From: an uncultured Chloroflexia bacterium
Lineage (GTDB): Bacteria; Chloroflexota; Anaerolineae; Anaerolineales; Anaerolineaceae
Length of the DNA: 64,000 nucleotides
Assembly: GCA_963820415.1 (NCBI GenBank)
Contig: CAWFZT010000004.1
Location: 261,344-325,343 of the forward strand
Direction: 5' to 3'
Below, piece by piece: positions 1-64,000 of this stretch. The translations under genes were made by a program, and so were the position numbers. Positions within the stretch are counted from its first letter, which is position 1. Each line of letters opens with the position of its first letter. The notes below the pieces were generated by a model. The model saw only the letters and a program-made list of their open reading frames with translations. It was not told where the DNA came from and did no database searches.

Positions 1-263
1 TTGGCATAACTGACGCGCGGCTTTCCGGGCAGGGCGATGTCCATGAGCGGTTCCAGGTAACAGGGACCGATGCATCCGACCTGGACAATCCTGGCTAACA
101 AATGGTATTTATACAGCGCCGACTGGATGGCCTGCAGGACTTCCAGCGCGCCCGCAGCTCTGCCGCAGGAAGCTGCGCCGAGATAGATGACTGGAACGCC
201 TCCGTTGACCAGTTCTTCCCACTTTAGTTTAGCTGCGAGGCGGAGATCTTCAAAGTTCTTCAT
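1..263 (-). CDS. NuoF/HydB-type flavoprotein subunit, N-terminal thioredoxin-like [2Fe-2S] domain only (gene continues past left edge)
   Basis: Not in the ORF track because it is open at the window edge. My translation from the ATG at 263 is MKNFEDLRLAAKLKWEELVNGGVPVIYLGAASCGRAAGALEVLQAIQSALYKYHLLARIVQVGCIGPCYLEPLMDIALPGKPRVSYAN. The CG.AAGA...GCIGPC..EP pattern is typical of the N-domain of NuoF-type subunits. The start overlaps the stop of the upstream NuoE-like gene by 14 nt. Confidence 0.5.
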   Translation of the reverse strand, partial: MKNFEDLRLAAKLKWEELVNGGVPVIYLGAASCGRAAGALEVLQAIQSALYKYHLLARIVQVGCIGPCYLEPLMDIALPGKPRVSYA

Positions 264-720
264 GCAAAACCTTCCGCAGCTCTTCGGGAGTCATTTTTCC
301 ATAAATCCTGCCGTCTATTTCTACCACTGGGGCCTGGGCGCAGCAGCCCAGGCAAGCAATTTCCTGGAAGTCGAAGCGAGAATCGGAAGTAGTCTGGCCC
401 GATTTGATACCCATTTGTTTTTGAACTTCCTGGGAAAGCTGCTCTCCGCCCTGGACGTGACAGGCCGTGCCCATGCACACTCGAATTAGTTTCTCGCCGG
501 GTTTCCGGAAGCGGAATTGCGCATAAAAAGAAGCCACGGCGTAGATGTACGTCTCAGAAACTTTTATAAAAAGGGCAATTTGCCTGACGTCCTCTTCTGA
601 GATGTAGCCATGTCGATTTTGACAGAGCTGCAGCATGGCAATCAGCTCGTCCGGCTTTCCGGAAAAGTCCTCCAGCGATAAAGATTGTTCATCTACTAGC
701 AGTAATGTGTCGTCACCCAT
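250..720 (-). CDS. NuoE/HoxE-family thioredoxin-like [2Fe-2S] ferredoxin subunit (NADH dehydrogenase/hydrogenase diaphorase module)
   Basis: 156-aa ORF. It has the four-Cys pattern CMGTACHVQG...CLGCCAQAP and NuoE-like sequence throughout. Confidence 0.8.
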   Translation of the reverse strand: MGDDTLLLVDEQSLSLEDFSGKPDELIAMLQLCQNRHGYISEEDVRQIALFIKVSETYIYAVASFYAQFRFRKPGEKLIRVCMGTACHVQGGEQLSQEVQKQMGIKSGQTTSDSRFDFQEIACLGCCAQAPVVEIDGRIYGKMTPEELRKVLHEEL

Positions 721-859
721 AAAATTCCCAGTGTATGACTCTTATAGAATTAAAAGTATACAACACCAGTATTACCTTGATAGTGACATGCTTCCCTATC
801 ATTTATCCCGATTGAATGGGTTATAAAAAGACAGAAATCACCTGCACCCAGGTGGTGTG

Positions 860-974
860 ATCATTCTACCACGCCCTGAAAACCTGGATGAATGGTATTT
901 CCTCTTTTCCGTGTCACCATACCGGCGGAACAAGTGCAGGGTTTGACCGGATCGTTGTAATAACCGCAAGGGCA
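860..974 (-). pseudogene. comM-like 3' fragment (old target half-site), decays after about 115 bp
   Basis: The minus-strand translation from 974 is CPCGYYNDPVKPCTCSAGMVT. The intact comM at 6286-7805 reads CPCGYFNDPVKACTCSAGTVT. Nucleotide similarity to 6640-6757 ends abruptly at the GGGCA core (970-974). Confidence 0.75.
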
Positions 975-2088
975 GGCATTCCTCATATTACAACCTAAAA
1001 CGCTCGCCATAAAGGCGGTTTAACAGCTTATGGACGGATTGGCGTGATGCAATGCACCTGAGATGCGAGCGACCGATCCGCTATCCGCTGGAGCCGGTGT
1101 TGGGCCCCAGCCTTTCGAATGACTTCAACGATAACACCTTCTTCTGGGCTATAACCATACTATCTTTATGAATACCTGAACTGATTCCTCAATGGACGAA
1201 AAATCTGAAGATAGACGAACCTTCCGAGCTGTCCAAACTTGACCCTCTTGTAATTCTCCTAGTATGGCCCAACCATCAGAACAGCTGTAGTTAACGCGTT
1301 TCCCTTCGAAAGTGGCTGTTGCACCACCCATGAAGATACAATTTGTGCCATCTGCCAGCTCAAATGCCCACGCAGACTTTACGGGTGATACAGTCCCACG
1401 CCCAGGTAATGATTCTGTGAGATTTAGTTTGAAACCAGTGCTGTCACTCAGTGGGCTTGTATCGCATATTACCGCTTGACTATTTCCTGGAATACTAAAG
1501 CAAGGGTCGTAAATAGAGTTGTCTGTCATGCACCGCCATGCGTCAACTCGGTTGAGCACATTTGATGTTGACCAGCAAGAGCCAGTGCGTTCTTGAGTGG
1601 GCACACCCTCGGGGTGAAATACAATGACTTGTGTAGATTCTGATGTTGGGTTTGGTGTGAATGTGGGCGTATACGTTGGCGTAGACGTAACAGCAATTGT
1701 CATAATTATAGTTGTTGCCAGTGTTGAGGATGGCTTTGGTGTCATGGTAGTTTGAGATGGCACTTTTTCTCCTTCCGTTATGGTGCAACCGAAGGTAAAT
1801 AGTAAACAACAGCCTATGAGAAGCCATATCAGATACTTGCTAGGCAGTGAACGCTTGAAAGTGAACTGATGGTTACTTGGTGTCATTGTATTCTCTCCTG
1901 ACAAGCTAGATAGCCACTTTGGTGTAGTGGTATAGCTATAAACACCAACTCATTAGTCCTGGCGCTGGGCCTAACACGCGTATAAGCGGATCGTATAACT
2001 GCTTATAGACGATCCCTATAAAATCCCAATTGGCCGCAACTATCTTTTGGTTATCTCTAGCGTGTTTGGATTGTTATCTGCACGGGCA
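975..2088 (-). mobile_element. att-bounded single-gene module 1 (~1.1 kb), no recombinase gene
   Basis: The left end GGCATTCCTCATATTACAAC plus hairpin (976-1040) is about 75% identical to 2089-2150. The right end (2026-2083, ...TTGGTTATCTCTAGCGTGTTTGGATTGTTATCTGCAC) matches 2986-3042. The module is bounded by GGGCA cores at 970-974 and 2084-2088. Confidence 0.6.
1149..1886 (-). CDS. secreted lipoprotein with Thr/Pro-rich linker and Cys-rich C-terminal domain, function unknown (cargo of module 1)
   Basis: ORF 1149-1904. The likely start is the ATG at 1886, preceded by AGGAGAG. It has a signal peptide with lipobox-like LLFTFGC and the linker TPTYTPTFTPNPT. I recognised no family for the C-terminal domain. 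Confidence 0.6.
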   Translation of the reverse strand: MTPSNHQFTFKRSLPSKYLIWLLIGCCLLFTFGCTITEGEKVPSQTTMTPKPSSTLATTIIMTIAVTSTPTYTPTFTPNPTSESTQVIVFHPEGVPTQERTGSCWSTSNVLNRVDAWRCMTDNSIYDPCFSIPGNSQAVICDTSPLSDSTGFKLNLTESLPGRGTVSPVKSAWAFELADGTNCIFMGGATATFEGKRVNYSCSDGWAILGELQEGQVWTARKVRLSSDFSSIEESVQVFIKIVWL

Positions 2089-2321
2089 GGAATACCTCAT
2101 ATTACAACGTAGAGCGCTCACCTTATTGGTGGCTCAACGGCTTATGGGTAGATGGGCGGGAGGGACGACGGTATCAGCATTGGTGGACGGTCGTAGTCCT
2201 TCGTTGGGACTCTACGCACCACTCGAACACGGGTGGCACCTGCGGCAGTAGTGTCCGACCTGACGAATCGAAGGCCAGCCCCTCGTAGGACGAGAAGAGA
2301 CTCTTTCGAGTTACTGGGTCA

Positions 2322-2663
2322 TCAGGCTTCGATTTTCTTGATCGTGGTGTCCGCAATCACCGTTTTGATGGCGACCTTCACAGCATCTTCCATGGGATCT
2401 TTGAAGGGCACCTCGATTCGGAGCAGGCCGTTCTCGTAGATCGCTTCGGCTTTGTCAGGTTTCACTGGCCAAGCTAGAGCCAGTGATGAAACATACTCGA
2501 TGTCCCTTGCTGGTGCTGTCAGGTGGATGCTGTCTTCCAGGATCTTCAGATCGATGGTATCCGTTGGCGCTCCTGGGATGGCGAACTCCACTACTAGCTT
2601 CAGGTTCTCATCGTCAGCATACGCTACTGTATTGGGCGCAACCCTAATCCGATTTTGCGGCAT
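2322..2663 (-). CDS. Hsp20/alpha-crystallin family small heat-shock protein (cargo of module 2)
   Basis: 113-aa ORF with an alpha-crystallin domain signature (...AEAIYENGLLRIEVPFK). AAGGAGG lies 7 nt upstream of the ATG. Confidence 0.85.
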   Translation of the reverse strand: MPQNRIRVAPNTVAYADDENLKLVVEFAIPGAPTDTIDLKILEDSIHLTAPARDIEYVSSLALAWPVKPDKAEAIYENGLLRIEVPFKDPMEDAVKVAIKTVIADTTIKKIEA

Positions 2664-2707
2664 ACTGGCAACCTCCTTGTGGTTGGGAACAGCTCAACCT
2701 CGTTAAT

Positions 2708-2736
2708 ACTATAGCATTGTTGATTTTGCAGGTCAA
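2708..2736 (-). promoter_or_regulatory. near-consensus sigma70-type promoter for hsp20
   Basis: On the minus strand the element reads TTGACC (2736-2731), a 17-nt spacer, then TATAGT (2713-2708). It lies about 45 nt upstream of the hsp20 ATG. Confidence 0.6.
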
Positions 2737-3177
2737 GTACGACGGCCAGGGCCGCCTAACTAGGTGTTCAGCCGCCGTTTGGTGGCTCAACAGCTTATAG
2801 GCCGTTGCGGTCTAATCACCGAAATTAATATAGGCATTAGGCGGTCATAGGTTAAATTCTGAAATATGCTGTTTAAAGTATAACACGGCAGTCAATACCC
2901 CGGAGACAAAATGAACGAACAATTTGCATTATCACCGCACCATTGGACGACCCTTATGACCACCCCGTCTATCTACCAAACTCACGCAATGGGTGCAACC
3001 ATTTCTTGGTTATCTCAAGCGCGTTTGGATTGTTATCTGCACGAGCATGGGTTCATGGCAGCCACAAGAATGTAGTGGTCATAAATGGCACCAAGAAATG
3101 GCTTTTCACTTGGAAGTTGATTTACAGGCTTACAGAGGGCGTCTACCAGACAGTTCGCTGCATCCGGCAGGTGGAAG

Positions 3178-3908
3178 TTAAAAAGAGCGCCTGGTTTCTA
3201 CTATCAACCTGGCGCGAGCGATGATATCAAGCGGCAGTTCACTACCGGGAGGAGTATAGCCAACCGAAGTGATGTGTGTGCCTGGAGAGATCCAGGTGAT
3301 CTCAATCACTGGTGAGATTGAGGTTGTACACAGGCAGATAACATCTGCGCTTTGCACTGCCTCTTCGAAAGACTCCACTGCGTGCGCTTTGGGATTCGAC
3401 TGAGCCAGCTTCTGGTCATCTTCAAAGTAATAGGACGCGATCCTGATCTCTTCAAAGTCTCTAAGCCGAGAACAGATCTTCAAAAGGGAGGCGCCTTGAA
3501 CGCCTGCGTCGATAATGGTCAAAAAAAGCGCATCTTTACGAGACAGGTGCCTGACTGAAAGCGCCGCACAATCTGCGGTTCACATGGCAGTGATATAAGT
3601 GCCATCCATCAAAGCAACCGGTTTCCCCGTGTTCGAGTCGAAGGCGCAGATCAAAGCCTGGTGACCTGGCAAGCCTGATTTGGGATTCTCTGTAAAAACC
3701 GTGATGAGTTTCACAGTGATGACGGCTCCAGGCTGCCAGGTAGGCATGGACATCAGGTATCCCGCATTGGGAATAGTCACCAATTGCGGTTTGGAGCGAT
3801 TGCCTCACCTTTGCTGAGAGCCATAAACCCATCGGCCAGCGAATTTAACAGATCATCCTGATCCAACAGTTCCTGGACTTCTTTCTGATTGAGAAAAAGC
3901 AGTTCCAT
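3178..3908 (-). pseudogene. ornithine cyclodeaminase/mu-crystallin family gene, disrupted and 3'-truncated
   Basis: The N-terminal piece (MELLFLNQKEVQELL...APNRNW) stops at 3777. The frame shifts into ORF 3580-3783. An in-frame TGA at 3580-3582 lies inside the conserved ITA(x)RTAA motif (ITAM*TA), where CGA Arg is expected. The same frame continues as ORF 3178-3522. The C-terminal part of the family is missing. Confidence 0.75.
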
Positions 3909-4103
3909 TTTGTTATCCTGTTGTAAGCAATCTATGGAAATGCGTGCTTGCCTCCCAATTTTAACATTTTAATTCACTAGAACCAATTGAATTATCATGT
4001 GCTATACTGTTTAAGGAAATTTGATCAAGTTGAATTACTTTATAAGGTTTATCTTGTATTTCATTTTCCTATACATGAAAGTCTTCCTTCAGGGGGGTGA
4101 AAT

Positions 4104-5198
4104 ATGTTACAAAACTTTTCAGTCAGACGTTTTTTCAAGTTGGTTCGCCGGCAAGGGGCAGAACGTTACCTCTTGGAGGTTCTATTAAGTTTTGCGCTCT
4201 CGGTGAGTTTGACTCGTTTTTACCTTTCTGTGACGGGTTATCCTCAACTTGGTGGGGGTGAAATGCATATTGCACACGCGTTATGGGGTGGATTACTGCT
4301 CTTTATTGCTGCACTTTTACCCCTACTTTTATCTAATCGCAGAGTATATGGTACAAGTGCGATCATCGCTGGGATTGGCGTAGGTCTCTTTATTGATGAA
4401 GTGGGAAAATTTATAACAAAAACCAACAATTACTTCTATCCTGCTGCTGCTCCTATTGTTTACACATTTTTCATCCTGGCGATCCTGATCTTTTTACGAT
4501 ACAAGCGACCACCGCATATCGATGATCATGCTGAACTCTGCCGGGCGTTGGAAGATGTTCAGGAATTCCTACACCATCCTTTTGGTACTAATTATAGAGA
4601 GGCTATAGAGAAAAGGTTGGCTTATATTGCGCAAAACCTGGAATCAGGAGCACATGCCAGGTTAGCCTTACAAATGCTCGATTTTGTTCGAGCTGACGAG
4701 CGTCCGGTTCCTATTGTAAGATTAACCTGGCACCAGAGAGTTTTGAATCGCATTTCCCATTGGATGACGGCTGAGCGGGAAAAAGTTTTTCTGATCATGG
4801 GTTTAGCATTATTAGGAATAGTTGCCTTTAAAAACCCAGCGAAGATATTGCTTGCTCGATGGATCAGCCCTTCAAACATAATTGAAAAGGTATTAAGTAT
4901 TACGTTTGGGAGACATATTGAAATTACAGCGTCATTGGAAATGTCGAATGTCAGGGTGATCCTCGAGTTGATGGTGGGAACAATTTTCCTGGTTTCCGTT
5001 ATACTCTTACTTCTGCGGCAGAATAAGACTGGAGTTCTCCTGGCATTTACTGGCTTGTTTATATACTTTACAAGCGCGAATATACTCGTCTTCTACTTCG
5101 AACAATTTTCGACGATTATCATGGTAGCCATTCAATTTGCAGTGTTACTTGGTTTACTCGATTATCAACGTCGAATTTCACGAATCAGATCCACCTGA
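4104..5198 (+). CDS. polytopic membrane protein, unknown function
   Basis: 364-aa ORF with multiple hydrophobic segments. GGGGGTG lies upstream of the ATG. The region is visibly AT-richer than its flanks. Confidence 0.6.
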   Translation: MLQNFSVRRFFKLVRRQGAERYLLEVLLSFALSVSLTRFYLSVTGYPQLGGGEMHIAHALWGGLLLFIAALLPLLLSNRRVYGTSAIIAGIGVGLFIDEVGKFITKTNNYFYPAAAPIVYTFFILAILIFLRYKRPPHIDDHAELCRALEDVQEFLHHPFGTNYREAIEKRLAYIAQNLESGAHARLALQMLDFVRADERPVPIVRLTWHQRVLNRISHWMTAEREKVFLIMGLALLGIVAFKNPAKILLARWISPSNIIEKVLSITFGRHIEITASLEMSNVRVILELMVGTIFLVSVILLLLRQNKTGVLLAFTGLFIYFTSANILVFYFEQFSTIIMVAIQFAVLLGLLDYQRRISRIRST

Positions 5199-5215
5199 TC
5201 ACATTAATTTCTTTC

Positions 5216-5292
5216 CCCAGGCGATTGCCGATCAGCTTATAATATTCGACCCGCGGTACCTGGACGTGGATGTCGATACGATCTGGCAATGA
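5216..5292 (-). pseudogene. short comM-like fragment (encodes ...DRIDIHVQVPRVEY...)
   Basis: A segment of about 77 bp aligns to comM 6596-6672 (ccccaggcg..tcag.t..t.atattcgac.cg.gg.acctgga.gtggatgtcgat). There is no homology on either side. Confidence 0.6.
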
Positions 5293-5340
5293 ATAGTCGA
5301 TGATGACTGATTCCTCTTGGTCAAGCTAGCGATACGCGGT

Positions 5341-6255
5341 TCAGTTTACGTCGAGTTGGCGAAACCCCGCCCGTGGTCCATCCAGGGGCGGCAGGCCCAG
5401 GGCCTGTACTGCCCAGGGTAGAGCCGAAAGAAGCTGTTCGAGCTGGACCTTACGAACCAAGGGCGCCTCTGGAATGATTGGCAGCCCGGCGTGGGCGGCG
5501 AGATATCAACTCAAAAGAGCCGCGAACGGACCGCCTTCCGGTAGAATGGTGTCCGGTGCGGGACCGCCCTCTGCCTCCAGGCTGGGAAGCCAGAACGGCA
5601 GGTCGGCTGAGGGGTTCCCCTGGCAGGTCCAGTTCCAGTCAACTAAGACTACTCTATCCCCCAGAAAGCACAGGTTGTCGCTCCGCACGTCTGTATGGGT
5701 CAGAGCTTCACCGTGCAGGACTTGCTTTCCATCGACTGCCAGCAAGGTGGGTAAGGCGCACTCCAGCCAACCCCGGCTGATAAGCTCCAATCCAAGAAAC
5801 GCTTCTGGCTCATCGGCAACTTCCTTCCAGCCATCTGTAATTGAGAATTGATCTTCCAGGGGTAAGAGACCAGGCAGGGAGAAGGAGGCCAGCCGGACGA
5901 GCATATCCCGAACCAGCCCAATTTGGCGGCTAGTCCAAGGCGGGGGCCAGGCCGCTTCCGAGAGGTCTTCCAGAACGAGGAAGGGAAACTCACCTTTGTC
6001 CTCCCATGCGATCAGGCGGCATAAAAATGGTGCTTCTAGGTTGGTATAGACGGTGTACTCTTTACGCAGCCATTCAGCGGTAAGGTCGGTAGTGGCACAT
6101 TTGATAAATACTGTGTTTCCATCCTGCAAGCGGGCACGCAGACGCAAGGCGGATGTATACCCGCGCCGGATCACGTTAAGGATAGTCAATGGCTGGCTCA
6201 AGGCTCGTTCAAAACGGGCGAATAGGGCGGTAGTAATACGGTTGTCTTGCGACAT
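5341..6255 (-). pseudogene. APH/choline-kinase-type phosphotransferase with an in-frame TGA
   Basis: ORF 5506-6255 carries the kinase motif HTDVRSDNLCF...LVDWNW. After the TGA at 5506-5508 the same frame stays open for 54 more plausible codons (YLAAHAGLPIIPEAPLVRKVQLEQLLSALPWAVQALGLPP...) up to the TGA at 5341-5343. Confidence 0.6.
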
Positions 6256-6285
6256 CTGCAGAAATTTTCTTATGGCAATTCGGGA

Positions 6286-7805
6286 TTATACATCCATCCT
6301 CGGCCGGTATTGCAGCGCCTCCGCCAGGTGCGCCGGAGCTGATCTTCTCGCTGCCGGCCAGGTCGGCGATGGTGCGCGCCAGCTTGAGCACGCGGTGATA
6401 TGCGCGCGCTGAAAGCTGCAACCGCTGCATGGCAGTTTTCATCAGGCTGCGGCAGATATCATCCAGGGCGCAGTACTGGCGCACTTCGGCCGGGTGCATG
6501 TCCGCATTACAGGCAATCCCGGTACCGGTGAAGCGCTGGCGTTGGATCTGGCGGGCTGTTTCGACGCGCTGCTGCACCACGCTGGATTTTTCTCCCAGGC
6601 GGCTGTCGCTCAGTTTCTCATATTCGACGCGTGGCACCTGGATGTGGATGTCGATGCGGTCGAGCAGCGGTCCGGATATGCGCTTTTGATATTTGGTGAC
6701 CGTACCGGCCGAGCAGGTGCAGGCTTTGACCGGGTCGTTAAAATAACCGCAAGGGCACGGGTTCATGGCAGCCACAAGTTGAAAATTAGCCGGAAAAGTC
6801 AGCGACCCCTGGGCGCGGCTGATCGTAACGATCTTATCCTCGATTGGCTGGCGCATCACTTCCAGGACGCGCGGGCCAAATTCGGGCAGCTCATCCAGAA
6901 AGAGCACGCCGCGGTGCGCCAGGGATATTTCGCCGGGATGGGGCCAATTGCCCCCGCCGACCAGCCCGGCGTGAGAAATCGTGTGGTGCGGAGCGCGGAA
7001 GGGGCGCGTCCGCACCAGCGGTACATCCGGCGGTAGCTGGTCTGCCACCGAATAAATGCGGGTAACATCCAGGGCCTCATCGATCGACATGCGCGGCAGG
7101 ATCGCCGGTAGAGCACGAGCAAGTAGAGTTTTACCAGCGCCCGGCGCCCCGACCATAAGACAATTATGCCCGCCGGCTGCTGCCACTTCCAGAGCTCGTT
7201 TTACATGTTCTTGCCCTTTTATATCGCAAAAGTCGGTCTGGACTGACGGGTCAATTTCATCGATCGGGACAGGTAATTGCGGTTTCAAGCGGTGAAACCC
7301 GGTAAGATGGGCGTGCAGTTCAGCCAGGTTGGCGACTGGTATGACCTCCAGTCCGGGCACCAGGGCAGCCTCGGGCGCGTCGGTTGCGGGCACGATCAGG
7401 CATTTGAAGCCTTCCTGTCGCGCCAGGGCTGCCATAGGCAGGACGCCGCCGCGTATGGCGCACCGCCCCGTCCAGGGATAGCTCGCCGACAACCAATGTG
7501 CTGGTCACCTGTTCGGGTTCAAGGTCGCCGGTCAGCAGCATCACCCCCAGGGCAATGGGCAGGTCGTAGGCTGGGCCTTCCTTGCGGATTGAGGCTGGCG
7601 CCAGGTTGACCACCAGCCGTTTGCGCGGAATGGTCAGGCCGGCATTTTTGATGGCCGCCTGGACGCGGTTGCGCGACTCCTGCACGGCTTTGTCCGGCAG
7701 GCCGACAATGTCCATGCCGGGCAGGCCTGGACAGGTATCCACTTCGACCTCGACGACCACGCCGTCCAGACCGATAACCGCACAGGAATAGACACGCGAA
7801 AGCAT
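6286..7805 (-). pseudogene. comM: comM (YifB/Mg-chelatase-like AAA+ protein), full length but with two frame disruptions
   Basis: ORFs 7320-7805 and 6209-7492 overlap in different frames. The junction ...GELSLDGAVR/IRGGVLPMAALA lies near 7452-7462. It has a Walker A motif (GAPGAGKT) and the MNPCPCG motif. Near 6331-6337 a second shift replaces the expected C-terminus ISSAHLAEALQYRPRMDV* (stop at 6286-6288), which is readable in the adjacent frame. Confidence 0.8.
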
Positions 7806-7876
7806 GGGTTAAGTGTAGATGAGGGCCCTTGAAATGTCAAATTACAGCGCAGTCTGACTCTGCCGGGCTGGTTTAC

Positions 7877-9010
7877 TCAAGCCTCATCTACTGCCGCTGC
7901 AACCAGGTCCATGAAAATCGGATAATCGCGAAGATAAACGAAACCAGGCGGGTCGCCCACCCGGTTGCGAATCATGATTGCCACGATGCCCAGGGCGGGC
8001 ATGATTACCAGTACGCTGTGCGCCGCCCCGCCATGGCAGTAGGTTCCATAGGGCACGATGTGGCCCAGCTCGGGTGAATCGGGGGTGGCCTTGATCCACC
8101 AAAACAGGCCGCGGTGCAGATAATTGGCTCGCCCCGGCATAGGATACTGACAGGTGGTCATCATCCTCACCGTCAACGGGGCGATGATGCGTTTACCATC
8201 CAGTTCACCTTCGTGGAGGAGCATGTTCCCGACCACTGCCAGGTCGCGGGCATTGCTGATCAACCCGCCTGCCACCGAGCCAGTCTGCCTGGCCTCTTTG
8301 GTGCCGTGCCGCCCGCCCATCCAGGAATCGTTGACGATGCTGGCGATGTCTTTGGCAGTTTCGTCGTCAAAATCCCAACCAATCCGCTTGAGGTTCAGCG
8401 GATCAAAAACCCGCTGCTGGATCATCTCCGGCACCCTTTCGCCGCCGGCGCGGTAAAGGACTTCTCCGAGGATGGTGACCGCGATGTCGGAATAAACGTG
8501 CCAGGTGCCGGGCTCGAACACCACCCCGCGCGCCGTCCGGTACATGGCATGGCGGAAGTAGGTTTCCGGCAAGGATTCGCCCGGACGCTGGTCGCGCCAG
8601 CAGCCCCCGAAAGCTTCATCGGCGCCCGGCAGTCCGCTGGAATGGGTCGCCAGGTGCCGTACGGTGATTTTCGCCATGTCGCCTTCTTTGAATTCCGGGA
8701 TATACTGGGAGACTTTTTCGTCCAGCCACATCGTGCCATCCTGTATCAATAGTGCCAGGGCTGTGGCAGTGAGACCCTTGGTGATCGACATCAGCGGGGT
8801 CATTGTGTCGGCATCGTAGGGCGGAGCCTCCGGCGATGAACTGCGCCTGCCCCAATACCATTCCCCGACAATCTTATCATGGCGCATCACCAGTACTGCT
8901 CCACCACTGCTTTCGATCTGGTTCCCCACACGTTGGGCATAGTCTCGTGATTTCAACAGGCGCGCCGAAGACATACCGACTTCTTCGGGTGATACAGGCT
9001 CAAGTTTCAT
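7877..9010 (-). CDS. beta-lactamase-family serine hydrolase
   Basis: ORF 7877-9067. It has the S-x-x-K motif (SITK). The likely start is the ATG at 9010, preceded by GGAGGAGG. Confidence 0.75.
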   Translation of the reverse strand: MKLEPVSPEEVGMSSARLLKSRDYAQRVGNQIESSGGAVLVMRHDKIVGEWYWGRRSSSPEAPPYDADTMTPLMSITKGLTATALALLIQDGTMWLDEKVSQYIPEFKEGDMAKITVRHLATHSSGLPGADEAFGGCWRDQRPGESLPETYFRHAMYRTARGVVFEPGTWHVYSDIAVTILGEVLYRAGGERVPEMIQQRVFDPLNLKRIGWDFDDETAKDIASIVNDSWMGGRHGTKEARQTGSVAGGLISNARDLAVVGNMLLHEGELDGKRIIAPLTVRMMTTCQYPMPGRANYLHRGLFWWIKATPDSPELGHIVPYGTYCHGGAAHSVLVIMPALGIVAIMIRNRVGDPPGFVYLRDYPIFMDLVAAAVDEA

Positions 9011-9155
9011 CGGATCCTCCTCCAGAAAACCGGTGGATAGAAACAGCAATATATCCAAAAAAGCCATTCATTCTATAATGCAACCAACCTGTTTTAATTG
9101 TACAATAATAATAATGGGATTGGGGTAAATTCTGGGTTAAAGGAGGGAGGGTTTC

Positions 9156-10361
9156 ATGTCGAATATTTTCATTTCAGAAATGTGCCAGCCTCCTATGGAA
9201 AAACAACAGGTCGAGCTGGTCGAACGCAAAGGCATTGGCCATCCGGATACCATGTGCGATGCCATTATGGAACAGGTATCCATTGACCTTTGCAAGGAAT
9301 ATAAGGCAGTTTTCAACCGCGTCCTCCACCATAATATCGACAAAGGCATGTTGATCGCCGGCAGATCAGAACCCTTTCCGGGAGGCGGCCGGGTGCTGGA
9401 AATGATGCGCATCTTGTTTGGCGACCGGGCTACTTCCAGGTTTGATGGAAAACGTGTCGATGTTGGTGGGATCGCTGAAGAAGCCGCCAAGAAATGGATC
9501 CGCCACAATTTGCGGTTCGTCAATCCGGGACATCACATTATTTTCCAGAATGAACTAAAGGAAGGTTCACTGGAGCTTACCAGCATTTTCGAACGGCAGA
9601 TTGTTGTAGCCAGTGACACGGTTGCTGCAGTGGGTTATGCCCCATTGACCGAGACTGAACGCTTGGTGCTGGCGGCCGAACGCTACCTGAATTCCCCCGA
9701 AGTCAAAGAGAAATTCCCTGAATCCGGGGAAGACGTAAAAGTGATGGCTTACCGGCACGACCGTGTGTTGTTGCTGACCGTTTCATTGGCCTTTGTGGCT
9801 CGTTTTGTTCCGGATGTCAAATTTTATTTTGAGCGCAAGGAAGAAATTCGCCAGGCCCTGGAAGCTCACCTTTCCAGCCAGCCGCACAGCATGGATTCGA
9901 TCCAGGTAATGATCAACACGTTGGACGATCCGGAGCGCGGTAATCGCGGCATGTACCTGACCGTGCTGGGTACTTCAGCCGAGGGAGCCGACGGCGGCCA
10001 GGTCGGACGCGGCAATAAAGTCAACCGGCTGATTGCTTACAACCGGCCTTCCAGCTCTGAGGCGGTGGCTGGCAAGAATCCGGTCAGTCACGTCGGAAAA
10101 ATATATTCGGTGTTGTCATATAAGATCGCTGAGGATATTTGCGAACACGTCCCCGGGGTGAACGAGGCAAACGTGTGGCTGGTTTCTCAAATAGGTCAGA
10201 CGATTGATAAACCCTTGCATGCCTCTGCACAACTTTCCCTGCAGCAAGGTGTCACTTTAAACGATGTCCAGCCGCAAATCGAGGCAATGTTCAACGACCG
10301 CCTGTCCCACATCTACGAATTCACCCAAGATCTAAGTGACGGAAAAATTTCTGTCTGGTAG
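9156..10361 (+). CDS. archaeal-type S-adenosylmethionine synthetase (methionine adenosyltransferase)
   Basis: 401 aa. It is collinear with the archaeal MAT family: VERKGIGHPDTMCDAI, GTSAEGADGGQVGRGNKVNRLI, SSEAVAGKNPVSHVGKIY. A strong SD (AAAGGAGGGAGGG) lies upstream. Confidence 0.85.
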   Translation: MSNIFISEMCQPPMEKQQVELVERKGIGHPDTMCDAIMEQVSIDLCKEYKAVFNRVLHHNIDKGMLIAGRSEPFPGGGRVLEMMRILFGDRATSRFDGKRVDVGGIAEEAAKKWIRHNLRFVNPGHHIIFQNELKEGSLELTSIFERQIVVASDTVAAVGYAPLTETERLVLAAERYLNSPEVKEKFPESGEDVKVMAYRHDRVLLLTVSLAFVARFVPDVKFYFERKEEIRQALEAHLSSQPHSMDSIQVMINTLDDPERGNRGMYLTVLGTSAEGADGGQVGRGNKVNRLIAYNRPSSSEAVAGKNPVSHVGKIYSVLSYKIAEDICEHVPGVNEANVWLVSQIGQTIDKPLHASAQLSLQQGVTLNDVQPQIEAMFNDRLSHIYEFTQDLSDGKISVW

Positions 10362-10368
10362 CGGTGAA

Positions 10369-10839
10369 ATGGTGTCCATTGCCTACTTGGCCGAATATCC
10401 ACAGTATCTTCCTACTGTAGCCAGTTGGGTATATACCGAGTGGGGTCATCACAATCCTCTCCTGACCTTGCAGGATTTCGAAGAGACTTTTCGTACCCAT
10501 CTCGTGCGGGAAGCCATCCCGTTGACCGTGATTGCGTTATGGGACGATCTGCCGGCAGGCACGGCCAGCCTCTATGTCCAGGATATGAGTATTCACCCCG
10601 ATTTGTCTCCCTGGCTGGCTGCGGTGTACGTTCCCACCGATCATCGTAACAAAGGGATTGGGTCAAAGCTGGTCGGCGCAATCGAAAATGTCGCCAGGTC
10701 TCTGCGTATCGGCAGGCTGTATCTTTGGACGCCAGACAAAGAACATTTTTACAGCCAGTTAGGCTGGTCAGTCATTGAAAGACCGGTTCACCTGCACCAA
10801 AAAGTGGTGTTGATGGCCAAAACGATTTTACCAGGTTGA
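10369..10839 (+). CDS. GNAT family N-acetyltransferase
   Basis: ORF 10336-10839. The ATG at 10369 follows the MAT stop. It has the acetyl-CoA motif HRNKGIGSKLV. Confidence 0.7.
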   Translation: MVSIAYLAEYPQYLPTVASWVYTEWGHHNPLLTLQDFEETFRTHLVREAIPLTVIALWDDLPAGTASLYVQDMSIHPDLSPWLAAVYVPTDHRNKGIGSKLVGAIENVARSLRIGRLYLWTPDKEHFYSQLGWSVIERPVHLHQKVVLMAKTILPG

Positions 10840-10926
10840 TGGTTATATAATTCGATATCGACCTGGACTCGGGAGCAACCACCCGATCCTTCCAATATAC
10901 TTTCAATCATCATTGCGGAGGGCATA

Positions 10927-11961
10927 ATGATCAGAATTGGCGTCGTCGGAGCCGGGATTTGGGGAACCATGCACGCCCGCGCTTATGCGCAAAACCCCCT
11001 GGTGGAGCTGGTGGGAATATGCGACTTGAACGAAGAACGGGCGGGCAACGTTGCCGCACAATATGGCATACCAAAGATCTTTAGCCAGGTCGAAGGTTTG
11101 CTGGATGAAGGATTGGATGGCATTTCAGTTGCCACCCCGGACGATGCCCATACCGCTATCGTTCTGAAAGCCGCTGCCAAAAGGGTCCATATCCTGGTTG
11201 AAAAGCCGCTTGCCACCACCCTGGAAGAATGCCGATTGATGGTCGATGCCGCCGAAAAAGCTGGAGTTTTCCTCATGGTAGACTGGCATAACCGTTGGAA
11301 TCCACCTTATTATTACGCCTGGAAAACCATTCGTGAGGGGGAATTAGGGGATGTACTTTACATCTATTATCGCTTAAGCGACACAGTCTATGTCCCTACC
11401 CGAATGCTGCCCTGGGCGAATAAATCGACTGTCATGTGGTTCCTGGGCAGCCATTCTTTGGATACTACCTGCTGGCTGATGGGCAAGAAGCCCGTGAGAA
11501 TTTACTGCCAGAAAAGGCAGGGTTTGTTGGCGAGTATGGGTGTGGATACCCCTGACCTGTACGTGACCATGCTTGAATTCGAGGGCGGCGCCCTGGCTAC
11601 TATCGAAAACACCTGGATCTTACCTCAACAATCGCCCACCTTGATCGACCACAAGTGTGAAATCCTCGGCACGAAAGGAGCTATCTATCTCGATCCAACC
11701 CATAACCGCAGTTATGCCCAGTATTCTCCCAAAACTACATTGGGCTACCCTTTTCTTTCCTACCCTGATTTAATCATCAGCCCGGAGATTTACGATAAGC
11801 AAAAGGGTTTCGCTGTCGAGAGCATGCACCATTTTATCGACTGCATCCGCAATTCCATCCAACCGCTGGCCACCGGAATGGATGGCTTATTGAATACCAG
11901 CTTGATCCTGGCGGCCGAGCAGTCGGCTTTGACGGGTCTCCCGGTTGATCTTCAAGGGTAA
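10927..11961 (+). CDS. Gfo/Idh/MocA family oxidoreductase
   Basis: 344 aa. It has an N-terminal Rossmann motif IRIGVVGAGIWG and the EKPLA motif. Confidence 0.8.
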   Translation: MIRIGVVGAGIWGTMHARAYAQNPLVELVGICDLNEERAGNVAAQYGIPKIFSQVEGLLDEGLDGISVATPDDAHTAIVLKAAAKRVHILVEKPLATTLEECRLMVDAAEKAGVFLMVDWHNRWNPPYYYAWKTIREGELGDVLYIYYRLSDTVYVPTRMLPWANKSTVMWFLGSHSLDTTCWLMGKKPVRIYCQKRQGLLASMGVDTPDLYVTMLEFEGGALATIENTWILPQQSPTLIDHKCEILGTKGAIYLDPTHNRSYAQYSPKTTLGYPFLSYPDLIISPEIYDKQKGFAVESMHHFIDCIRNSIQPLATGMDGLLNTSLILAAEQSALTGLPVDLQG

Positions 11962-12106
11962 TCTAAAACCTGTCTTTAAGCTGCAAAATCAGGTATCTTC
12001 TCGCTCCCGTTGATGTTTCATTTAAGGTTTTATCCACGGTTACCCAAATCGAATATCCCCTGCTTCTTCTTATTAAAACCCGAGCAAGGGGTCCGGTGAG
12101 GTATCG

Positions 12107-14377
12107 ATGCCCAAAAATTATGAGCTGATGATCAAGGAATTGATCGATTGGCTGGACAATTGGCCTAGGATGGGAGAAGCCCCTGAAAAGGCGCACATGA
12201 GCAGTGATCTCTACCCCTATACCCATTTGTTTTCACCCATCCAGGTCAATCAATTGCGCCTTAAGAACCGCCTTGTAATGGGGCCGATGGGCAACATTTC
12301 CCTGGCAGAGGAGATGGGCCGGCCTTCTCAGAAAATGATCGATTATTTTAGCGAGCGCGCCGCAGGCGGAGTGGGCCTGATTACATCGGGATTGATCCCG
12401 GTCAGCCAGAAAGTCGATCCCACGGTTACCGAACCTGGCGACCGCAGCATTTTTCCTCGCATCGATGGCTCCCGTACGGTCTTTTCCGGCTGGCGGATCA
12501 TAGCCGAAGCTGTGCATGCCTTTGGAGCGCGCTTTTTCATCCAGCTCACTCCTGGGTTAGGTCGGGTCGGTTCGCCGGAATGTTTGCTCAAGAAACACAC
12601 CCTGCCTGTTTCTGCCTCTTGGAATCCCAATTTTTACCTGCCGGCCTTACCCTGCCGTCCTCTCACTGATGGCGAATGCTGGAAGATCATCCACGCAGCC
12701 GGGCAGGCGGCGGCGGATGCTAAGGCTCTCTTGATTGATGGTGTCTACCTGCACGGGCATGAGGGCTACCTGCTTGAACAGCTAACTAATCCAGCTTTCA
12801 ACCGGCGCAAGATCGGGCGTTTTGCGGGCTGGCAGGTTTTTGGTATTGAGACAGTAAAAGAAATCCGCCGGCGCACCGGACCGGATTACCCGTTGATGTA
12901 CCGGATTGACCTGAGCCTGGCGTTGAATGCAACCTATGGCGAAAAGATGCAGACCGTCAGCCCACTCAAACATTTCAGAAACGAGCGCACGGTGGATATG
13001 ACGCTGGATTATATGGGCAGCCTGGTTAAAGCCGGAGTGGATCTTTTTGACGTGGACCTGGGCTGCTATGACAACTGGTGGCTTCCGCATCCCCCCAGCT
13101 CAATCCCTTCCGGGTGCTTTCTGCAGGTGTCCGAGATCGTCAAAGAGTTTTTCAAACAGGAAAATGTCCTTTCGAACGCCGGCCTGCCGGTGCCCGTAGT
13201 AGGGGTGGGCAAACTGGGTTATCCGGACCTGGCCGAGCAGGCTTTGCGGGATGGGAAGTGCGATATGGTGATACTGGCGCGCCCGCTCCTGGCTGATCCA
13301 AATTGGGCCAACAAGGCTTACGCTGGCAAAACGCGCGAAATCCGCCCCTGTATTGGCGACCAGGATGCCTGCCTGAACGAATTTATCGAAGGCGGGCACC
13401 CGCAGTGTTCGGTAAATCCCCGCACCGGCTTTGAGGATGTAATCGAGCGTGATCTGCAACCAGCTCAAAAGCCGCTTAAGGTAGCGGTGGTCGGGGCAGG
13501 ACCGGCGGGGGTAAAATGCGCCGTAACGGCCGCATTGCGTGGCCACCAGGTGGTCCTTTACGAAAAGAACGCTCATATTGGCGGGATGCTGCTGCCGGCC
13601 GCACGGCCGAGGATCAAGTACGAGATTGCCAACTACCTGGATTATTTGTGCAATCTGGTCGAGCGTACGGCTGAGAACCATGCCCTGACTTTAAAACTGG
13701 ACACCCAGGTTACTTTCAGCTTGCTGGAAAACGCTGGCTTTGACGTGATCGTGATTTGCAGCGGTGGGAAATTCGTTCTTCCACCCATCCCAGGCGTGGA
13801 AAGTCCGCAGGTGCTAAACGCTGCTGAGGTATTGATAGGAGCGGAAAAAGCTGCCCAAGCGCAAAATATCGTGGTTGTGGGTGGTGGGGTGATCGGCTGC
13901 GAAAGCGCGCATTTTCTGGCGGTCGAAATGGGCAAGCGGGTAACCGTCATCGAGATGCTGCCAGAGATCATGAAGGGGGTGTGCACTGCCAACCGTGGTC
14001 ACCTGATTCGCATGTTGGAAAAGGCTGGTGTGAAACTGTTGAACTGCTCTCGCCTGGTGGAAATCCAGCCTGGAAAGGTATTGGTAGAGCGCAATGTGTC
14101 CGGGACAGTCCCCGACCCATATAATACCTGGTCGCCGCTCCTACCGGAAAATATCAGCAACCCGTTGGCGCGCCCGTTGCACACAGAAATCCGGGTATTT
14201 ACCATTGACGCCGACCTGGTCGTCCTGGCCAGCAGCCTGCAGCCGGATCAAGAGCTGTATAATACCTGTCTTCAGGGCAGAAGCGCCGCGCAAATTTATC
14301 AAATTGGCGATGCGTTTGAAATCAAGGGGGTATTCGAAGCAGTGAAAGCCGGGTTTGCGGTTGGCCGGTTAATTTGA
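12107..14377 (+). CDS. two-domain flavoenzyme: OYE-like NADH:flavin oxidoreductase fused to an FAD/NAD(P)-binding domain (2,4-dienoyl-CoA/enoate reductase-like)
   Basis: 756 aa. The N-terminal part is an OYE-type TIM barrel (LKNRLVMGPM, HGHEGYLLEQ). The C-terminal half has VAVVGAGPAGV and VVVGGGVIGCE dinucleotide-binding motifs. Confidence 0.8.
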   Translation: MPKNYELMIKELIDWLDNWPRMGEAPEKAHMSSDLYPYTHLFSPIQVNQLRLKNRLVMGPMGNISLAEEMGRPSQKMIDYFSERAAGGVGLITSGLIPVSQKVDPTVTEPGDRSIFPRIDGSRTVFSGWRIIAEAVHAFGARFFIQLTPGLGRVGSPECLLKKHTLPVSASWNPNFYLPALPCRPLTDGECWKIIHAAGQAAADAKALLIDGVYLHGHEGYLLEQLTNPAFNRRKIGRFAGWQVFGIETVKEIRRRTGPDYPLMYRIDLSLALNATYGEKMQTVSPLKHFRNERTVDMTLDYMGSLVKAGVDLFDVDLGCYDNWWLPHPPSSIPSGCFLQVSEIVKEFFKQENVLSNAGLPVPVVGVGKLGYPDLAEQALRDGKCDMVILARPLLADPNWANKAYAGKTREIRPCIGDQDACLNEFIEGGHPQCSVNPRTGFEDVIERDLQPAQKPLKVAVVGAGPAGVKCAVTAALRGHQVVLYEKNAHIGGMLLPAARPRIKYEIANYLDYLCNLVERTAENHALTLKLDTQVTFSLLENAGFDVIVICSGGKFVLPPIPGVESPQVLNAAEVLIGAEKAAQAQNIVVVGGGVIGCESAHFLAVEMGKRVTVIEMLPEIMKGVCTANRGHLIRMLEKAGVKLLNCSRLVEIQPGKVLVERNVSGTVPDPYNTWSPLLPENISNPLARPLHTEIRVFTIDADLVVLASSLQPDQELYNTCLQGRSAAQIYQIGDAFEIKGVFEAVKAGFAVGRLI

Positions 14378-14392
14378 TCTCCAGGAGGTAGT

Positions 14393-15703
14393 ATGCAATC
14401 AGTTCAAATGTTTCTAAATGATGAAGAAAAAGCCATTCTGGAGGGAAAACAGGGCGCTACCCTTCAGAAAGTGATGCATTCCGTTGTCCTGTATGGAGAG
14501 GCCTTTAACGCCGGGCGCCTGGTGCAGGTGGAAGGCGCGCCCCATTTTGTCACTTCTTTCGGGGCGAGCATGATCAAGCCCTATTTCGCCATGATGGACG
14601 AGTTGATCGTGGCAGGGTTGAAATCACAACGTCCCTTCACGGTTGACCCGCGCCCGGTCGATTTTGATAGTATCAACCCTGGTTTGCTGCCCGGCCTGGT
14701 TTCGCGGTTGATCTATGGTAAGCAAGCTTTTTACGAGGATCAGCTCCGCAAGGTCGGGCTGAAAAACGATAATGCTTTCTCATGCGCCTGCTACCTGCCC
14801 GAAGTAGGGAATATCCCCGCGTATGGTGCCCTGCTGGCCTGGTCAGAGTCCTCAGCGGTGGTGTATGCCAATTCAGTTCTGGGGGCGCGCACCAATCGCA
14901 ATTCGGCCGGCATCGATTTGATGTGTAATATCCTGGGAAAAGCGCCATTATTTGGCTTGCTGACCGATGAAGGCCGGCGAGCTACCTGGCTGGTGGAAGT
15001 CAAAACCAGTCGCAAACCCAACCTGCAATTATTGGGCAGCGCCATTGGAATAAAGGTGGTCGAGGATGTGCCTATGATCGTCGGGCTGGATAATTTCCTT
15101 GGAAATTCTTTGGACGAGACTGCCAGTGCTTATCTTAAGGATATGGGCGCAGCCAGCGCCTCCAACGGCGCAGTCGGCCTGTATCATGTAGAGAACCTGA
15201 CCCCCGAAGTGAAGCAGGCTGGCCGAGCGATCCTGGCTGAAGGGTACCAGTCTTACCTGGTAGACGATGCTGAACTGGAGCGGGTCAGATTGGCCTACCC
15301 GGTGCTGTGGAAAAATATCAATGCACGCCCTAGGCTGGCCTTTATCGGCTGCCCACACCTCAGCCGGGGGCAGGTGGTGGAATGGGCGACTCGCTTTGAG
15401 GATGCGCTGGCACGTAAAGGCAAGGAACGGCTCAATTTGCCGGTCTATATGTGCTCGGCGCCAGACGTGATCGATGCAGTTAAAAAAATCCCCGCGCTGA
15501 GTGGCAAGCTGAGGAAGTTGGGCGCCAGGTTGACGCCTATATGCCCGCTGATGTACATGAACAATCCACTTTGCGCCAGGCAACCTATCGTGACCAATTC
15601 TAATAAGCTGCGTACCTATTCAAGCGCTCGTTTCTTCCTGGATGAGGATCTACTGGAAATCGCCGTCAATGGGTTTATGTCACAAGGAGCTAGCCATGGG
15701 TAA
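14393..15703 (+). CDS. aconitase X catalytic subunit (DUF521 family)
   Basis: 436 aa. The N-terminus LNDEEKAILEGKQGATLQKVMHSVVLYGEAFNA and the overall pattern are typical of AcnX large subunits. Confidence 0.75.
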   Translation: MQSVQMFLNDEEKAILEGKQGATLQKVMHSVVLYGEAFNAGRLVQVEGAPHFVTSFGASMIKPYFAMMDELIVAGLKSQRPFTVDPRPVDFDSINPGLLPGLVSRLIYGKQAFYEDQLRKVGLKNDNAFSCACYLPEVGNIPAYGALLAWSESSAVVYANSVLGARTNRNSAGIDLMCNILGKAPLFGLLTDEGRRATWLVEVKTSRKPNLQLLGSAIGIKVVEDVPMIVGLDNFLGNSLDETASAYLKDMGAASASNGAVGLYHVENLTPEVKQAGRAILAEGYQSYLVDDAELERVRLAYPVLWKNINARPRLAFIGCPHLSRGQVVEWATRFEDALARKGKERLNLPVYMCSAPDVIDAVKKIPALSGKLRKLGARLTPICPLMYMNNPLCARQPIVTNSNKLRTYSSARFFLDEDLLEIAVNGFMSQGASHG

Positions 15704-16151
15704 AACTTTTCAGGGTCGCCCGGTTCTCGCCGGACACTGCACGGGAAAGGCGCTGGTTTCCCATTCGGGGCTGAACACATTGGCCTCTTTCCAGCAAAGT
15801 ATTATCCTGAAAGCAAGGAAAGCAGTCTGCGCTGATCAGAATAATCCTGACCTGTTTAAGAAAGTAATGACCGGCGCCATCTTATGTCTGCCGGTGACGA
15901 TTGGCTCCACCACCGGCGGGCTGGCCCTGGAGACTGCTGCCCAAATGGGGATAGCTCCTTCGGCTATGTTGTTCTCCGATCACATCAATTCTCTGGCAGC
16001 CGCGGGTGTGATCCTGGCGGACGTATGGGTAGGCAAACGTATCATCGTGGTCGACCAGTTGGGTAAAGAGTTTCTCTCCTCCGTAGAACAAGGCCAGAGG
16101 ATTGAAGTATTTGAGGATGGGCGCGTAGAAATCCAAATTGAAGGTAAGTAA
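15696..16151 (+). CDS. aconitase X swivel-domain subunit (DUF126 family)
   Basis: ORF 15642-16151. The ATG at 15696 overlaps the large-subunit stop by 8 nt. The protein begins MGKTFQGRPVLAGHCTGKALVS. Confidence 0.7.
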   Translation: MGKTFQGRPVLAGHCTGKALVSHSGLNTLASFQQSIILKARKAVCADQNNPDLFKKVMTGAILCLPVTIGSTTGGLALETAAQMGIAPSAMLFSDHINSLAAAGVILADVWVGKRIIVVDQLGKEFLSSVEQGQRIEVFEDGRVEIQIEGK

Positions 16152-16186
16152 TCTCTGGTTTTGTTTTTAGGTTTACAATTACCTCT

Positions 16187-17065
16187 ATGGCTGGGAAACG
16201 CAGGGTATTTTTGATTATCCTGGGTATTACGATCCTGGGGATGCTGGGCTTGTCAATTGGGCTAACCGGTCTGCCATTTCAACCTGGCAATATGCTTCCA
16301 TTAAGTGGAACTTTGCCATACGGCAATTACCAGGGATTTGACCTTCCTGGCGGGCCGATGCTGCTCCAGGCTCTCCGCATTATCTATATCATCGCCTTGC
16401 TGGTACTGCCAGTTGTGATGATCTACCTGATCATATCGCCAGTTGCCAGGCGGCGGTTGATAAAATTCTTAGTGCGCATCCTCCCATTTGTTGTGGGACT
16501 TTACCTTTTTATACTGTTTCTTAAAAGGCTGCAAGACACCAATCCACAGAGTACCCCATTAATCCTTGGAGGATCAGGCACTCAACCCGCTCCGTCTGTT
16601 TTACCCACTCCGGCGCCAATCCCTGGGCCATCCGAGACAGCTATCGTATGGATCAGCGCCGGAATATCTCTAGTCACGGTGTCTGCCCTTGCATGGGCGC
16701 TGTGGCTGCTATGGCGAAGGCGTAAGCTTGATTTATCTCCAAACCGGCTTATCGCCCGGCAGGCGCAATCTGCCCTGGATGCCCTGCAGGCTGGCGGTAA
16801 TTTGAAGAACACGATTGTGCGGTGTTATTACCAGATGAGCGCAGTCATCAATAAACAGCGCGGAATACTGCGCAGCCAGGCAATGACTCCCCACGAATTT
16901 GAGGAATACTTGACCACACACGGCTTACCTGGCGAACCGATCCACCAACTTACCCACCTTTTTGAAGAAGTTCGTTACGGTGATCTGGAGGCTGGCGCGG
17001 CCGAAGAACAGGTGGCTCTGAACTGCCTGAAAGCGATTGTCGACGCTTGCGGGAGAACAGGTTGA
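16187..17065 (+). CDS. membrane protein with C-terminal DUF4129-like domain
   Basis: 292 aa with TM segments. The C-terminus TPHEFEEYLTTHGLP...LTHLFEEVRYGD matches the DUF4129 signature. Confidence 0.65.
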   Translation: MAGKRRVFLIILGITILGMLGLSIGLTGLPFQPGNMLPLSGTLPYGNYQGFDLPGGPMLLQALRIIYIIALLVLPVVMIYLIISPVARRRLIKFLVRILPFVVGLYLFILFLKRLQDTNPQSTPLILGGSGTQPAPSVLPTPAPIPGPSETAIVWISAGISLVTVSALAWALWLLWRRRKLDLSPNRLIARQAQSALDALQAGGNLKNTIVRCYYQMSAVINKQRGILRSQAMTPHEFEEYLTTHGLPGEPIHQLTHLFEEVRYGDLEAGAAEEQVALNCLKAIVDACGRTG

Positions 17066-17745
17066 AGAATAAATTATCGTCCGGCAAGATCATCCTGCTG
17101 GCCATTCTGGGAATTTTGCTGGTGGCTGCCCTGACACTGGCCCTGACTGATCTGGTTCGCAACGTTTTAGCCGTACCCATAACCCACATATTTTATTTCC
17201 TCGGGTTGTTGGTGAAAAGTACCCCTCAGGTGATTTTTTGGGGGCTGCTGCTGCTTTTCTTGCTGGTTGTGGCTGGTAAGAGCGTGCAGGAAAACCGCCG
17301 CCATGAACTTCCGGAATTTGTTGCTACGCTGCGGTCTCCCAAACATGAGCGGATCGCCTTCTGGGCCAACCATATCAATATGGCCTTGCGAGGTGACCAT
17401 TATTCGCGCACCCGCCTGGCGGAATTCCTGGCCGGTATGGTTATAGAACTGTTTGCTCAGGAAGAGCGTGTTTCCACAGTTGAGGTCCGCCAGCAGCTCG
17501 AACATGGAGAACTGGACCTGCCGCCTGAAATCGAAAATTACCTGAAAGCTCGCTTTACACAAGGTACCATTACCAGGCCGAGTTTTTGGCAAAGGGTCGA
17601 AGATAAACTAGCCCGTTTTTGGAATTCCTTCCCTGGAAAAAACAACCTCGACCCAGGGGTTCTGCCTGACCATCTTACCCGGCAGGAATTAGAGAGAATA
17701 ATCCAATATCTGGAAGATCGATTGGAGGTTGAACATGTCGGTTGA
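17047..17745 (+). CDS. membrane protein, unknown function (operon partner of MoxR/DUF58)
   Basis: 232-aa ORF with two N-terminal TM segments. It overlaps the neighbouring genes at both ends. Confidence 0.55.
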   Translation: MRENRLKNKLSSGKIILLAILGILLVAALTLALTDLVRNVLAVPITHIFYFLGLLVKSTPQVIFWGLLLLFLLVVAGKSVQENRRHELPEFVATLRSPKHERIAFWANHINMALRGDHYSRTRLAEFLAGMVIELFAQEERVSTVEVRQQLEHGELDLPPEIENYLKARFTQGTITRPSFWQRVEDKLARFWNSFPGKNNLDPGVLPDHLTRQELERIIQYLEDRLEVEHVG

Positions 17746-18703
17746 CGTTGCACAGGTGGCAGCCCTTTCTGACCTGGTAGTAGCGCAGGTCGAAAAAGCC
17801 GTAGTTGGGAAGCAAGCCGTGCTCAAGATGATCATGGCGGCCATTCTATCAAGCGGCGGGCACGTGCTACTCGAAGATTATCCAGGTCTGGCCAAGACGC
17901 TGATCGCCAACAGCTTTGCTACGGCGTTGGGGCTGTCTTTCAAACGCATCCAGTTTACCCCCGACCTGCTCCCCGGGGATATCACCGGCGGATACGTATA
18001 CGACCGGTCGCAAAATCAATTCCTTTTGCGCAAAGGGCCCATCTTTGCCAACATTATCCTGGCTGATGAAATTAACCGCGCCTCTCCACGTACCCAGTCA
18101 GCCTTGCTCGAAGCTATGCAGGAATACCAGGTAACACTGGAAGGCGATACCATGCGGCTGCCTGAGCCTTTCATCACCCTCGCCACACAAAACCCAATTG
18201 AATATGAAGGGACCTTCCCTTTACCTGAAGCACAGCTTGACCGTTTCATCATGAAACTGTCGGTGGGATACCCCGCAGTAGAAGATGAACGCCTCATTCT
18301 CCAACGCCGGCGCGACCGCCGGCGCGATGAATTTTCTTTACAGCCAGTAGCTGATACGAAACGCCTGCTTGAAATCCGCCAGGCGGTTGAGGAAGTCCAC
18401 CTCGACTCTGATATTGAGGATTATATCGTCCAGGTTGTCACTAAGACGCGCCAGCATCGCAAGGTGGTGGTGGGGGCTAGCCCGCGCGCTACCCTGGCCT
18501 TACTGAAATTGACCCGCGCCTGGGCTGCCATGCATGGACGCAGCTACGTACTGCCGGATGACGTGAAACTGTTCGCCAGGCCGGTCTTGATCCATCGTTT
18601 GATCCTGGAGCCCGACCTGTGGACCCAGAGAAATGCTGCTGAGGATGTTGTAGCGGACATTTTACGCACTGTACCTGTACCGGTCATCAAGGAAGTTGAA
18701 TGA
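17735..18703 (+). CDS. MoxR-family AAA+ ATPase
   Basis: It has LLEDYPGLAKT (Walker A variant), ADEINRASPRTQSALLEAM and LATQNPIEYEGTFPLPEAQLDRF. The ATG at 17735 lies 6 nt after GGAGG. Confidence 0.85.
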   Translation: MSVDVAQVAALSDLVVAQVEKAVVGKQAVLKMIMAAILSSGGHVLLEDYPGLAKTLIANSFATALGLSFKRIQFTPDLLPGDITGGYVYDRSQNQFLLRKGPIFANIILADEINRASPRTQSALLEAMQEYQVTLEGDTMRLPEPFITLATQNPIEYEGTFPLPEAQLDRFIMKLSVGYPAVEDERLILQRRRDRRRDEFSLQPVADTKRLLEIRQAVEEVHLDSDIEDYIVQVVTKTRQHRKVVVGASPRATLALLKLTRAWAAMHGRSYVLPDDVKLFARPVLIHRLILEPDLWTQRNAAEDVVADILRTVPVPVIKEVE

Positions 18704-19989
18704 CCCAGCGGTTCCTGCTGCTGATCTTCTTCCTTTATTCCTTGCTGTTCCTAGGTTTAGCCAGCCGGACAGGTGCAGTTATTGCCCTGGCGATCCCTTT
18801 TGCAGTATACCTGGGCGCCGCGCTTATTTTTATCCCCGATAAGCCGGAATTGAGCGCCCGGCGGACACTCAGCACGCAGCATGTCACACAGGGAGTAACC
18901 GTAACCGTCAGGGTTGAAATTACCAATCTTGGTGAAAAGGTTGAAGAGCTGCTTGTGCGGGATGTTCTGCCCGCCGAGGTCGAGCTGGTCCAGGGAAAGA
19001 CCAGGGCGGTGGCGACCCTGTCTCCTGGAAAAACGGTTGACCTGGAATACGAAGTAAAAGCCAAACGAGGACGCTATACTTTCAATTATGCTCAGGCCAC
19101 AGCTACCGATTATCTGGAATTATTTGAAAGGAGGGTCACCCTGGAAGCGGCAGCAGATCTGCTGATCCTCCCGCAAGTGCAGAAACTGCACTCCATTCCC
19201 ATCCGGCCTTTACGCACGCATGGGTTTTCAGGCCCGATTCCCTCCCGTAAAGTAGGGTCAGGGGTCAATTTCCTTAACATCCGGGGATACCAGGCTGGCG
19301 ATCCTTTGCGCTGGATTAATTGGCGGGTCAGCGCTCGCCATACTGATGAGTTATTTTCAAACGAATTTGAGCTGGAGCGCATTGCCGATATCGGGATAAT
19401 CCTGGATGCTCGCCAGCAGAGCGATGTAGAAGCGCAGGATGGCAACCTTTTTGAATATGCGGTTCATGCGACCGCCTCCCTGGCAGATGCTTTCCTGGGG
19501 GATGGAAACCGGGTAGGCCTGCTGATTTATGGTAGGGGAATGGAATCGACCTTTCCTGGTTATGGTAAAAAACAACGGCAGCGTATATTACAGTCGCTTG
19601 GACGCGCCAGGACGGGCAACAGCTATGCCTTTAAAAGCCTGGAAAATTTACCCACTCGTTTCTTCCCTTCCGGATCTCAAATTGTATTGGTCAGTCCTCT
19701 TGACCGTGAGGATATTCCCGTCTTGATTCAATTGCGCGCCCTGGGTTACGAGTTGATGGTGGTCAGTCCAAATTCGCTCTCTTTCGAAGCCAGGCATTAT
19801 AAAGAAGAAAAAACCGCAGGCCTTGCCAGTCGCATAGCCAATTTGGAACGAGCCATGATGATTCACAGTCTGAGACGAGTTGGCATCCCGGTGGTAAATT
19901 GGCAGGTAGAAAGCTCTCTGGATAATGCTCTGCACCGCACGGTCAGTTTAATGGTGAAAAAACAGCATATTTTAAAGGTGTCCAAATGA
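18700..19989 (+). CDS. DUF58 domain protein (vWA-like, MoxR partner)
   Basis: 429 aa with two N-terminal TM helices. It has the DUF58 signature (GYQAGDPLRWINWRVSARH) and an ATGA overlap with moxR. Confidence 0.8.
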   Translation: MTQRFLLLIFFLYSLLFLGLASRTGAVIALAIPFAVYLGAALIFIPDKPELSARRTLSTQHVTQGVTVTVRVEITNLGEKVEELLVRDVLPAEVELVQGKTRAVATLSPGKTVDLEYEVKAKRGRYTFNYAQATATDYLELFERRVTLEAAADLLILPQVQKLHSIPIRPLRTHGFSGPIPSRKVGSGVNFLNIRGYQAGDPLRWINWRVSARHTDELFSNEFELERIADIGIILDARQQSDVEAQDGNLFEYAVHATASLADAFLGDGNRVGLLIYGRGMESTFPGYGKKQRQRILQSLGRARTGNSYAFKSLENLPTRFFPSGSQIVLVSPLDREDIPVLIQLRALGYELMVVSPNSLSFEARHYKEEKTAGLASRIANLERAMMIHSLRRVGIPVVNWQVESSLDNALHRTVSLMVKKQHILKVSK

Positions 19990-20486
19990 AGCTGATCAGG
20001 CGCATTCTCATTATCAGTATTGTTTTTGCCGCTTTTTCGGTGGCAATCGGCTATGGGATGGGGAGTTTGTGGTTGATCGCCCCGGTTTTTTTGATTGTTG
20101 GTGGGGGATGGGTTTATTTTGAATGGCGCGGCTGGGATTGGCCTGCTTCTATATTTTTGATCGGTTTTGTCGCTGCCTGTGTTTTTGGCATGCTGCTCGT
20201 GCTTTCCCCATTAATCATGCTGTTGGGTGTCCTGGCAGCTCTGCTTGCCTGGGACCTTGACCACATATCCAGGCGCTTGAAAGGCGTTCACGAGGAATAT
20301 ATGGCAGAGAGCATGGCTAAAGAGCATCTTCTGCGGTTGATACTGGTTAATGGCTGCGGTCTGGTGCTGGCGAGCGCCTCTTTGCTGATCCAGACGCAGA
20401 TCAGTTTTATGGGAGCGATTGTCCTGTCTGTGTTGGTTATCCTGGGGGTTGGTTTTACCGTCGGCTACCTGCGCAGGATAGCCTGA
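19986..20486 (+). CDS. small polytopic membrane protein
   Basis: 166-aa hydrophobic ORF with an ATGA overlap with the DUF58 gene. Confidence 0.6.
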   Translation: MKLIRRILIISIVFAAFSVAIGYGMGSLWLIAPVFLIVGGGWVYFEWRGWDWPASIFLIGFVAACVFGMLLVLSPLIMLLGVLAALLAWDLDHISRRLKGVHEEYMAESMAKEHLLRLILVNGCGLVLASASLLIQTQISFMGAIVLSVLVILGVGFTVGYLRRIA

Positions 20487-20495
20487 TTGCCCTTC

Positions 20496-21245
20496 TTATT
20501 TGAGTAGTTCAATCAAAGCTAAAGCATTCGCCGGAGCGTAACCTTCGTAGTCATTGTTGAAGAAGATATAGACACGTTCCGCCCCATCGGTTTTCATTTG
20601 GCGGGCTTTCGAGGCGATTTCCCGCAATTCATCGTTAGAATAATTGTATGAGTACCAGTGGTGGCGTCCGTGCAGCCGCATGTAGCCGGTAGAAGACGTC
20701 ACCCAGCCGGTAAATTGGAAGCGCGGGGATTCGGCGTCGCAGAAAACCGCGCCTGCTTCTTGCAACAGCGTCCGGATTTCATTGTTGTACCAATCCTCTC
20801 TGCGAAATTCCACCGCTACCTGGCGCGGGTTCCCGAACGTCTGGATGGCGCGCCTGAGGCGCGCTGGATCGTAAGGCATGTCAGGGGCGATCTGCAGCAG
20901 AACCAGGCCAAGTTTTTCACCCAGCAGGCTGGCTGAATTCCAGAACTGGTGGATGTTCTCTTCTGCATCCAGCAGATATTTCCGGTGTGTGATCAGTTTG
21001 GGCGCTTTCAGCACGAATTTGAAACCAGTGCCAACCCGATCCCGCCAGTTGAGGTAGGTCTGGTCATTGAAGAATCGGTAAAAAGTAGCATTAATTTCGA
21101 CCGCTGGAAAAAGGTTCACGTAATAATCGAACCAGCGGTTCTTCGGCAGCCCGGCAGGGTAAAAACATCCTTTCCAGTGATCGTAAGTCCAACCGGAGGT
21201 TCCGACGAGAAAAGAAGCCCGATCCATTTCCATAAGATGTGACAA
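20496..21245 (-). CDS. DUF72 (UPF0759) family protein
   Basis: 249 aa. It has GTSGWTYDHWKGCFYP and FYRFF motifs. Confidence 0.75.
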   Translation of the reverse strand: MSHLMEMDRASFLVGTSGWTYDHWKGCFYPAGLPKNRWFDYYVNLFPAVEINATFYRFFNDQTYLNWRDRVGTGFKFVLKAPKLITHRKYLLDAEENIHQFWNSASLLGEKLGLVLLQIAPDMPYDPARLRRAIQTFGNPRQVAVEFRREDWYNNEIRTLLQEAGAVFCDAESPRFQFTGWVTSSTGYMRLHGRHHWYSYNYSNDELREIASKARQMKTDGAERVYIFFNNDYEGYAPANALALIELLK

Positions 21246-21270
21246 ACTCGTAGGCTAGGTCCGCTTGCAT

Positions 21271-22683
21271 TTACCGGGTGGCAGCCAATTTCTTGCGACG
21301 TTCCAGTTCGGCGCGCATTTCAGCATGCTTCTGGCGCGAAATCGGATACTTATAGACCGCCACGAAAGAGAGCAGCAAGATAACCGCCGGCGCCAGGCTG
21401 ACGAAGATGCGTAAAGCCATCAATACTGCCGGGGGTTGCACCGGCAGGGCGCCTCCAGGCACCTGATTGATATAGCCGGTCAAGGCAAAGACGTAGTTCG
21501 ACATGGCCAGTCCGAGTGAAATGCCCAACTTTTGCAGAAATACGAAGAACCCATAGAATATGCCTTCACGACGCTGCCCGGTTTCAAGCTCATCCATCTC
21601 GACTACGTCCGGGATCATGCTCCAGGGCACCAGATAACCGATGCTCACGCCTGCCCCCGCCAGGATTGCCATGATGAAAAGAAAAGTGATTTGGCCTGGT
21701 TGGATGAAGAACAGGATGATCTCGACCACGACCCAAAAAGACATCCCCATGTAATAGATATTTTGCTTACCGATTTTGCTTGAGATCTTGGCCCAAATCA
21801 TCAGGAAAATAAAGGCGGAGAACTGCACAGCCAACACCAGGAACCCAAATGAGGATTCCGCCCCGATCCAATATTTGACATACAACAACAGGTTGTTCTG
21901 GACGAACTGGATTGCCAGCCAGGAGAGTAAATAGATGACGGTCACGCTGACAAAAGCTTTGTTTTGGAACGCAATGCGCAGCCCTTCGAAGAAACCTGGC
22001 CCTTTGTCGTCCGGATTTTCAGTCTGAGCCTTCACCAGTTCCTCATAATGTTTTTCGCGGGTAAAGAAAAATGTGATCCAGTTGGCGCCCACAATCAAGA
22101 TTGCCCAGCAAGCCGCGGCAACTGCATTTCCGGTATAAGGGTTGCCGACTGCGCTGACGATCTGTGTATGAAAGAAGACCGCCAGCACCCCTCCCATTAT
22201 GGAAAAACTCAAGCGGTAGGAGGAAAGACTGGTCCTTTCGTCGTAGTCGTGGGTCAGCTCTGGCGTCATTGCTGAATAAGGCACGTTGGCTGCTGTGTAG
22301 GCACCATCCAGCAGGAAAGCTACCGCCAAGTAATACCAGAATTTAGCGGTTTCGCTCCATTGTGGCACCAGCCATTGTGCAAAGAAAAGCAGTCCAAAAG
22401 GCACCGCTGCAAAAAGCAGCCACGGGCGCCGGCGTCCCCAATGCGATTTCGTGCGATCGGTCAGTGCGCCCACGATCGGATCGTTGACTGCATCCCAAAT
22501 TTTTGTTACCAGGAAGATCGTCCCAACCAGGGCAGGATGCAGGCCGACCACATCCAATAAGAAGGCGTTCAGCAAGAAACCATTTACTCCGGAAACAATC
22601 GCTGGCGCCAGGTCTCCAACCCCATAAGCCAGCTTGGCGCCAACGCTCATCTTCTCCGAATCAGGCTTCGACGACAGCGACAT
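21271..22683 (-). CDS. MFS transporter, glycoside-pentoside-hexuronide (GPH) type
   Basis: 470 aa. It has KLAYGVGDL...DAVNDPIVGALTDRT.SHWGRRRPW, the GPH signature. Confidence 0.8.
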   Translation of the reverse strand: MSLSSKPDSEKMSVGAKLAYGVGDLAPAIVSGVNGFLLNAFLLDVVGLHPALVGTIFLVTKIWDAVNDPIVGALTDRTKSHWGRRRPWLLFAAVPFGLLFFAQWLVPQWSETAKFWYYLAVAFLLDGAYTAANVPYSAMTPELTHDYDERTSLSSYRLSFSIMGGVLAVFFHTQIVSAVGNPYTGNAVAAACWAILIVGANWITFFFTREKHYEELVKAQTENPDDKGPGFFEGLRIAFQNKAFVSVTVIYLLSWLAIQFVQNNLLLYVKYWIGAESSFGFLVLAVQFSAFIFLMIWAKISSKIGKQNIYYMGMSFWVVVEIILFFIQPGQITFLFIMAILAGAGVSIGYLVPWSMIPDVVEMDELETGQRREGIFYGFFVFLQKLGISLGLAMSNYVFALTGYINQVPGGALPVQPPAVLMALRIFVSLAPAVILLLSFVAVYKYPISRQKHAEMRAELERRKKLAATR

Positions 22684-22750
22684 GGTAAACTCCTAACGGG
22701 GGAAATGAATTATTATACAAATGAACCTTAGTTATTCCCCTCTACCTACA

Positions 22751-22845
22751 GGGCTCATTAGGATTTACCTTGGAAGGTCCCCAGATTTTGGGGTGTCATG
22801 ACACACCAAAATCTGGGAGTTCACCACAGCTATTCCCAGAGAACC
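22751..22845 (+). repeat. long-hairpin palindromic intergenic repeat, copy 1 (complete)
   Basis: The copy reads GGGCTCATTAGGATTTACCTTGGAAGGTCCCCAGATTTTGGGGTGTCATGACACACCAAAATCTGGGAGTTCACCACAGCTATTCCCAGAGAACC. Confidence 0.9.
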
Positions 22846-22847
22846 AC

Positions 22848-23825
22848 CTACGGGCCAGTACATTTCAGGGTGATATTGACTTTAGGAAACGCCTGGTGGT
22901 TAGGATCGTCAATGTAGATCCTTTCCCAATCGTGGTAGGTGTTGGGTTTAGCGCCGTAATTCCAGGTGGTCGTAACTGTTTTTGTTCCTGCCCCTGAAAA
23001 TGTTAGAGTTTCTGATGAGCTTGAAGAACTATCGCTGCGATCCCAATGGTAGGTAACGGTGCCGGCTTTGTTCACCTTTATTTTCGCTGTCCAGGTGAAC
23101 TCGTGTGGACAATCGCCGGTAAAACTACTGTCGTCTACCGTGGTGGTAATAGAAGTAACCGCAAAAGTAGTTTCGGTAGGGGAACCAACAGTGATCTTGA
23201 CCCAGAAAGCCTGGTTGGCATTGCTGCCCCACCCAAAGATTGCCCCGCCGGGGTTGCGCATTTTATAAAAGCCGGTATAGCTCTTAGGAGTGGTGGGTGA
23301 TGTCAGGCTTACTGAGACATTGACAGTCCCATTCGGAGCTACACTGGTCGTGATCGGAATCTGCGCTGGTGAGCTCATAGCATCCCCATTGAAAAAGACC
23401 ACCGAATACCCCGGGCCCCAGGTCGTGGTGCCGGCATTGGTAAGCTGCCAGGTCTTCGTGAAAGTCGTACCCGGATCGACCACTGTGTCATCCGGGTAAG
23501 TAATATCTTTGACATTCCCTAGTTTATCCAACGGGCCAATGGTGGAGGTTGGCGGGACCTGTGTCCAGGTAGCCACCGGCCTAGAAGTATCCGATGGCTC
23601 TGGGGTGTCGGCTGAAGCAGACGGCGCCAGTGTGTTGGTGGGCTTTTGAGGCGGTTTGGCAGTCTCTGCCATTTGTGTGCTCAACGCCTGGACAGTTAGC
23701 GCGGCAGCAGTACCGACCACATCTTGAACTGGGGTGGAGGATGGCGTTCCCATAGGCAGGTTGCATGAGCTAATCAATAATGAGAAGCAAATAACCAAAG
23801 ATAGGCTTGGAACCAGTTTCTTCAT
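22848..23825 (-). CDS. lipoprotein with NBR1-type Ig-like domain
   Basis: The start is the ATG at 23825 after AAGGAGGAG. It has a lipobox (LLISSC), a Thr/Pro-rich linker and ITYPDDTVVDPGTTFTKTWQLTNAGTTTW. Confidence 0.7.
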   Translation of the reverse strand: MKKLVPSLSLVICFSLLISSCNLPMGTPSSTPVQDVVGTAAALTVQALSTQMAETAKPPQKPTNTLAPSASADTPEPSDTSRPVATWTQVPPTSTIGPLDKLGNVKDITYPDDTVVDPGTTFTKTWQLTNAGTTTWGPGYSVVFFNGDAMSSPAQIPITTSVAPNGTVNVSVSLTSPTTPKSYTGFYKMRNPGGAIFGWGSNANQAFWVKITVGSPTETTFAVTSITTTVDDSSFTGDCPHEFTWTAKIKVNKAGTVTYHWDRSDSSSSSSETLTFSGAGTKTVTTTWNYGAKPNTYHDWERIYIDDPNHQAFPKVNITLKCTGP

Positions 23826-23884
23826 TTCTCCTCCTTGGTGCGTCAATGAAAATAGTGCTATATATATTCTATACCAGATTAAAA

Positions 23885-23908
23885 AAGATATTTCCCAGGA
23901 TATATCTT
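23885..23908 (-). terminator. weak AT-rich hairpin plus T-run downstream of 23949-25541
   Basis: The minus strand reads AAGATAT-ATCCTGGGAA-ATATCTT followed by TTTTT. Confidence 0.35.
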
Positions 23909-23948
23909 CTTATTATTAAACGTTCAACCCCTCAAAAAGTTCCCCTGG

Positions 23949-25541
23949 TTATCCAGTCCTGGAACGGTCCTGCCAGTTACGCAGTGTGGTCATCACCCGT
24001 TTCCAAAATTCTTGCAGCAGGTTGGCTTTTTCTCCATCAATCTCGTGCTTGCTGTAACGGGCTTCAACGAAAGAATCAGTGAGCGCATCAATTTCATTTT
24101 CAACTTCTGGCAGCGAAGTGCGCAAGGTCTGCTCGAATTGGAGTGGGGTTTGATGGAGCTTGCGCGGCAGCCCGTGCTGACCGCTGCGGCGGATCAGGGT
24201 CAGGTAATAGAAAATGACTTTCTGGCGTGGAGGAAGGCGGCGCGGGTTGGAGTACTCGGAGTTCTCAGCATTTGTCTTCGCTGAAAGAGCCGACCGGCCT
24301 CTCTGAAATGTAGCTGCCAGTGTATCCGAGATCTGTTGATTCACCCCCCGCAGCCAGGACCAAATGGATTTCAGTCCGGCGATGAACCAGGCAATAAAGG
24401 AGAGGCGTCCAAGAGAAGAAATTAGAACTTTATTCTGGATCACATACGTCTTGATTGCATAAAACAGGACTGCTGCGAATATCACCCAGAAAACCACCGC
24501 TCGTACCGTTTCCAGCCAGGGCAGCGGCGCAGGCGGGGGCGTGGTCTGTACCGGGCCAAATTGAGGAGTTCCCGGAGTTTGCGGCTGTTCCTGATTATTG
24601 CCTTTGAAGAACAATGAAAAAAACCAGGTGAAGAAAAAAGCAATTAAGGCAATGATAAATAAGAATATTTGGATGATATAAAAGAAGATGATTTGCAGGG
24701 CATATAGCAGTTGCAATGAATAATGGGTTGGTAAAAGGAGAATCAGGAAACCCAGAAGGACAAAAAATGCCAGCGTGTAGATAATCCAGTTCCTCGATAG
24801 AGCTGGGCTGACGGGGGTCCGTTGCCACAACCACCTGCCGTGAAGCAAGGCGAATTGGCTCTGGCTCAATAAAATGAGCGCCAGAACGAAATAGATGACC
24901 ACGTTGAGGACAGGCGCCTGCCAGGCATCCGGGATGCCCATCTGGGCCGGGAGGTTTGTCCGGGTAAGGGCCGTGAAAAATACGATGACCAGGCCGGTGC
25001 CTAATACAATTTCCAGCAACCGCTGGTGGGTGAACAGGCGATCTTTCTCCAGGAATCCGATATTTTCGTTAAAAACATCTTCTTCGTCGCTCTGTAACGT
25101 CTCAAAATCGGCCAGCAGGCGCCCACAGAGCAGACGGGTACTAAAGATCAGTATGACATCCAGAAAATATTCGAGAGAGAAAAAGGTGGACAGGTCCGTC
25201 TGCCATTGTTGGACATCGACCAGAATCTGGCTAAAACCGTGCAGGAAATACAAAAGGATTTTTACCAGGATGGCGATAAAAACAAACTCGGACGCCAGGA
25301 AGATTATTTTATCCCGCCCGGTCAGGGAACGAGTGATGTTTCGGGAAAGAATCGTTTCCAGGCTAACCGCCAGGAAAAACCAGGCCAGATAGGACCCATT
25401 CCAGCCGGGCGACATGCGCTCGCCAAAATTGACGAAGGTGATTCCGATACAGGCCATCATAATGCAAATAATGAATTGACCGGCGATGAAGGACAATTTC
25501 CGGTTCACCAAGAAATTCTTCTGCAAATTCTTGATGTTCAC
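23949..25541 (-). CDS. large polytopic membrane protein with C-terminal DUF4129-like domain
   Basis: 530 aa with many TM segments. The C-terminus TPLQFEQTLRTSLPEV...FVEARYSKHE is DUF4129-like. It has a 4-nt overlap with the DUF58 gene. Confidence 0.65.
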   Translation of the reverse strand: MNIKNLQKNFLVNRKLSFIAGQFIICIMMACIGITFVNFGERMSPGWNGSYLAWFFLAVSLETILSRNITRSLTGRDKIIFLASEFVFIAILVKILLYFLHGFSQILVDVQQWQTDLSTFFSLEYFLDVILIFSTRLLCGRLLADFETLQSDEEDVFNENIGFLEKDRLFTHQRLLEIVLGTGLVIVFFTALTRTNLPAQMGIPDAWQAPVLNVVIYFVLALILLSQSQFALLHGRWLWQRTPVSPALSRNWIIYTLAFFVLLGFLILLLPTHYSLQLLYALQIIFFYIIQIFLFIIALIAFFFTWFFSLFFKGNNQEQPQTPGTPQFGPVQTTPPPAPLPWLETVRAVVFWVIFAAVLFYAIKTYVIQNKVLISSLGRLSFIAWFIAGLKSIWSWLRGVNQQISDTLAATFQRGRSALSAKTNAENSEYSNPRRLPPRQKVIFYYLTLIRRSGQHGLPRKLHQTPLQFEQTLRTSLPEVENEIDALTDSFVEARYSKHEIDGEKANLLQEFWKRVMTTLRNWQDRSRTG

Positions 25542-26731
25542 GCCCGGTTTCTCCAGATTTCAAGATCCCGTTCAAACCACACCGGATAAACGGGAATATT
25601 GAACTGCCTGGCCTGTTGGCGGATTTCAGCCAGACCGGTGATGTTTCCACACAAAACCAGCACCACATCCAATCCTGCGCGCTGAGCGCGGTAAAATTCT
25701 TCAAACAATGTTTTATCCGCTTGCCCGGTAATTGCCACTAACGTTGATCCCCAGGAAAGGTGCACTCGCTGCTGGCGAATCAGCTCATTGACTGAGGTCG
25801 TATCGACCGTTTTCACTCGGGCAAGGGTTTCCAGAATTCGGATTAAATGACCGCGGCCCTTGTGCGGAGGCAACGGCTGAGTAATTTTGTCTTCGCACAG
25901 GGGATCCATTCCATTCGTTGCCAGCCCCACCGACTGTTTATGGGCGACTGCCCAGTTGGCGATAGAGGCGGCGGCGGTGATGGCGGTTTCAGTAGCGTCG
26001 AAGCGCGTTTTGTATTGATATTCTTCGTTGTTAAGGTTCAAGAAAATGGCGATCTCCAACTCGATGGAGGGTTCGAACTGCTTGACCTGCAGCCGTCCGA
26101 CCGACGCCGAGGCTTTCCAATCGATGCGGCGCAAGGAATCGCCGGTTATATAATCCCTTTTTCCGGTTGGCCTGTTAGGATCTTCGAATATGGGTTGTTT
26201 GTAGCGCAGCGTGCCAATCGGCGCGTGAGAAGGCAGGTTCAACTCGATAATCGGCACCACTCTGGGATAAACGATAATGTAATCGGATTTTCCTTCAAAC
26301 CGTTTTTCTTTTGTTAAACCCAGCACGTCTCCGGAGGAAAGTTGAAGCGGTCCAATGTTGTAATAGCCTCTTTTACGGCCGAACAACTGGTAGGATAAAC
26401 GCACACGTTGGCGGGGCGCCAGGGTTAGCACGCGTTGGAAAGTTGGCGATGTGCGAATCTCGACCGGCACTGATTCTTGCAGCTTCACCCATACCGCTGG
26501 CAGTCTGCCTTGATTGGTTACCTCGATTTCCAGAGTGATGATCTCACCCAGAAAGATCCTTTTTGAAAAAGTACGCCTGAAGGTAATTGATGCCAGGGCG
26601 CGTTCACTCCACCAGCGGCCTAGTAAGAATGCCCCCAACAGCAAGTAAAGCAGGGTAAAGACGAAGTTATCCTGGGTGGCAATAGCCATAGCAAGTAACA
26701 GAATGACATAGATTAAAATGGGTGCGTCCAC
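25538..26731 (-). CDS. DUF58 domain protein (MoxR partner)
   Basis: 397 aa with N-terminal TM helices and the motif DYITGDSLRRIDWKASAS. Confidence 0.8.
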   Translation of the reverse strand: MDAPILIYVILLLAMAIATQDNFVFTLLYLLLGAFLLGRWWSERALASITFRRTFSKRIFLGEIITLEIEVTNQGRLPAVWVKLQESVPVEIRTSPTFQRVLTLAPRQRVRLSYQLFGRKRGYYNIGPLQLSSGDVLGLTKEKRFEGKSDYIIVYPRVVPIIELNLPSHAPIGTLRYKQPIFEDPNRPTGKRDYITGDSLRRIDWKASASVGRLQVKQFEPSIELEIAIFLNLNNEEYQYKTRFDATETAITAAASIANWAVAHKQSVGLATNGMDPLCEDKITQPLPPHKGRGHLIRILETLARVKTVDTTSVNELIRQQRVHLSWGSTLVAITGQADKTLFEEFYRAQRAGLDVVLVLCGNITGLAEIRQQARQFNIPVYPVWFERDLEIWRNRA

Positions 26732-26776
26732 GAATCCTCGTTACGCAAAACCTGGCTGTTGGCATGCACAGCCATC

Positions 26777-27724
26777 TTACTTGAGATTGCCGATTTCTAA
26801 AGGTACCTGGGTCAATATGTCTTGAAGAATTGAGGCAGTGACGCGGCCGCGCAGCTCGGCTTCAGGTGATAGGACCAGGCGGTGGGTCAGTACTGCGGGA
26901 GCCAGGTATTGTATATCGTCCGGTATTACATGATCGCGACCTTTCATGGCTGCATACGCCTGTGCTGCGCGAAACAGGGCCAGGCTGGCCCGCGGGCTGG
27001 CGCCCAGGGAAAGGTCAGGATGGTGGCGGGTCGCATCAGATAGTTTCACAATATAATCATGCAGTGTGTCATCCACGTGGATATCCCACACCTGGTGCTG
27101 TAATTCGACCAGCCTCGTACCTTCTTCAACGCTGTGCAGGTGTAAGATGGGGTGTTCATACTGGAGGTGGGTCAAGAGCAGTTTCTCGTCCACCTGAGAA
27201 GGATATCCCATCGAGAGGCGCATTAAGAAGCGGTCGAGCTGAGCTTCGGGCAGCGGGAATGTGCCTTCGTATTCGATGGGATTTTCCGTCGCCAACACCA
27301 GAAAGGGTCGAGGTAGAGAGTAAGTGATGCCATCTACCGTGACCTGCTGCTCCTGCATGGCCTCAAGCAGGGCAGACTGGGTGCGCGGGGTGGCGCGGTT
27401 GATTTCATCTACCAGCATAATATTGACGAAAATCGGTCCCGGATGGAACTCAAATGAGCTGGTTTTCTGGTTGTACACCGACACACCGGTCACGTCGTTT
27501 GGCAGCAGGTCGGGTGTGCATTGGATCCGTTTGAATTTTCCGCCCAGGCTGGTAGCCATGGAACGCGCCAGCATGGTTTTTCCTACTCCAGGGACATCTT
27601 CCAGTAATACGTGCCCCTCACACAATAAGGCTACCATCAATAATTCGATTACCGGGCGTTTTCCGACAATCACATTTTCGACATTTTCAGTGACATGCGT
27701 CACAAATTCCTGAATGGTAGTCAT
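26777..27724 (-). CDS. MoxR-family AAA+ ATPase
   Basis: 315 aa. It has LLEDVPGVGKT, VDEINRATPRTQSALLEAM and LATENPIEYEGTFPLPEAQLDRF. Confidence 0.85.
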   Translation of the reverse strand: MTTIQEFVTHVTENVENVIVGKRPVIELLMVALLCEGHVLLEDVPGVGKTMLARSMATSLGGKFKRIQCTPDLLPNDVTGVSVYNQKTSSFEFHPGPIFVNIMLVDEINRATPRTQSALLEAMQEQQVTVDGITYSLPRPFLVLATENPIEYEGTFPLPEAQLDRFLMRLSMGYPSQVDEKLLLTHLQYEHPILHLHSVEEGTRLVELQHQVWDIHVDDTLHDYIVKLSDATRHHPDLSLGASPRASLALFRAAQAYAAMKGRDHVIPDDIQYLAPAVLTHRLVLSPEAELRGRVTASILQDILTQVPLEIGNLK

Positions 27725-27856
27725 CTTTACTCCGTCTTTGGATGGAAACTTTGATGGTTTGTTATCCTTTTATACCATTAACCTAGAAGGAAGAGTTAAG
27801 GCTCATTGGGAATTTCCCTCCTAGGTTCTTCCATGCGAAAACCCAAAGATCCAGAA

Positions 27857-28123
27857 TTACTCCTGCTGAGCGCCTGGCTGGCCGATCTGGCGTATTTCAA
27901 CTTTGACCCCTTCGATTTCAATTGGTATGCGCTCCTCAGGGAGGAGTGGGTGAGAAACCATTTTCTTTACCAACACTACCAGGACGAATTCATCCCCGCT
28001 TTTACCGACGCCCACCCCAACCACGTTAGGAGTGGCCATTAACCTGGGTTCGTAAACTTTTTTTACTTTGAGGACCTTCTGGTAAGAAGCTTGTGATTCA
28101 TCCGGTTGAGCGGGTTGGTTCAT
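27857..28123 (-). CDS. small protein homologous to the N-terminal pro-domain-like region of the adjacent S1 protease
   Basis: 88 aa. VLKVKKVYEPRLMATPNVVGVGVGKS...VLVVLVKK...IPIEIEGVKVEIRQIG aligns to VLKIKEQHKDKLLGKPNVVGVGTGYK...VIALVSRK...IPGELDGVVTDVVEIG of the protease. It has an ATGA overlap with the protease stop. Confidence 0.65.
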   Translation of the reverse strand: MNQPAQPDESQASYQKVLKVKKVYEPRLMATPNVVGVGVGKSGDEFVLVVLVKKMVSHPLLPEERIPIEIEGVKVEIRQIGQPGAQQE

Positions 28124-29127
28124 AAAGTAACCTTGAGTGTGTCCAGGACGGTCTGGATTGGGTTGAATATGGTGGACTGGTCGGAGCCGGCAAACAGCAG
28201 CCCGACTGCCACGAGCGCATCACCGGCAACCACCAATGATCCGGAATCGCCTCCTTGTGACATGGGTGTGGTGACGATCTGGTCTTCGAAGCGGGCCGTT
28301 CGCCCTTCATCGTAATTGATACTCATGGTGGCATTCATTACTGAAACCGTTCCGGTAGTCAGACCGGTGGTACGCCCGGATTTACGTACGGACATGCCGA
28401 AGGTGACCAGCTTCACCCCGTTGACCACACCAATTTCGAGAATCTCATCCAGCACCAGGCTGTCATCCACCGGCCGGGCAGCGGCTGCGTCCACCCAGTT
28501 GGCTGCCTGGACATCCTGTTTGATCGCCTCAAGGCGATGGTTGGAGCCGAGAAGCCCGGCCAGACCATTTAAAACACTTGCCACTCCCTTGGCAATGTTA
28601 CACGTAGCCGGTTCGGTGCCAAAATTGATTGGAGCATAGCGTTCCAGGTGAGCGATGGTACATGAACTGGCGTCGCCGCCATCGATTGGCCCTTGTTGCA
28701 GGATGGCATCCCCCAATTGGGCGTTATTCACATTGGCAAGTACGTGATTATTGGATAAGATCAAGCGTTGCTTGGTGGTTTGATCACGCACGATACAGCC
28801 CAACGTCCCGGCCGTGATCTGGTAATGACCGATGCTGACGCCCGCCGGGGCGGGGCGCCATTTTTCCGTGCGTGTCTGTAAGGCGTGTGGGAACCCGATT
28901 TCAACCACATCGGTGACAACTCCATCCAGTTCACCTGGTATCAGAGCTTCTGGCGATAAAGCGGCCAGCGGTTTCTTACGCGACACCAGGGCAATTACAC
29001 ATAACTCAGTAGTTTCCTTACCAGCCGTTTTTTTATAGCCTGTGCCGACGCCAACCACGTTAGGTTTGCCCAATAGTTTGTCTTTATGTTGCTCTTTGAT
29101 TTTTAGAACGTCTTCTTCCGCGCTCAT
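28120..29127 (-). CDS. chymotrypsin-fold (S1 family) serine protease with N-terminal pro-domain-like region
   Basis: 335 aa. The putative catalytic residues are His in SNNHVLAN and Ser in QGGDSGSLV. Confidence 0.75.
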   Translation of the reverse strand: MSAEEDVLKIKEQHKDKLLGKPNVVGVGTGYKKTAGKETTELCVIALVSRKKPLAALSPEALIPGELDGVVTDVVEIGFPHALQTRTEKWRPAPAGVSIGHYQITAGTLGCIVRDQTTKQRLILSNNHVLANVNNAQLGDAILQQGPIDGGDASSCTIAHLERYAPINFGTEPATCNIAKGVASVLNGLAGLLGSNHRLEAIKQDVQAANWVDAAAARPVDDSLVLDEILEIGVVNGVKLVTFGMSVRKSGRTTGLTTGTVSVMNATMSINYDEGRTARFEDQIVTTPMSQGGDSGSLVVAGDALVAVGLLFAGSDQSTIFNPIQTVLDTLKVTL

Positions 29128-29156
29128 GCTTCCTTCTCCTTATCCCTGTCTTGAAC

Positions 29157-29246
29157 CTGTTGGGAATTGCTTTGCTGGATCACCAGATTTTTGGGCGCCT
29201 AGGCGCCCAAAAATCTGAGTTCTTCTACGGAAAATCACAAAGAACC
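29157..29246 (-). repeat. palindromic intergenic repeat, copy 2 (diverged, different centre)
   Basis: The copy reads ...GGGAATTGCTTTGCTGGATCACCAGATTTTTGGGCGCCTAGGCGCCCAAAAATCTGAGTTCTTCTACGG... Confidence 0.7.
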
Positions 29247-29289
29247 ATTAATAATAGTGTAATCTGGAAGCCTGAAAAGTCAAACAGTA

Positions 29290-30234
29290 TCAGGCAATTA
29301 AATCTAGAATTTGCTGAATAGTCTGCTGGTCGGCATGCATCATCCCCGCCGGCGGAAGGCGTTGTAGCAGCCTGGCCCAATTGGGATTGGCGGTAAACAG
29401 CTTTTTGAAGATGGGCAAGGCTTCTTCCAGCCGGCCCATATCGGCCAGGGTGACGGCATGCCAGAAGGGGATTTCTCCCATTTCCGGGGCCAGCTTGGCC
29501 GCGCCTGCATAGGCTTCGAGAGCTTTTTCGGTTTCCTCTTTGCCCAGGTATTCATCCCCCAGGTTCATCAACTGATAAGCGTGGTGGATTTGGACCAGGC
29601 GGCGCAGCTCCTGGATCGGTGCGGGGTGGTCTTCGACGCGCAGTTCCATGCGCGTATCTATCCAGGGGCGACCTGTAGAGGTCGCAGCCACGATCAGGAT
29701 AGCGGCGCTTTGCTGGCCGCGAATATCCCCTCCAGCAGCCTGTCCAGCCTCCAGGGCGGATACCAGGCGCTCAGCGAAATCTCCTTTGGCCTGGCGGTAA
29801 GCGCCTGCCATTGCCGGCCATACTTCTGGAGAAGCCATCATATTTGCCTGTACAGAATAACTCTCCCCAACCTCATGGCCGGCGTCGGCCATACAGTGCG
29901 CCCCGGTATGCGTCGCCACCCGGCCTTGTGCATCTACCATGGCTACCTGGCGCAGTTCCCTGCGCTCGTCGGTGGAGAGCAGGGTTTGCAGCGCATCCGC
30001 CGCCGGCTTGCCGGCCTTCATCAATGCCAATCCCAGGGGACCATAGCTTACTTCAGCAAGCGCCTGGGTAGCGACTGCTCCAACTCCGGCTTCTGCCCAC
30101 GTCACCGTCGGTCCGACCGAAAACCAGTGTGACTGCACCGCAACCCCCAGGCAGCCTGTCTCTGGATCACGCGCCACGATTGAAAAAGTATATGCCAGGG
30201 GAAAACGGGGAAGAACGGGTGAAAATGTCTTCAT
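29290..30234 (-). CDS. DUF1028 (Ntn-hydrolase-like) protein with C-terminal helical repeat region
   Basis: 314 aa. The N-terminus is TFSIVARDPETGCLGVAVQSHWFSVG and the C-terminal part is TPR-like. Confidence 0.75.
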   Translation of the reverse strand: MKTFSPVLPRFPLAYTFSIVARDPETGCLGVAVQSHWFSVGPTVTWAEAGVGAVATQALAEVSYGPLGLALMKAGKPAADALQTLLSTDERRELRQVAMVDAQGRVATHTGAHCMADAGHEVGESYSVQANMMASPEVWPAMAGAYRQAKGDFAERLVSALEAGQAAGGDIRGQQSAAILIVAATSTGRPWIDTRMELRVEDHPAPIQELRRLVQIHHAYQLMNLGDEYLGKEETEKALEAYAGAAKLAPEMGEIPFWHAVTLADMGRLEEALPIFKKLFTANPNWARLLQRLPPAGMMHADQQTIQQILDLIA

Positions 30235-31373
30235 TTGAGATCCTTCTGGTAGATGCGATAGCGACGATATATTTTGAAACCCAAATTCTCCTGCATAGTC
30301 GTACTTTTTTCATTTTCCTCACCGGTCAAGGACATATCCACTTCCCGGTAGCCTTTTTTCCAGATAGCCTGTCCGATTTTCAAGGTCAACAAGCCCTCGA
30401 TCCCACGGCGCTGATAATCCGGAATCAAGATTAAAATCTTGAAGGATACTCTTTTTATTTTACGGCTGTACCACCATAATTTGGCCAAGCTTGGCAGATT
30501 CAGCCGTCCATCGACATGCAGCAGGGCTTCGTTGACGTCCGGTAAGGCAATGGCGAAACCTACCGGCCTGGAACCAACTTCAGCAATCAGCGCCATCTCC
30601 GGGTCGATGATTGGTTTGAAAGAATTAGCGAAAACCATGAATTCTTCATCGGAAAGCGGGATAAAATCGGGCAGGGGTGTCAGGGCTTCGTTATACATCC
30701 GGCAGGCCAGGCGCAGCTCGTTATCCCAGTCTTTCATATTCACCTTGCGCAGGACCAGATCGGGGCGCTGGCTGACGCGCTCGCCGACCCGGCGCATTTT
30801 TTCCGGAAAGCTGTGCTCAAAATCGACTTTATCTGGCTCGATCAAGACCAGGCGTGCCACCGTGTCGTTATATTTGGAGAAGCCGGCCTTTTCGAACAAG
30901 CTGGGATAATAAGGCGGGGTATGCGCCTCGAGGATAGCCGGGCGGGTTTCGAAGCCTTCTACCAGGATGCCGACTTCATCCGTTCCGCTGGGGTTGAAAG
31001 GCCCACGCATAACTGCCATGCCTTTTTGCTGTAGAGAACTGCCGGCTGTGGTAAAAAGGCGATCGGCAACCGCCTGGTCCTGTACACATTCGAAAAATCC
31101 GAAACAGCCGACTGCCTGCTTCATCACCTGGTTCAAGCGCTGGTCGATAATCGCTGCAATGGTTCCCACGGCTTGTTTCCCTTTCCAGGCGATCCAAATA
31201 TCTCTCTCGGCAGTTCGCCAGAATGGGTTTTTCTGCAAATCTATGCGTGAATAACGGTCTTCCAGTAGCGGAGGTACCCAGTTAGGGTCTCCTTTGTAGA
31301 TTTGCCATGGAAATCTGACAAAAACATCCAGGTCAGAACGGTCTTGAACCAGGCGTACGTTGATCTCCATCAA
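30231..31373 (-). CDS. GNAT-fold-like protein, function unknown
   Basis: 380-aa ORF with a 4-nt overlap with the downstream gene. The family assignment is from general resemblance only. Confidence 0.5.
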   Translation of the reverse strand: MMEINVRLVQDRSDLDVFVRFPWQIYKGDPNWVPPLLEDRYSRIDLQKNPFWRTAERDIWIAWKGKQAVGTIAAIIDQRLNQVMKQAVGCFGFFECVQDQAVADRLFTTAGSSLQQKGMAVMRGPFNPSGTDEVGILVEGFETRPAILEAHTPPYYPSLFEKAGFSKYNDTVARLVLIEPDKVDFEHSFPEKMRRVGERVSQRPDLVLRKVNMKDWDNELRLACRMYNEALTPLPDFIPLSDEEFMVFANSFKPIIDPEMALIAEVGSRPVGFAIALPDVNEALLHVDGRLNLPSLAKLWWYSRKIKRVSFKILILIPDYQRRGIEGLLTLKIGQAIWKKGYREVDMSLTGEENEKSTTMQENLGFKIYRRYRIYQKDLK

Positions 31374-31412
31374 ACTCTCCCAAGAAACTGGATTATTTAC
31401 TGCCTGTAATGG

Positions 31413-32261
31413 TTATTGATCGTGATTTTCAGGCGATTGGCTGGTTTTACCTTTCCCTAATTCTTGAGACCGTTCATAAGCGGCCCAGACGGCGCGGGAG
31501 ATGGCCGTTCGTACGCCGGCTTTCTCGAGATAATAAATCGCCGCGGCAGAGGTTCCCCCGGGAGAAGTCACCTCGTTGCGCAGCGTGGCAGGATGGACTT
31601 TGCGACGTTGGTAATATTCTACGGAACCCAAGATGGTTTGTGTGACCAGTTGTTCAGCGATGCGGCGTGGGAAACCCAGATGCACACCGGCGTCGATCAT
31701 AGCTTCCATGAACAGGAAAACGTACGCAGGACCGGTGCCAGACAGCGCAGTGGCCATGTCCAGATAGTATTCCTCCTCCATGTAGACTTCCTGCCCTAAG
31801 GCATGTAATATCTGTTGTGCTAGTTCAACCTGGTCCGGAGAAACCATCGCGGAGGTCGTCCAGACGGTGATTCCTTCCCCGATCTGAGCCGGGGTGTTAG
31901 GCATGGCTCGTACGATTATTGTATGGTTCAACTGTTGGCTGATCTGCTCGATCGAAGCCCCGGCGACGATTGAGAGTACCAGCGCACTGGCTGGTATCTG
32001 ATTACGCAGGCTGCTAAGCACCCGATCCAACCGTTGTGGTTTAACTGCTAAGATGACCACCTCAGCATTCCGTACTGCCGCTGGATTGTCTGCAGCGGGT
32101 ATGATTCCATATTTGGCCTGTAATTCAATGCGCCGGTCCTGTAGAGGATCTGAAGCGCGAATTTGGCCTGGAACAGTCAATTTTTTATTGAGCAGGCCGG
32201 AAATGATCGCTTCGCCCATCACACCGGCGCCGATAATTGCCACCGCAGGTTGGTTTTCCAT
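31413..32261 (-). CDS. proC: pyrroline-5-carboxylate reductase
   Basis: 282 aa. It has IIGAGVMGEAI, AVKPQ, RAMPNTPA and SPGGTSAAAI motifs. Confidence 0.9.
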   Translation of the reverse strand: MENQPAVAIIGAGVMGEAIISGLLNKKLTVPGQIRASDPLQDRRIELQAKYGIIPAADNPAAVRNAEVVILAVKPQRLDRVLSSLRNQIPASALVLSIVAGASIEQISQQLNHTIIVRAMPNTPAQIGEGITVWTTSAMVSPDQVELAQQILHALGQEVYMEEEYYLDMATALSGTGPAYVFLFMEAMIDAGVHLGFPRRIAEQLVTQTILGSVEYYQRRKVHPATLRNEVTSPGGTSAAAIYYLEKAGVRTAISRAVWAAYERSQELGKGKTSQSPENHDQ

Positions 32262-32302
32262 TCATCCTCCTACAAACTTGAAAAAATTTCTGGCGTTCTT
32301 TG

Positions 32303-33217
32303 CTATGTTTCACCCGACCAGCGAGCAAAGATGGCCATGGAAAGCGCCCTCTTGAAGCTGCTTTCAACCAGGACAACTTCTCCTGCTTCTACCTGGCCTT
32401 TCCACTGGGTCATCATCTCGTTCATAGAATAATAAAGGGTCACAGCGGATGCTTTGACGGCATAGGCCGTTAAAACCACAAATTTTGCTTGAGGGCTCAT
32501 GATCCCACGGCAGGCTTCAAGTAAAGCCGGGATCAGCTTATAAAATTCCCACACTTCACCTTTTGGACCACGCCCGAATTTAGGGGGGTCGAGGATCAGT
32601 CCATCGTATTTCAGGTTACGTCGCGCTTCTCGCTGTACGAATTTCAAGGCGTCATCAACAATCCAGCAAATCGGCCGATCGAACAGCCCGGAAAGCTGCT
32701 GGTTTTCGGAAGCCCAGGTAATTACCTTTCGTGAGGCGTCCAGGTGTGTAACTGTCGCCCCGGCGCGAGCCGCCGCCAGGGAGGCCAGGCCAGTGTATCC
32801 GAACAGGTTGAGCACTTTGAGTGGTCGCCTGGAAGTTGTCACCTGTGAGCCGATCCAATCCCATTGGCAGGCTTGTTCGGGGAAGACTCCCAGGTGGCGT
32901 GAAGCAGTTGTTCTCACCCAAAATTTCAGGCCCTGGTACTCCATGCTCCATCGCTCGGGCAATCGTTTCAGATAATCCCAGTGACCCCCGTTTTCTTCAG
33001 CCGAGGTTTGAAAAACTGCGTGCGCTGCGCCCCATTCCTTTTCTGGTAAGCCTGGTTGCCAGATTGCTTCTGGCTCCGGCCTGATTAAGATAAACGAGCC
33101 ATAACGCTCTAATTTACTTCCATTGCCGCTGTCCAGCAACTCATAATCTTTCCAGCCGGGCGAAGAAAACAGGGACAAATGAGGGAGCGGTTGAGAATTA
33201 GCGAGCATCGCATCCAT
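32303..33217 (-). CDS. class I SAM-dependent (rRNA-type) methyltransferase
   Basis: ORF 32303-33313. The first ~30 codons run through a palindromic-repeat fragment, so the start is more likely the ATG at 33217 or 33208. It has VLNLFGYTGLASLAAA and LILDPPKFG motifs. Confidence 0.7.
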   Translation of the reverse strand: MDAMLANSQPLPHLSLFSSPGWKDYELLDSGNGSKLERYGSFILIRPEPEAIWQPGLPEKEWGAAHAVFQTSAEENGGHWDYLKRLPERWSMEYQGLKFWVRTTASRHLGVFPEQACQWDWIGSQVTTSRRPLKVLNLFGYTGLASLAAARAGATVTHLDASRKVITWASENQQLSGLFDRPICWIVDDALKFVQREARRNLKYDGLILDPPKFGRGPKGEVWEFYKLIPALLEACRGIMSPQAKFVVLTAYAVKASAVTLYYSMNEMMTQWKGQVEAGEVVLVESSFKRALSMAIFARWSGET

Positions 33218-33264
33218 TCGTACGATAAAGATTGTAAAAGTATACCAGTTTTTCAAAATGAGTT

Positions 33265-33330
33265 GGCTGGGAACCGGATAAATTATCACACCCCAAAACT
33301 GGGGACCTTCCACGGTAAATCCCGATGAGC
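33265..33330 (-). repeat. palindromic repeat, partial copy 3 (one hairpin arm missing)
   Basis: The copy reads ...CACACCCCAAAACTGGGGACCTTCCACGGTAAATCCCGATGAGC. Confidence 0.7.
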
Positions 33331-33416
33331 TTTATAATTGGTAGGCCAAATAAAGTTGACATCCTTCAGTAATATTAGTAAACTATGGATAGTTGCGCAC
33401 CACAAAGGAGGAAATT

Positions 33417-34079
33417 ATGATGTCAAGTTTTCGTTTAGTTTTACGAGCCGGACCGACTCCGGGAAAAGTCTTTCCTCTCGAAAAAGATGAAATGTTCATT
33501 GGCCGTGAGGCAAATAATGATATCGTGATTAATGATCCTGAAGTCTCGCGCAAACATGCTCGTTTGTACGTTCAGGGCGGGAATATGATCCTGGAGGATC
33601 TGGGCTCAACCAATGGAACATCGGTCAACGGGCAGCGGTTAACCGGACCTTACGTATTACGGGCCGGCGAGATCATCACCTTCGGAGAAAAAATCACCTT
33701 GCTGTTTAAATCGTTGGCAGCCGATGCCAACGCGACGATGGCTTCTTCTCGTATCCCTTCAGAGCCCCAATTTACCGCCCAACCGCCCCTCCCGCCAGCC
33801 TTCCAGGCTCCACCAGCCCAACCTCCGGTTTACGCGCCTCCGCCTCCCCCACGCTATCAGGCGCCGCCGCCTCCGCCGGCATTTTCGGGGCAGGTCCCTG
33901 TCAACCCGCATCAAGTTAAACCGCCCGCTAAGAAAAGCAACACGGTGTGGATTATCGTGGCCGTGGTGGTCCTGTTGTTCCTTATCTGTGCCTGCGCTGG
34001 AATTATCTATTACATCGACGCTAACCAATTATGGTGCAGCCTGCCAGTGCCAAGATCCATTTTCCAGGGCTGTCCATAG
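33417..34079 (+). CDS. FHA-domain protein with Pro-rich linker and C-terminal TM anchor
   Basis: The ATG at 33417 follows AAAGGAGG. It has an FHA signature (IGREANNDIVINDPEVSRKHARL...GSTNGTSVNG), the linker PPPPPRYQAPPPPP and the TM segment WIIVAVVVLLFLICACAGIIYYI. Confidence 0.8.
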   Translation: MMSSFRLVLRAGPTPGKVFPLEKDEMFIGREANNDIVINDPEVSRKHARLYVQGGNMILEDLGSTNGTSVNGQRLTGPYVLRAGEIITFGEKITLLFKSLAADANATMASSRIPSEPQFTAQPPLPPAFQAPPAQPPVYAPPPPPRYQAPPPPPAFSGQVPVNPHQVKPPAKKSNTVWIIVAVVVLLFLICACAGIIYYIDANQLWCSLPVPRSIFQGCP

Positions 34080-35642
34080 GCTTACAGCATTCGTAAATTT
34101 GCTTATCCGGACTGGTACCGGCCGGATATTTTCTACAGCGACCTTGCCTGGGTGTGCTGCCATGACAAGGTCGCTGGTGTTCAGTAAGAGAGTGACCGTG
34201 TTTTTGAGCGGGCAGCCTGGTTTTGGCAATCTTAGCAGGCGCTGTTGAATAGTGAATAAATTGCCTTCTATGGAATTATATTGCCCTGCCCTTAGCGACT
34301 GGCTGGTAACCGCCAGAAGGTTCTCGATCTCCTGGTTGATCTGGCTGTCTGGATGACGCAGGTAGTCGCTAACGATTTGCCTGTCGCGAGCGTCCTTTCC
34401 GCTAGGGGTCCAGAGCTGGCGATAGTAAGCCGATGGGTCAAGTTCCTGTTGATAAAGGCGCAGTGTATCATAAAGCTCAATGGTATAACGAACATCTTTC
34501 ACCAGGTCAGGGTTTACCGGCAGGCTTTCGAGCATAACAGTATAGCGGTCTTCAAGCTGTTTGAAGTTGATGGAAAAATGGCGCTGGAGGGCGTCATCAA
34601 TCGCCTTGGAATCTCCTCCATTCGACGGTTGAATATCCCGGTAAAAGCTGGAAAAAGCATGCCATCCCCAGGTATCGACCATGTAGGCAATGACCGTTGA
34701 GGCTTCCAGGTAACCAATTTCGTGCTGTGAAGGATAAAAATTATCTGCCAGGTAGCTCAAGGGGATATACCATCCTAACTGGTACAGGGCGGCTGCCCGG
34801 CCAACCAGCGGCTCTTTTTTATAATGACCTCCGGTAGCAAATACTGCCAGGCCTTCGACAAAAAAGATCGGGCGGTATTTCCCTCCCAGGACGGCATCCA
34901 GCCAGTGGATCATTTCGTGTTCTAATATCTGTGAAAAATCTGCGTCAGTAAACGGATGGTCGGGATATGAGACAAAAATCTCATCCGTGGTAAACCCGCC
35001 ATGCCCCAGATTGCGTGGAATAAGGTTGATAACGATTTTTTGGATTGGCAGGGTGGTGTGCAGCGCCTCGGCAGCCTGCTCGGCCCGCTCCTGGATGGTG
35101 GGTAAGAGTTGGGCAAGATCCCGTTCAGCCGCGGTGTGGGAGATATAGTTGATCTCGCAGCAGTCTGTCTGAACCGTTTTCCACTGGTATGAATTTGAAT
35201 CGGCCAAAGGGTCGTGTAGGGTCACCGTCTGTGTCCAGACGATACCTGCCGGCAGGATCGAAAAAGTCAGTGGGTAATTTCCCGGCTGCAGCCCTTTGGT
35301 ATCCCAGGCCCATTGCAAAGCTGAATGAAAACTTCCATCTCCGGCTTTTCCAAAACCTGCTGTCCCGATTTCCTGCATTTTTACCGCCACAACCAGTTTT
35401 TGTTTAGTGAAGTCGATCCCCTGGCGGGTAGCCGATACCTCGAAGCTGACCAGGTCTCCCTCGCGCAACTCATCGTCCGGATGAAGGCGGACTGTAAAAC
35501 CGGTTGGAATGCTGCAGGCATCTTGCTCGATGGCCGTGACTGCTGGAAAACCGCTCCAATTTTGCAAGAGAAAGACCAGGCACAACAGCCAGTTCAGGAT
35601 GCGCATGTTTCGATTATAGCCTGTGTAGGAATTCTTTTTCAA
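34029..35642 (-). CDS. secreted protein with HExxH zinc-metallopeptidase motif
   Basis: 537 aa with an N-terminal signal/TM segment and the motif ILEHEMIHW. The start could alternatively be the ATG at 35606. Confidence 0.6.
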   Translation of the reverse strand: MKKNSYTGYNRNMRILNWLLCLVFLLQNWSGFPAVTAIEQDACSIPTGFTVRLHPDDELREGDLVSFEVSATRQGIDFTKQKLVVAVKMQEIGTAGFGKAGDGSFHSALQWAWDTKGLQPGNYPLTFSILPAGIVWTQTVTLHDPLADSNSYQWKTVQTDCCEINYISHTAAERDLAQLLPTIQERAEQAAEALHTTLPIQKIVINLIPRNLGHGGFTTDEIFVSYPDHPFTDADFSQILEHEMIHWLDAVLGGKYRPIFFVEGLAVFATGGHYKKEPLVGRAAALYQLGWYIPLSYLADNFYPSQHEIGYLEASTVIAYMVDTWGWHAFSSFYRDIQPSNGGDSKAIDDALQRHFSINFKQLEDRYTVMLESLPVNPDLVKDVRYTIELYDTLRLYQQELDPSAYYRQLWTPSGKDARDRQIVSDYLRHPDSQINQEIENLLAVTSQSLRAGQYNSIEGNLFTIQQRLLRLPKPGCPLKNTVTLLLNTSDLVMAAHPGKVAVENIRPVPVRISKFTNAVSLWTALENGSWHWQAAP

Positions 35643-35725
35643 CTATGTGGTCAGAGTTCCCAAATAACGAATTGGACTCCTAACCGGTTGTATATTTCTC
35701 AGCTTAAGGCTAGAATAAATAGGGT

Positions 35726-35779
35726 CCCTTGGGAATCCCCGTGGTGAACTCGACCTTCCACGGCAAATCCCAATGAACC
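35726..35779 (-). repeat. palindromic repeat, copy 4, lacking the central hairpin
   Basis: CCCTTGGGAATCCCCGTGGTGAACTC|GACCTTCCACGGCAAATCCCAATGAACC. The two outer arms are joined directly. Confidence 0.7.
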
Positions 35780-35950
35780 GTAAATAGAATTATTGTGAGG
35801 AATTTCGGTAAGAAAGGTCTATCGCCCGAATCCTGGAATTGGAAATAGTACAGCAGGTCAGGCAAGGAATTATTATGGCTGAGCAGTTACCTACAAATTC
35901 TTCGCCGCGTTGGAGTAGTACTACCAAACTGGTGGTCGCGCTCGACTCTT

Positions 35951-37090
35951 GTGGGAGTGTTATCGTTTTTGGTTATCAGTTTTCGCTCAATCCTCGGCCC
36001 ACTTCTTTTAGGTTTCATCTTTTCCTATCTGTTATACCCGGTGCTGGATTGGCTCAGGCGCAAACTCAAGCTGCCCTGGCGTATCGCGGTCGCCCTCTTT
36101 TTTCTGGTTGTTTTGATCATTGTTCTGGGGTTGCTGACCTGGGGTGGGATTGCCCTGGTGGAGCAGATCCAGATTCTGGTGCAGTTCGTCCAGGTGACCA
36201 TCGCTAGCATACCAACCTACATAAACAGTTTATCCAATATTGTTTATCAAATCGGACCGTTTACACTTGATTTCAGCCATCTTGACTTAGTCGCGGCCAG
36301 CAACCAGGTTTTGAGCTTTGTCCAGCCCCTCCTTTCTCAGCTTGGGACGATCTTAGGAAGTGTGGCGGCAAAAGCCGCCAGCCTGGTGGGTTGGTCATTG
36401 TTTGTACTTTTGGTTTCGTTTTTCATTCTATCTGAGACTGAGGGAAAACCGGAGCGCCTGATCGATATTCATATCCCGGGCTACGGGGAAGATTTCAGCA
36501 GGTTGGGCCGTGAATTGGGTCGGATTTGGAATGCTTTTCTACGTGGCCAGCTCACCGTCATTGCCATGTGGATCTGTGTCGATTCTTTTTTATTTGGAGT
36601 TCTGGGAGTTCATTACTTCTTCGGCCTGGCAATCCTGGCCGGTATGGCGCGCTTTTTCCCTTATATCGGGCCAGGGATTGCATATACCACCATAGGTCTT
36701 GTGGCGTATTTCCAGGGGACGACCCTCTTTGGCCTTTCACCTCTCATATACGTCGTGGTGATCATCGGAGTTTCCTTAATTTTCGATAACACTATGGACA
36801 GTCTGATTACCACCCGCCTGATGTCGGATGCGTTGAAGGTCCACCCGGCAGCCGTGTTGGTCGCTGCGCTGGTTGCAGCCAACTTATTGGGAATTATCGG
36901 TATTATGCTGGCTGCGCCTGTGCTGGCTTCCCTCAAGTTGTTCTTGAACTATACCATATACAAAATGATCGACCAGGATCCCTGGCTGCAGATCAATACG
37001 GACAATCTTCCTGTCCACCCCGTGCCTCTGGTCATGATTCGCCTGCGGCTGTACTGGAATCGTTTCAAAGGAGCAATGCAAAAAAAGTGA
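35951..37090 (+). CDS. AI-2E family (PerM/UPF0118) transporter
   Basis: 379 aa starting from the GTG at 35951. A plausible N-terminal extension (MAEQLPTNSSPRWSSTTKLVVAL from the ATG at 35875) sits in another frame, so an indel near 35945 is possible. Confidence 0.75.
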   Translation: MGVLSFLVISFRSILGPLLLGFIFSYLLYPVLDWLRRKLKLPWRIAVALFFLVVLIIVLGLLTWGGIALVEQIQILVQFVQVTIASIPTYINSLSNIVYQIGPFTLDFSHLDLVAASNQVLSFVQPLLSQLGTILGSVAAKAASLVGWSLFVLLVSFFILSETEGKPERLIDIHIPGYGEDFSRLGRELGRIWNAFLRGQLTVIAMWICVDSFLFGVLGVHYFFGLAILAGMARFFPYIGPGIAYTTIGLVAYFQGTTLFGLSPLIYVVVIIGVSLIFDNTMDSLITTRLMSDALKVHPAAVLVAALVAANLLGIIGIMLAAPVLASLKLFLNYTIYKMIDQDPWLQINTDNLPVHPVPLVMIRLRLYWNRFKGAMQKK

Positions 37091-37109
37091 TTGTGGCCAT
37101 TAATATTGT

Positions 37110-37139
37110 GAGTTCTTCCACGGGGAATCCCAAAGGGTC
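37110..37139 (+). repeat. palindromic repeat, short fragment (copy 5)
   Basis: GAGTTCTTCCACGGGGAATCCCAAAGGGTC resembles one outer arm. Confidence 0.4.
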
Positions 37140-37212
37140 TTTTTTCTAGCAGGAGAAATCAACCTGTGGGATAATTGAATTAGAAATTATCTATCAGAAA
37201 AGGAGATGAAGA

Positions 37213-37413
37213 ATGGCGAATCCCCAAGAACCTAAAACCGATACCCTGTCTGAGACTGAAAATTACCTGGCCTGGCAAGCTGAAGAGCCCGACGGTGAGA
37301 CTACTTATCACCTGGAATTGAATAACGTTACCTTGCACTTTTTCACCGAAGAATGGCAGGAATTCCTGGACCTGGTTAAGGCTCTTACCAAATCTGCGGA
37401 AACCCACAAGTAG
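37213..37413 (+). CDS. small acidic protein, unknown function
   Basis: 66-aa ORF with AAGGAG 8 nt upstream. A strong terminator hairpin follows it. Confidence 0.55.
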   Translation: MANPQEPKTDTLSETENYLAWQAEEPDGETTYHLELNNVTLHFFTEEWQEFLDLVKALTKSAETHK

Positions 37414-37475
37414 TCCGATCCCACATTCACTCCTTTTTCTACCAGGGCTGAAAAGTAACCTCAAAGTAGTATTCA

Positions 37476-37510
37476 GGCCTTGCGAAAACAGACGTTTTCG
37501 CAAGGCTTTC
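37476..37510 (+). terminator. intrinsic terminator-like hairpin
   Basis: A perfect 13-bp stem GCCTTGCGAAAAC/GTTTTCGCAAGGC with loop AGAC, followed by TTTCC. Confidence 0.55.
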
Positions 37511-37573
37511 CTTGTATAATTATAGATAATTATACGCACACTTGTCATCCAGGCTGGCGGTAAATCGCGGCGA

Positions 37574-38131
37574 ATGGGACAGATTAAAGCTCTGATGCCA
37601 TTTTGTGGAGAACCGCTGATTGACAGAGTGCTGCGGCGCACCAGTGGCCTGGCTGATGAAATATTCATCACAACCGATCTGCTGGGAAAGCTCGATTACC
37701 TGGGTTTACCCTTGATAACGGACATACTGCCCGGTAAGGGAGCCCTGGGAAGCTTGGATACCGCCCTGGCGACTGCTGCCAATTCTGAAATGATCGTGGC
37801 AGCTTGTGACATGCCATTTGTTAATGCCTGGTTGTTATTAGCCGAATGTGATTTGCTGTCCCTTACTCAGACTGATGCTGTCATCCCGGTTTCACCCTTT
37901 GGTAACGAACCTTTCCATGCCGTATACCGGCGAGAAAACTGCCTCACGGCGGTGCAAAGAGCGTTGGACGCTGACCAGTTACGCCTGTCATCCTGGCTTT
38001 CAGATGTCCAGGTACGCAAGATGACCCTCGATGAAGTGGCCATGTATGATCCGGATTTCCACGCTTTTATAAATGTCAATACTCCCTTAGAATATAAAAG
38101 AGCTGAAAGTCTGGCCCGGCAAATCGGGTAG
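37574..38131 (+). CDS. mobA: molybdenum cofactor guanylyltransferase
   Basis: ORF from the ATG at 37574. The conserved N-terminal nucleotide-binding motif (LVIQAGGKSRRMG) is encoded in frame upstream of this ATG, back to the stop at 37523. The true start is therefore probably non-canonical, within 37526-37534. The motif ACDMPF is present. Confidence 0.75.
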   Translation: MGQIKALMPFCGEPLIDRVLRRTSGLADEIFITTDLLGKLDYLGLPLITDILPGKGALGSLDTALATAANSEMIVAACDMPFVNAWLLLAECDLLSLTQTDAVIPVSPFGNEPFHAVYRRENCLTAVQRALDADQLRLSSWLSDVQVRKMTLDEVAMYDPDFHAFINVNTPLEYKRAESLARQIG

Positions 38132-38200
38132 CTTCCATACCCACCTGTCCGCCATGCGATATTTTGCAGTAGAATCAGTCTATTCACGGCCATTGAGAAA

Positions 38201-39268
38201 ATGATTAAACAACTGGTCTTTTGTATGGCCATCTTCTCGGTTTGCAGCCTGTTATCCTGTAATCTGCCGGGCGGCCAACCTCAAACACCTGCTCCGAGCG
38301 TCAACGACGTTTATGCGACAGTCGCCGCCAACCTGACTGCCGAGGCTCTTGCTACGACCACCAGGCATGCTTCAGAAACCCCACAGTTACCCACGGCCAC
38401 GCCAACCCCCCCAGCCAGGAAGACAGAGACGCAAGCGCTTGCTCTTTTTACTTTGACTCCACGTCCACGGGGTACCGCTTTACCTTGCGACCAGGCATCC
38501 GCCGGGCATCCCATCGACATCACTATTCCAGATGATACCCAGATGAAGCCGGGACAGAGTTTTTCAAAAACCTGGCGTCTGGTCAATGTTGGTTCCTGCG
38601 CCTGGACTAATGCCTATGCCGTGGTCTGGTTCTCTGGGGAAGATATTGGCGTAACCAGGGAACAACTCTTCGTCAGCCAGGTAGACCCAGGCCAATCTAT
38701 TGATGTCACCGTGGATATGGTGGCGCCGTCTGAGGCAGGTGCTTACCAGAGCAACTGGAAACTTAGGAATGAAAAGGGTGACCTGTTTGGCATCGGTCCT
38801 AATGGGAGATCTCCTTTCTGGGCGAAAATCGAAGTAATAGAAGAAAGCACCCAGACACCCACTTTGCCTCCTTTGCCTACTTTGCCTCCTTCAGATACAC
38901 CTACCGCCGCCGCGCTGGTGAGCAATGTCGTCTCGATGGAACTTAATGATGGGGTGGATCTGGATACGGGGGAAATGAATACTGGCAGTAACGATGATAT
39001 TAAATTTGCACTCCTTTCAGAAAACCAGCCCCAGATTCAGCCGGTCAATGGGGCAAAGCTGGCTTTCATCGGGGCGCGAGAACCGTCTGAAACCACCTGC
39101 GAAACTTCTGACCTATCTGAGGCTGCGGGTAACCTTGCAGGAATGAAGGAAGGCAGTTATTTTTGTTACTACACCGGGCAAGGACTGCCCGGATACTTGA
39201 GGCTAACCCTGACCAGTCTGTCTGAAAATATCCTGACCCTGGATTTTTCAACCTGGGCTGTCCCATGA
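38201..39268 (+). CDS. lipoprotein with NBR1-type Ig-like domain
   Basis: It has a lipobox (SLLSC), a Thr/Pro-rich linker and ITIPDDTQMKPGQSFSKTWRLVNVGSCAW. It is a paralogue of 22848-23825. Confidence 0.7.
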   Translation: MIKQLVFCMAIFSVCSLLSCNLPGGQPQTPAPSVNDVYATVAANLTAEALATTTRHASETPQLPTATPTPPARKTETQALALFTLTPRPRGTALPCDQASAGHPIDITIPDDTQMKPGQSFSKTWRLVNVGSCAWTNAYAVVWFSGEDIGVTREQLFVSQVDPGQSIDVTVDMVAPSEAGAYQSNWKLRNEKGDLFGIGPNGRSPFWAKIEVIEESTQTPTLPPLPTLPPSDTPTAAALVSNVVSMELNDGVDLDTGEMNTGSNDDIKFALLSENQPQIQPVNGAKLAFIGAREPSETTCETSDLSEAAGNLAGMKEGSYFCYYTGQGLPGYLRLTLTSLSENILTLDFSTWAVP

Positions 39269-39280
39269 TTATCTTTTGGT

Positions 39281-39363
39281 GGTTTGGGATTTGCCGTGGA
39301 AGGCCCCGGATTTGGGGATGTGAGTGTGCGTACGCACACTCACATCCCCAAATCCGGAAGTCC
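39281..39363 (+). repeat. palindromic intergenic repeat, copy 6 (right outer arm truncated)
   Basis: The copy reads GGTTTGGGATTTGCCGTGGAAGGCCCCGGATTTGGGGATGTGAGTGTGCGTACGCACACTCACATCCCCAAATCCGGAAGTCC. Confidence 0.85.
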
Positions 39364-39409
39364 ATCATGGCGATTCAAAATGAACCAATCTTTTCTTAAG
39401 GAGTGCAGC

Positions 39410-40477
39410 ATGAACCTGGATGACCTGTCGCAGTTTCGGAAAATAGACGTACAAGATATGCTGAGTCAGATAAACGGGCTGCCTGACCAGTTGCAGACTG
39501 CCTGGAATCTCGGCGCCAGCCTGCCCCTGCCCGTACCGCAAGGTATGCAAGGGGTGCAGAGTGTGGTAATTTCCGGCATGGGCGGATCTGCCATAGGGGC
39601 TGACTTGCTTTCCGCTTATATCGCCCCGCTTTGCCCGGTGCCTGTGATCGTTCATCGCGATTATGGATTGCCCGGTTGGGTGAAAGACGCCCGCACCTTA
39701 TTGATTGCCTCTTCGCATTCCGGTGATACCGAAGAGACCCTGTCTTCCTTCGAGGCCGCCAGGCAGCGCGGCTGCAAGATTCTCACCATCAGTACCGGGG
39801 GGAAGTTGGCCGATGAGGCCCATAAAGCCGGGGCGCCTGCCTGGGAGTTCAAACACCACGGTATGCCGCGCGCCGCGGTTGGCTTTTCTTTCGGTTTGCT
39901 CTTGGCCGCATTTGTCCGCCTGGGGTTGGTTCCGGATGCCTCGCAAGACATGCAGGAAGCCATTTCGGTCATGCGCCAGCTCCAACCCGAAATAAAGCCC
40001 GAATCCCCTGTGGCCAAAAACCTTGCCAAACGGCTTTCCGGGCAGTTGGTTGGCCGGTGGGTCAATATTTTCGGGGCGGGTTACCTGGCGCCGGTCGCTC
40101 GACGCTGGAAAGGCCAGGTGAATGAGCTGGCCAAGGGCTGGGCTCAGTTTGAATTCTTACCCGAGGCAGACCACAATACCCTCGCCGGCCTGGTCAACCC
40201 ACCCGACATGGTCCAAAAGATGATGTCGCTGTTCCTGCGCGCCCCTTCCGATCACCCGCGCAACCGCCTGCGCTCGGACCTGACCCGGCAGGCGTGTATG
40301 CAAGAAGGTATGAATACTGATTACGTCGATGCGCTTGGCAAAGGCCCCCTGGCTCACATCTGGTCTTTGTTGCTGTATGGCGATTATGTGGGCTATTACC
40401 TTTCGATGGCTTACGCTACCGACCCTACCCCGATTGACGCTTTATTCGCCTTCAAAGATGCCATGAATAAGGGGTAA
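39410..40477 (+). CDS. bifunctional phosphoglucose/phosphomannose isomerase (SIS-domain PGI/PMI family)
   Basis: ORF 39284-40477. The upstream part is repeat-derived. The ATG at 39410 lies 6 nt after AAGGAG. It has ISGMGGSAIGADL and SHSGDTEET motifs. Confidence 0.75.
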   Translation: MNLDDLSQFRKIDVQDMLSQINGLPDQLQTAWNLGASLPLPVPQGMQGVQSVVISGMGGSAIGADLLSAYIAPLCPVPVIVHRDYGLPGWVKDARTLLIASSHSGDTEETLSSFEAARQRGCKILTISTGGKLADEAHKAGAPAWEFKHHGMPRAAVGFSFGLLLAAFVRLGLVPDASQDMQEAISVMRQLQPEIKPESPVAKNLAKRLSGQLVGRWVNIFGAGYLAPVARRWKGQVNELAKGWAQFEFLPEADHNTLAGLVNPPDMVQKMMSLFLRAPSDHPRNRLRSDLTRQACMQEGMNTDYVDALGKGPLAHIWSLLLYGDYVGYYLSMAYATDPTPIDALFAFKDAMNKG

Positions 40478-40488
40478 CAAAAAATCTA

Positions 40489-40517
40489 TTGACCTGGTTC
40501 GCCCAAGTATGTAAACT
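40489..40517 (+). promoter_or_regulatory. sigma70-type promoter placing the transcription start at or next to the dinB ATG (leaderless)
   Basis: TTGACC (40489-40494), a 17-nt spacer, then TAAACT (40512-40517). The ATG at 40524 lies 6 nt downstream and there is no SD. Confidence 0.5.
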
Positions 40518-40523
40518 GAATGT

Positions 40524-41732
40524 ATGGGCGAGCGTAAAATCCTGCATCTTGATCTGGATGCGTTCTTCTGTGCGGTCGAGGAGCGGCGCAGGCCGGATTT
40601 GCGCGGCAAGCCCTTCGCGGTAGGCGGCCGGCCGAACGAACGCGGGGTGATCTCTTCCTGTTCTTACCCGGCCCGCCAGTATGGCGTACATTCGGCCATG
40701 CCTACCGCCCGGGCGCTAAAATTGTGCCCTGACCTTATTCTGGTGACGCCGGAGCACCATGCCTACCATGCGGCTTCGGTGCAGGTGATGGAAATTATCA
40801 ACCAGTTGACCCCGCTGGTCGAACAGATTTCAATTGACGAAGCCTTCATTGATGTGTCAGATCTTCCCCAATCAGGCCTGGAGCTGGCTAAGAACCTGCA
40901 ATCCAGTATCTCCGAGAAGACCGGCTTACCCTGTTCGATAGGGGTGGCTACCAACAAGCTGGTGGCTAAGATTGCCACCAACATCGGCAAGTCCACTCAC
41001 CGCGCACCCTCTCCGCCGCGGGCGATCCTGGTCGTTCCACCCGGAGGAGAGGCCGCTTTTTTGGCCCCGCTGCCGGCCCGTGAGCTGTGGGGAGTAGGGC
41101 CGAAGATGTCCGCCCATCTGGTTGAACTGGGGATCACTACCATAGGCGAATTGGCAAAGATGCCTGAAACCTGGATGGTCAAGCAGTTCGGCAAGTGGGG
41201 ACACGAGATATCACTTCATGCGCGCGGCATTGATGACCGTCCGATTGAGCTGCTGCGTGAGGCAAAATCGATCAGCCAGGAAGTGACCTTTGATCGCGAT
41301 GTCGCCGAGCAGAAACGCCTGGAAGATACTCTGCAGGACCTTTCCACCCAGGTTGGCTACCGCCTGCGCAAAGAAGGGTTGAACGGCAGCACTGTGCGCA
41401 TCAAGTTGCGCTGGCCTGATTTTAGCACCCACACCCGCCAGCTTACCTTGCAGCAGTCTACTGACCAGGATGGGATCATTTTCAACGTTGCCCGCCAGCT
41501 TTTCCACAGCCTCTGGCAGCCAGGCAGGGCCGTGCGTTTGCTGGGTGTAGGGGTTTCCGGGCTGTCAAACCAGTTCTACCAGATGTCCTTATGGGACGGA
41601 TCAAATGAGAAAGAACGGCGTCTTCTGGCGGCGCTGGACGCGCTGCGCCAACGCTATGGCGAAGAAGCCGTGCAGCGCGGCCGGACTGTCAGGCGTAAAA
41701 ACCCCAACCTGCCCACCAAACCAGGCCGGTAA
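40524..41732 (+). CDS. dinB: DNA polymerase IV (Y-family)
   Basis: 402 aa. It has ILHLDLDAFFCAVEE and ISIDEAFIDV motifs. Confidence 0.9.
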   Translation: MGERKILHLDLDAFFCAVEERRRPDLRGKPFAVGGRPNERGVISSCSYPARQYGVHSAMPTARALKLCPDLILVTPEHHAYHAASVQVMEIINQLTPLVEQISIDEAFIDVSDLPQSGLELAKNLQSSISEKTGLPCSIGVATNKLVAKIATNIGKSTHRAPSPPRAILVVPPGGEAAFLAPLPARELWGVGPKMSAHLVELGITTIGELAKMPETWMVKQFGKWGHEISLHARGIDDRPIELLREAKSISQEVTFDRDVAEQKRLEDTLQDLSTQVGYRLRKEGLNGSTVRIKLRWPDFSTHTRQLTLQQSTDQDGIIFNVARQLFHSLWQPGRAVRLLGVGVSGLSNQFYQMSLWDGSNEKERRLLAALDALRQRYGEEAVQRGRTVRRKNPNLPTKPGR

Positions 41733-41743
41733 GCTAATTTTTT

Positions 41744-41851
41744 GGCTCATTGGGATTTACCGTGGAAGGTCCCCAGATTTTGGGGTATGAGCGTGCGTAG
41801 CACGCTCATACCCCAAAATCTGAGAGTTCACCACGGCTATTCCCAGAGAAC
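41744..41851 (+). repeat. palindromic intergenic repeat, copy 7 (complete, ~24-bp central stem)
   Basis: The copy reads GGCTCATTGGGATTTACCGTGGAAGGTCCCCAGATTTTGGGGTATGAGCGTGCGTAGCACGCTCATACCCCAAAATCTGAGAGTTCACCACGGCTATTCCCAGAGAAC. Confidence 0.9.
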
Positions 41852-43100
41852 TAACTTTTTTCGGAAAGGGCTTTTTCGTAAACTTCGATGACGCGGCTGG
41901 TGATCTTTTCCCAGGCGTAATTCTGCGCTTCGGCGCAGGCCTGCTCGCCCATCTGGCGCTGTATTTCTGGCTGGGAAATGAGGATTGAAAGGCGCTGGCT
42001 CAGGGTTTCGATATCCTCGTCCGGCACCACGTAACCGGTCACCCCGTCTTTGACAAGAAAAGGCAGCCCGCCGACCTGTGATGCAATCACCGGCGTCCCG
42101 CAGGCCATGGCTTCGAGCGCCACCATGCCGAAGGATTTGTAGTGCGATGGGATGATCAGCGCGTCGGCAGAGGAATAATAATAAGGCAGCGTGTCCTGTC
42201 CACGCTTTCCAAGGAACACCACCAGATCGTCCAGGTTCAGGGCGCGGCACAGGGCCTGCAGCCGGGCCATTTCGGCCGTCAAATTGTCGTCAGTCGCCTC
42301 AGGGTCGCCGCCAATGATCGCCAGGCAATGGGGATGCTGATCCAGGGTGCCGTTATTGCGCAGGATTGCCAGGGCGCGCAGGAGCGCATCCACCCCTTTC
42401 AGCGCTTCGATGCGGCCCACGAACAGCAGCATACGGCTTTCACAGGGAATGCCAATCACGCTCCTGGCTTCGTCGAGCGAGATTGGGTAGAAATGGTGTG
42501 TATCCACCCCGGGCGGGATGACGGTCAGTTTGGAAGAAGGGGCGTGGTAAAGGAATTCGAGCTGAGCTTGTTCGGCTTGCGTGGCGACAATCACCTGACG
42601 GGCCGCCCGCAGCACCTGCTGCTCTCCCTCGATGCGATATTCACCCTCTTTTCGGATTCGTCCCTGGCTACCCGGTTTTTCATCATTCCGAGGGTGTGGA
42701 ACATGTGCACGAAGGGAACCTTCCAGGTGCGCCCCAGTTCCATGGCGGCCATCCCGGACATCCAATAATGGCTGTGGATAATATCGTAGTGCAGACCTTT
42801 TTGGCCTGTAAATTTCAGAATGCTCTCAGAAAATTCGGGCAGGTAATCGATGAGCTGGTCTTTAGGCAGGTAAACCTCGGGGCCGGCAGGGATGTGGACG
42901 ACGCGGTTTCCATAGCCAAGCTCATGCAGCACGTGTGGAACGTGCTCATCCTGTGAGCGGGTGAATACGTCCACGTGCACGCCGGCCTGGCCCAGGTAAC
43001 GGGTCAGCTCGCGGACGTAAACATTCATCCCGCCGGTATCCTTGCCTCCCAGGATCGCCAGTGGGCAGGTGTGGTAAGACAGCATCGCCACGTTCAGCAT
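41851..43100 (-). pseudogene. GT4 glycosyltransferase (MshA-like), one frame disruption (or assembly indel)
   Basis: ORFs 42591-43148 and 41851-42765 are consecutive parts in different frames. The join lies near 42640-42700 (...HTLGMMKNRVARDES / RIRKEGEYRIEGEQQVLRAA...). The true start is the ATG at 43100 (MLNVAMLSYHTCPLAILGGKDTGGMNVYV). The ORF-track extension upstream of it overlaps the tRNA. Confidence 0.75.
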
Positions 43101-43104
43101 ACTC

Positions 43105-43134
43105 TTGTCTATTCTAACTTGCTCCTGGTATAAT
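43105..43134 (+). promoter_or_regulatory. promoter of tRNA-Thr
   Basis: TTGTCT, an 18-nt spacer, then TATAAT (43129-43134). The tRNA 5' end lies 10 nt downstream. TATAAT is retained in the second copy. Confidence 0.5.
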
Positions 43135-43143
43135 TTGCAAGCC

Positions 43144-43216
43144 GCCACCGTAGCTCAGTTGGTAGAGCAGACGATTCGTAATCGTCCGGTCAAGGGTTCG
43201 ACTCCCTTCGGTGGCT
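43144..43216 (+). tRNA. tRNA-Thr (anticodon CGU)
   Basis: 73 nt, folded by hand: acceptor GCCACCG/CGGTGGC, D arm GCTC-AGTTGGTA-GAGC, anticodon arm GACGA-TTCGTAA-TCGTC, T arm AAGGG-TTCGACT-CCCTT, discriminator T. No CCA is encoded. Confidence 0.9.
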
Positions 43217-43377
43217 TTTTTCATAATGAACTGGTGGGATTTAAACGGTAAACTCTTTAATTTAGCGAATGACTATGAAACATACCTAATTGCAGGGAGC
43301 AACAAAACCAGATGGATAAAAATCCATCTCGTTTTATGGCAGTTGGATTTTACCTAATGGGGTTGGGATTTCTTTTA

Positions 43378-45399
43378 TTAGTTCTTCAACTTATATATTT
43401 TCCAATGATCTTTACCTATTTCCCCGGCAATATCGTAATTCATACAAATGTAATTTAATACTTCAAACATGTCATCAGGTAGGGGTTTTTCTGGCATGAT
43501 GCACTGGCCGCTGTGATTAATTTCGATAAATGGCGTCGATGGTAAATAAGTATTTATTATGATTTTAGGGGGTTTAGTTTTAAGATCATTGAGCATCTCT
43601 TGAGACAGCTCTGGGCTTGCATAACCAATACGGTATAACGGCTTTTGATGCACAAATCGAGTTGGGGCATCCCGGCCTGACATAAAATTAATGACGGTTT
43701 GAGATCCCCAAAGTAAAACATAATCCCCCTGTTTAGTTGTAGATTTAATATATTGAACAACTTTGGTAACAGCTATTTCAGGGGGCTGCTGGTACTCTTT
43801 AATAAGTTGGATGATGGGTTTATACACAATCATAATCAAGGCGATCATATAAATAATAAACTTCAAAGAATGGTTTGATATGGGTTTATGAGCATATTCC
43901 CATCCATAACCAATCAAAATAGCGAAACATGGTAACAAGGTAAAAAAGTAATGATGATAGTTCTTACCAGACAGGCTGATAAGAATAATTTCAATCGGGA
44001 AATCAACCAAAGCCACAAGCAAAATCACAGGCAATTTTCTGACATAATCTATGCCCCGTCTGACAAAAGCAGCCCAAATCACCAGGCCAAAATAATAAAA
44101 CCAGGATGCTGTTAGAAACACCCGGAATATACTCCCAACTGCTTCAATTCTGTCTTGTGTTGTAATATCCGAATACAGGAAATTAAAACGATAAGCGACA
44201 TCCCAGAATTCCCAAAGTGAGTGATTGATATAGAAATAGAGGATGCAAGCACCTTGCACCAACACCAGCCCGCCCAAAAACCAGAAGAAATCGGCCAAGT
44301 GGATTGTTCTATCTTTGGTTAAGAATTTATAAGCAGAGATAATCAATAATGCGGCCCAAATCCCGATCAGGGTTTGTTTGAGCATTAAAGCCATTCCCAT
44401 CGCCCCGCCAATTAAAAACCACCTCCATGGTTTTTTCTTATCCATCACCATGAAATGACAGAATAAGAACAGGGCAATGCACTGGAATGGTATGCCAAAC
44501 TCTTCGGTGAAGTTACCACCTTCATTTGGGAAAACAATATTGGTTATTAACCCGACCAAAGCTAATAATAAAGCTGGCATGGAAACATTTTTCCGAAAAA
44601 CTCCATATAACAGTAAAACTGAGGCAAACAATGACATCACTTCTAATGCCCACACCCCCCATATTGAACGATTTGATATGAATAGCCCCAGCGCATCAAT
44701 ATAAAAAATTAACGGCGGTTTGTGATCCCAAAGATTCTTATAGGGGATATCTCCCTTAAGAATACGTGAGCCAAAATAGAGAAAAATACCCGAATCATTT
44801 TGAGGCATCTGCCCAGAAAAAACGGGGGAAATAGCCAAATAAACGCCAATAGTGAGAAAAGCTGCCAGGGGAATAAACCAAAACAAGGGATGGATTGTTT
44901 TTATGAAATTATTCACTTCTTTAAAAGCAACATCCCAGTTCTCGCTGGTAAGAATAAGATCTTTAAAATACAACCTGATTATGATTAATAATTGAAGACC
45001 TAAAATTAACAACCATGCAATAAAGAAAACCCCTCTTTGGAGGAAAAAGCCTATAGAACCTAAGAACATCATATCTGATAGGGCTGCAATAATGAGCGCA
45101 AATATGGCTAACAGAACAAAACACAGGCATAGTGTCGTTATATAGATTATCCGATGAGCCGATTGTAGGAAGCGGTAAAATTTTTCAAGCCATGCCGGTC
45201 TTGTGGCAAATACTATGAGGGCTGTTATATACACAAACACACAAAAAATAATACAAAAAAGCATTAACAATCTGGGCAGAGAAAATCCATAGATAATGGC
45301 ATTTTTCTCCATGGAAGTGGATGAAGAAATGAGATAAACAATGATTGAACTAACAATAATAAATATACTGGTCAGAATTTGAGTAAATTTATTCTTCAT
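43378..45399 (-). CDS. GT-C fold membrane glycosyltransferase (ArnT/PMT-like)
   Basis: 673 aa with more than 10 TM segments and a soluble C-terminal domain. It is AT-rich. The family call rests on architecture and general resemblance. Confidence 0.6.
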   Translation of the reverse strand: MKNKFTQILTSIFIIVSSIIVYLISSSTSMEKNAIIYGFSLPRLLMLFCIIFCVFVYITALIVFATRPAWLEKFYRFLQSAHRIIYITTLCLCFVLLAIFALIIAALSDMMFLGSIGFFLQRGVFFIAWLLILGLQLLIIIRLYFKDLILTSENWDVAFKEVNNFIKTIHPLFWFIPLAAFLTIGVYLAISPVFSGQMPQNDSGIFLYFGSRILKGDIPYKNLWDHKPPLIFYIDALGLFISNRSIWGVWALEVMSLFASVLLLYGVFRKNVSMPALLLALVGLITNIVFPNEGGNFTEEFGIPFQCIALFLFCHFMVMDKKKPWRWFLIGGAMGMALMLKQTLIGIWAALLIISAYKFLTKDRTIHLADFFWFLGGLVLVQGACILYFYINHSLWEFWDVAYRFNFLYSDITTQDRIEAVGSIFRVFLTASWFYYFGLVIWAAFVRRGIDYVRKLPVILLVALVDFPIEIILISLSGKNYHHYFFTLLPCFAILIGYGWEYAHKPISNHSLKFIIYMIALIMIVYKPIIQLIKEYQQPPEIAVTKVVQYIKSTTKQGDYVLLWGSQTVINFMSGRDAPTRFVHQKPLYRIGYASPELSQEMLNDLKTKPPKIIINTYLPSTPFIEINHSGQCIMPEKPLPDDMFEVLNYICMNYDIAGEIGKDHWKIYKLKN

Positions 45400-45404
45400 G
45401 TCTT

Positions 45405-46976
45405 TTAGTTACCGGTCATCTTATAAACCGTCAAGATATCAGCATCGCCGACCTTTATAGAATAAACAGCCTTCCCTGCAATATGTCTGTTTATAGAGTA
45501 GTAATAAGTAGTTATGGTGTAATCTGGCGGTTGGTCTTCAGAGATGATCAATCTCTGACGATCTGATAATGGCAACAGCATCTTCCCATTTGGGAAATCT
45601 AAAACTCGCACAATTATTTTTTGACCGGGGTCTGTTCTGGCGATATACTTCAAGCCATCCAAGGTCGACACTCCCCACACATCCAGGCCAAACCGCTCTT
45701 TGATGATTGACATTTTGGAACCGGCCAGAAAATTGAAGTAAGTATATTGGTAGGGATGATAGCGGATCATAAAATAGACCGGATAAGCCAGCCCAATGAT
45801 TAAAATTAAGGTTGTCCAAAGCCGCCAGGATTGGGTTTTTTGGCGCATTTTATCAGTGAGAGACTTGAAGCCATATAACGAGATCAACAACAAGGCAGGA
45901 TAGACGAAGTACATCTGGCGATTATCGGTATAGATGACCGATTTCATCACGATCACGGCGACAATGGGGAGAATGCCACAGGCTGCGACCAGGTACAGGT
46001 TGCGCATGGACAGGAAATGTTCTCTTAACCTGGACTTTAAAGTATGGACGGCGAGGGTTATGCTACCTAGAAGAAACAGCGCCAGGTAGAACACAGGCGA
46101 GCTGATCGAGAACCAGACGATAGAATAATGCCAGGGAATGTTGTTTCGGATATCATGTCCCATGTATAACTGAAAATCATTCCACGGGTACTGTTTCATA
46201 AGTTTAAAGGCCTGGACATAATTTTCAATGGTGTGCGTATACAATGTTGGGGTAAACCAATTCACCAATCCTGCAGCCACAAACAAAGACGTAAGCAAGA
46301 AGATGCCGGCTTTTAGATAACTCCTCCATTTGTCTCTAGACAAAAACAGATCGAAGAAATAGAAAAAGAGGGTAATCGGAATGATGATCAACCCTGGCGT
46401 GCGGATGCTGCATACTACCCCAATCGCAATGCCGTGCAAGATGGCTGTGAAAATATTTTTCTTTTCCAGGAGCAGCAGCAAGGTATAAATAGAAATGACA
46501 TACGCGCTCAGGAAAGGAATGTCTTTGGGATTGTAGAAGGAATGGGCGAAAATCCTGGGGCTGATAATGAGGAACAGCGAGCCTAACAAGCCGATCTTCC
46601 AATCCTTGAAGATCTTCTTCCCGATCAGGAAAAAGATAAACACGGAAAATACAAAAAAGGCAAAGGTTACTTGATGCCGTCGCCAATAGATCGCCTGTGT
46701 ATCTCCGCTCGGAGCGAACCAATATAGAACCATGCTGAAAAGTGGAGGATAATAGCAAACGTTTTCCCACCCGGTACATGCCTTCACAAACTCGCTTTGG
46801 AGGCCTCCGATAAAGCGTTCGTAATTGACCCTTCCCCTGAGAAAATCAATTTTTTCATCTACAGATATTCCGTAATCTTTATAAATTAAGAAACCTGTTA
46901 AACTGTACGTACAAAAAAAACAAAATACGAAGAGTGCCGGAAGTATTTTTCTTTGGCCAAATTTTATTCCCTTCAT
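45405..46976 (-). CDS. GT-C fold membrane glycosyltransferase (ArnT/dolichyl-phosphate-mannose mannosyltransferase-like)
   Basis: 523 aa. The N-terminal YKDYGISVDE and PPLF loop motifs resemble the GT39/GT83 first periplasmic loop. It is polytopic and AT-rich. Confidence 0.65.
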   Translation of the reverse strand: MKGIKFGQRKILPALFVFCFFCTYSLTGFLIYKDYGISVDEKIDFLRGRVNYERFIGGLQSEFVKACTGWENVCYYPPLFSMVLYWFAPSGDTQAIYWRRHQVTFAFFVFSVFIFFLIGKKIFKDWKIGLLGSLFLIISPRIFAHSFYNPKDIPFLSAYVISIYTLLLLLEKKNIFTAILHGIAIGVVCSIRTPGLIIIPITLFFYFFDLFLSRDKWRSYLKAGIFLLTSLFVAAGLVNWFTPTLYTHTIENYVQAFKLMKQYPWNDFQLYMGHDIRNNIPWHYSIVWFSISSPVFYLALFLLGSITLAVHTLKSRLREHFLSMRNLYLVAACGILPIVAVIVMKSVIYTDNRQMYFVYPALLLISLYGFKSLTDKMRQKTQSWRLWTTLILIIGLAYPVYFMIRYHPYQYTYFNFLAGSKMSIIKERFGLDVWGVSTLDGLKYIARTDPGQKIIVRVLDFPNGKMLLPLSDRQRLIISEDQPPDYTITTYYYSINRHIAGKAVYSIKVGDADILTVYKMTGN

Positions 46977-47283
46977 ATTCCATAATTTCCTTTCACTTCT
47001 GTTTCCGCTAAAAGCAGAACTCTAAACAGCCGGAAAAGAATTCCGGAGTTATCTAAACTTAACAATTGAACCTGTTATCTGTACAACGATTTCAACGGTT
47101 GCGTCAAAACGCTCCTTTTCAAATGCAATGCCAGGATTCTGTTAGGTAAATAGATGGTGACCAAAGCCTTTTTGCGTAGTTGTTCTGGTAAAGGGTAACT
47201 TTGCGGAAAGGATTTACTCGTCAAGATGTTGTGGAAGTGCCCAGGCGTACGTTTCTGGTGGCGATCCCACAAATATGTGGGTG

Positions 47284-47379
47284 CAACTCGCGCACGTAAA
47301 CGTTCATCCCGCCGGTATCCTTGCCTCCCAGGATTGCCAGCGGGCAGGTGTGGTAAGATAGCATCGCCACGTTAAGCAT
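47284..47379 (-). pseudogene. 5' fragment (32 codons) of a second GT4 (MshA-like) gene
   Basis: The encoded MLNVAMLSYHTCPLAILGGKDTGGMNVYVREL is identical to the intact gene despite 7 nucleotide differences. Homology ends at codon 33. Confidence 0.85.
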
Positions 47380-47422
47380 ACTCTTGTCTATTCTAACTTG
47401 CTCCTGGTATAATCTGCAAGCC

Positions 47423-47495
47423 GCCACCGTAGCTCAGTTGGTAGAGCAGACGATTTGTAATCGTCCGGTCAAGGGTTCGACTCCATTCGGTGGCT
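47423..47495 (+). tRNA. tRNA-Thr (anticodon UGU), with one T-stem mismatch
   Basis: It is identical to 43144-43216 except for anticodon loop TTTGTAA (C34 to T) and T-stem 3' strand CCATT, which gives a G:A mismatch. Confidence 0.8.
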
Positions 47496-47564
47496 TTTTT
47501 ATTTTAATTTCCAGTAACTGCTCAGGCACTGGGGTGGTAAACATTCTTTAGAAACGAAAAGAGG

Positions 47565-47705
47565 TCACTGTAAGGTGAACTCCTTTCTTAAGGTTGAGTA
47601 TAGCATTGCCTGATCATTCACAGTATAGACTTGAGAAGGCGTCTGGTAGTCGAGGGCCTGGTGAGGGCGCCCGAAGTTGAAGAAGTGGAAGTAGTCTTTG
47701 AAAAG
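47565..47705 (-). mobile_element. C-terminal relic of an rve (DDE integrase-core) transposase, IS3/IS481-like
   Basis: The minus-strand translation is LFKDYFHFFNFGRPHQALDYQTPSQVYTVNDQAMLYSTLRKEFTLQ*. It carries the typical Y/FN..RPHQAL.Y.TP..VY tail. No upstream part is present. Confidence 0.7.
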
Positions 47706-47714
47706 GACAATAAA

Positions 47715-47951
47715 TTATTGTTGTATTTTTATTGTCTTCCAAAGAGGATTTAGGTAATCTATGCTTTCACCGGAAAATCTAGCGTGATCTTGATGATGTA
47801 TACACTCTGGGTTATTACAAAGAAAATTGTCACACAGAATTGATGAAGGCATATCCTTTTTATATTTTAATTCCCTTAAATCCACAATTTTCATTATATT
47901 GGATGCATAGCAAAATTTAGACATAGGTGTTTCACTATAAGCCTTTGCCAT
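47715..47951 (-). CDS. small Cys/His-containing hypothetical protein in AT-rich DNA
   Basis: 78-aa ORF only. No family recognised and no clear SD. Confidence 0.3.
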   Translation of the reverse strand: MAKAYSETPMSKFCYASNIMKIVDLRELKYKKDMPSSILCDNFLCNNPECIHHQDHARFSGESIDYLNPLWKTIKIQQ

Positions 47952-48026
47952 TTCTGTACCCTCCCTTTATGAATTGTGAAAACAATTCATAATAATTATA
48001 TACCTTTAATCTTAACTGTCTGCCGT

Positions 48027-48662
48027 CTAAATGGCATCCTCCGTCCTTTTCTTGCTGGCCAATTTCTGCGCGGGGCGGCTGAAAACCCAGGTAATTCCCA
48101 CAAAAATACCTATGGCTGCCATAGCTGCCCCGCCGGCCAGGTCCAGCACGTAATGCTGTTTGGTAAAAAGGGTTGCGCCAATCACCAGCATCACCATCCC
48201 AAGCATAGGGATAAGCAGCTTGGGTTTCCAGCGCGTTCCGAAATAAGCCACCAGCACGGCAAAATACATGTGCCCGCTGGGAAATGCGTTATTAGGCCGG
48301 TCGTTAGCGTACAAAAAACGCAGCAGGTTGGAAGCCCAATCCTGGCCGGTGATCTCTGGGCGCTGTACATAGGTCGGCCAGAAGATGAAAATCAACATAC
48401 TGGGTAAGATAGTGACCAGCGAGGCCAGGATGTACGCCTTGAACAGGCGCTCCTCCATCTTGAAAACTGCCCACAGGTCGAACAGCACCCATACCCCTAG
48501 CATCAAGAAGTATGGGACAGTCCAAATGGGCCAGAGCGGGATGAGGCGATCCAGGGGAGTGTCCAGGAGCACTCCCCCATGCATGACCCGGTTGGTCAGA
48601 GTGTAGACGCATTGGGCCAAAACGACGATCACTGCCAGGGCGAGGCGTTTGGTAAGGCGCAT
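48027..48662 (-). CDS. PAP2-superfamily membrane phosphatase/phosphotransferase
   Basis: 211 aa and polytopic, with FPSGHM and TKQHYVLD motifs. Confidence 0.7.
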   Translation of the reverse strand: MRLTKRLALAVIVVLAQCVYTLTNRVMHGGVLLDTPLDRLIPLWPIWTVPYFLMLGVWVLFDLWAVFKMEERLFKAYILASLVTILPSMLIFIFWPTYVQRPEITGQDWASNLLRFLYANDRPNNAFPSGHMYFAVLVAYFGTRWKPKLLIPMLGMVMLVIGATLFTKQHYVLDLAGGAAMAAIGIFVGITWVFSRPAQKLASKKRTEDAI

Positions 48663-48716
48663 GCTAGCCTGAATTATATAACACCTGGCAGGGATAGTCC
48701 TGTTTTTACTTTCGAA

Positions 48717-49694
48717 TTAATCGTCGAAGACCCGCGGCCGGTTTCCCAGGATGCCTTCTATGCGTTCCATCACGTCTGGGGTAAGCTTTTCAGCTACCTC
48801 GGACGCTTTCATGTTTTCGACCACCTGCTCGGGACGGCTGGCGCCAGTGATGACTGTGCTGACGTGGGGATTTTTCAGCGCCCAGGCCAGGGCAAGCTGC
48901 GCCAGGCTGGCGCCCAGGTCGCTGGCAACCGGCAGGAGGTTCTTGATTACCTGCGCTTTCTCAGGCGCCAGAGCATAATCCCTGAGCCATCCCATATCTG
49001 GCAAGTCCATGCGGCTGCCTTTGGGAATGCCATTCAGATATTTGCCCGACAGGAGGCCCGAAGCCAGCGGGCTGTATATGGTCGTGCCATAGCCCAGGTC
49101 CCGGAATAGCGGCGCATATTCAACTTCGAAGCGCTGGCGGTTGAGCATGTTGTACTGCGGCTGTTCCATGCTGGGCGGGGTCAATCCGTATTGGCGGGCG
49201 ATCCCATCCGCCCGCATGATATCGGCGGCAGACCATTCCGAAGTGCCCCAATAAAAAGCTTTACCCTGGCGGATGACCAGGTCGAAGGCGCGCACCGTCT
49301 CTTCAATCGGAGTATTGGAGTCAGGCCGGTGGGCGAAAACCAGGTCCACGTAATCGAGTTGGAAGCGGTGTAAGGAATTATTGACCCCTTCGATGATGTG
49401 TTTATGGGATAACCCGGTGTCATTCGGCCCGTCTCCGCCCCAAAAAATCTTTGTTGAGACGACGTAGCTCGACCGGCGCCAGCCCATTTTCTTCAAGACG
49501 TTCCCCATCACCATTTCAGCATTTCCGTGGGCATAGGCTTCGGCGTTATCGAAAAAGTTCACCCCATTTTCATAAGCGGCTTTCATACAGGCTGCCGCGG
49601 TGTCTTCGCCTATCTGTTCGCCAAATGTGACCCAAGACCCCAAGGATAATTCACTCAATTTCAGCCCGGCTTTCCCTAAACGACGGTAGTTCAT
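48717..49694 (-). CDS. aldo/keto reductase (Kv-beta/Tas-like)
   Basis: 325 aa. The N-terminus is [21 protein letters not shown], and FFDNAEAY and [11 protein letters not shown] are present. Confidence 0.85.
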
Positions 49695-49834
49695 CTTTCC
49701 TCCTGAAATATTAACGTTTTAAGACCTATTATATACTAATTGAGGAAAAAGTCTGCATAATGGAACAGCTTTTGTAAAATCATTACGCCAGTTACCCCAT
49801 TTCCCCATCAGTTTCGTTTATAATTAAGTTAATC

Positions 49835-49927
49835 GTTCTCTGGGAATAGCCGTGGTGAACTCCCAGATTTTAGCTTGTCATGACATCCCAAAATCTGGGG
49901 ACTTTCTATGGTAAATTCCAATGAGCC
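49835..49927 (-). repeat. palindromic intergenic repeat, copy 8 (complete, inverted orientation)
   Basis: The copy reads GTTCTCTGGGAATAGCCGTGGTGAACTCCCAGATTTTAGCTTGTCATGACATCCCAAAATCTGGGGACTTTCTATGGTAAATTCCAATGAGCC. Confidence 0.9.
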
Positions 49928-50023
49928 AAGTTAATTGTGAAGCGCCGATAGTTTTTGTTGAATAGGGGTCAGGTGGATTTTTTTTGCTTCTACCCGCCAT
50001 ACTAATATCCGGCTTTGGTGATC

Positions 50024-50686
50024 ATGGACAAATGGATTGAATTATTGAAAACATTCTGGGTTCTGCTCCAACAGGGGCAACTGCCAGAAGTCGGACGTTG
50101 GAATTATCTCCTGTTAGCCATCCTGGTTGCGCTCGAAGGGCCGATTGCCACGCTGTTGGGCGCCGCAGCTGCCTCGGCGGGTCTGATGCGCATCTGGGCC
50201 GTCTTTGTCGCCGCAGCGGCCGGCAACCTGACTGCCGACACGCTGTGGTACCTGTTGGGGTATTACGGGAAGGTTGATACGGCTCTCAGGCTGGGGCGGT
50301 GGGCCGGTTTGAAACGCAAACATCTGGACCGCCTCACCGTTGCCATGCAGAAGCATGCGCTTAGAATTCTCTTTTTCGCCAAGCTGACCGCAGGTTTCAT
50401 GATCCCCTCTTTGATTGCTACCGGCCTGGCGCGTATTCCGTGGAAGCGCTGGTTCCCGGTAGTTTTTCTGGGGGAAATGATCTGGACTGGATCGCTCTTG
50501 TTGATTGGTTTTTATACGACCGAAGCGATCAAAGCAGTCGCACAGGGCATCGCCCTGATTGTGGTTGGGGCGTCAATCTTGTTCCTTTTCGTAATTATCT
50601 GGCAGGGGCGCCGCATCTTGATGAGCACCAAAGAATTTAACGATGCCATGTATGGCGAAAACGGTGACAACCATAACAAATCATAG
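50024..50686 (+). CDS. DedA/VTT-domain membrane protein
   Basis: ORF 50015-50686, with the first ATG at 50024. It has LEGPIATLLGAAAASAG...GNLTADTLWYLLGYYG. Confidence 0.7.
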   Translation: MDKWIELLKTFWVLLQQGQLPEVGRWNYLLLAILVALEGPIATLLGAAAASAGLMRIWAVFVAAAAGNLTADTLWYLLGYYGKVDTALRLGRWAGLKRKHLDRLTVAMQKHALRILFFAKLTAGFMIPSLIATGLARIPWKRWFPVVFLGEMIWTGSLLLIGFYTTEAIKAVAQGIALIVVGASILFLFVIIWQGRRILMSTKEFNDAMYGENGDNHNKS

Positions 50687-50759
50687 GTGATTGCGGTGAG
50701 GTCAAGCGGCATTGACCGGCGGCATCTTCACATCATCTTATTCAGAACTGGAGTTCAGG

Positions 50760-51935
50760 ATGCGGATTTTGATCACAGGTTCAACCTATGCCCCTGCCTT
50801 CAACGGGCAGTCTATGTTTACAACCAATCTCGCTGAAGGGTTGGCGCGGCGCGGGCATGAGGTGTGGGTCTTGCTCCCCTCAGATAAGGGTAAGCCATAC
50901 AGCCTGGAGCGCAATGGAGTCCACATCCGTACGGTAAGCGCAACAGAAATAACCTTTCTTCACTCCGAAGCGTACGCCTCTGCATTTCCCGGGTCTGAAG
51001 TAAACCGTTTTCTAAAGGATTTTAAAGCGGACGTTATCCACCTGCAAGACCATTATCCGATCAGTGTAAGTGTATTGTTCCAGTCCAGGCGCTCAAAAAT
51101 AAAGGTGGTTGGCACGAACCATTTTATGCCTGAAAATTTGCTGCCATATATCCCTCTGTCGCCGGTTTTGAAACCGGTCTTGAACCGCATCATGTGGGAA
51201 TGGATGAAGTTTACCTATAATCGGCTGGATATGGTGGTTGCCCCTTCCAGGACGGCAGCCGAAATTATCCGCAAACAGAAGCTGCGCGTGCCTGTACAGG
51301 CCATTTCTTGCGGAGTAAGCCTGCAGCGTTTCCATCCAGATGAGACGGTTGACCGGAGGGCTCTCAGGTTGCGCTATGGCCTTGACCCGCAACGAACTAC
51401 TTTTTTGTTCGTTGGCAGGGTGGATGGTGAAAAGCGGGTAGACGTCTTGATCCGAGCCATCAAATCCTTGGGACGGCATGATATCCAATTGGCGGTTACC
51501 GGGAAAGGGGCTGCCTTACCTGGCCTGAAGGGCCTGGCGCGGGATTTAAAAGTAGATGATTTGGTGCGCTTTACAGGTTTTGTGCCGGATACAGACCTGC
51601 CAGCCCTGCTCAACAGCATCGATGTCTTTGCCATGCCCAGCGAAGCAGAACTGCTCAGTATCGCCAGCCTGGAAGCTATGGCGACCGCCCGGCCTGTCCT
51701 GGCGGCAAATTCTCAAGCTCTGCCAGAACTGGTCGCCAATGATGTGAATGGATACCTGTTCAAGCCCGGCAGCGTTTCCGATATCACGCGCTGTATGGCG
51801 TTGCTGGTGGACCATCCAGAGCGCTGGTCAGCCATGGGCGCAGCCAGCCTGGAAAAAGTGCAGGTGCACAGCCTGGAGAATATGTTGACAAGCTATGAAC
51901 GGCTTTACCTGCAGCTCCTTGAAAAAGCGGATTAA
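50760..51935 (+). CDS. GT4 family glycosyltransferase
   Basis: The ATG at 50760 gives MRILITGSTYAP. It has the E-x7-E region SEAELLSIASLEAMA. Confidence 0.8.
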   Translation: MRILITGSTYAPAFNGQSMFTTNLAEGLARRGHEVWVLLPSDKGKPYSLERNGVHIRTVSATEITFLHSEAYASAFPGSEVNRFLKDFKADVIHLQDHYPISVSVLFQSRRSKIKVVGTNHFMPENLLPYIPLSPVLKPVLNRIMWEWMKFTYNRLDMVVAPSRTAAEIIRKQKLRVPVQAISCGVSLQRFHPDETVDRRALRLRYGLDPQRTTFLFVGRVDGEKRVDVLIRAIKSLGRHDIQLAVTGKGAALPGLKGLARDLKVDDLVRFTGFVPDTDLPALLNSIDVFAMPSEAELLSIASLEAMATARPVLAANSQALPELVANDVNGYLFKPGSVSDITRCMALLVDHPERWSAMGAASLEKVQVHSLENMLTSYERLYLQLLEKAD

Positions 51936-52756
51936 AATTGCCGTTTCAGGCTACGGGATTGGATATCCGCTGAAGCCAGGTGAACTGCATCTACAGGCGG
52001 TAATACCGGGACAGTGATCTGGCCTTCTTCCGGGTCCCCTAAACGGGTGATGTTTTGCGGTTGGTTAATGGATAGCCAACTCACGTAAGCCATTGCCAGG
52101 GCGTTCAGCTCTGGAGGCGAGAAGATTTTTTCCGTCGGGATAATGCTATGTAAAAGACGGAACCGGGTGACCTCTTCAAAGAAGGTCATTGGATCAGATA
52201 CAGGAAGCTCGCGATCGTACAGGACAAGCTGGCGTTGAATTCTTCCTTCGAGTGAGTTGGCCTCAAAGGGGATGGCGCCCAACAGCGCATAAAAAAAGGT
52301 CTCAGATTGGCTTTCCTCCCATTGGCGGGTTGAGTTATCCGAAGGGAAGCAGTTGTAATCAAGGTTGCTGAGGCTTCCGTATAGGTTAAAGCCAGACCGT
52401 ATCCAGCCGGGACTGTCTTCAACGGAAGCCGGGGTGCGAGGGACGCTCACCCCGCGCAGGCGCGCTTCGTACTCCGCCACGCGCATATTGATGCGTCGCC
52501 CGGTATGAGGAGGCGTGTTCATTTTTTGACGGAATTCGGGATCGTTCATCAAGCCGGTATTAGGGCGCTGTGGGGCGTTGATTGTGACCAGCACGCTGCT
52601 CAAGCCGGCGCAGAATCCCAGCACTTCCAGTTCCTCGCCCCGGCTTAGCGCCAGCAGGTGAAAGTCCGCATCCATCGCTGCCAGGGTGTATGGCCTGCGA
52701 CCACCAGAAATATTAATCCCCATATAGGCTAAAGGTTTGAAAACCATGCTAAGCAC
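51932..52756 (-). CDS. hypothetical protein (weak DUF429/RNase H-fold-like resemblance)
   Basis: 274-aa ORF. The N-terminal GINISGG...VLVTINAPQ pattern is the only support for the family. The start could be the ATG at 52723. Confidence 0.45.
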   Translation of the reverse strand: MLSMVFKPLAYMGINISGGRRPYTLAAMDADFHLLALSRGEELEVLGFCAGLSSVLVTINAPQRPNTGLMNDPEFRQKMNTPPHTGRRINMRVAEYEARLRGVSVPRTPASVEDSPGWIRSGFNLYGSLSNLDYNCFPSDNSTRQWEESQSETFFYALLGAIPFEANSLEGRIQRQLVLYDRELPVSDPMTFFEEVTRFRLLHSIIPTEKIFSPPELNALAMAYVSWLSINQPQNITRLGDPEEGQITVPVLPPVDAVHLASADIQSRSLKRQF

Positions 52757-52874
52757 CAGTTTAGCGTAAAATCAGACAGCCCGCAACTGAAATAGAGCCC
52801 CATTTTTTACCGGGCTTCGGCGTGAATGATTTGACACTTCCGTTTGAAAAATTTCTGGACTATACTTATTATTG

Positions 52875-52978
52875 TCCATTGGGATTTTCTGTGAAAGGTC
52901 CCCAGATTTTGGGGGGTGAGCGTGCGTAGCACGTTCACCCCCCAAAATCTGGGAGTTCACCACGGTTATTCCCAGAGG
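52875..52978 (+). repeat. palindromic intergenic repeat, copy 9 (complete)
   Basis: The copy reads TCCATTGGGATTTTCTGTGAAAGGTCCCCAGATTTTGGGGGGTGAGCGTGCGTAGCACGTTCACCCCCCAAAATCTGGGAGTTCACCACGGTTATTCCCAGAGG. Confidence 0.9.
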
Positions 52979-53017
52979 CCCCTTATTCTACCTGATCGGA
53001 AAAGGAGTTACCTGCTT

Positions 53018-54604
53018 ATGACAGCCGAAATGCCCTTTAAACTTACTTATGCGACCATGTTTAACCCACCTGAAGAGCTGCATACCCGGTTTGAAGAAGC
53101 GTTGGTAAAAATCAAACCTGGTTTGGGAAAAGAAAATGCCATGTTGATCGACGGCAAAGAACACTTTACTGCCGAAAAATTCGAAGACCGCTGCCCTGCC
53201 AATACCGATTTGCTCCTGGGTGTTTTCCAAAAAGGGGATGCACAGGATGCCCAGGCAGCCATCGCTGCCGCTAAAAAAGCTTTCCCGTTGTGGAGTCATA
53301 TGAAATGGCAGGAACGGGCAGCTTTAATTTGTAAAGCCGCTGACCTGATGGAAGCACGCATTTTTGAAATGGGTGTCATTGTAGCCATGGAGGTTGGTAA
53401 AAACCGTATGGAAGCCCTGGGGGATGTGGCCGAGACGGTCGAATTATTCCGCTACGCCTGTGAAAGGATGGAAGCCAGCCACGGATTTGAAGTCCAGATG
53501 GGGCGTGATCCCTTGGTAGGGTTTGAATCGACCAATCTTTCGGTTTTACGACCCTATGGCGTCTGGGTGGTGATCAGTCCCTTCAACTTTCCTGCCGCCT
53601 TGACCGGGGGGCCGACAGCCGCAGCCCTTGTCACCGGCAACACGGTTGTGATCAAGCCAGCGACTGACACACCCTGGACATCGCGCCTGATGGCTGAGTG
53701 CCTGCGTGACGCCGGTATTCCGGACGGGGTGTTTAATTTCGTAACCGGCCCTGGCAGCACGCTTGGGCAGGCTTTGATCGAGGCGCCGGAAGTGGCTGGG
53801 ATCACTTTTACCGGTTCCTATGACGTGGGCATGCGCATTTTCCGCGATTATGGCCGAGGACGTTGGATTCGCCCGACCATTCTTGAGTTAGGCGGAAAAA
53901 ATCCTGCTGTGGTGACCAGGCACGCCGACCTCGAAGCTGCCGCGGTTGGCATTATACGCTCTGCTTTTGGCCTCCAGGGACAAAAATGTTCGGCTTGTTC
54001 GCGGGTTTTCATCGAAGAACCGGTTTATGAAAAACTGGTATCCAGGTTGGTCGAATTGACCAACCAACTGGTGATCGGCGATCCCATCGAAAGGTCTACG
54101 AATCTGGGCCCGGTAATCAACCGCGGCTCTTATCGTGATTACCAGGAGTTCAGTGAAGAGCTTGGCCAGTCTGGCGAGATCCTGACCGGTGGGAAGATCC
54201 TGACCGGAAAGAATTATGCCAGGGGATATTTCTGTTTACCTACTCTGGTGGCTGACCTGCCTGAAGATCACCATTTGTGGCAGGACGAAATGTTCGTCCC
54301 TATTACAACCATCGCCCGCGTCAAGAATTTTGACGAGGCCATGCAGCGCGCCAACAACGTACAATATGGCCTGACGGCGGGGTTCTATGGATCTCAGGAT
54401 GAAGCGCAGGCTTTCTACGACCAGGTCCAGGCCGGGGTGACCTACGCCAACCGCTCCCAGGGAGCGACCACCGGCGCCTGGCCCGGTTTCCAACCTTTTG
54501 GCGGATGGAAAGGCTCCGGTTCTACCGGGAAAAATGCTGGAGGTTTGTATTATTTGCCGCTTTACATGCACGAACAAATCCGCAACCTGGTGCGAAAAAC
54601 CTAG
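53018..54604 (+). CDS. aldehyde dehydrogenase family, L-glutamate gamma-semialdehyde (P5C) dehydrogenase-like
   Basis: ORF 52916-54604. The ATG at 53018 follows AAAGGAG, and the upstream part is repeat DNA. It has ELGGKNP and FGLQGQKCSACSR motifs. Confidence 0.75.
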   Translation: MTAEMPFKLTYATMFNPPEELHTRFEEALVKIKPGLGKENAMLIDGKEHFTAEKFEDRCPANTDLLLGVFQKGDAQDAQAAIAAAKKAFPLWSHMKWQERAALICKAADLMEARIFEMGVIVAMEVGKNRMEALGDVAETVELFRYACERMEASHGFEVQMGRDPLVGFESTNLSVLRPYGVWVVISPFNFPAALTGGPTAAALVTGNTVVIKPATDTPWTSRLMAECLRDAGIPDGVFNFVTGPGSTLGQALIEAPEVAGITFTGSYDVGMRIFRDYGRGRWIRPTILELGGKNPAVVTRHADLEAAAVGIIRSAFGLQGQKCSACSRVFIEEPVYEKLVSRLVELTNQLVIGDPIERSTNLGPVINRGSYRDYQEFSEELGQSGEILTGGKILTGKNYARGYFCLPTLVADLPEDHHLWQDEMFVPITTIARVKNFDEAMQRANNVQYGLTAGFYGSQDEAQAFYDQVQAGVTYANRSQGATTGAWPGFQPFGGWKGSGSTGKNAGGLYYLPLYMHEQIRNLVRKT

Positions 54605-54639
54605 ATGGGTAGTCTGATGTCCGCAGGGGTAAAAGGCGC

Positions 54640-54879
54640 ATGCTGAACAAGCTCGGATCGTTTCTTCTCGTGGTGGGGGGAACTTTCTTGGTATTGTTTG
54701 TCCTCTCCATAACTGCGAAATCCCCGGAATATAACCTGCTCGTTCTGGGTGGTCTCATCTTTTTGTTTGGTTCGTTCTTGCACTGGATCAGCCCTCGCCA
54801 GCCATCCCCTCCGAGCGACCGCTTCCACAGTTTCAAGAAATTACGAGCCCGGCCAGGCCAGAAGAATAAAAAGAGTTGA
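54640..54879 (+). CDS. small membrane protein
   Basis: 79 aa with two hydrophobic helices and a basic tail. Confidence 0.45.
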   Translation: MLNKLGSFLLVVGGTFLVLFVLSITAKSPEYNLLVLGGLIFLFGSFLHWISPRQPSPPSDRFHSFKKLRARPGQKNKKS

Positions 54880-54914
54880 CACCGATGGTTGGACAAAAAC
54901 TGCGCTGAGGAATT

Positions 54915-55817
54915 ATGACCAAGCTTTGCTCACTTTCTGAAGCAATCCAAAACTTCGTGCACGATGGAGACACTGTCTATGCGGCCGGTTTTACTCACCT
55001 GATCCCGTTTGCCGCCGGGCATGAAATTATCCGTCAGGGGCGCAAAAACCTGGTGCTGGCCCGCACCACACCCGACTTGATTTATGATCAGATGGTGGCC
55101 GCCGGCTGCGCCAGCAAGGTCATTTTTTCCTACGCAGGTAATCCTGGGGTTGGCTCGCTGCGTATACTCCGGGCAGAGATTGAGGCCGGGCGGCTGGCCT
55201 GGGAAGAGTATTCCCATTTCAGCATGCTATCCCGCTTGCAGGCCGGCGCGTCAGGGCTTCCGTTTATCCCGATGAACCAGACTGCCGCTGAAGACCTCGA
55301 GAAGGTCAACCCGAATTTTCGCCGGGTGATCGATCCTTATAGCGGGTGCGAGGTGGTGGTCGTCCCGCCGCTCAAGCCCTCGGTGGCGATCATTCACGTG
55401 CAGCGAGCGGATGCTGCCGGCAATGCCCAGATTTGGGGGATTATTGGTGAACAGAAGGAGGCTGCTTTTGCCGCCGAACGGGTGATTCTGACCGCCGAAG
55501 AAATCGTAGAGGACGAGATTATTCGCTCGGATCCTAACCGCACGCTCATTCCTGGTTTCATCGTCAATGCTGTCTGTCGCGTATCTTTTTGCTCCCACCC
55601 TTCCTACACCCAGGGGTATTACGACCGGGATAACGCTTTTTACATCAACTGGGATAAAATCAGTCAATCTCGTCAGGCTGTCCAACAGTACCTGGATGAA
55701 TGGGTATTTGGGGTGAAGAACAGGGACGAATATTGGGAAAAACTTGGCCCCGAAGTGCATGCGCGCCTGAAAATCAAGAGCCGTCTTTCAACGCCGGTAG
55801 ATTATGGAGATTATTAA
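54915..55817 (+). CDS. CoA-transferase subunit A (glutaconate/3-oxoacid CoA-transferase family)
   Basis: 300 aa. The N-terminus is KLCSLSEAIQNFVHDGDTVYAAGF. Confidence 0.8.
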   Translation: MTKLCSLSEAIQNFVHDGDTVYAAGFTHLIPFAAGHEIIRQGRKNLVLARTTPDLIYDQMVAAGCASKVIFSYAGNPGVGSLRILRAEIEAGRLAWEEYSHFSMLSRLQAGASGLPFIPMNQTAAEDLEKVNPNFRRVIDPYSGCEVVVVPPLKPSVAIIHVQRADAAGNAQIWGIIGEQKEAAFAAERVILTAEEIVEDEIIRSDPNRTLIPGFIVNAVCRVSFCSHPSYTQGYYDRDNAFYINWDKISQSRQAVQQYLDEWVFGVKNRDEYWEKLGPEVHARLKIKSRLSTPVDYGDY

Positions 55818-55818
55818 G

Positions 55819-56580
55819 ATGCCTTACACCGCACCCGAGTTGATGACTGTCAATGCTGCACGGCTCCTTTGCAACAGCGACAAGGTCTTTGTGGGAGTAG
55901 GGCTGCCTAACCTGGCCTGCAACCTGGCGCGCCGTACGCATGCCCCTGATCTACTGATGATCTATGAAGCCGGGGTGATTGGAGCGCGGCCAAAGCGCCT
56001 TCCGCTCTCGATTGGGGACCCGACCTTGGTCAGTGGAGCGACTGCGGTATGCAGCATGTATGATATTTTCACCCTTTACTTGCAGCGCGGCAACGTAGAT
56101 GTCGGCGTTCTGGGCGGCGCTCAAATCGACCGGTTCGGTAATATTAACGCTACCGTCATTGGAGAATATTCGCATCCTATAACCCGGCTGCCGGGGTCTG
56201 GTGGATCGATGGAAATCGCTGCCTGGGCAAGCCGCTTCTATATAATCACTCCACACCAGAAAAGGCGATTTCCAGAAAGGGTCGATTTCCGCACCTCGGC
56301 TGGTTTTCTGGATGGGCGAGCTGAACGGGAAGCCAAATGCTTACGCGGCAATGGCCCACAGGCGGTAGTCACTGACCTGGGTATCCTGGAGCCGGATGAA
56401 AATGGCGAATTGGTTCTTACCGCGCTTCACCCCGGCATTTCAGTCGAACAGGTGCGGGCCAACACTGGCTGGGAGCTTAAAATCTCAAACTATATCCGCG
56501 TCACCTCGCCACCCGGTGAAGAAGAACTGCAAATCCTCCGTGAAGAACTCGACCCACAAGGCATTTACTTGAAGGGATAA
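55819..56580 (+). CDS. CoA-transferase subunit B
   Basis: ORF 55804-56580. The ATG at 55819 immediately follows the subunit A stop. It has MPYTAPELMTVNAARLL and the GSGGSMEI region. Confidence 0.8.
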   Translation: MPYTAPELMTVNAARLLCNSDKVFVGVGLPNLACNLARRTHAPDLLMIYEAGVIGARPKRLPLSIGDPTLVSGATAVCSMYDIFTLYLQRGNVDVGVLGGAQIDRFGNINATVIGEYSHPITRLPGSGGSMEIAAWASRFYIITPHQKRRFPERVDFRTSAGFLDGRAEREAKCLRGNGPQAVVTDLGILEPDENGELVLTALHPGISVEQVRANTGWELKISNYIRVTSPPGEEELQILREELDPQGIYLKG

Positions 56581-56581
56581 A

Positions 56582-57604
56582 ATGACGCCTACCCAAATTG
56601 AAGTCCTGGTAACTATCCCTTTCGACGAACCATTGATCGACCAGCTCAAGGAAATTTCCCCTCGTGTAAAGGTCATTGCCCAACCGGCGCGCCGGGTGGA
56701 AGAAATCCCCAATGAGGTGTGGAACCACATCGAGGTATTGTATACCGACCGGGTTCTGCCCGATCCGGCGCTGGTGCCTGCCCTGCGTTGGCTGCAGTTC
56801 CATTTTGCAGGGATCGATTTTGCGGTTGAATCCCCCTTGTTGAATAACCGCAATATTGTGGTGACCACGCTCAGCGGCGCGGCTGCACCCCAGATGGCTG
56901 AATATGCGGTGATGATGATGCTTACGCTGGGTCACCGTATGGTTGATTTATTCAACAGCCAGAACCGGGCGGAATGGCCGCATGATCGTTGGGAACGGTT
57001 TGGTCCATTAGAATTACGTGGCAGTACGGTTGGAATTGTTGGATATGGCAGCATCGGGCGCGAGATTGCCCGCTTGCTCCAACCGTTTGGGACGACCATT
57101 TTGGCGACCAAGCGAGACGTCCGGCACCCTCAGGACGCCGGTTATATCCCGGAGGGATTGGGTGATCCCGAAGGGGATTATTTCACTCGCCTGTACCCGA
57201 TCCAGGCGTTGAAATCAATGATTAAAGAGTGCGATTTTGTAGTCGTATGTGTTCCGTTGACGGTCGAGACACGTAATCTAATCAGCGAGGCTGAACTGGC
57301 AGTCATGAAGCCGACTGCCCACCTAATCAACATCGGCCGGGGAGGCGTGGTCGACCAGGCTGCCCTGTTCACTGCCTTGCAGGAACGCCACCTGGCCGGG
57401 GTGGCCATGGACGTGTTTGCTGAGGAACCTTTACCTCCTGGCAGCCCATTCTGGCGTATGCCGAACGTGGTCGTAACCCCTCATATTGGAGGGATCAGCG
57501 CCGTTTATCAGAACCGGGCGATAAATATGTTCGCGGAAAATCTTAGGCGTTACCTGGAAGGAGTCACTTTACTAAACCGTTTTGACATCATGAAAGGCTA
57601 TTAG
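56582..57604 (+). CDS. D-isomer-specific 2-hydroxyacid dehydrogenase family protein
   Basis: 340 aa. It has GIVGYGSIGREIA, NIGRGGVVD and TPHIGG motifs. Confidence 0.85.
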   Translation: MTPTQIEVLVTIPFDEPLIDQLKEISPRVKVIAQPARRVEEIPNEVWNHIEVLYTDRVLPDPALVPALRWLQFHFAGIDFAVESPLLNNRNIVVTTLSGAAAPQMAEYAVMMMLTLGHRMVDLFNSQNRAEWPHDRWERFGPLELRGSTVGIVGYGSIGREIARLLQPFGTTILATKRDVRHPQDAGYIPEGLGDPEGDYFTRLYPIQALKSMIKECDFVVVCVPLTVETRNLISEAELAVMKPTAHLINIGRGGVVDQAALFTALQERHLAGVAMDVFAEEPLPPGSPFWRMPNVVVTPHIGGISAVYQNRAINMFAENLRRYLEGVTLLNRFDIMKGY

Positions 57605-57607
57605 TCC

Positions 57608-58363
57608 ATGCTGAAAGTCGTTTTGTTTGATCTGGGAAATACGCTGATTTATTTCGATTCAACTTGGCCAGAAGTGACTGCTCAATCAGACCAGGCTTTG
57701 TATACTTACCTTCTTCAGTTAGGATATAAACTTGATGAAGCTTTCCCGCGCATCTACAACCTGCGCATGAACCGCTACTACCAGGAAAGGGAAACTGAAT
57801 TTATTGAGTACACAGCAGAGCTATTCTTACTTGATCTGATGAAAGAATACGGGTATGGCCAGGTTTCTGGCGAAATCTTGAAGAAAGCTGTCGCGACGCA
57901 GTTTGCAGTTTCTCAGGCTCACTGGTTGCCGGAGGAAGACGCCCGACCGCTCTTGGAGCTTTTGAAAAGGGAGGGTTACCGGCTGGGGTTGATCTCGAAT
58001 GCCATTGACTCTCAGGATGTACGCACTTTAATCGACAAGGGTAATTTCGCCCCATATTTCGAGGTTACCCTTATTTCAGCCGAAGTTGGGCTGCGGAAGC
58101 CTCATCCCAAAATATTCCAGATCGCGCTGGATCATTTTAATGTCTGCCCTGACGAAGTCGTAATGGTTGGAGATACTCTGGGGGCCGACATTCTTGGGGC
58201 TAATAATCTGGGGATTGCCAGCGTGTGGATAAACCGGCGCGCGGATATGAGACCTGATAATCTTGCCCATGACGATACGATCCAGCCAAAGGCAACTATC
58301 GCCGCCTTGAGTGAATTGCCGGGTTTACTACAGGCCTGGAAAAACCAATCTGGTCTTCTTTAA
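57608..58363 (+). CDS. HAD-superfamily hydrolase
   Basis: 251 aa. It has VLFDLGNTL, LGLISN and VGDTLGADILGA motifs. Confidence 0.8.
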   Translation: MLKVVLFDLGNTLIYFDSTWPEVTAQSDQALYTYLLQLGYKLDEAFPRIYNLRMNRYYQERETEFIEYTAELFLLDLMKEYGYGQVSGEILKKAVATQFAVSQAHWLPEEDARPLLELLKREGYRLGLISNAIDSQDVRTLIDKGNFAPYFEVTLISAEVGLRKPHPKIFQIALDHFNVCPDEVVMVGDTLGADILGANNLGIASVWINRRADMRPDNLAHDDTIQPKATIAALSELPGLLQAWKNQSGLL

Positions 58364-59234
58364 TGTTATTCTTCCGCAAATATAGCCCTTACTTTGCGTT
58401 GGGATCTGGCATTTTGGCGTTAAGTCTTTCCTCCTTATTTATCCGTTGGGCCAATGCGCCCGGGACAGTAACCTCTTTTTTCCGCATGACCCTGGCAGCC
58501 ATCGTACTGACCCCCTTTGTCTGCGCCGGAAAAAAGAATCGATAAAGCTGGATTGGAAAATCCTTTTACTGCCTTTGCTGGCCGGATTGTTCACCGCTTT
58601 AGATCATGCCGTGTGGAGCACGTCGATTCAGATGACCAAAGTGGCCAATGCCACCTTGATGAATAATCTGGCCCCGGTGTGGGTTTCTCTGATCGCAGCG
58701 GCCTTCTGGCACGAGAAACTGGATTGGCGGTTTTGGTTGGGCCTAGTCCTAACCATGGTGGGCGCCGGGGTGGTCCTGGGAAACGACCTGATCGCTAACC
58801 CTCACCTTAGCGCGGGAGATATGCTGGGCATCCTATCCAGCCTGTTTTATGCTGGTTATTTTCTGGTGACGCAGCGCGGCCGCAAAGTGTTTGACACGCT
58901 GACTTACATTTGGGCAGTGGCGATTATCTGCGCTGCATTCCTGTTATTGATCAACCTGGGTTTAGGCCGGCCGTTAAGCGGATACTCATTGTCAACCTAT
59001 CTGGTTTTTCTGGCAGCCGCCCTGGTGTCTCAAATCGTTGGCTATTTCTCGGTAACCTATGCGTTAGGTCATCTTCCTGCAGCCGTGGTTTCCCCGACGA
59101 TGATTGCCCAGCCCGTACTAACCGCCTTGCTGGCAATCCCCTTCCTGGGTGAGGAGTTGCAGCCCGGGCAGTGTTTGGGCGGCCTGACGGTGTTGGCCGG
59201 CATCTACCTGGTCAACCGCAGTCACCAGGCCTGA
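58363..59234 (+). pseudogene. EamA/DMT family transporter with a frame break in an A6 run (or assembly indel)
   Basis: ORFs 58363-58545 and 58446-59234 are consecutive halves. Inserting one A into AAAAAA at 58530-58535 gives a continuous ...PFVCAGKKESIKLDWKILLLP... Confidence 0.7.
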
Positions 59235-59335
59235 TCGTTTTCGCCAGATGGCTTTATGGTAGAATGGACCAGGAAATACTCTGGTTCATCGCTTTTAAAC
59301 TCAGGGAGTCAATACCTGGGAAAGTTTGGTATCAA

Positions 59336-60697
59336 ATGGATCTGTTTGATCAGGCCATGCAGGAGAGAATGTCTCAGGAAGCTCCTCTGGCAGCGCGCAT
59401 GCGTCCGCGCACTTTTGAAGAGTTTCTTGGGCAGGACCACATCATCGGCCCTGGTAAACTGCTGCGCAGGGCGATTGAGGCTGACCGGTTGTTTTCTTCG
59501 ATTATTTTGTGTGGCCCTCCCGGTACAGGAAAAACTACTCTGGCGCGGATAATCGCTGCACATACCAAGGCGAAGTTCGAAAGTATTTCGGCTGTCCTGG
59601 CAGGGGTAGCCGAGTTGCGCCGCCTGATCGATGCGGCGACTGAACGCCGCCGTCTCTACCGGCAGCGTACCATCCTTTTCATAGATGAAGTCCACCGCTG
59701 GAATAAAGCTCAGCAGGATGCCTTGTTGCCGCAAGTTGAAAGCGGTATGCTGACTTTGATCGGCGCCACGACCGAGAACCCATATTTCGACGTTATACCT
59801 GCCCTGGTTTCCCGCTCGCGGATTTTTTTGCTTGAACCTCTTACCGAAGAACAATTGGCGATCATCCTCGATCAGGCCCTGACGGATAAAGAAAGGGGAT
59901 ATGGTGACCGACCAATTCAATTGGATGAGGAAGCGCGCCTGCACTTGATCCGCCTGGCAGGGGGGGATGCACGTAACTTACTGAATGCCCTGGAGTTGGC
60001 GGTTGAAAGCACCCAGCAAGACCTGGTTGGTCATGTACATATCACCCTGGAGGTGGCCCAGGAATCCATCCAGAAAAGGGCGGTCGCTTATGGTCGCAAT
60101 GGAGATCCCCATTACGATACAATTTCGGCTTTCATAAAGTCTGTGCGCGGCTCGGATCCGGACGCAGCGCTGTACTGGTTAGCCAAGATGCTGACCGCCG
60201 GGGAAGATCCGCGCTTCATCTTACGGCGGCTAATTGTTTTGGCCGGGGAAGATATTGGCCTGGCAGACCCACACGGGCTACAAGTAGCGGTTTCCGCCGC
60301 CTACGCTTTCGAATATATTGGTTTACCAGAAGGGGTTTTTCCCATTGTAGAAGCTACGCTTTACCTGGCGACTGCTCCAAAATCCAATTCGGCCACCCAA
60401 TTTTTCAAAGTGCGCGAACTGATCGAAAAAGAAGGTATCGGTCCGGTGCCGATCCATTTGATGGACGCCAGCCGGGATGCCAAAGGTTTAGGACACGGTG
60501 CCGGTTACCAGTATCCGCACCTTTTTCCCGGCCATTTCATCCCGCAGCAGTACCTGCCAGATGCTTTGCTGGGATCCATCTTTTATGAGCCATCCGATCA
60601 GGGATATGAAGCGATGGTCGCCGAGCGACTGGAGCGGTGGCGTAAAGCCCAAACTGCTGGTCTGGGCTCATCTGGTGACGAAACGACGAAGGAGTAA
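59336..60697 (+). CDS. rarA: replication-associated recombination protein A (MgsA/RarA AAA+ ATPase)
   Basis: The ATG at 59336 gives MDLFDQ...[17 protein letters not shown]. It has [26 protein letters not shown] and a MgsA C-terminal domain. Confidence 0.9.
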
Positions 60698-60698
60698 C

Positions 60699-61376
60699 AT
60701 GGCGAGCATTCTGCTGATCCGCCACGGCGAGAATGATTTTGTTGGAAAACGCCTGGCTGGTCACCTGCCGGGGGTTCATCTCAATGAAAAAGGTCGTAAG
60801 CAGGCCGAGTTAATCGCTGATACTTTACAGAACGCGCCGATAAAAGCGATCTATTCCAGCCCGCTGGAAAGGGCCGTTGAGACTGCCCAGTCATTGGCAA
60901 CTGCTCTAAACCTGCCAATAAACTTTCTACCCGGCCTGGCCGAGATAAATTATGGCACCTGGCAGGGAAAAACCACCAGGCAGTTGCATCATATGAAGGC
61001 TTGGAAGACGGTTATGGAAAAGGCGTCGGAAATGCGCTTTCCGCAGGGTAAATTTTTTGTCGAGGCGCAAGAGCGGCTGGTGAATGCTGTCGAAGAGATC
61101 AAACACGCCAGTGAAAAGAACGATCTGGTGGCTTGTTTTTCCCATTGCGATTCAATCCGCCTACTGCTTGCGCATTACCTGGACATACCCTTGGATGAAT
61201 TCCACCGGCTCAATATCGACACGGCTTCGATCAGCCTCCTGCATCTTGGGGAGGGCCGGCCGGCCCTGCAATTTATGAACTTCTTGATCGGCCTGGAATG
61301 GAAATTCCCCCAACCGGCCAAAAAACCAAGAATGAAGACCAACCCATCCAGAATTAACCGGGAGGACGGCCAATGA
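60699..61376 (+). CDS. histidine phosphatase (phosphoglycerate-mutase-like) family protein
   Basis: The ATG at 60699 lies 1 nt after the rarA stop. The N-terminus ILLIRHGEND carries the RHG motif. Confidence 0.8.
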   Translation: MASILLIRHGENDFVGKRLAGHLPGVHLNEKGRKQAELIADTLQNAPIKAIYSSPLERAVETAQSLATALNLPINFLPGLAEINYGTWQGKTTRQLHHMKAWKTVMEKASEMRFPQGKFFVEAQERLVNAVEEIKHASEKNDLVACFSHCDSIRLLLAHYLDIPLDEFHRLNIDTASISLLHLGEGRPALQFMNFLIGLEWKFPQPAKKPRMKTNPSRINREDGQ

Positions 61377-61714
61377 ATGAAAAAGAATCTATCGACCGGC
61401 TGGTGATTGCAGTGGTTTCCAGTGAGGATGTGGGAAACCTGGCGCAGGAGTTGATTCGCAATGGTTTTTATTTTACCAGGGTGACCAGCCAGGGTGGCTT
61501 GCTTTCAGGTGAGCTCGTTAGCTTGTTGGTCGGTATCAACAATTCACGCCACGCCGCTTTGCTGGATTTAATCGGTCGCTGCTGCCATACCCGCGTCAAA
61601 TATATACCGGCTATCGACAATTCGGCCTTCCAGGGACAACCTGTGATGATTGAAGCCGAAGTGGGAGGGGCGCTTATCTACACCTGTGAGGTTGAAAAGT
61701 TCGTGCAATATTGA
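61373..61714 (+). CDS. PII-like cyclic-di-AMP receptor family protein (DarA/PstA, DUF970)
   Basis: 113 aa. LVIAVVSSEDVGNLAQELIRNGFYFTRVTSQGGLL...VGGALIY...VEKFVQY is collinear with DarA-type proteins. Confidence 0.65.
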   Translation: MNEKESIDRLVIAVVSSEDVGNLAQELIRNGFYFTRVTSQGGLLSGELVSLLVGINNSRHAALLDLIGRCCHTRVKYIPAIDNSAFQGQPVMIEAEVGGALIYTCEVEKFVQY

Positions 61715-61726
61715 GGGTCAATATTC

Positions 61727-61852
61727 ATGAAAATAATCCTGGCGGTTATCAAGGATAGCAACGAGGCACGCGTGGTTGCACAACTAGTCAATCGTGATGT
61801 ACACGTCACGCGCATGGCAAGCACGGGTGGTTTTATTTGTTCTCAATGCTGT
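61727..61852 (+). pseudogene. truncated second DarA/DUF970-like copy
   Basis: My translation is MKIILAVIKDSNEARVVAQLVNRDVHVTRMASTGGFICSQCC*. It matches the family N-terminus up to STGGF and then terminates. It is under 60 aa and so is absent from the ORF track. Confidence 0.55.
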
Positions 61853-61911
61853 TGATTTCCACAAAGTTTGACCATTTTTGTCTGTTTTGTAAAAGGTAAT
61901 TATTTCTTTTT

Positions 61912-63210
61912 ATGGCTCAATATCGTTCACTGCGCTCCATGGGGGCGCTTGTCTGGCAGAATATTGTTGATACTACAGCCGGCGGCAAGTGGTCACGCCA
62001 GTTGGAGGGCCAGACCCGGCGCAATTTACGCTGGTTTTTTTCAGATGGCTCTTTTTCTGCGGCTAGTGATTCGATCACCGGCACTTATCTGACCCTGTAC
62101 CTACTGGCGCTGGGCGCCTCGGGGGCCCAGATCGGCTGGTTGACCGCCTTGATCAGCCTGGCAGCCGTGATGGTATTGCTCCCCGGAGCAATGCTTGCTG
62201 AACAAGCAAAAAGTCGCAAGAAAGTAGTGCTGTATTCTGGTGGCGTCGTCAGCCGTTTGGTCTTGCTTTTATTTGCCCTGGTGCCTTTTGTTCTTGGCGG
62301 ACAGGCGGCGGTCATCGTTGTGATGGTCTTGAAAATTTGTGGGGACTCTTGCGCCAACCTGGGTTTTCCAGCCTGGGCTTCGTTAGCCGCTGATCTTGTG
62401 CCTTTAGCCTGGCGAGGGCGATATTTCGGGTCGCGCAACATCATCATGGGTATCATCGGCATGGTTGTCACCTATGCCATTGGCCAAATGATTACGGGCG
62501 TGGGCGCCCCAATTGGTTATCAGGTCGCTTTTGGCATTTCTTTTCTCTTTGGATCGGTCTCCACCTTTTCCTATGCACATTTGCAGGAACCACCCACTGT
62601 TCCCCTACAGGTTACCCCTAAAGACTACACGCCTGCTGCAATTCTGGACACTTTGCGCTCCGATCGTAACTTCCTGGCTTATTGTATTTACGTTATGATC
62701 TGGAATTTTGGCCTCAATATTGCTAGCCCTTTTTTTACTGTCTACCAGGTGCAGGTTTTGAAAGCTTCGGCGGTGATGGTCGGTTTCATCAGCATTGCTT
62801 CGACCCTGTCCAGCCTGCCGGCGCAGCGCTACTTCGGTCACCTGGCGGATCGCTGGGGTGCACGGCGGGTGCTTCTCTTCACTGGCTTTCTTATTCCGAT
62901 ATTACCTGTGTTGTGGGCCTTTACCACGGCATCCTGGCAGCCGATTTTTATCAATATTTACTCTGGAGTCATTTGGGCTGGGTATAACCTGGCCGCCTTT
63001 AATTATCTTTTGACTATCACCAAAGCCGAGAACCGGGCGCGCTATATCGCCATGGCCCAGATTGCCGTTGCCCTTTCCACCGCCATGGGAGCTGCTCTAG
63101 GCGGAGAAATTGTTACCCGTTGGGGATTCATCGCTATTTTCATCGGTTCAGGGGTTATCAGGGCAATTGCCAGCCTGATCTTTGCACGCTTCGTGAAAGA
63201 CACTCATTGA
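61912..63210 (+). CDS. MFS transporter
   Basis: 432 aa with about 12 hydrophobic segments. Confidence 0.75.
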   Translation: MAQYRSLRSMGALVWQNIVDTTAGGKWSRQLEGQTRRNLRWFFSDGSFSAASDSITGTYLTLYLLALGASGAQIGWLTALISLAAVMVLLPGAMLAEQAKSRKKVVLYSGGVVSRLVLLLFALVPFVLGGQAAVIVVMVLKICGDSCANLGFPAWASLAADLVPLAWRGRYFGSRNIIMGIIGMVVTYAIGQMITGVGAPIGYQVAFGISFLFGSVSTFSYAHLQEPPTVPLQVTPKDYTPAAILDTLRSDRNFLAYCIYVMIWNFGLNIASPFFTVYQVQVLKASAVMVGFISIASTLSSLPAQRYFGHLADRWGARRVLLFTGFLIPILPVLWAFTTASWQPIFINIYSGVIWAGYNLAAFNYLLTITKAENRARYIAMAQIAVALSTAMGAALGGEIVTRWGFIAIFIGSGVIRAIASLIFARFVKDTH

Positions 63211-63314
63211 AATATTGTTCATTCAACAATTTCTTCATTCTTGAAATCCATGGGCTTTTTGTCGGTGATTTCAAAGCGCAAAAACCGCTGGGTAGTTCGT
63301 TGGTCTGAACCGGG

Positions 63315-64000
63315 CTATCTGGCTGTTCCCAGGGTGATAAAGCAGTCTTTCAGCCTGCCGTAAAGCTGGGAAAATATTGAAAACTGGCGCTGGTAGACTT
63401 CAGCATGGGCCGGGTTGGGGAACGTATCCAGCGTCGGTTCGAGCCAGGCCGTAAGGCCTGTAAAATCCTTCTGAATACCCGATCCCACCGCCGCTAAGTA
63501 AGCTGTCCCCAGCATAGTTCCACCGCTGTTCGGGCGCCAACGGATTGGCACGCCTAGAACATCGGCGAATATCTGGCGCCAGAGCGGGCTGCGCGCCCCA
63601 CCATTGATGGCGATAATTTCGGCGAGTGGGTTGTTCCGTTCGACCAGGATCTCCAGCATTTGCCGGTAACCAAAAGCCACGCCTTCCAATACGGCGCGGA
63701 ATAAATGTCCGCGTGAATGGGTATTTGCCAACCCTAAGAACACACCGCGTGCCTGGCTGTCCCAGATTGGCGTGCGTTCACCCATTAAATAAGGCAAAAA
63801 AACCAAGCTTTCTGCCCCGGCTGGGGTGGCGGCTGCTTCTTTGTCAAGCATCGAAAACAACCCTTCGCGCTGGATGCCAAGCATATCTCCGAACCACTGC
63901 ACTGAGCCGCCGGCATACACCGCCCCCAGGCTGAGCCCTTCCCCAGAAAGGTGGACGGTGTTGATCAGGCGCGGGTCGGTGTTTTGCATATCGGGGACCA
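63315..64000 (-). CDS. FGGY-family carbohydrate kinase, C-terminal part (gene continues past right edge)
   Basis: It has FLPYLMGERTPIWDSQARGVFLGL...RAVLEGVAFG and INGGARSPLWRQIFADVLG motifs. The frame remains open to the window end. Confidence 0.8.
   Translation of the reverse strand, partial: VPDMQNTDPRLINTVHLSGEGLSLGAVYAGGSVQWFGDMLGIQREGLFSMLDKEAAATPAGAESLVFLPYLMGERTPIWDSQARGVFLGLANTHSRGHLFRAVLEGVAFGYRQMLEILVERNNPLAEIIAINGGARSPLWRQIFADVLGVPIRWRPNSGGTMLGTAYLAAVGSGIQKDFTGLTAWLEPTLDTFPNPAHAEVYQRQFSIFSQLYGRLKDCFITLGTAR

What the first reader, a model, noticed from the sequence alone, without database searches (positions are those of the whole stretch)
43144..47495. Near-identical tRNA-Thr pair that differs in the anticodon (CGU versus UGU)
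The two 73-nt tRNA genes differ at only two positions. One is C34 to T in the anticodon. The other is a C-to-A change that creates a G:A mismatch in the T stem of the UGU copy. Both keep the upstream TATAAT box. Isoacceptors are normally much more divergent. This looks like anticodon switching after duplication or transfer (tRNA gene recruitment). It could alter decoding capacity for ACA/ACG codons, or the mismatched copy could be on its way to becoming a pseudogene.
Basis: seen in the sequence. Interest (0 to 1): 0.6.

Follow-up and report, generated by a model that had tools for sequence, protein, structure and literature searches.

The report
Duplicated threonine tRNA with drifted anticodon
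An inserted gene island left a spare copy of a threonine tRNA gene in this peat bacterium; the spare has since picked up two point mutations, one changing its anticodon from CGU to UGU. This is a known and probably near-neutral kind of tRNA evolution, but a sister genus has carried the same change through to full replacement of its normal UGU gene.

Summary
The tRNA-Thr genes at 43144-43216 (CGU) and 47423-47495 (UGU) differ only at C34U and C63A, and C63A gives a G51:A63 mismatch. They are not free-standing genes. Each lies in a 217-nt direct repeat that also carries the promoter and the first 32 codons of the divergent GT4 gene. The repeats bracket a 4.06-kb AT-rich island encoding two GT39/PMT_2 glycosyltransferases.

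- **Empty site:** a related metagenome contig has no island and a single CGU gene.
- **Ancestral state:** all 11 relatives checked have CGU at this locus.
- **Order of events:** two independent conspecific assemblies (98% identical) have copy B as CGU with A63. The mismatch is therefore older, and the anticodon change is private to this MAG.
- **Redundancy:** the genome keeps a canonical, only 69%-identical tRNA-Thr(UGU) elsewhere.
- **Rate:** copy B changes as fast as its non-functional flank, while copy A is invariant.

Best reading: a redundant duplicate under relaxed constraint that has made a harmless isoacceptor shift. Whether it functions is unknown.

In a sister genus, all three species carry a CGU-derived UGU gene as their only UGU tRNA and have deleted the canonical one. 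This is a new member of a known kind.

The parts
41851..43100 (-). GT4-family glycosyltransferase gene, divergent from tRNA copy A. It is read in two frames here because a T-run at about 42649-42652 is one base shorter than in related contigs.
   Evidence: Pfam Glyco_transf_4 and Glycos_transf_1. The gene is intact (416-423 aa) in L027, L059 and L060, and the gap is located. The GT4-tRNA arrangement is conserved across the order.
43005..43221 (+). Direct repeat copy A: GT4 codons 1-32 (minus strand), the divergent promoters, tRNA-Thr(CGU) and the T-run.
   Evidence: the repeat finder D1; alignment.
43105..43134 (+). Promoter-like site TTGTCT-18-TATAAT with an upstream TG, 9 nt before tRNA copy A.
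   Evidence: The CTGGTATAAT motif is conserved in related contigs.
43144..43216 (+). tRNA-Thr(CGU), the ancestral and only CGU gene of the genome.
   Evidence: ARAGORN; Rfam tRNA 69.9 bits; identical sequence in L020, L021, L026, L027 and L059.
43222..47283 (.). Inserted AT-rich island (about 40% GC against 52-58% in the flanks). It is absent from the empty-site contig L026.
   Evidence: Composition. L026 joins the tRNA to the PAP2 gene across about 100 nt.
43378..45399 (-). 673-aa polytopic GT39/PMT_2 (ArnT-like) glycosyltransferase.
   Evidence: Pfam PMT_2, E 3.8e-9. Homologues are Anaerolineae GT39 proteins at 57% identity or less outside the species.
45405..46976 (-). 523-aa polytopic PMT_2-family glycosyltransferase.
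   Evidence: Pfam PMT_2, E 2.1e-6.
47284..47500 (+). Direct repeat copy B: a stranded 32-codon GT4 fragment (47284-47379, minus strand), the promoters, tRNA-Thr(UGU) and the T-run.
47384..47413 (+). Promoter-like site identical to the one before copy A.
47423..47495 (+). tRNA-Thr(UGU), derived from the CGU gene. T34 is at 47456 and is private to this genome. A63 is at 47485 and is shared with conspecifics.
   Evidence: ARAGORN; Rfam 63.7 bits with pair 51-63 flagged. L022 and L059 have C34 and A63.
47565..47714 (-). Relic of the C-terminus of an rve-type (DDE) transposase, downstream of copy B.
   Evidence: Stop-to-stop ORF containing FGRPHQALDYQTP. Weak Pfam rve_3 hit, E 0.0014, below the family cut-off.
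48027..48662 (-). PAP2-family gene, the native right flank. Homology with the empty-site contig resumes here.
   Evidence: Pfam; L026 alignment.

Best explanation
The pair is a by-product of an island insertion next to tRNA-Thr(CGU) in an Anaerolineales (Chloroflexota) genome from peat.

**What is shown**
- A 4.06-kb AT-rich segment carrying two GT39/PMT_2 glycosyltransferase genes sits immediately after the tRNA's T-run.
- It is bracketed by a 217-nt direct duplication. Each repeat holds the first 32 codons of the divergent GT4 gene, both promoters and the whole tRNA.
- The insertion therefore created a second, fully equipped CGU gene.
- The distal copy first acquired C63A (G51:A63 in the T stem). 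This change is shared by all conspecific assemblies.
- It then acquired C34U in this genome alone.

**What is inferred**
- Copy B was redundant with copy A and has evolved under relaxed constraint.
- The positions known as ThrRS identity elements in E. coli and T. thermophilus (G1-C72, C2-G71, G35, U36; from the literature, not tested here) are intact. If expressed, the product should still be charged with threonine.
- With U34 it would read ACA and, by wobble, ACG. The shift is synonymous and harmless, so it can drift in without selection.
- I read it as a nearly neutral isoacceptor shift in a spare gene that may be weakly functional or decaying, not a response to a decoding need.
- Genus g5 shows that such a copy can later be co-opted.
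- The mechanism that made the duplication is not settled. No integrase is present, and a GGGT microhomology sits at the left repeat edge. That fits single-crossover or illegitimate recombination better than a site-specific recombinase.
For: **Anatomy**
- 217-nt repeats, AT-rich insert and PMT_2 genes.
- Empty site in L026 (92-93% identical): GT4, tRNA(CGU), about 100 nt, then PAP2.

**Ancestral anticodon**
- 11 of 11 family and order relatives have CGU at the syntenic GT4-tRNA locus.
- Among 401 genomes of the order, only G000 carries T34 on this backbone.

**Order and privacy of the mutations**
- JGI contig L022 (97.8% identical) and ENA contig L059 (98.0%, spanning both copies) have copy B as CGU with A63.

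**Redundancy**
- The genome census gives 48 tRNAs, including a canonical UGU at C6:747808 in the Thr-Tyr-Thr(GGU) cluster. It is 69% identical to copy B.

**Relaxed constraint**
- With the differences polarised, copy B has 3 derived changes in 144 non-tRNA repeat positions and 2 in 73 tRNA positions (2.1% against 2.7%).
- Copy A's tRNA is unchanged in contigs whose GT4 and upstream flanks are only about 68-71% identical (L020), and in all closer ones.

**Still gene-like**
- Identical promoter-like site and Rfam score of 63.7 bits.
- Single T-stem mismatches also occur in about four other single-copy tRNAs of the genome.

**Precedent**
- Duplication followed by a nucleotide-34 change within one amino acid is documented in bacteria (PMC4041420).
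Against: - With only two substitutions in copy B, one landing on nucleotide 34 has a chance of about 3% under pure neutrality. That hints at selection, though the locus was picked because of that difference (ascertainment).
- Genus g5 shows that the same CGU-to-UGU conversion can be selected and fixed.
- The island's own genes use ACA more often than the genome does: 15 of 56 Thr codons against 11.6%.
- The rate comparison rests on five substitutions.
- Expression and aminoacylation are untested.
- T34 rests on one MAG consensus. The same MAG also shows a homopolymer frameshift that four other assemblies lack.
Confidence: 0.6

Rival explanations
1. Adaptive birth of a second tRNA-Thr(UGU). Under this reading the C34U change was selected because it converts a useless second CGU gene into extra ACA (and ACG) decoding capacity. 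That could serve the AT-rich island genes or the host generally. It would be the first step of the replacement path completed in genus g5.
For: - The island ORFs use ACA for 27% of Thr codons, against 11.6% genome-wide.
- One of only two substitutions hit nucleotide 34.
- The promoter, T-run and identity positions are intact.
- In genus g5 a CGU-derived UGU gene is the sole UGU tRNA in three species, and it is 92-95% conserved across them.
Against: - T34 is absent from both conspecific assemblies and from 400 other genomes of the order.
- A destabilising T-stem mismatch arose first and has not been repaired. Cloverleaf energy is -24.7 against -28.1 kcal/mol.
- The island contains only 15 ACA codons.
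- A canonical UGU gene is present.
Confidence: 0.25
2. Consensus error or minority variant. Under this reading the T at 47456 is an assembly or polishing error, or a low-frequency allele called into the MAG consensus, and copy B is really CGU as in its conspecifics.
For: - Two independent assemblies at 98% identity read C.
- Logan contigs of two peat runs break at 47455/47457, as expected if their copy B carries C34. This is an indirect inference.
- The MAG has a 1-nt homopolymer deletion that breaks GT4, which is intact in L027, L059 and L060. CheckM-type contamination is 8.6%.
Against: - The MAG differs from those assemblies at about 2% of all positions. My rough estimate is that a real single-base difference is about 100 times more likely a priori than a substitution error.
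- Homopolymer indels are a different class of error.
- Copy A, with the same local sequence, reads C, so no systematic context error is apparent.
Confidence: 0.08
3. Copy B is foreign rather than an in-place duplicate. Under this reading the island arrived from a closely related strain as a circle or fragment that already carried that strain's GT4 5' end and tRNA, and it integrated by single-crossover homologous recombination. This concerns origin only and is compatible with any of the functional readings.
For: - All seven differences in the coding part of the repeat are synonymous.
- At the five leftmost sites copy B matches the allele of the 95.6%-identical lineage (L027) and of L026.
- A single (Campbell-type) crossover would produce exactly this repeat-insert-repeat structure.
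- No integrase is present.
Against: - The same pattern arises if those five sites simply changed later in the functional GT4 gene of copy A, where only synonymous changes are tolerated.
- At 43124, copies A and B of this lineage share C against L026 and L027. That suggests common descent or gene conversion.
Confidence: 0.3

Closest known systems
Bacterial tRNA gain by gene duplication followed by an anticodon (nucleotide 34) mutation (Wald and Margalit 2014, NAR, PMC4041420, scenario iii)
   Same: Near-identical paralogues with similar flanks that differ at nucleotide 34 and keep the same amino acid, so synthetase recognition is kept.
   Different: In the published cases the mutation created a tRNA species the genome lacked. 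Here UGU already exists, the change is private to one genome, and the copy carries a T-stem mismatch. The duplication is also tied to an island insertion.
tRNA remolding or recruitment: duplication, anticodon change, then loss of the original gene (metazoan mitochondria, PMC4783518; eukaryotic anticodon shifts, PMC3923123; the E. coli experiment of Saks et al. 1998, cited from memory)
   Same: The first two steps, duplication and anticodon change, are present in this window. All three steps are present in sister genus g5.
   Different: In G000 the original UGU gene is retained, so there is no replacement. The shift is isoacceptor (Thr to Thr), not alloacceptor.
Genomic islands integrated at tRNA genes with flanking direct repeats
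   Same: An AT-rich accessory segment lies directly 3' of a tRNA gene, is bracketed by direct repeats containing tRNA sequence, and has an empty site in a relative. The same locus holds a truncated tRNA copy in L020 and variable DNA in genus g5.
   Different: There is no integrase. The repeat is 217 nt and extends 139 nt upstream of the tRNA into the neighbouring gene, rather than covering only the tRNA's 3' part. The left edge shows only a 4-nt microhomology.
tRNA gene copy-number change by large tandem duplication (Pseudomonas fluorescens SBW25, PMC7661048 and PMC10954465)
   Same: New tRNA gene copies arise through structural rearrangement rather than point mutation alone.
   Different: Those duplications are selected to raise the dosage of an existing species, and the anticodon does not change.

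Membership tests
tRNA (Rfam RF00005) | Cloverleaf covariance-model score above the gathering threshold (29 bits). | tested here: met
   Copy A scores 69.9 bits and copy B 63.7 bits, both over the full model length. ARAGORN calls both.
tRNA-Thr (bacterial ThrRS substrate) | Identity elements G35 and U36 plus G1-C72 and C2-G71, as established for E. coli and T. thermophilus (literature knowledge). | tested here: met
   Both sequences read GCC...GGC in the acceptor stem and NGT in the anticodon. Charging itself is not testable with these tools.
Isoacceptor anticodon shift after duplication | Paralogues that are near-identical including their flanks and differ at nucleotide 34. | tested here: met
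   217-nt repeat at 95% identity, and 2 differences in the 73-nt tRNA including C34T.
Isoacceptor anticodon shift after duplication | Direction of change established from orthologues. | tested here: met
   CGU in 11 of 11 syntenic relatives, and in copy B of L022 and L059.
Isoacceptor anticodon shift after duplication | The shift supplies a tRNA species otherwise absent (a gain). | tested here: not met
   A canonical tRNA-Thr(UGU) is present at C6:747808-747881.
tRNA remolding or recruitment (replacement) | Loss of the original gene bearing the new anticodon. | tested here: not met
   Not met in G000. Met in genus g5: the canonical UGU is missing upstream of tRNA-Tyr in G004, G421 and G422, and the only UGU gene there has the CGU backbone.
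tRNA pseudogene | Truncation, sub-threshold score or loss of the promoter. | tested here: not met
   Full length, 63.7 bits and an identical promoter-like site.
tRNA pseudogene | Evolution at the neutral rate, or lack of expression. | tested here: inconclusive
   2 changes in 73 tRNA positions against 3 in 144 flank positions fits neutrality, but the counts are tiny. Expression could not be read from contig-only RNA data.
Integrase-mobilised tRNA-targeting genomic island | A tyrosine or serine recombinase gene next to an att site. | tested here: not met
   The insert holds only two PMT_2 ORFs. The only mobile-element trace is a weak rve relic outside the repeats.
Integrase-mobilised tRNA-targeting genomic island | Deviant composition, flanking direct repeats and an empty site in relatives. 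| tested here: met

The most novel reading that the evidence does not exclude
Copy B is a live, newly born tRNA-Thr(UGU) caught one mutation after its birth. On this reading the tRNA-Thr(CGU) locus of this Anaerolineales family is a recurrent insertion site whose duplications repeatedly seed CGU-to-UGU conversions. In genus g5 one such copy has displaced the ancestral UGU gene, which should be indispensable for reading ACA. Together the two cases would show the start and the end of a natural bacterial isoacceptor replacement.
Probability: 0.25. Interest if true: 0.6.

Novelty: new member of a known kind. Interest (0 to 1): 0.4.

Why it matters
In this genome alone the finding is minor: a spare tRNA copy that has drifted.

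Its value lies in the comparison. The events here can be put in order: the island insertion created the duplicate, the T-stem mismatch followed, and the anticodon change came last and is private to one strain. In the same family, a three-species genus has a CGU-derived gene as its only tRNA-Thr(UGU) and has deleted the canonical gene from the conserved Thr-Tyr-Thr cluster.

The large bacterial survey I read (PMC4041420) found anticodon-mutated duplicates only as additions, never as replacements. This family could therefore be used to study how a mandatory U34 tRNA comes to be replaced.

There is also a practical point for annotation. tRNA counts by anticodon in MAGs can hide paralogues of quite different origin and quality.

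Tried and rejected
- **Synonymous differences as proof of a foreign copy.** I first took the seven synonymous differences in the repeat's coding part as proof that copy B evolved as a functional orthologue in another genome. Polarising them with L026 and L027 showed that five are derived in the functional copy A. The argument is therefore not decisive.
- **Read laying.** Only Logan contigs were available. They break at the tRNA repeats, and the variant table was truncated before 47456. This gives only an indirect hint of C34 in two runs. The joints (43216 to 47427, 47328 to 43144) have short sides and look like repeat or foreign-tRNA artefacts. The RNA run's contigs over the island are 90-95% identical and cannot show transcription, and its depth over the tRNA bins comes from other organisms' tRNAs.
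- **Source run.** No run held more than 0.66 of the sampled words, so the MAG's own reads were not available.
- **First T-stem mismatch census.** It was invalid because ARAGORN's 3' ends vary. I redid it with an offset search.
- **Integrase search.** None was found in the insert.
- **78-83-aa ORF at 47715-47966.** It has no Pfam match.
- **Downstream synteny with three other genera.** None was found beyond the tRNA. The empty site came from metagenome contigs instead.
- **G011.** It has two CGU genes on short contigs of a contaminated MAG. I did not interpret this.


Full report
**Observation**

ARAGORN finds two tRNA genes in the window: tRNA-Thr(CGU) at 43144-43216 and tRNA-Thr(UGU) at 47423-47495. 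Both are on the + strand and 73 nt long, and neither encodes CCA.

They differ at two positions:
- 43177 C versus 47456 T, which is nucleotide 34.
- 43206 C versus 47485 A, which is nucleotide 63.

Infernal flags the 51-63 pair of the second copy as non-canonical. It scores the copies at 69.9 and 63.7 bits against a threshold of 29. Both are preceded by the same TTGTCT-18-(TG)TATAAT site.

**What the pair is embedded in**

The two genes are the core of a 217-nt direct repeat, 43005-43221 and 47284-47500, with 10 differences. Each repeat contains:
- the first 32 codons of a divergently transcribed GT4 glycosyltransferase gene;
- the shared promoter region;
- the tRNA;
- its T-run.

Between the repeats lie 4,062 nt at about 40% GC, in a neighbourhood of 52-58% GC. 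This segment encodes two large polytopic PMT_2/GT39 (ArnT-like) glycosyltransferases on the minus strand. Their homologues are other Anaerolineae GT39 proteins, at 57% identity or less outside the species.

No recombinase gene is present. The only mobile-element trace is a weak rve-type transposase C-terminal relic at 47565-47714, downstream of copy B. The left repeat edge shows only a GGGT microhomology plus one extra base.

**Organism and genome context**

The window is contig C4 of a 5.16-Mb, 15-contig MAG. Exact-pattern hits and named relatives place it in the Anaerolineales (Chloroflexota), and the runs that hold it are peat and wetland metagenomes.

The genome has 48 tRNA genes with almost no redundancy. 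For threonine it has GGU, CGU (copy A only) and two UGU genes. One UGU is copy B. The other is a canonical gene at C6:747808-747881, in the conserved Thr(UGU)-Tyr-Thr(GGU) cluster. The canonical UGU gene is 69% identical to copy B and 93-96% identical to the canonical UGU genes of two other genera. Copy B therefore supplies nothing that was missing.

**Ancestral state and history**

The GT4-tRNA arrangement is conserved through the family and order. All 11 relatives examined carry CGU there. Across 401 genomes of the order, the T34 form of this backbone occurs only in G000.

Metagenome contigs give a finer series.

| Contig | Identity to window | What it shows |
|---|---|---|
| L026 | 92-93% | Empty site: GT4, tRNA(CGU), about 100 nt, PAP2 |
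| L027, L060 | about 96% | Island's left junction present; GT4 intact |
| L021 | 98.4% | Copy A and the island |
| L022 (JGI) | 97.8% | Copy B as CGU with A63 |
| L059 (ENA, spans the whole structure) | 98.0% | Copy A CGU with C63; copy B CGU with A63 |

The order of events is therefore insertion with duplication, then C63A, then C34U. The last step is seen only in this MAG.

**Constraint**

I polarised the ten repeat differences with L026, L027 and L059.
- The five leftmost are derived in copy A's functional GT4 gene. All are synonymous, as expected for a working gene.
- Four are derived in copy B and shared by its conspecifics: 43080, 43095, 43135 and the A63 site.
- T34 is derived in this genome only.

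Copy B's lineage thus has 3 changes in 144 non-tRNA positions and 2 in 73 tRNA positions, essentially the same rate. Copy A's tRNA is unchanged even in L020, whose GT4 and upstream flanks are only about 68-71% identical. That is the signature of relaxed constraint on copy B, though it rests on very few events.

Copy B is not obviously dead.
- Its promoter-like site and T-run are intact.
- Its score is far above threshold.
- The positions known as ThrRS identity elements in model bacteria (G1-C72, C2-G71, G35, U36; literature knowledge) are unchanged.
- About four other single-copy tRNAs of this genome also have one non-canonical T-stem pair.

The mismatch does cost stability. The cloverleaf energy is -24.7 against -28.1 kcal/mol, and the predicted minimum-energy fold loses the T arm. 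It also falls on one of the T-stem pairs reported to set EF-Tu affinity (literature knowledge).

**Is the T real?**

The MAG carries a one-base homopolymer deletion that splits GT4. The gene is intact in L027, L059 and L060, so some consensus error is plausible. However, the MAG differs from its nearest assemblies at about 2% of positions. That is far above any plausible substitution-error rate, and copy A, with the same local context, reads C. I put the error or minority-variant reading at about 8%. The source reads were not available.

**Decoding demand**

Genome-wide, ACA makes up 11.6% of Thr codons and ACG 19.4%. In the two island genes ACA accounts for 15 of 56 Thr codons and ACG for 7 of 56. 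The direction fits an ACA-serving tRNA. But 15 codons is a negligible demand, and a canonical UGU gene exists.

**A completed version in a sister genus**

In G004, which is in the same family but another genus, the syntenic GT4-tRNA(CGU) is followed by 8.5 kb of miscellaneous accessory genes. These include a methyltransferase, NUDIX, GNAT, GGDEF, flavodoxin and LysM/CAP proteins. After them comes a tRNA-Thr(UGU) on the same strand.

Evidence that this UGU gene derives from the CGU gene:
- It is 84-88% identical to most CGU genes (77% to the most divergent one, G003), but only 73-75% identical to canonical UGU genes.
- It shares G004's own acceptor-stem variant with the neighbouring CGU gene.

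Evidence that it has replaced the canonical gene:
- A full tRNA census of G004 (47 Rfam hits, 46 typed) finds it to be the only UGU gene.
- The canonical UGU is cleanly missing from its place upstream of tRNA-Tyr, although the upstream gene is syntenic. The spacer is about one tRNA length shorter than in G010.
- The other two species of the genus (G421, G422) show the same pair 6-12 kb apart, with a 92-95% conserved UGU copy. They show the same loss of the canonical gene.

A CGU-derived copy has therefore replaced the U34 tRNA that ACA decoding requires. This event is independent of the one in G000, where conspecifics still have CGU.

A metagenome contig, L020, also carries a decayed 62-nt 3' tRNA fragment about 1 kb downstream of its CGU gene. 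The locus seems to be a recurrent insertion site.

**Comparison with what is known**

- Duplication followed by a nucleotide-34 change within one amino acid family has been described in bacteria. Three cases were found among 319 genomes, all as additions (PMC4041420).
- Anticodon shifts and remolding are well documented in eukaryotes and mitochondria (PMC3923123, PMC4783518).
- Duplication-driven changes in the tRNA gene set have been seen in the laboratory (PMC7661048).

The G000 pair is a further member of this kind, caught very early and probably neutral. The g5 replacement is the less usual observation.

**Verdict**

Duplication followed by an anticodon shift holds. Functional recruitment does not hold in this genome. 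Incipient decay is plausible.
- Best explanation, at 0.6: a redundant duplicate generated by the island insertion, evolving under relaxed constraint, with a harmless and recent CGU-to-UGU shift.
- Interest is 0.4, mostly because of the family-level comparison.

Noticed in passing
L029 (G004:C9:40000-54000), L055, L101-L107: In sister genus g5 (G004, G421, G422) the only tRNA-Thr(UGU) gene is a paralogue of the CGU gene, lying 6-12 kb downstream of it. The canonical UGU gene is deleted from the Thr-Tyr-Thr(GGU) cluster. This is a completed isoacceptor replacement.
   Followed up: yes
window 42649-42652: The GT4 gene is frameshifted by a T-run one base shorter than in L021, L027, L059 and L060, where the gene is intact (416-423 aa). 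This is either a long-read consensus error or a strain-specific pseudogene.
   Followed up: partly
window 41744-41850 (related copies near 49835-49929, 22752-22844 and 52875-52953): A 107-nt palindromic MITE-like element between dinB and GT4 is present in this genome but precisely absent from L027, L059 and L060. It is therefore an insertion polymorphism among strains that are 95-98% identical.
   Followed up: partly
window 47565-47714 (-): A 49-codon open stretch with the FGRPHQALDYQTP motif typical of rve/DDE transposase C-termini. It gives a weak Pfam rve_3 hit (E 0.0014) and is a relic just downstream of copy B.
   Followed up: partly
L020 (oriented copy) about 1885-1957 and 2941-3005: A related metagenome contig has a full tRNA-Thr(CGU). 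About 1 kb downstream it has a decayed 62-65-nt 3' fragment of the same tRNA, bracketing one ORF. This is another insertion scar at the same locus.
   Followed up: no
window 47221-47427 (-): The stranded GT4 fragment keeps its start codon and upstream signals. It reads into island sequence as a 52-codon chimeric ORF from the ATG at 47379, which could be expressed as a small peptide.
   Followed up: no
G000 contigs C4:362628-362701 and C10:36173-36246: tRNA-Gly(GCC) is the only other duplicated anticodon in the genome. The C10 copy shows three stem mismatches in a crude check. It may be a degenerate copy or come from contaminant DNA (contamination estimate 8.6%).
   Followed up: no
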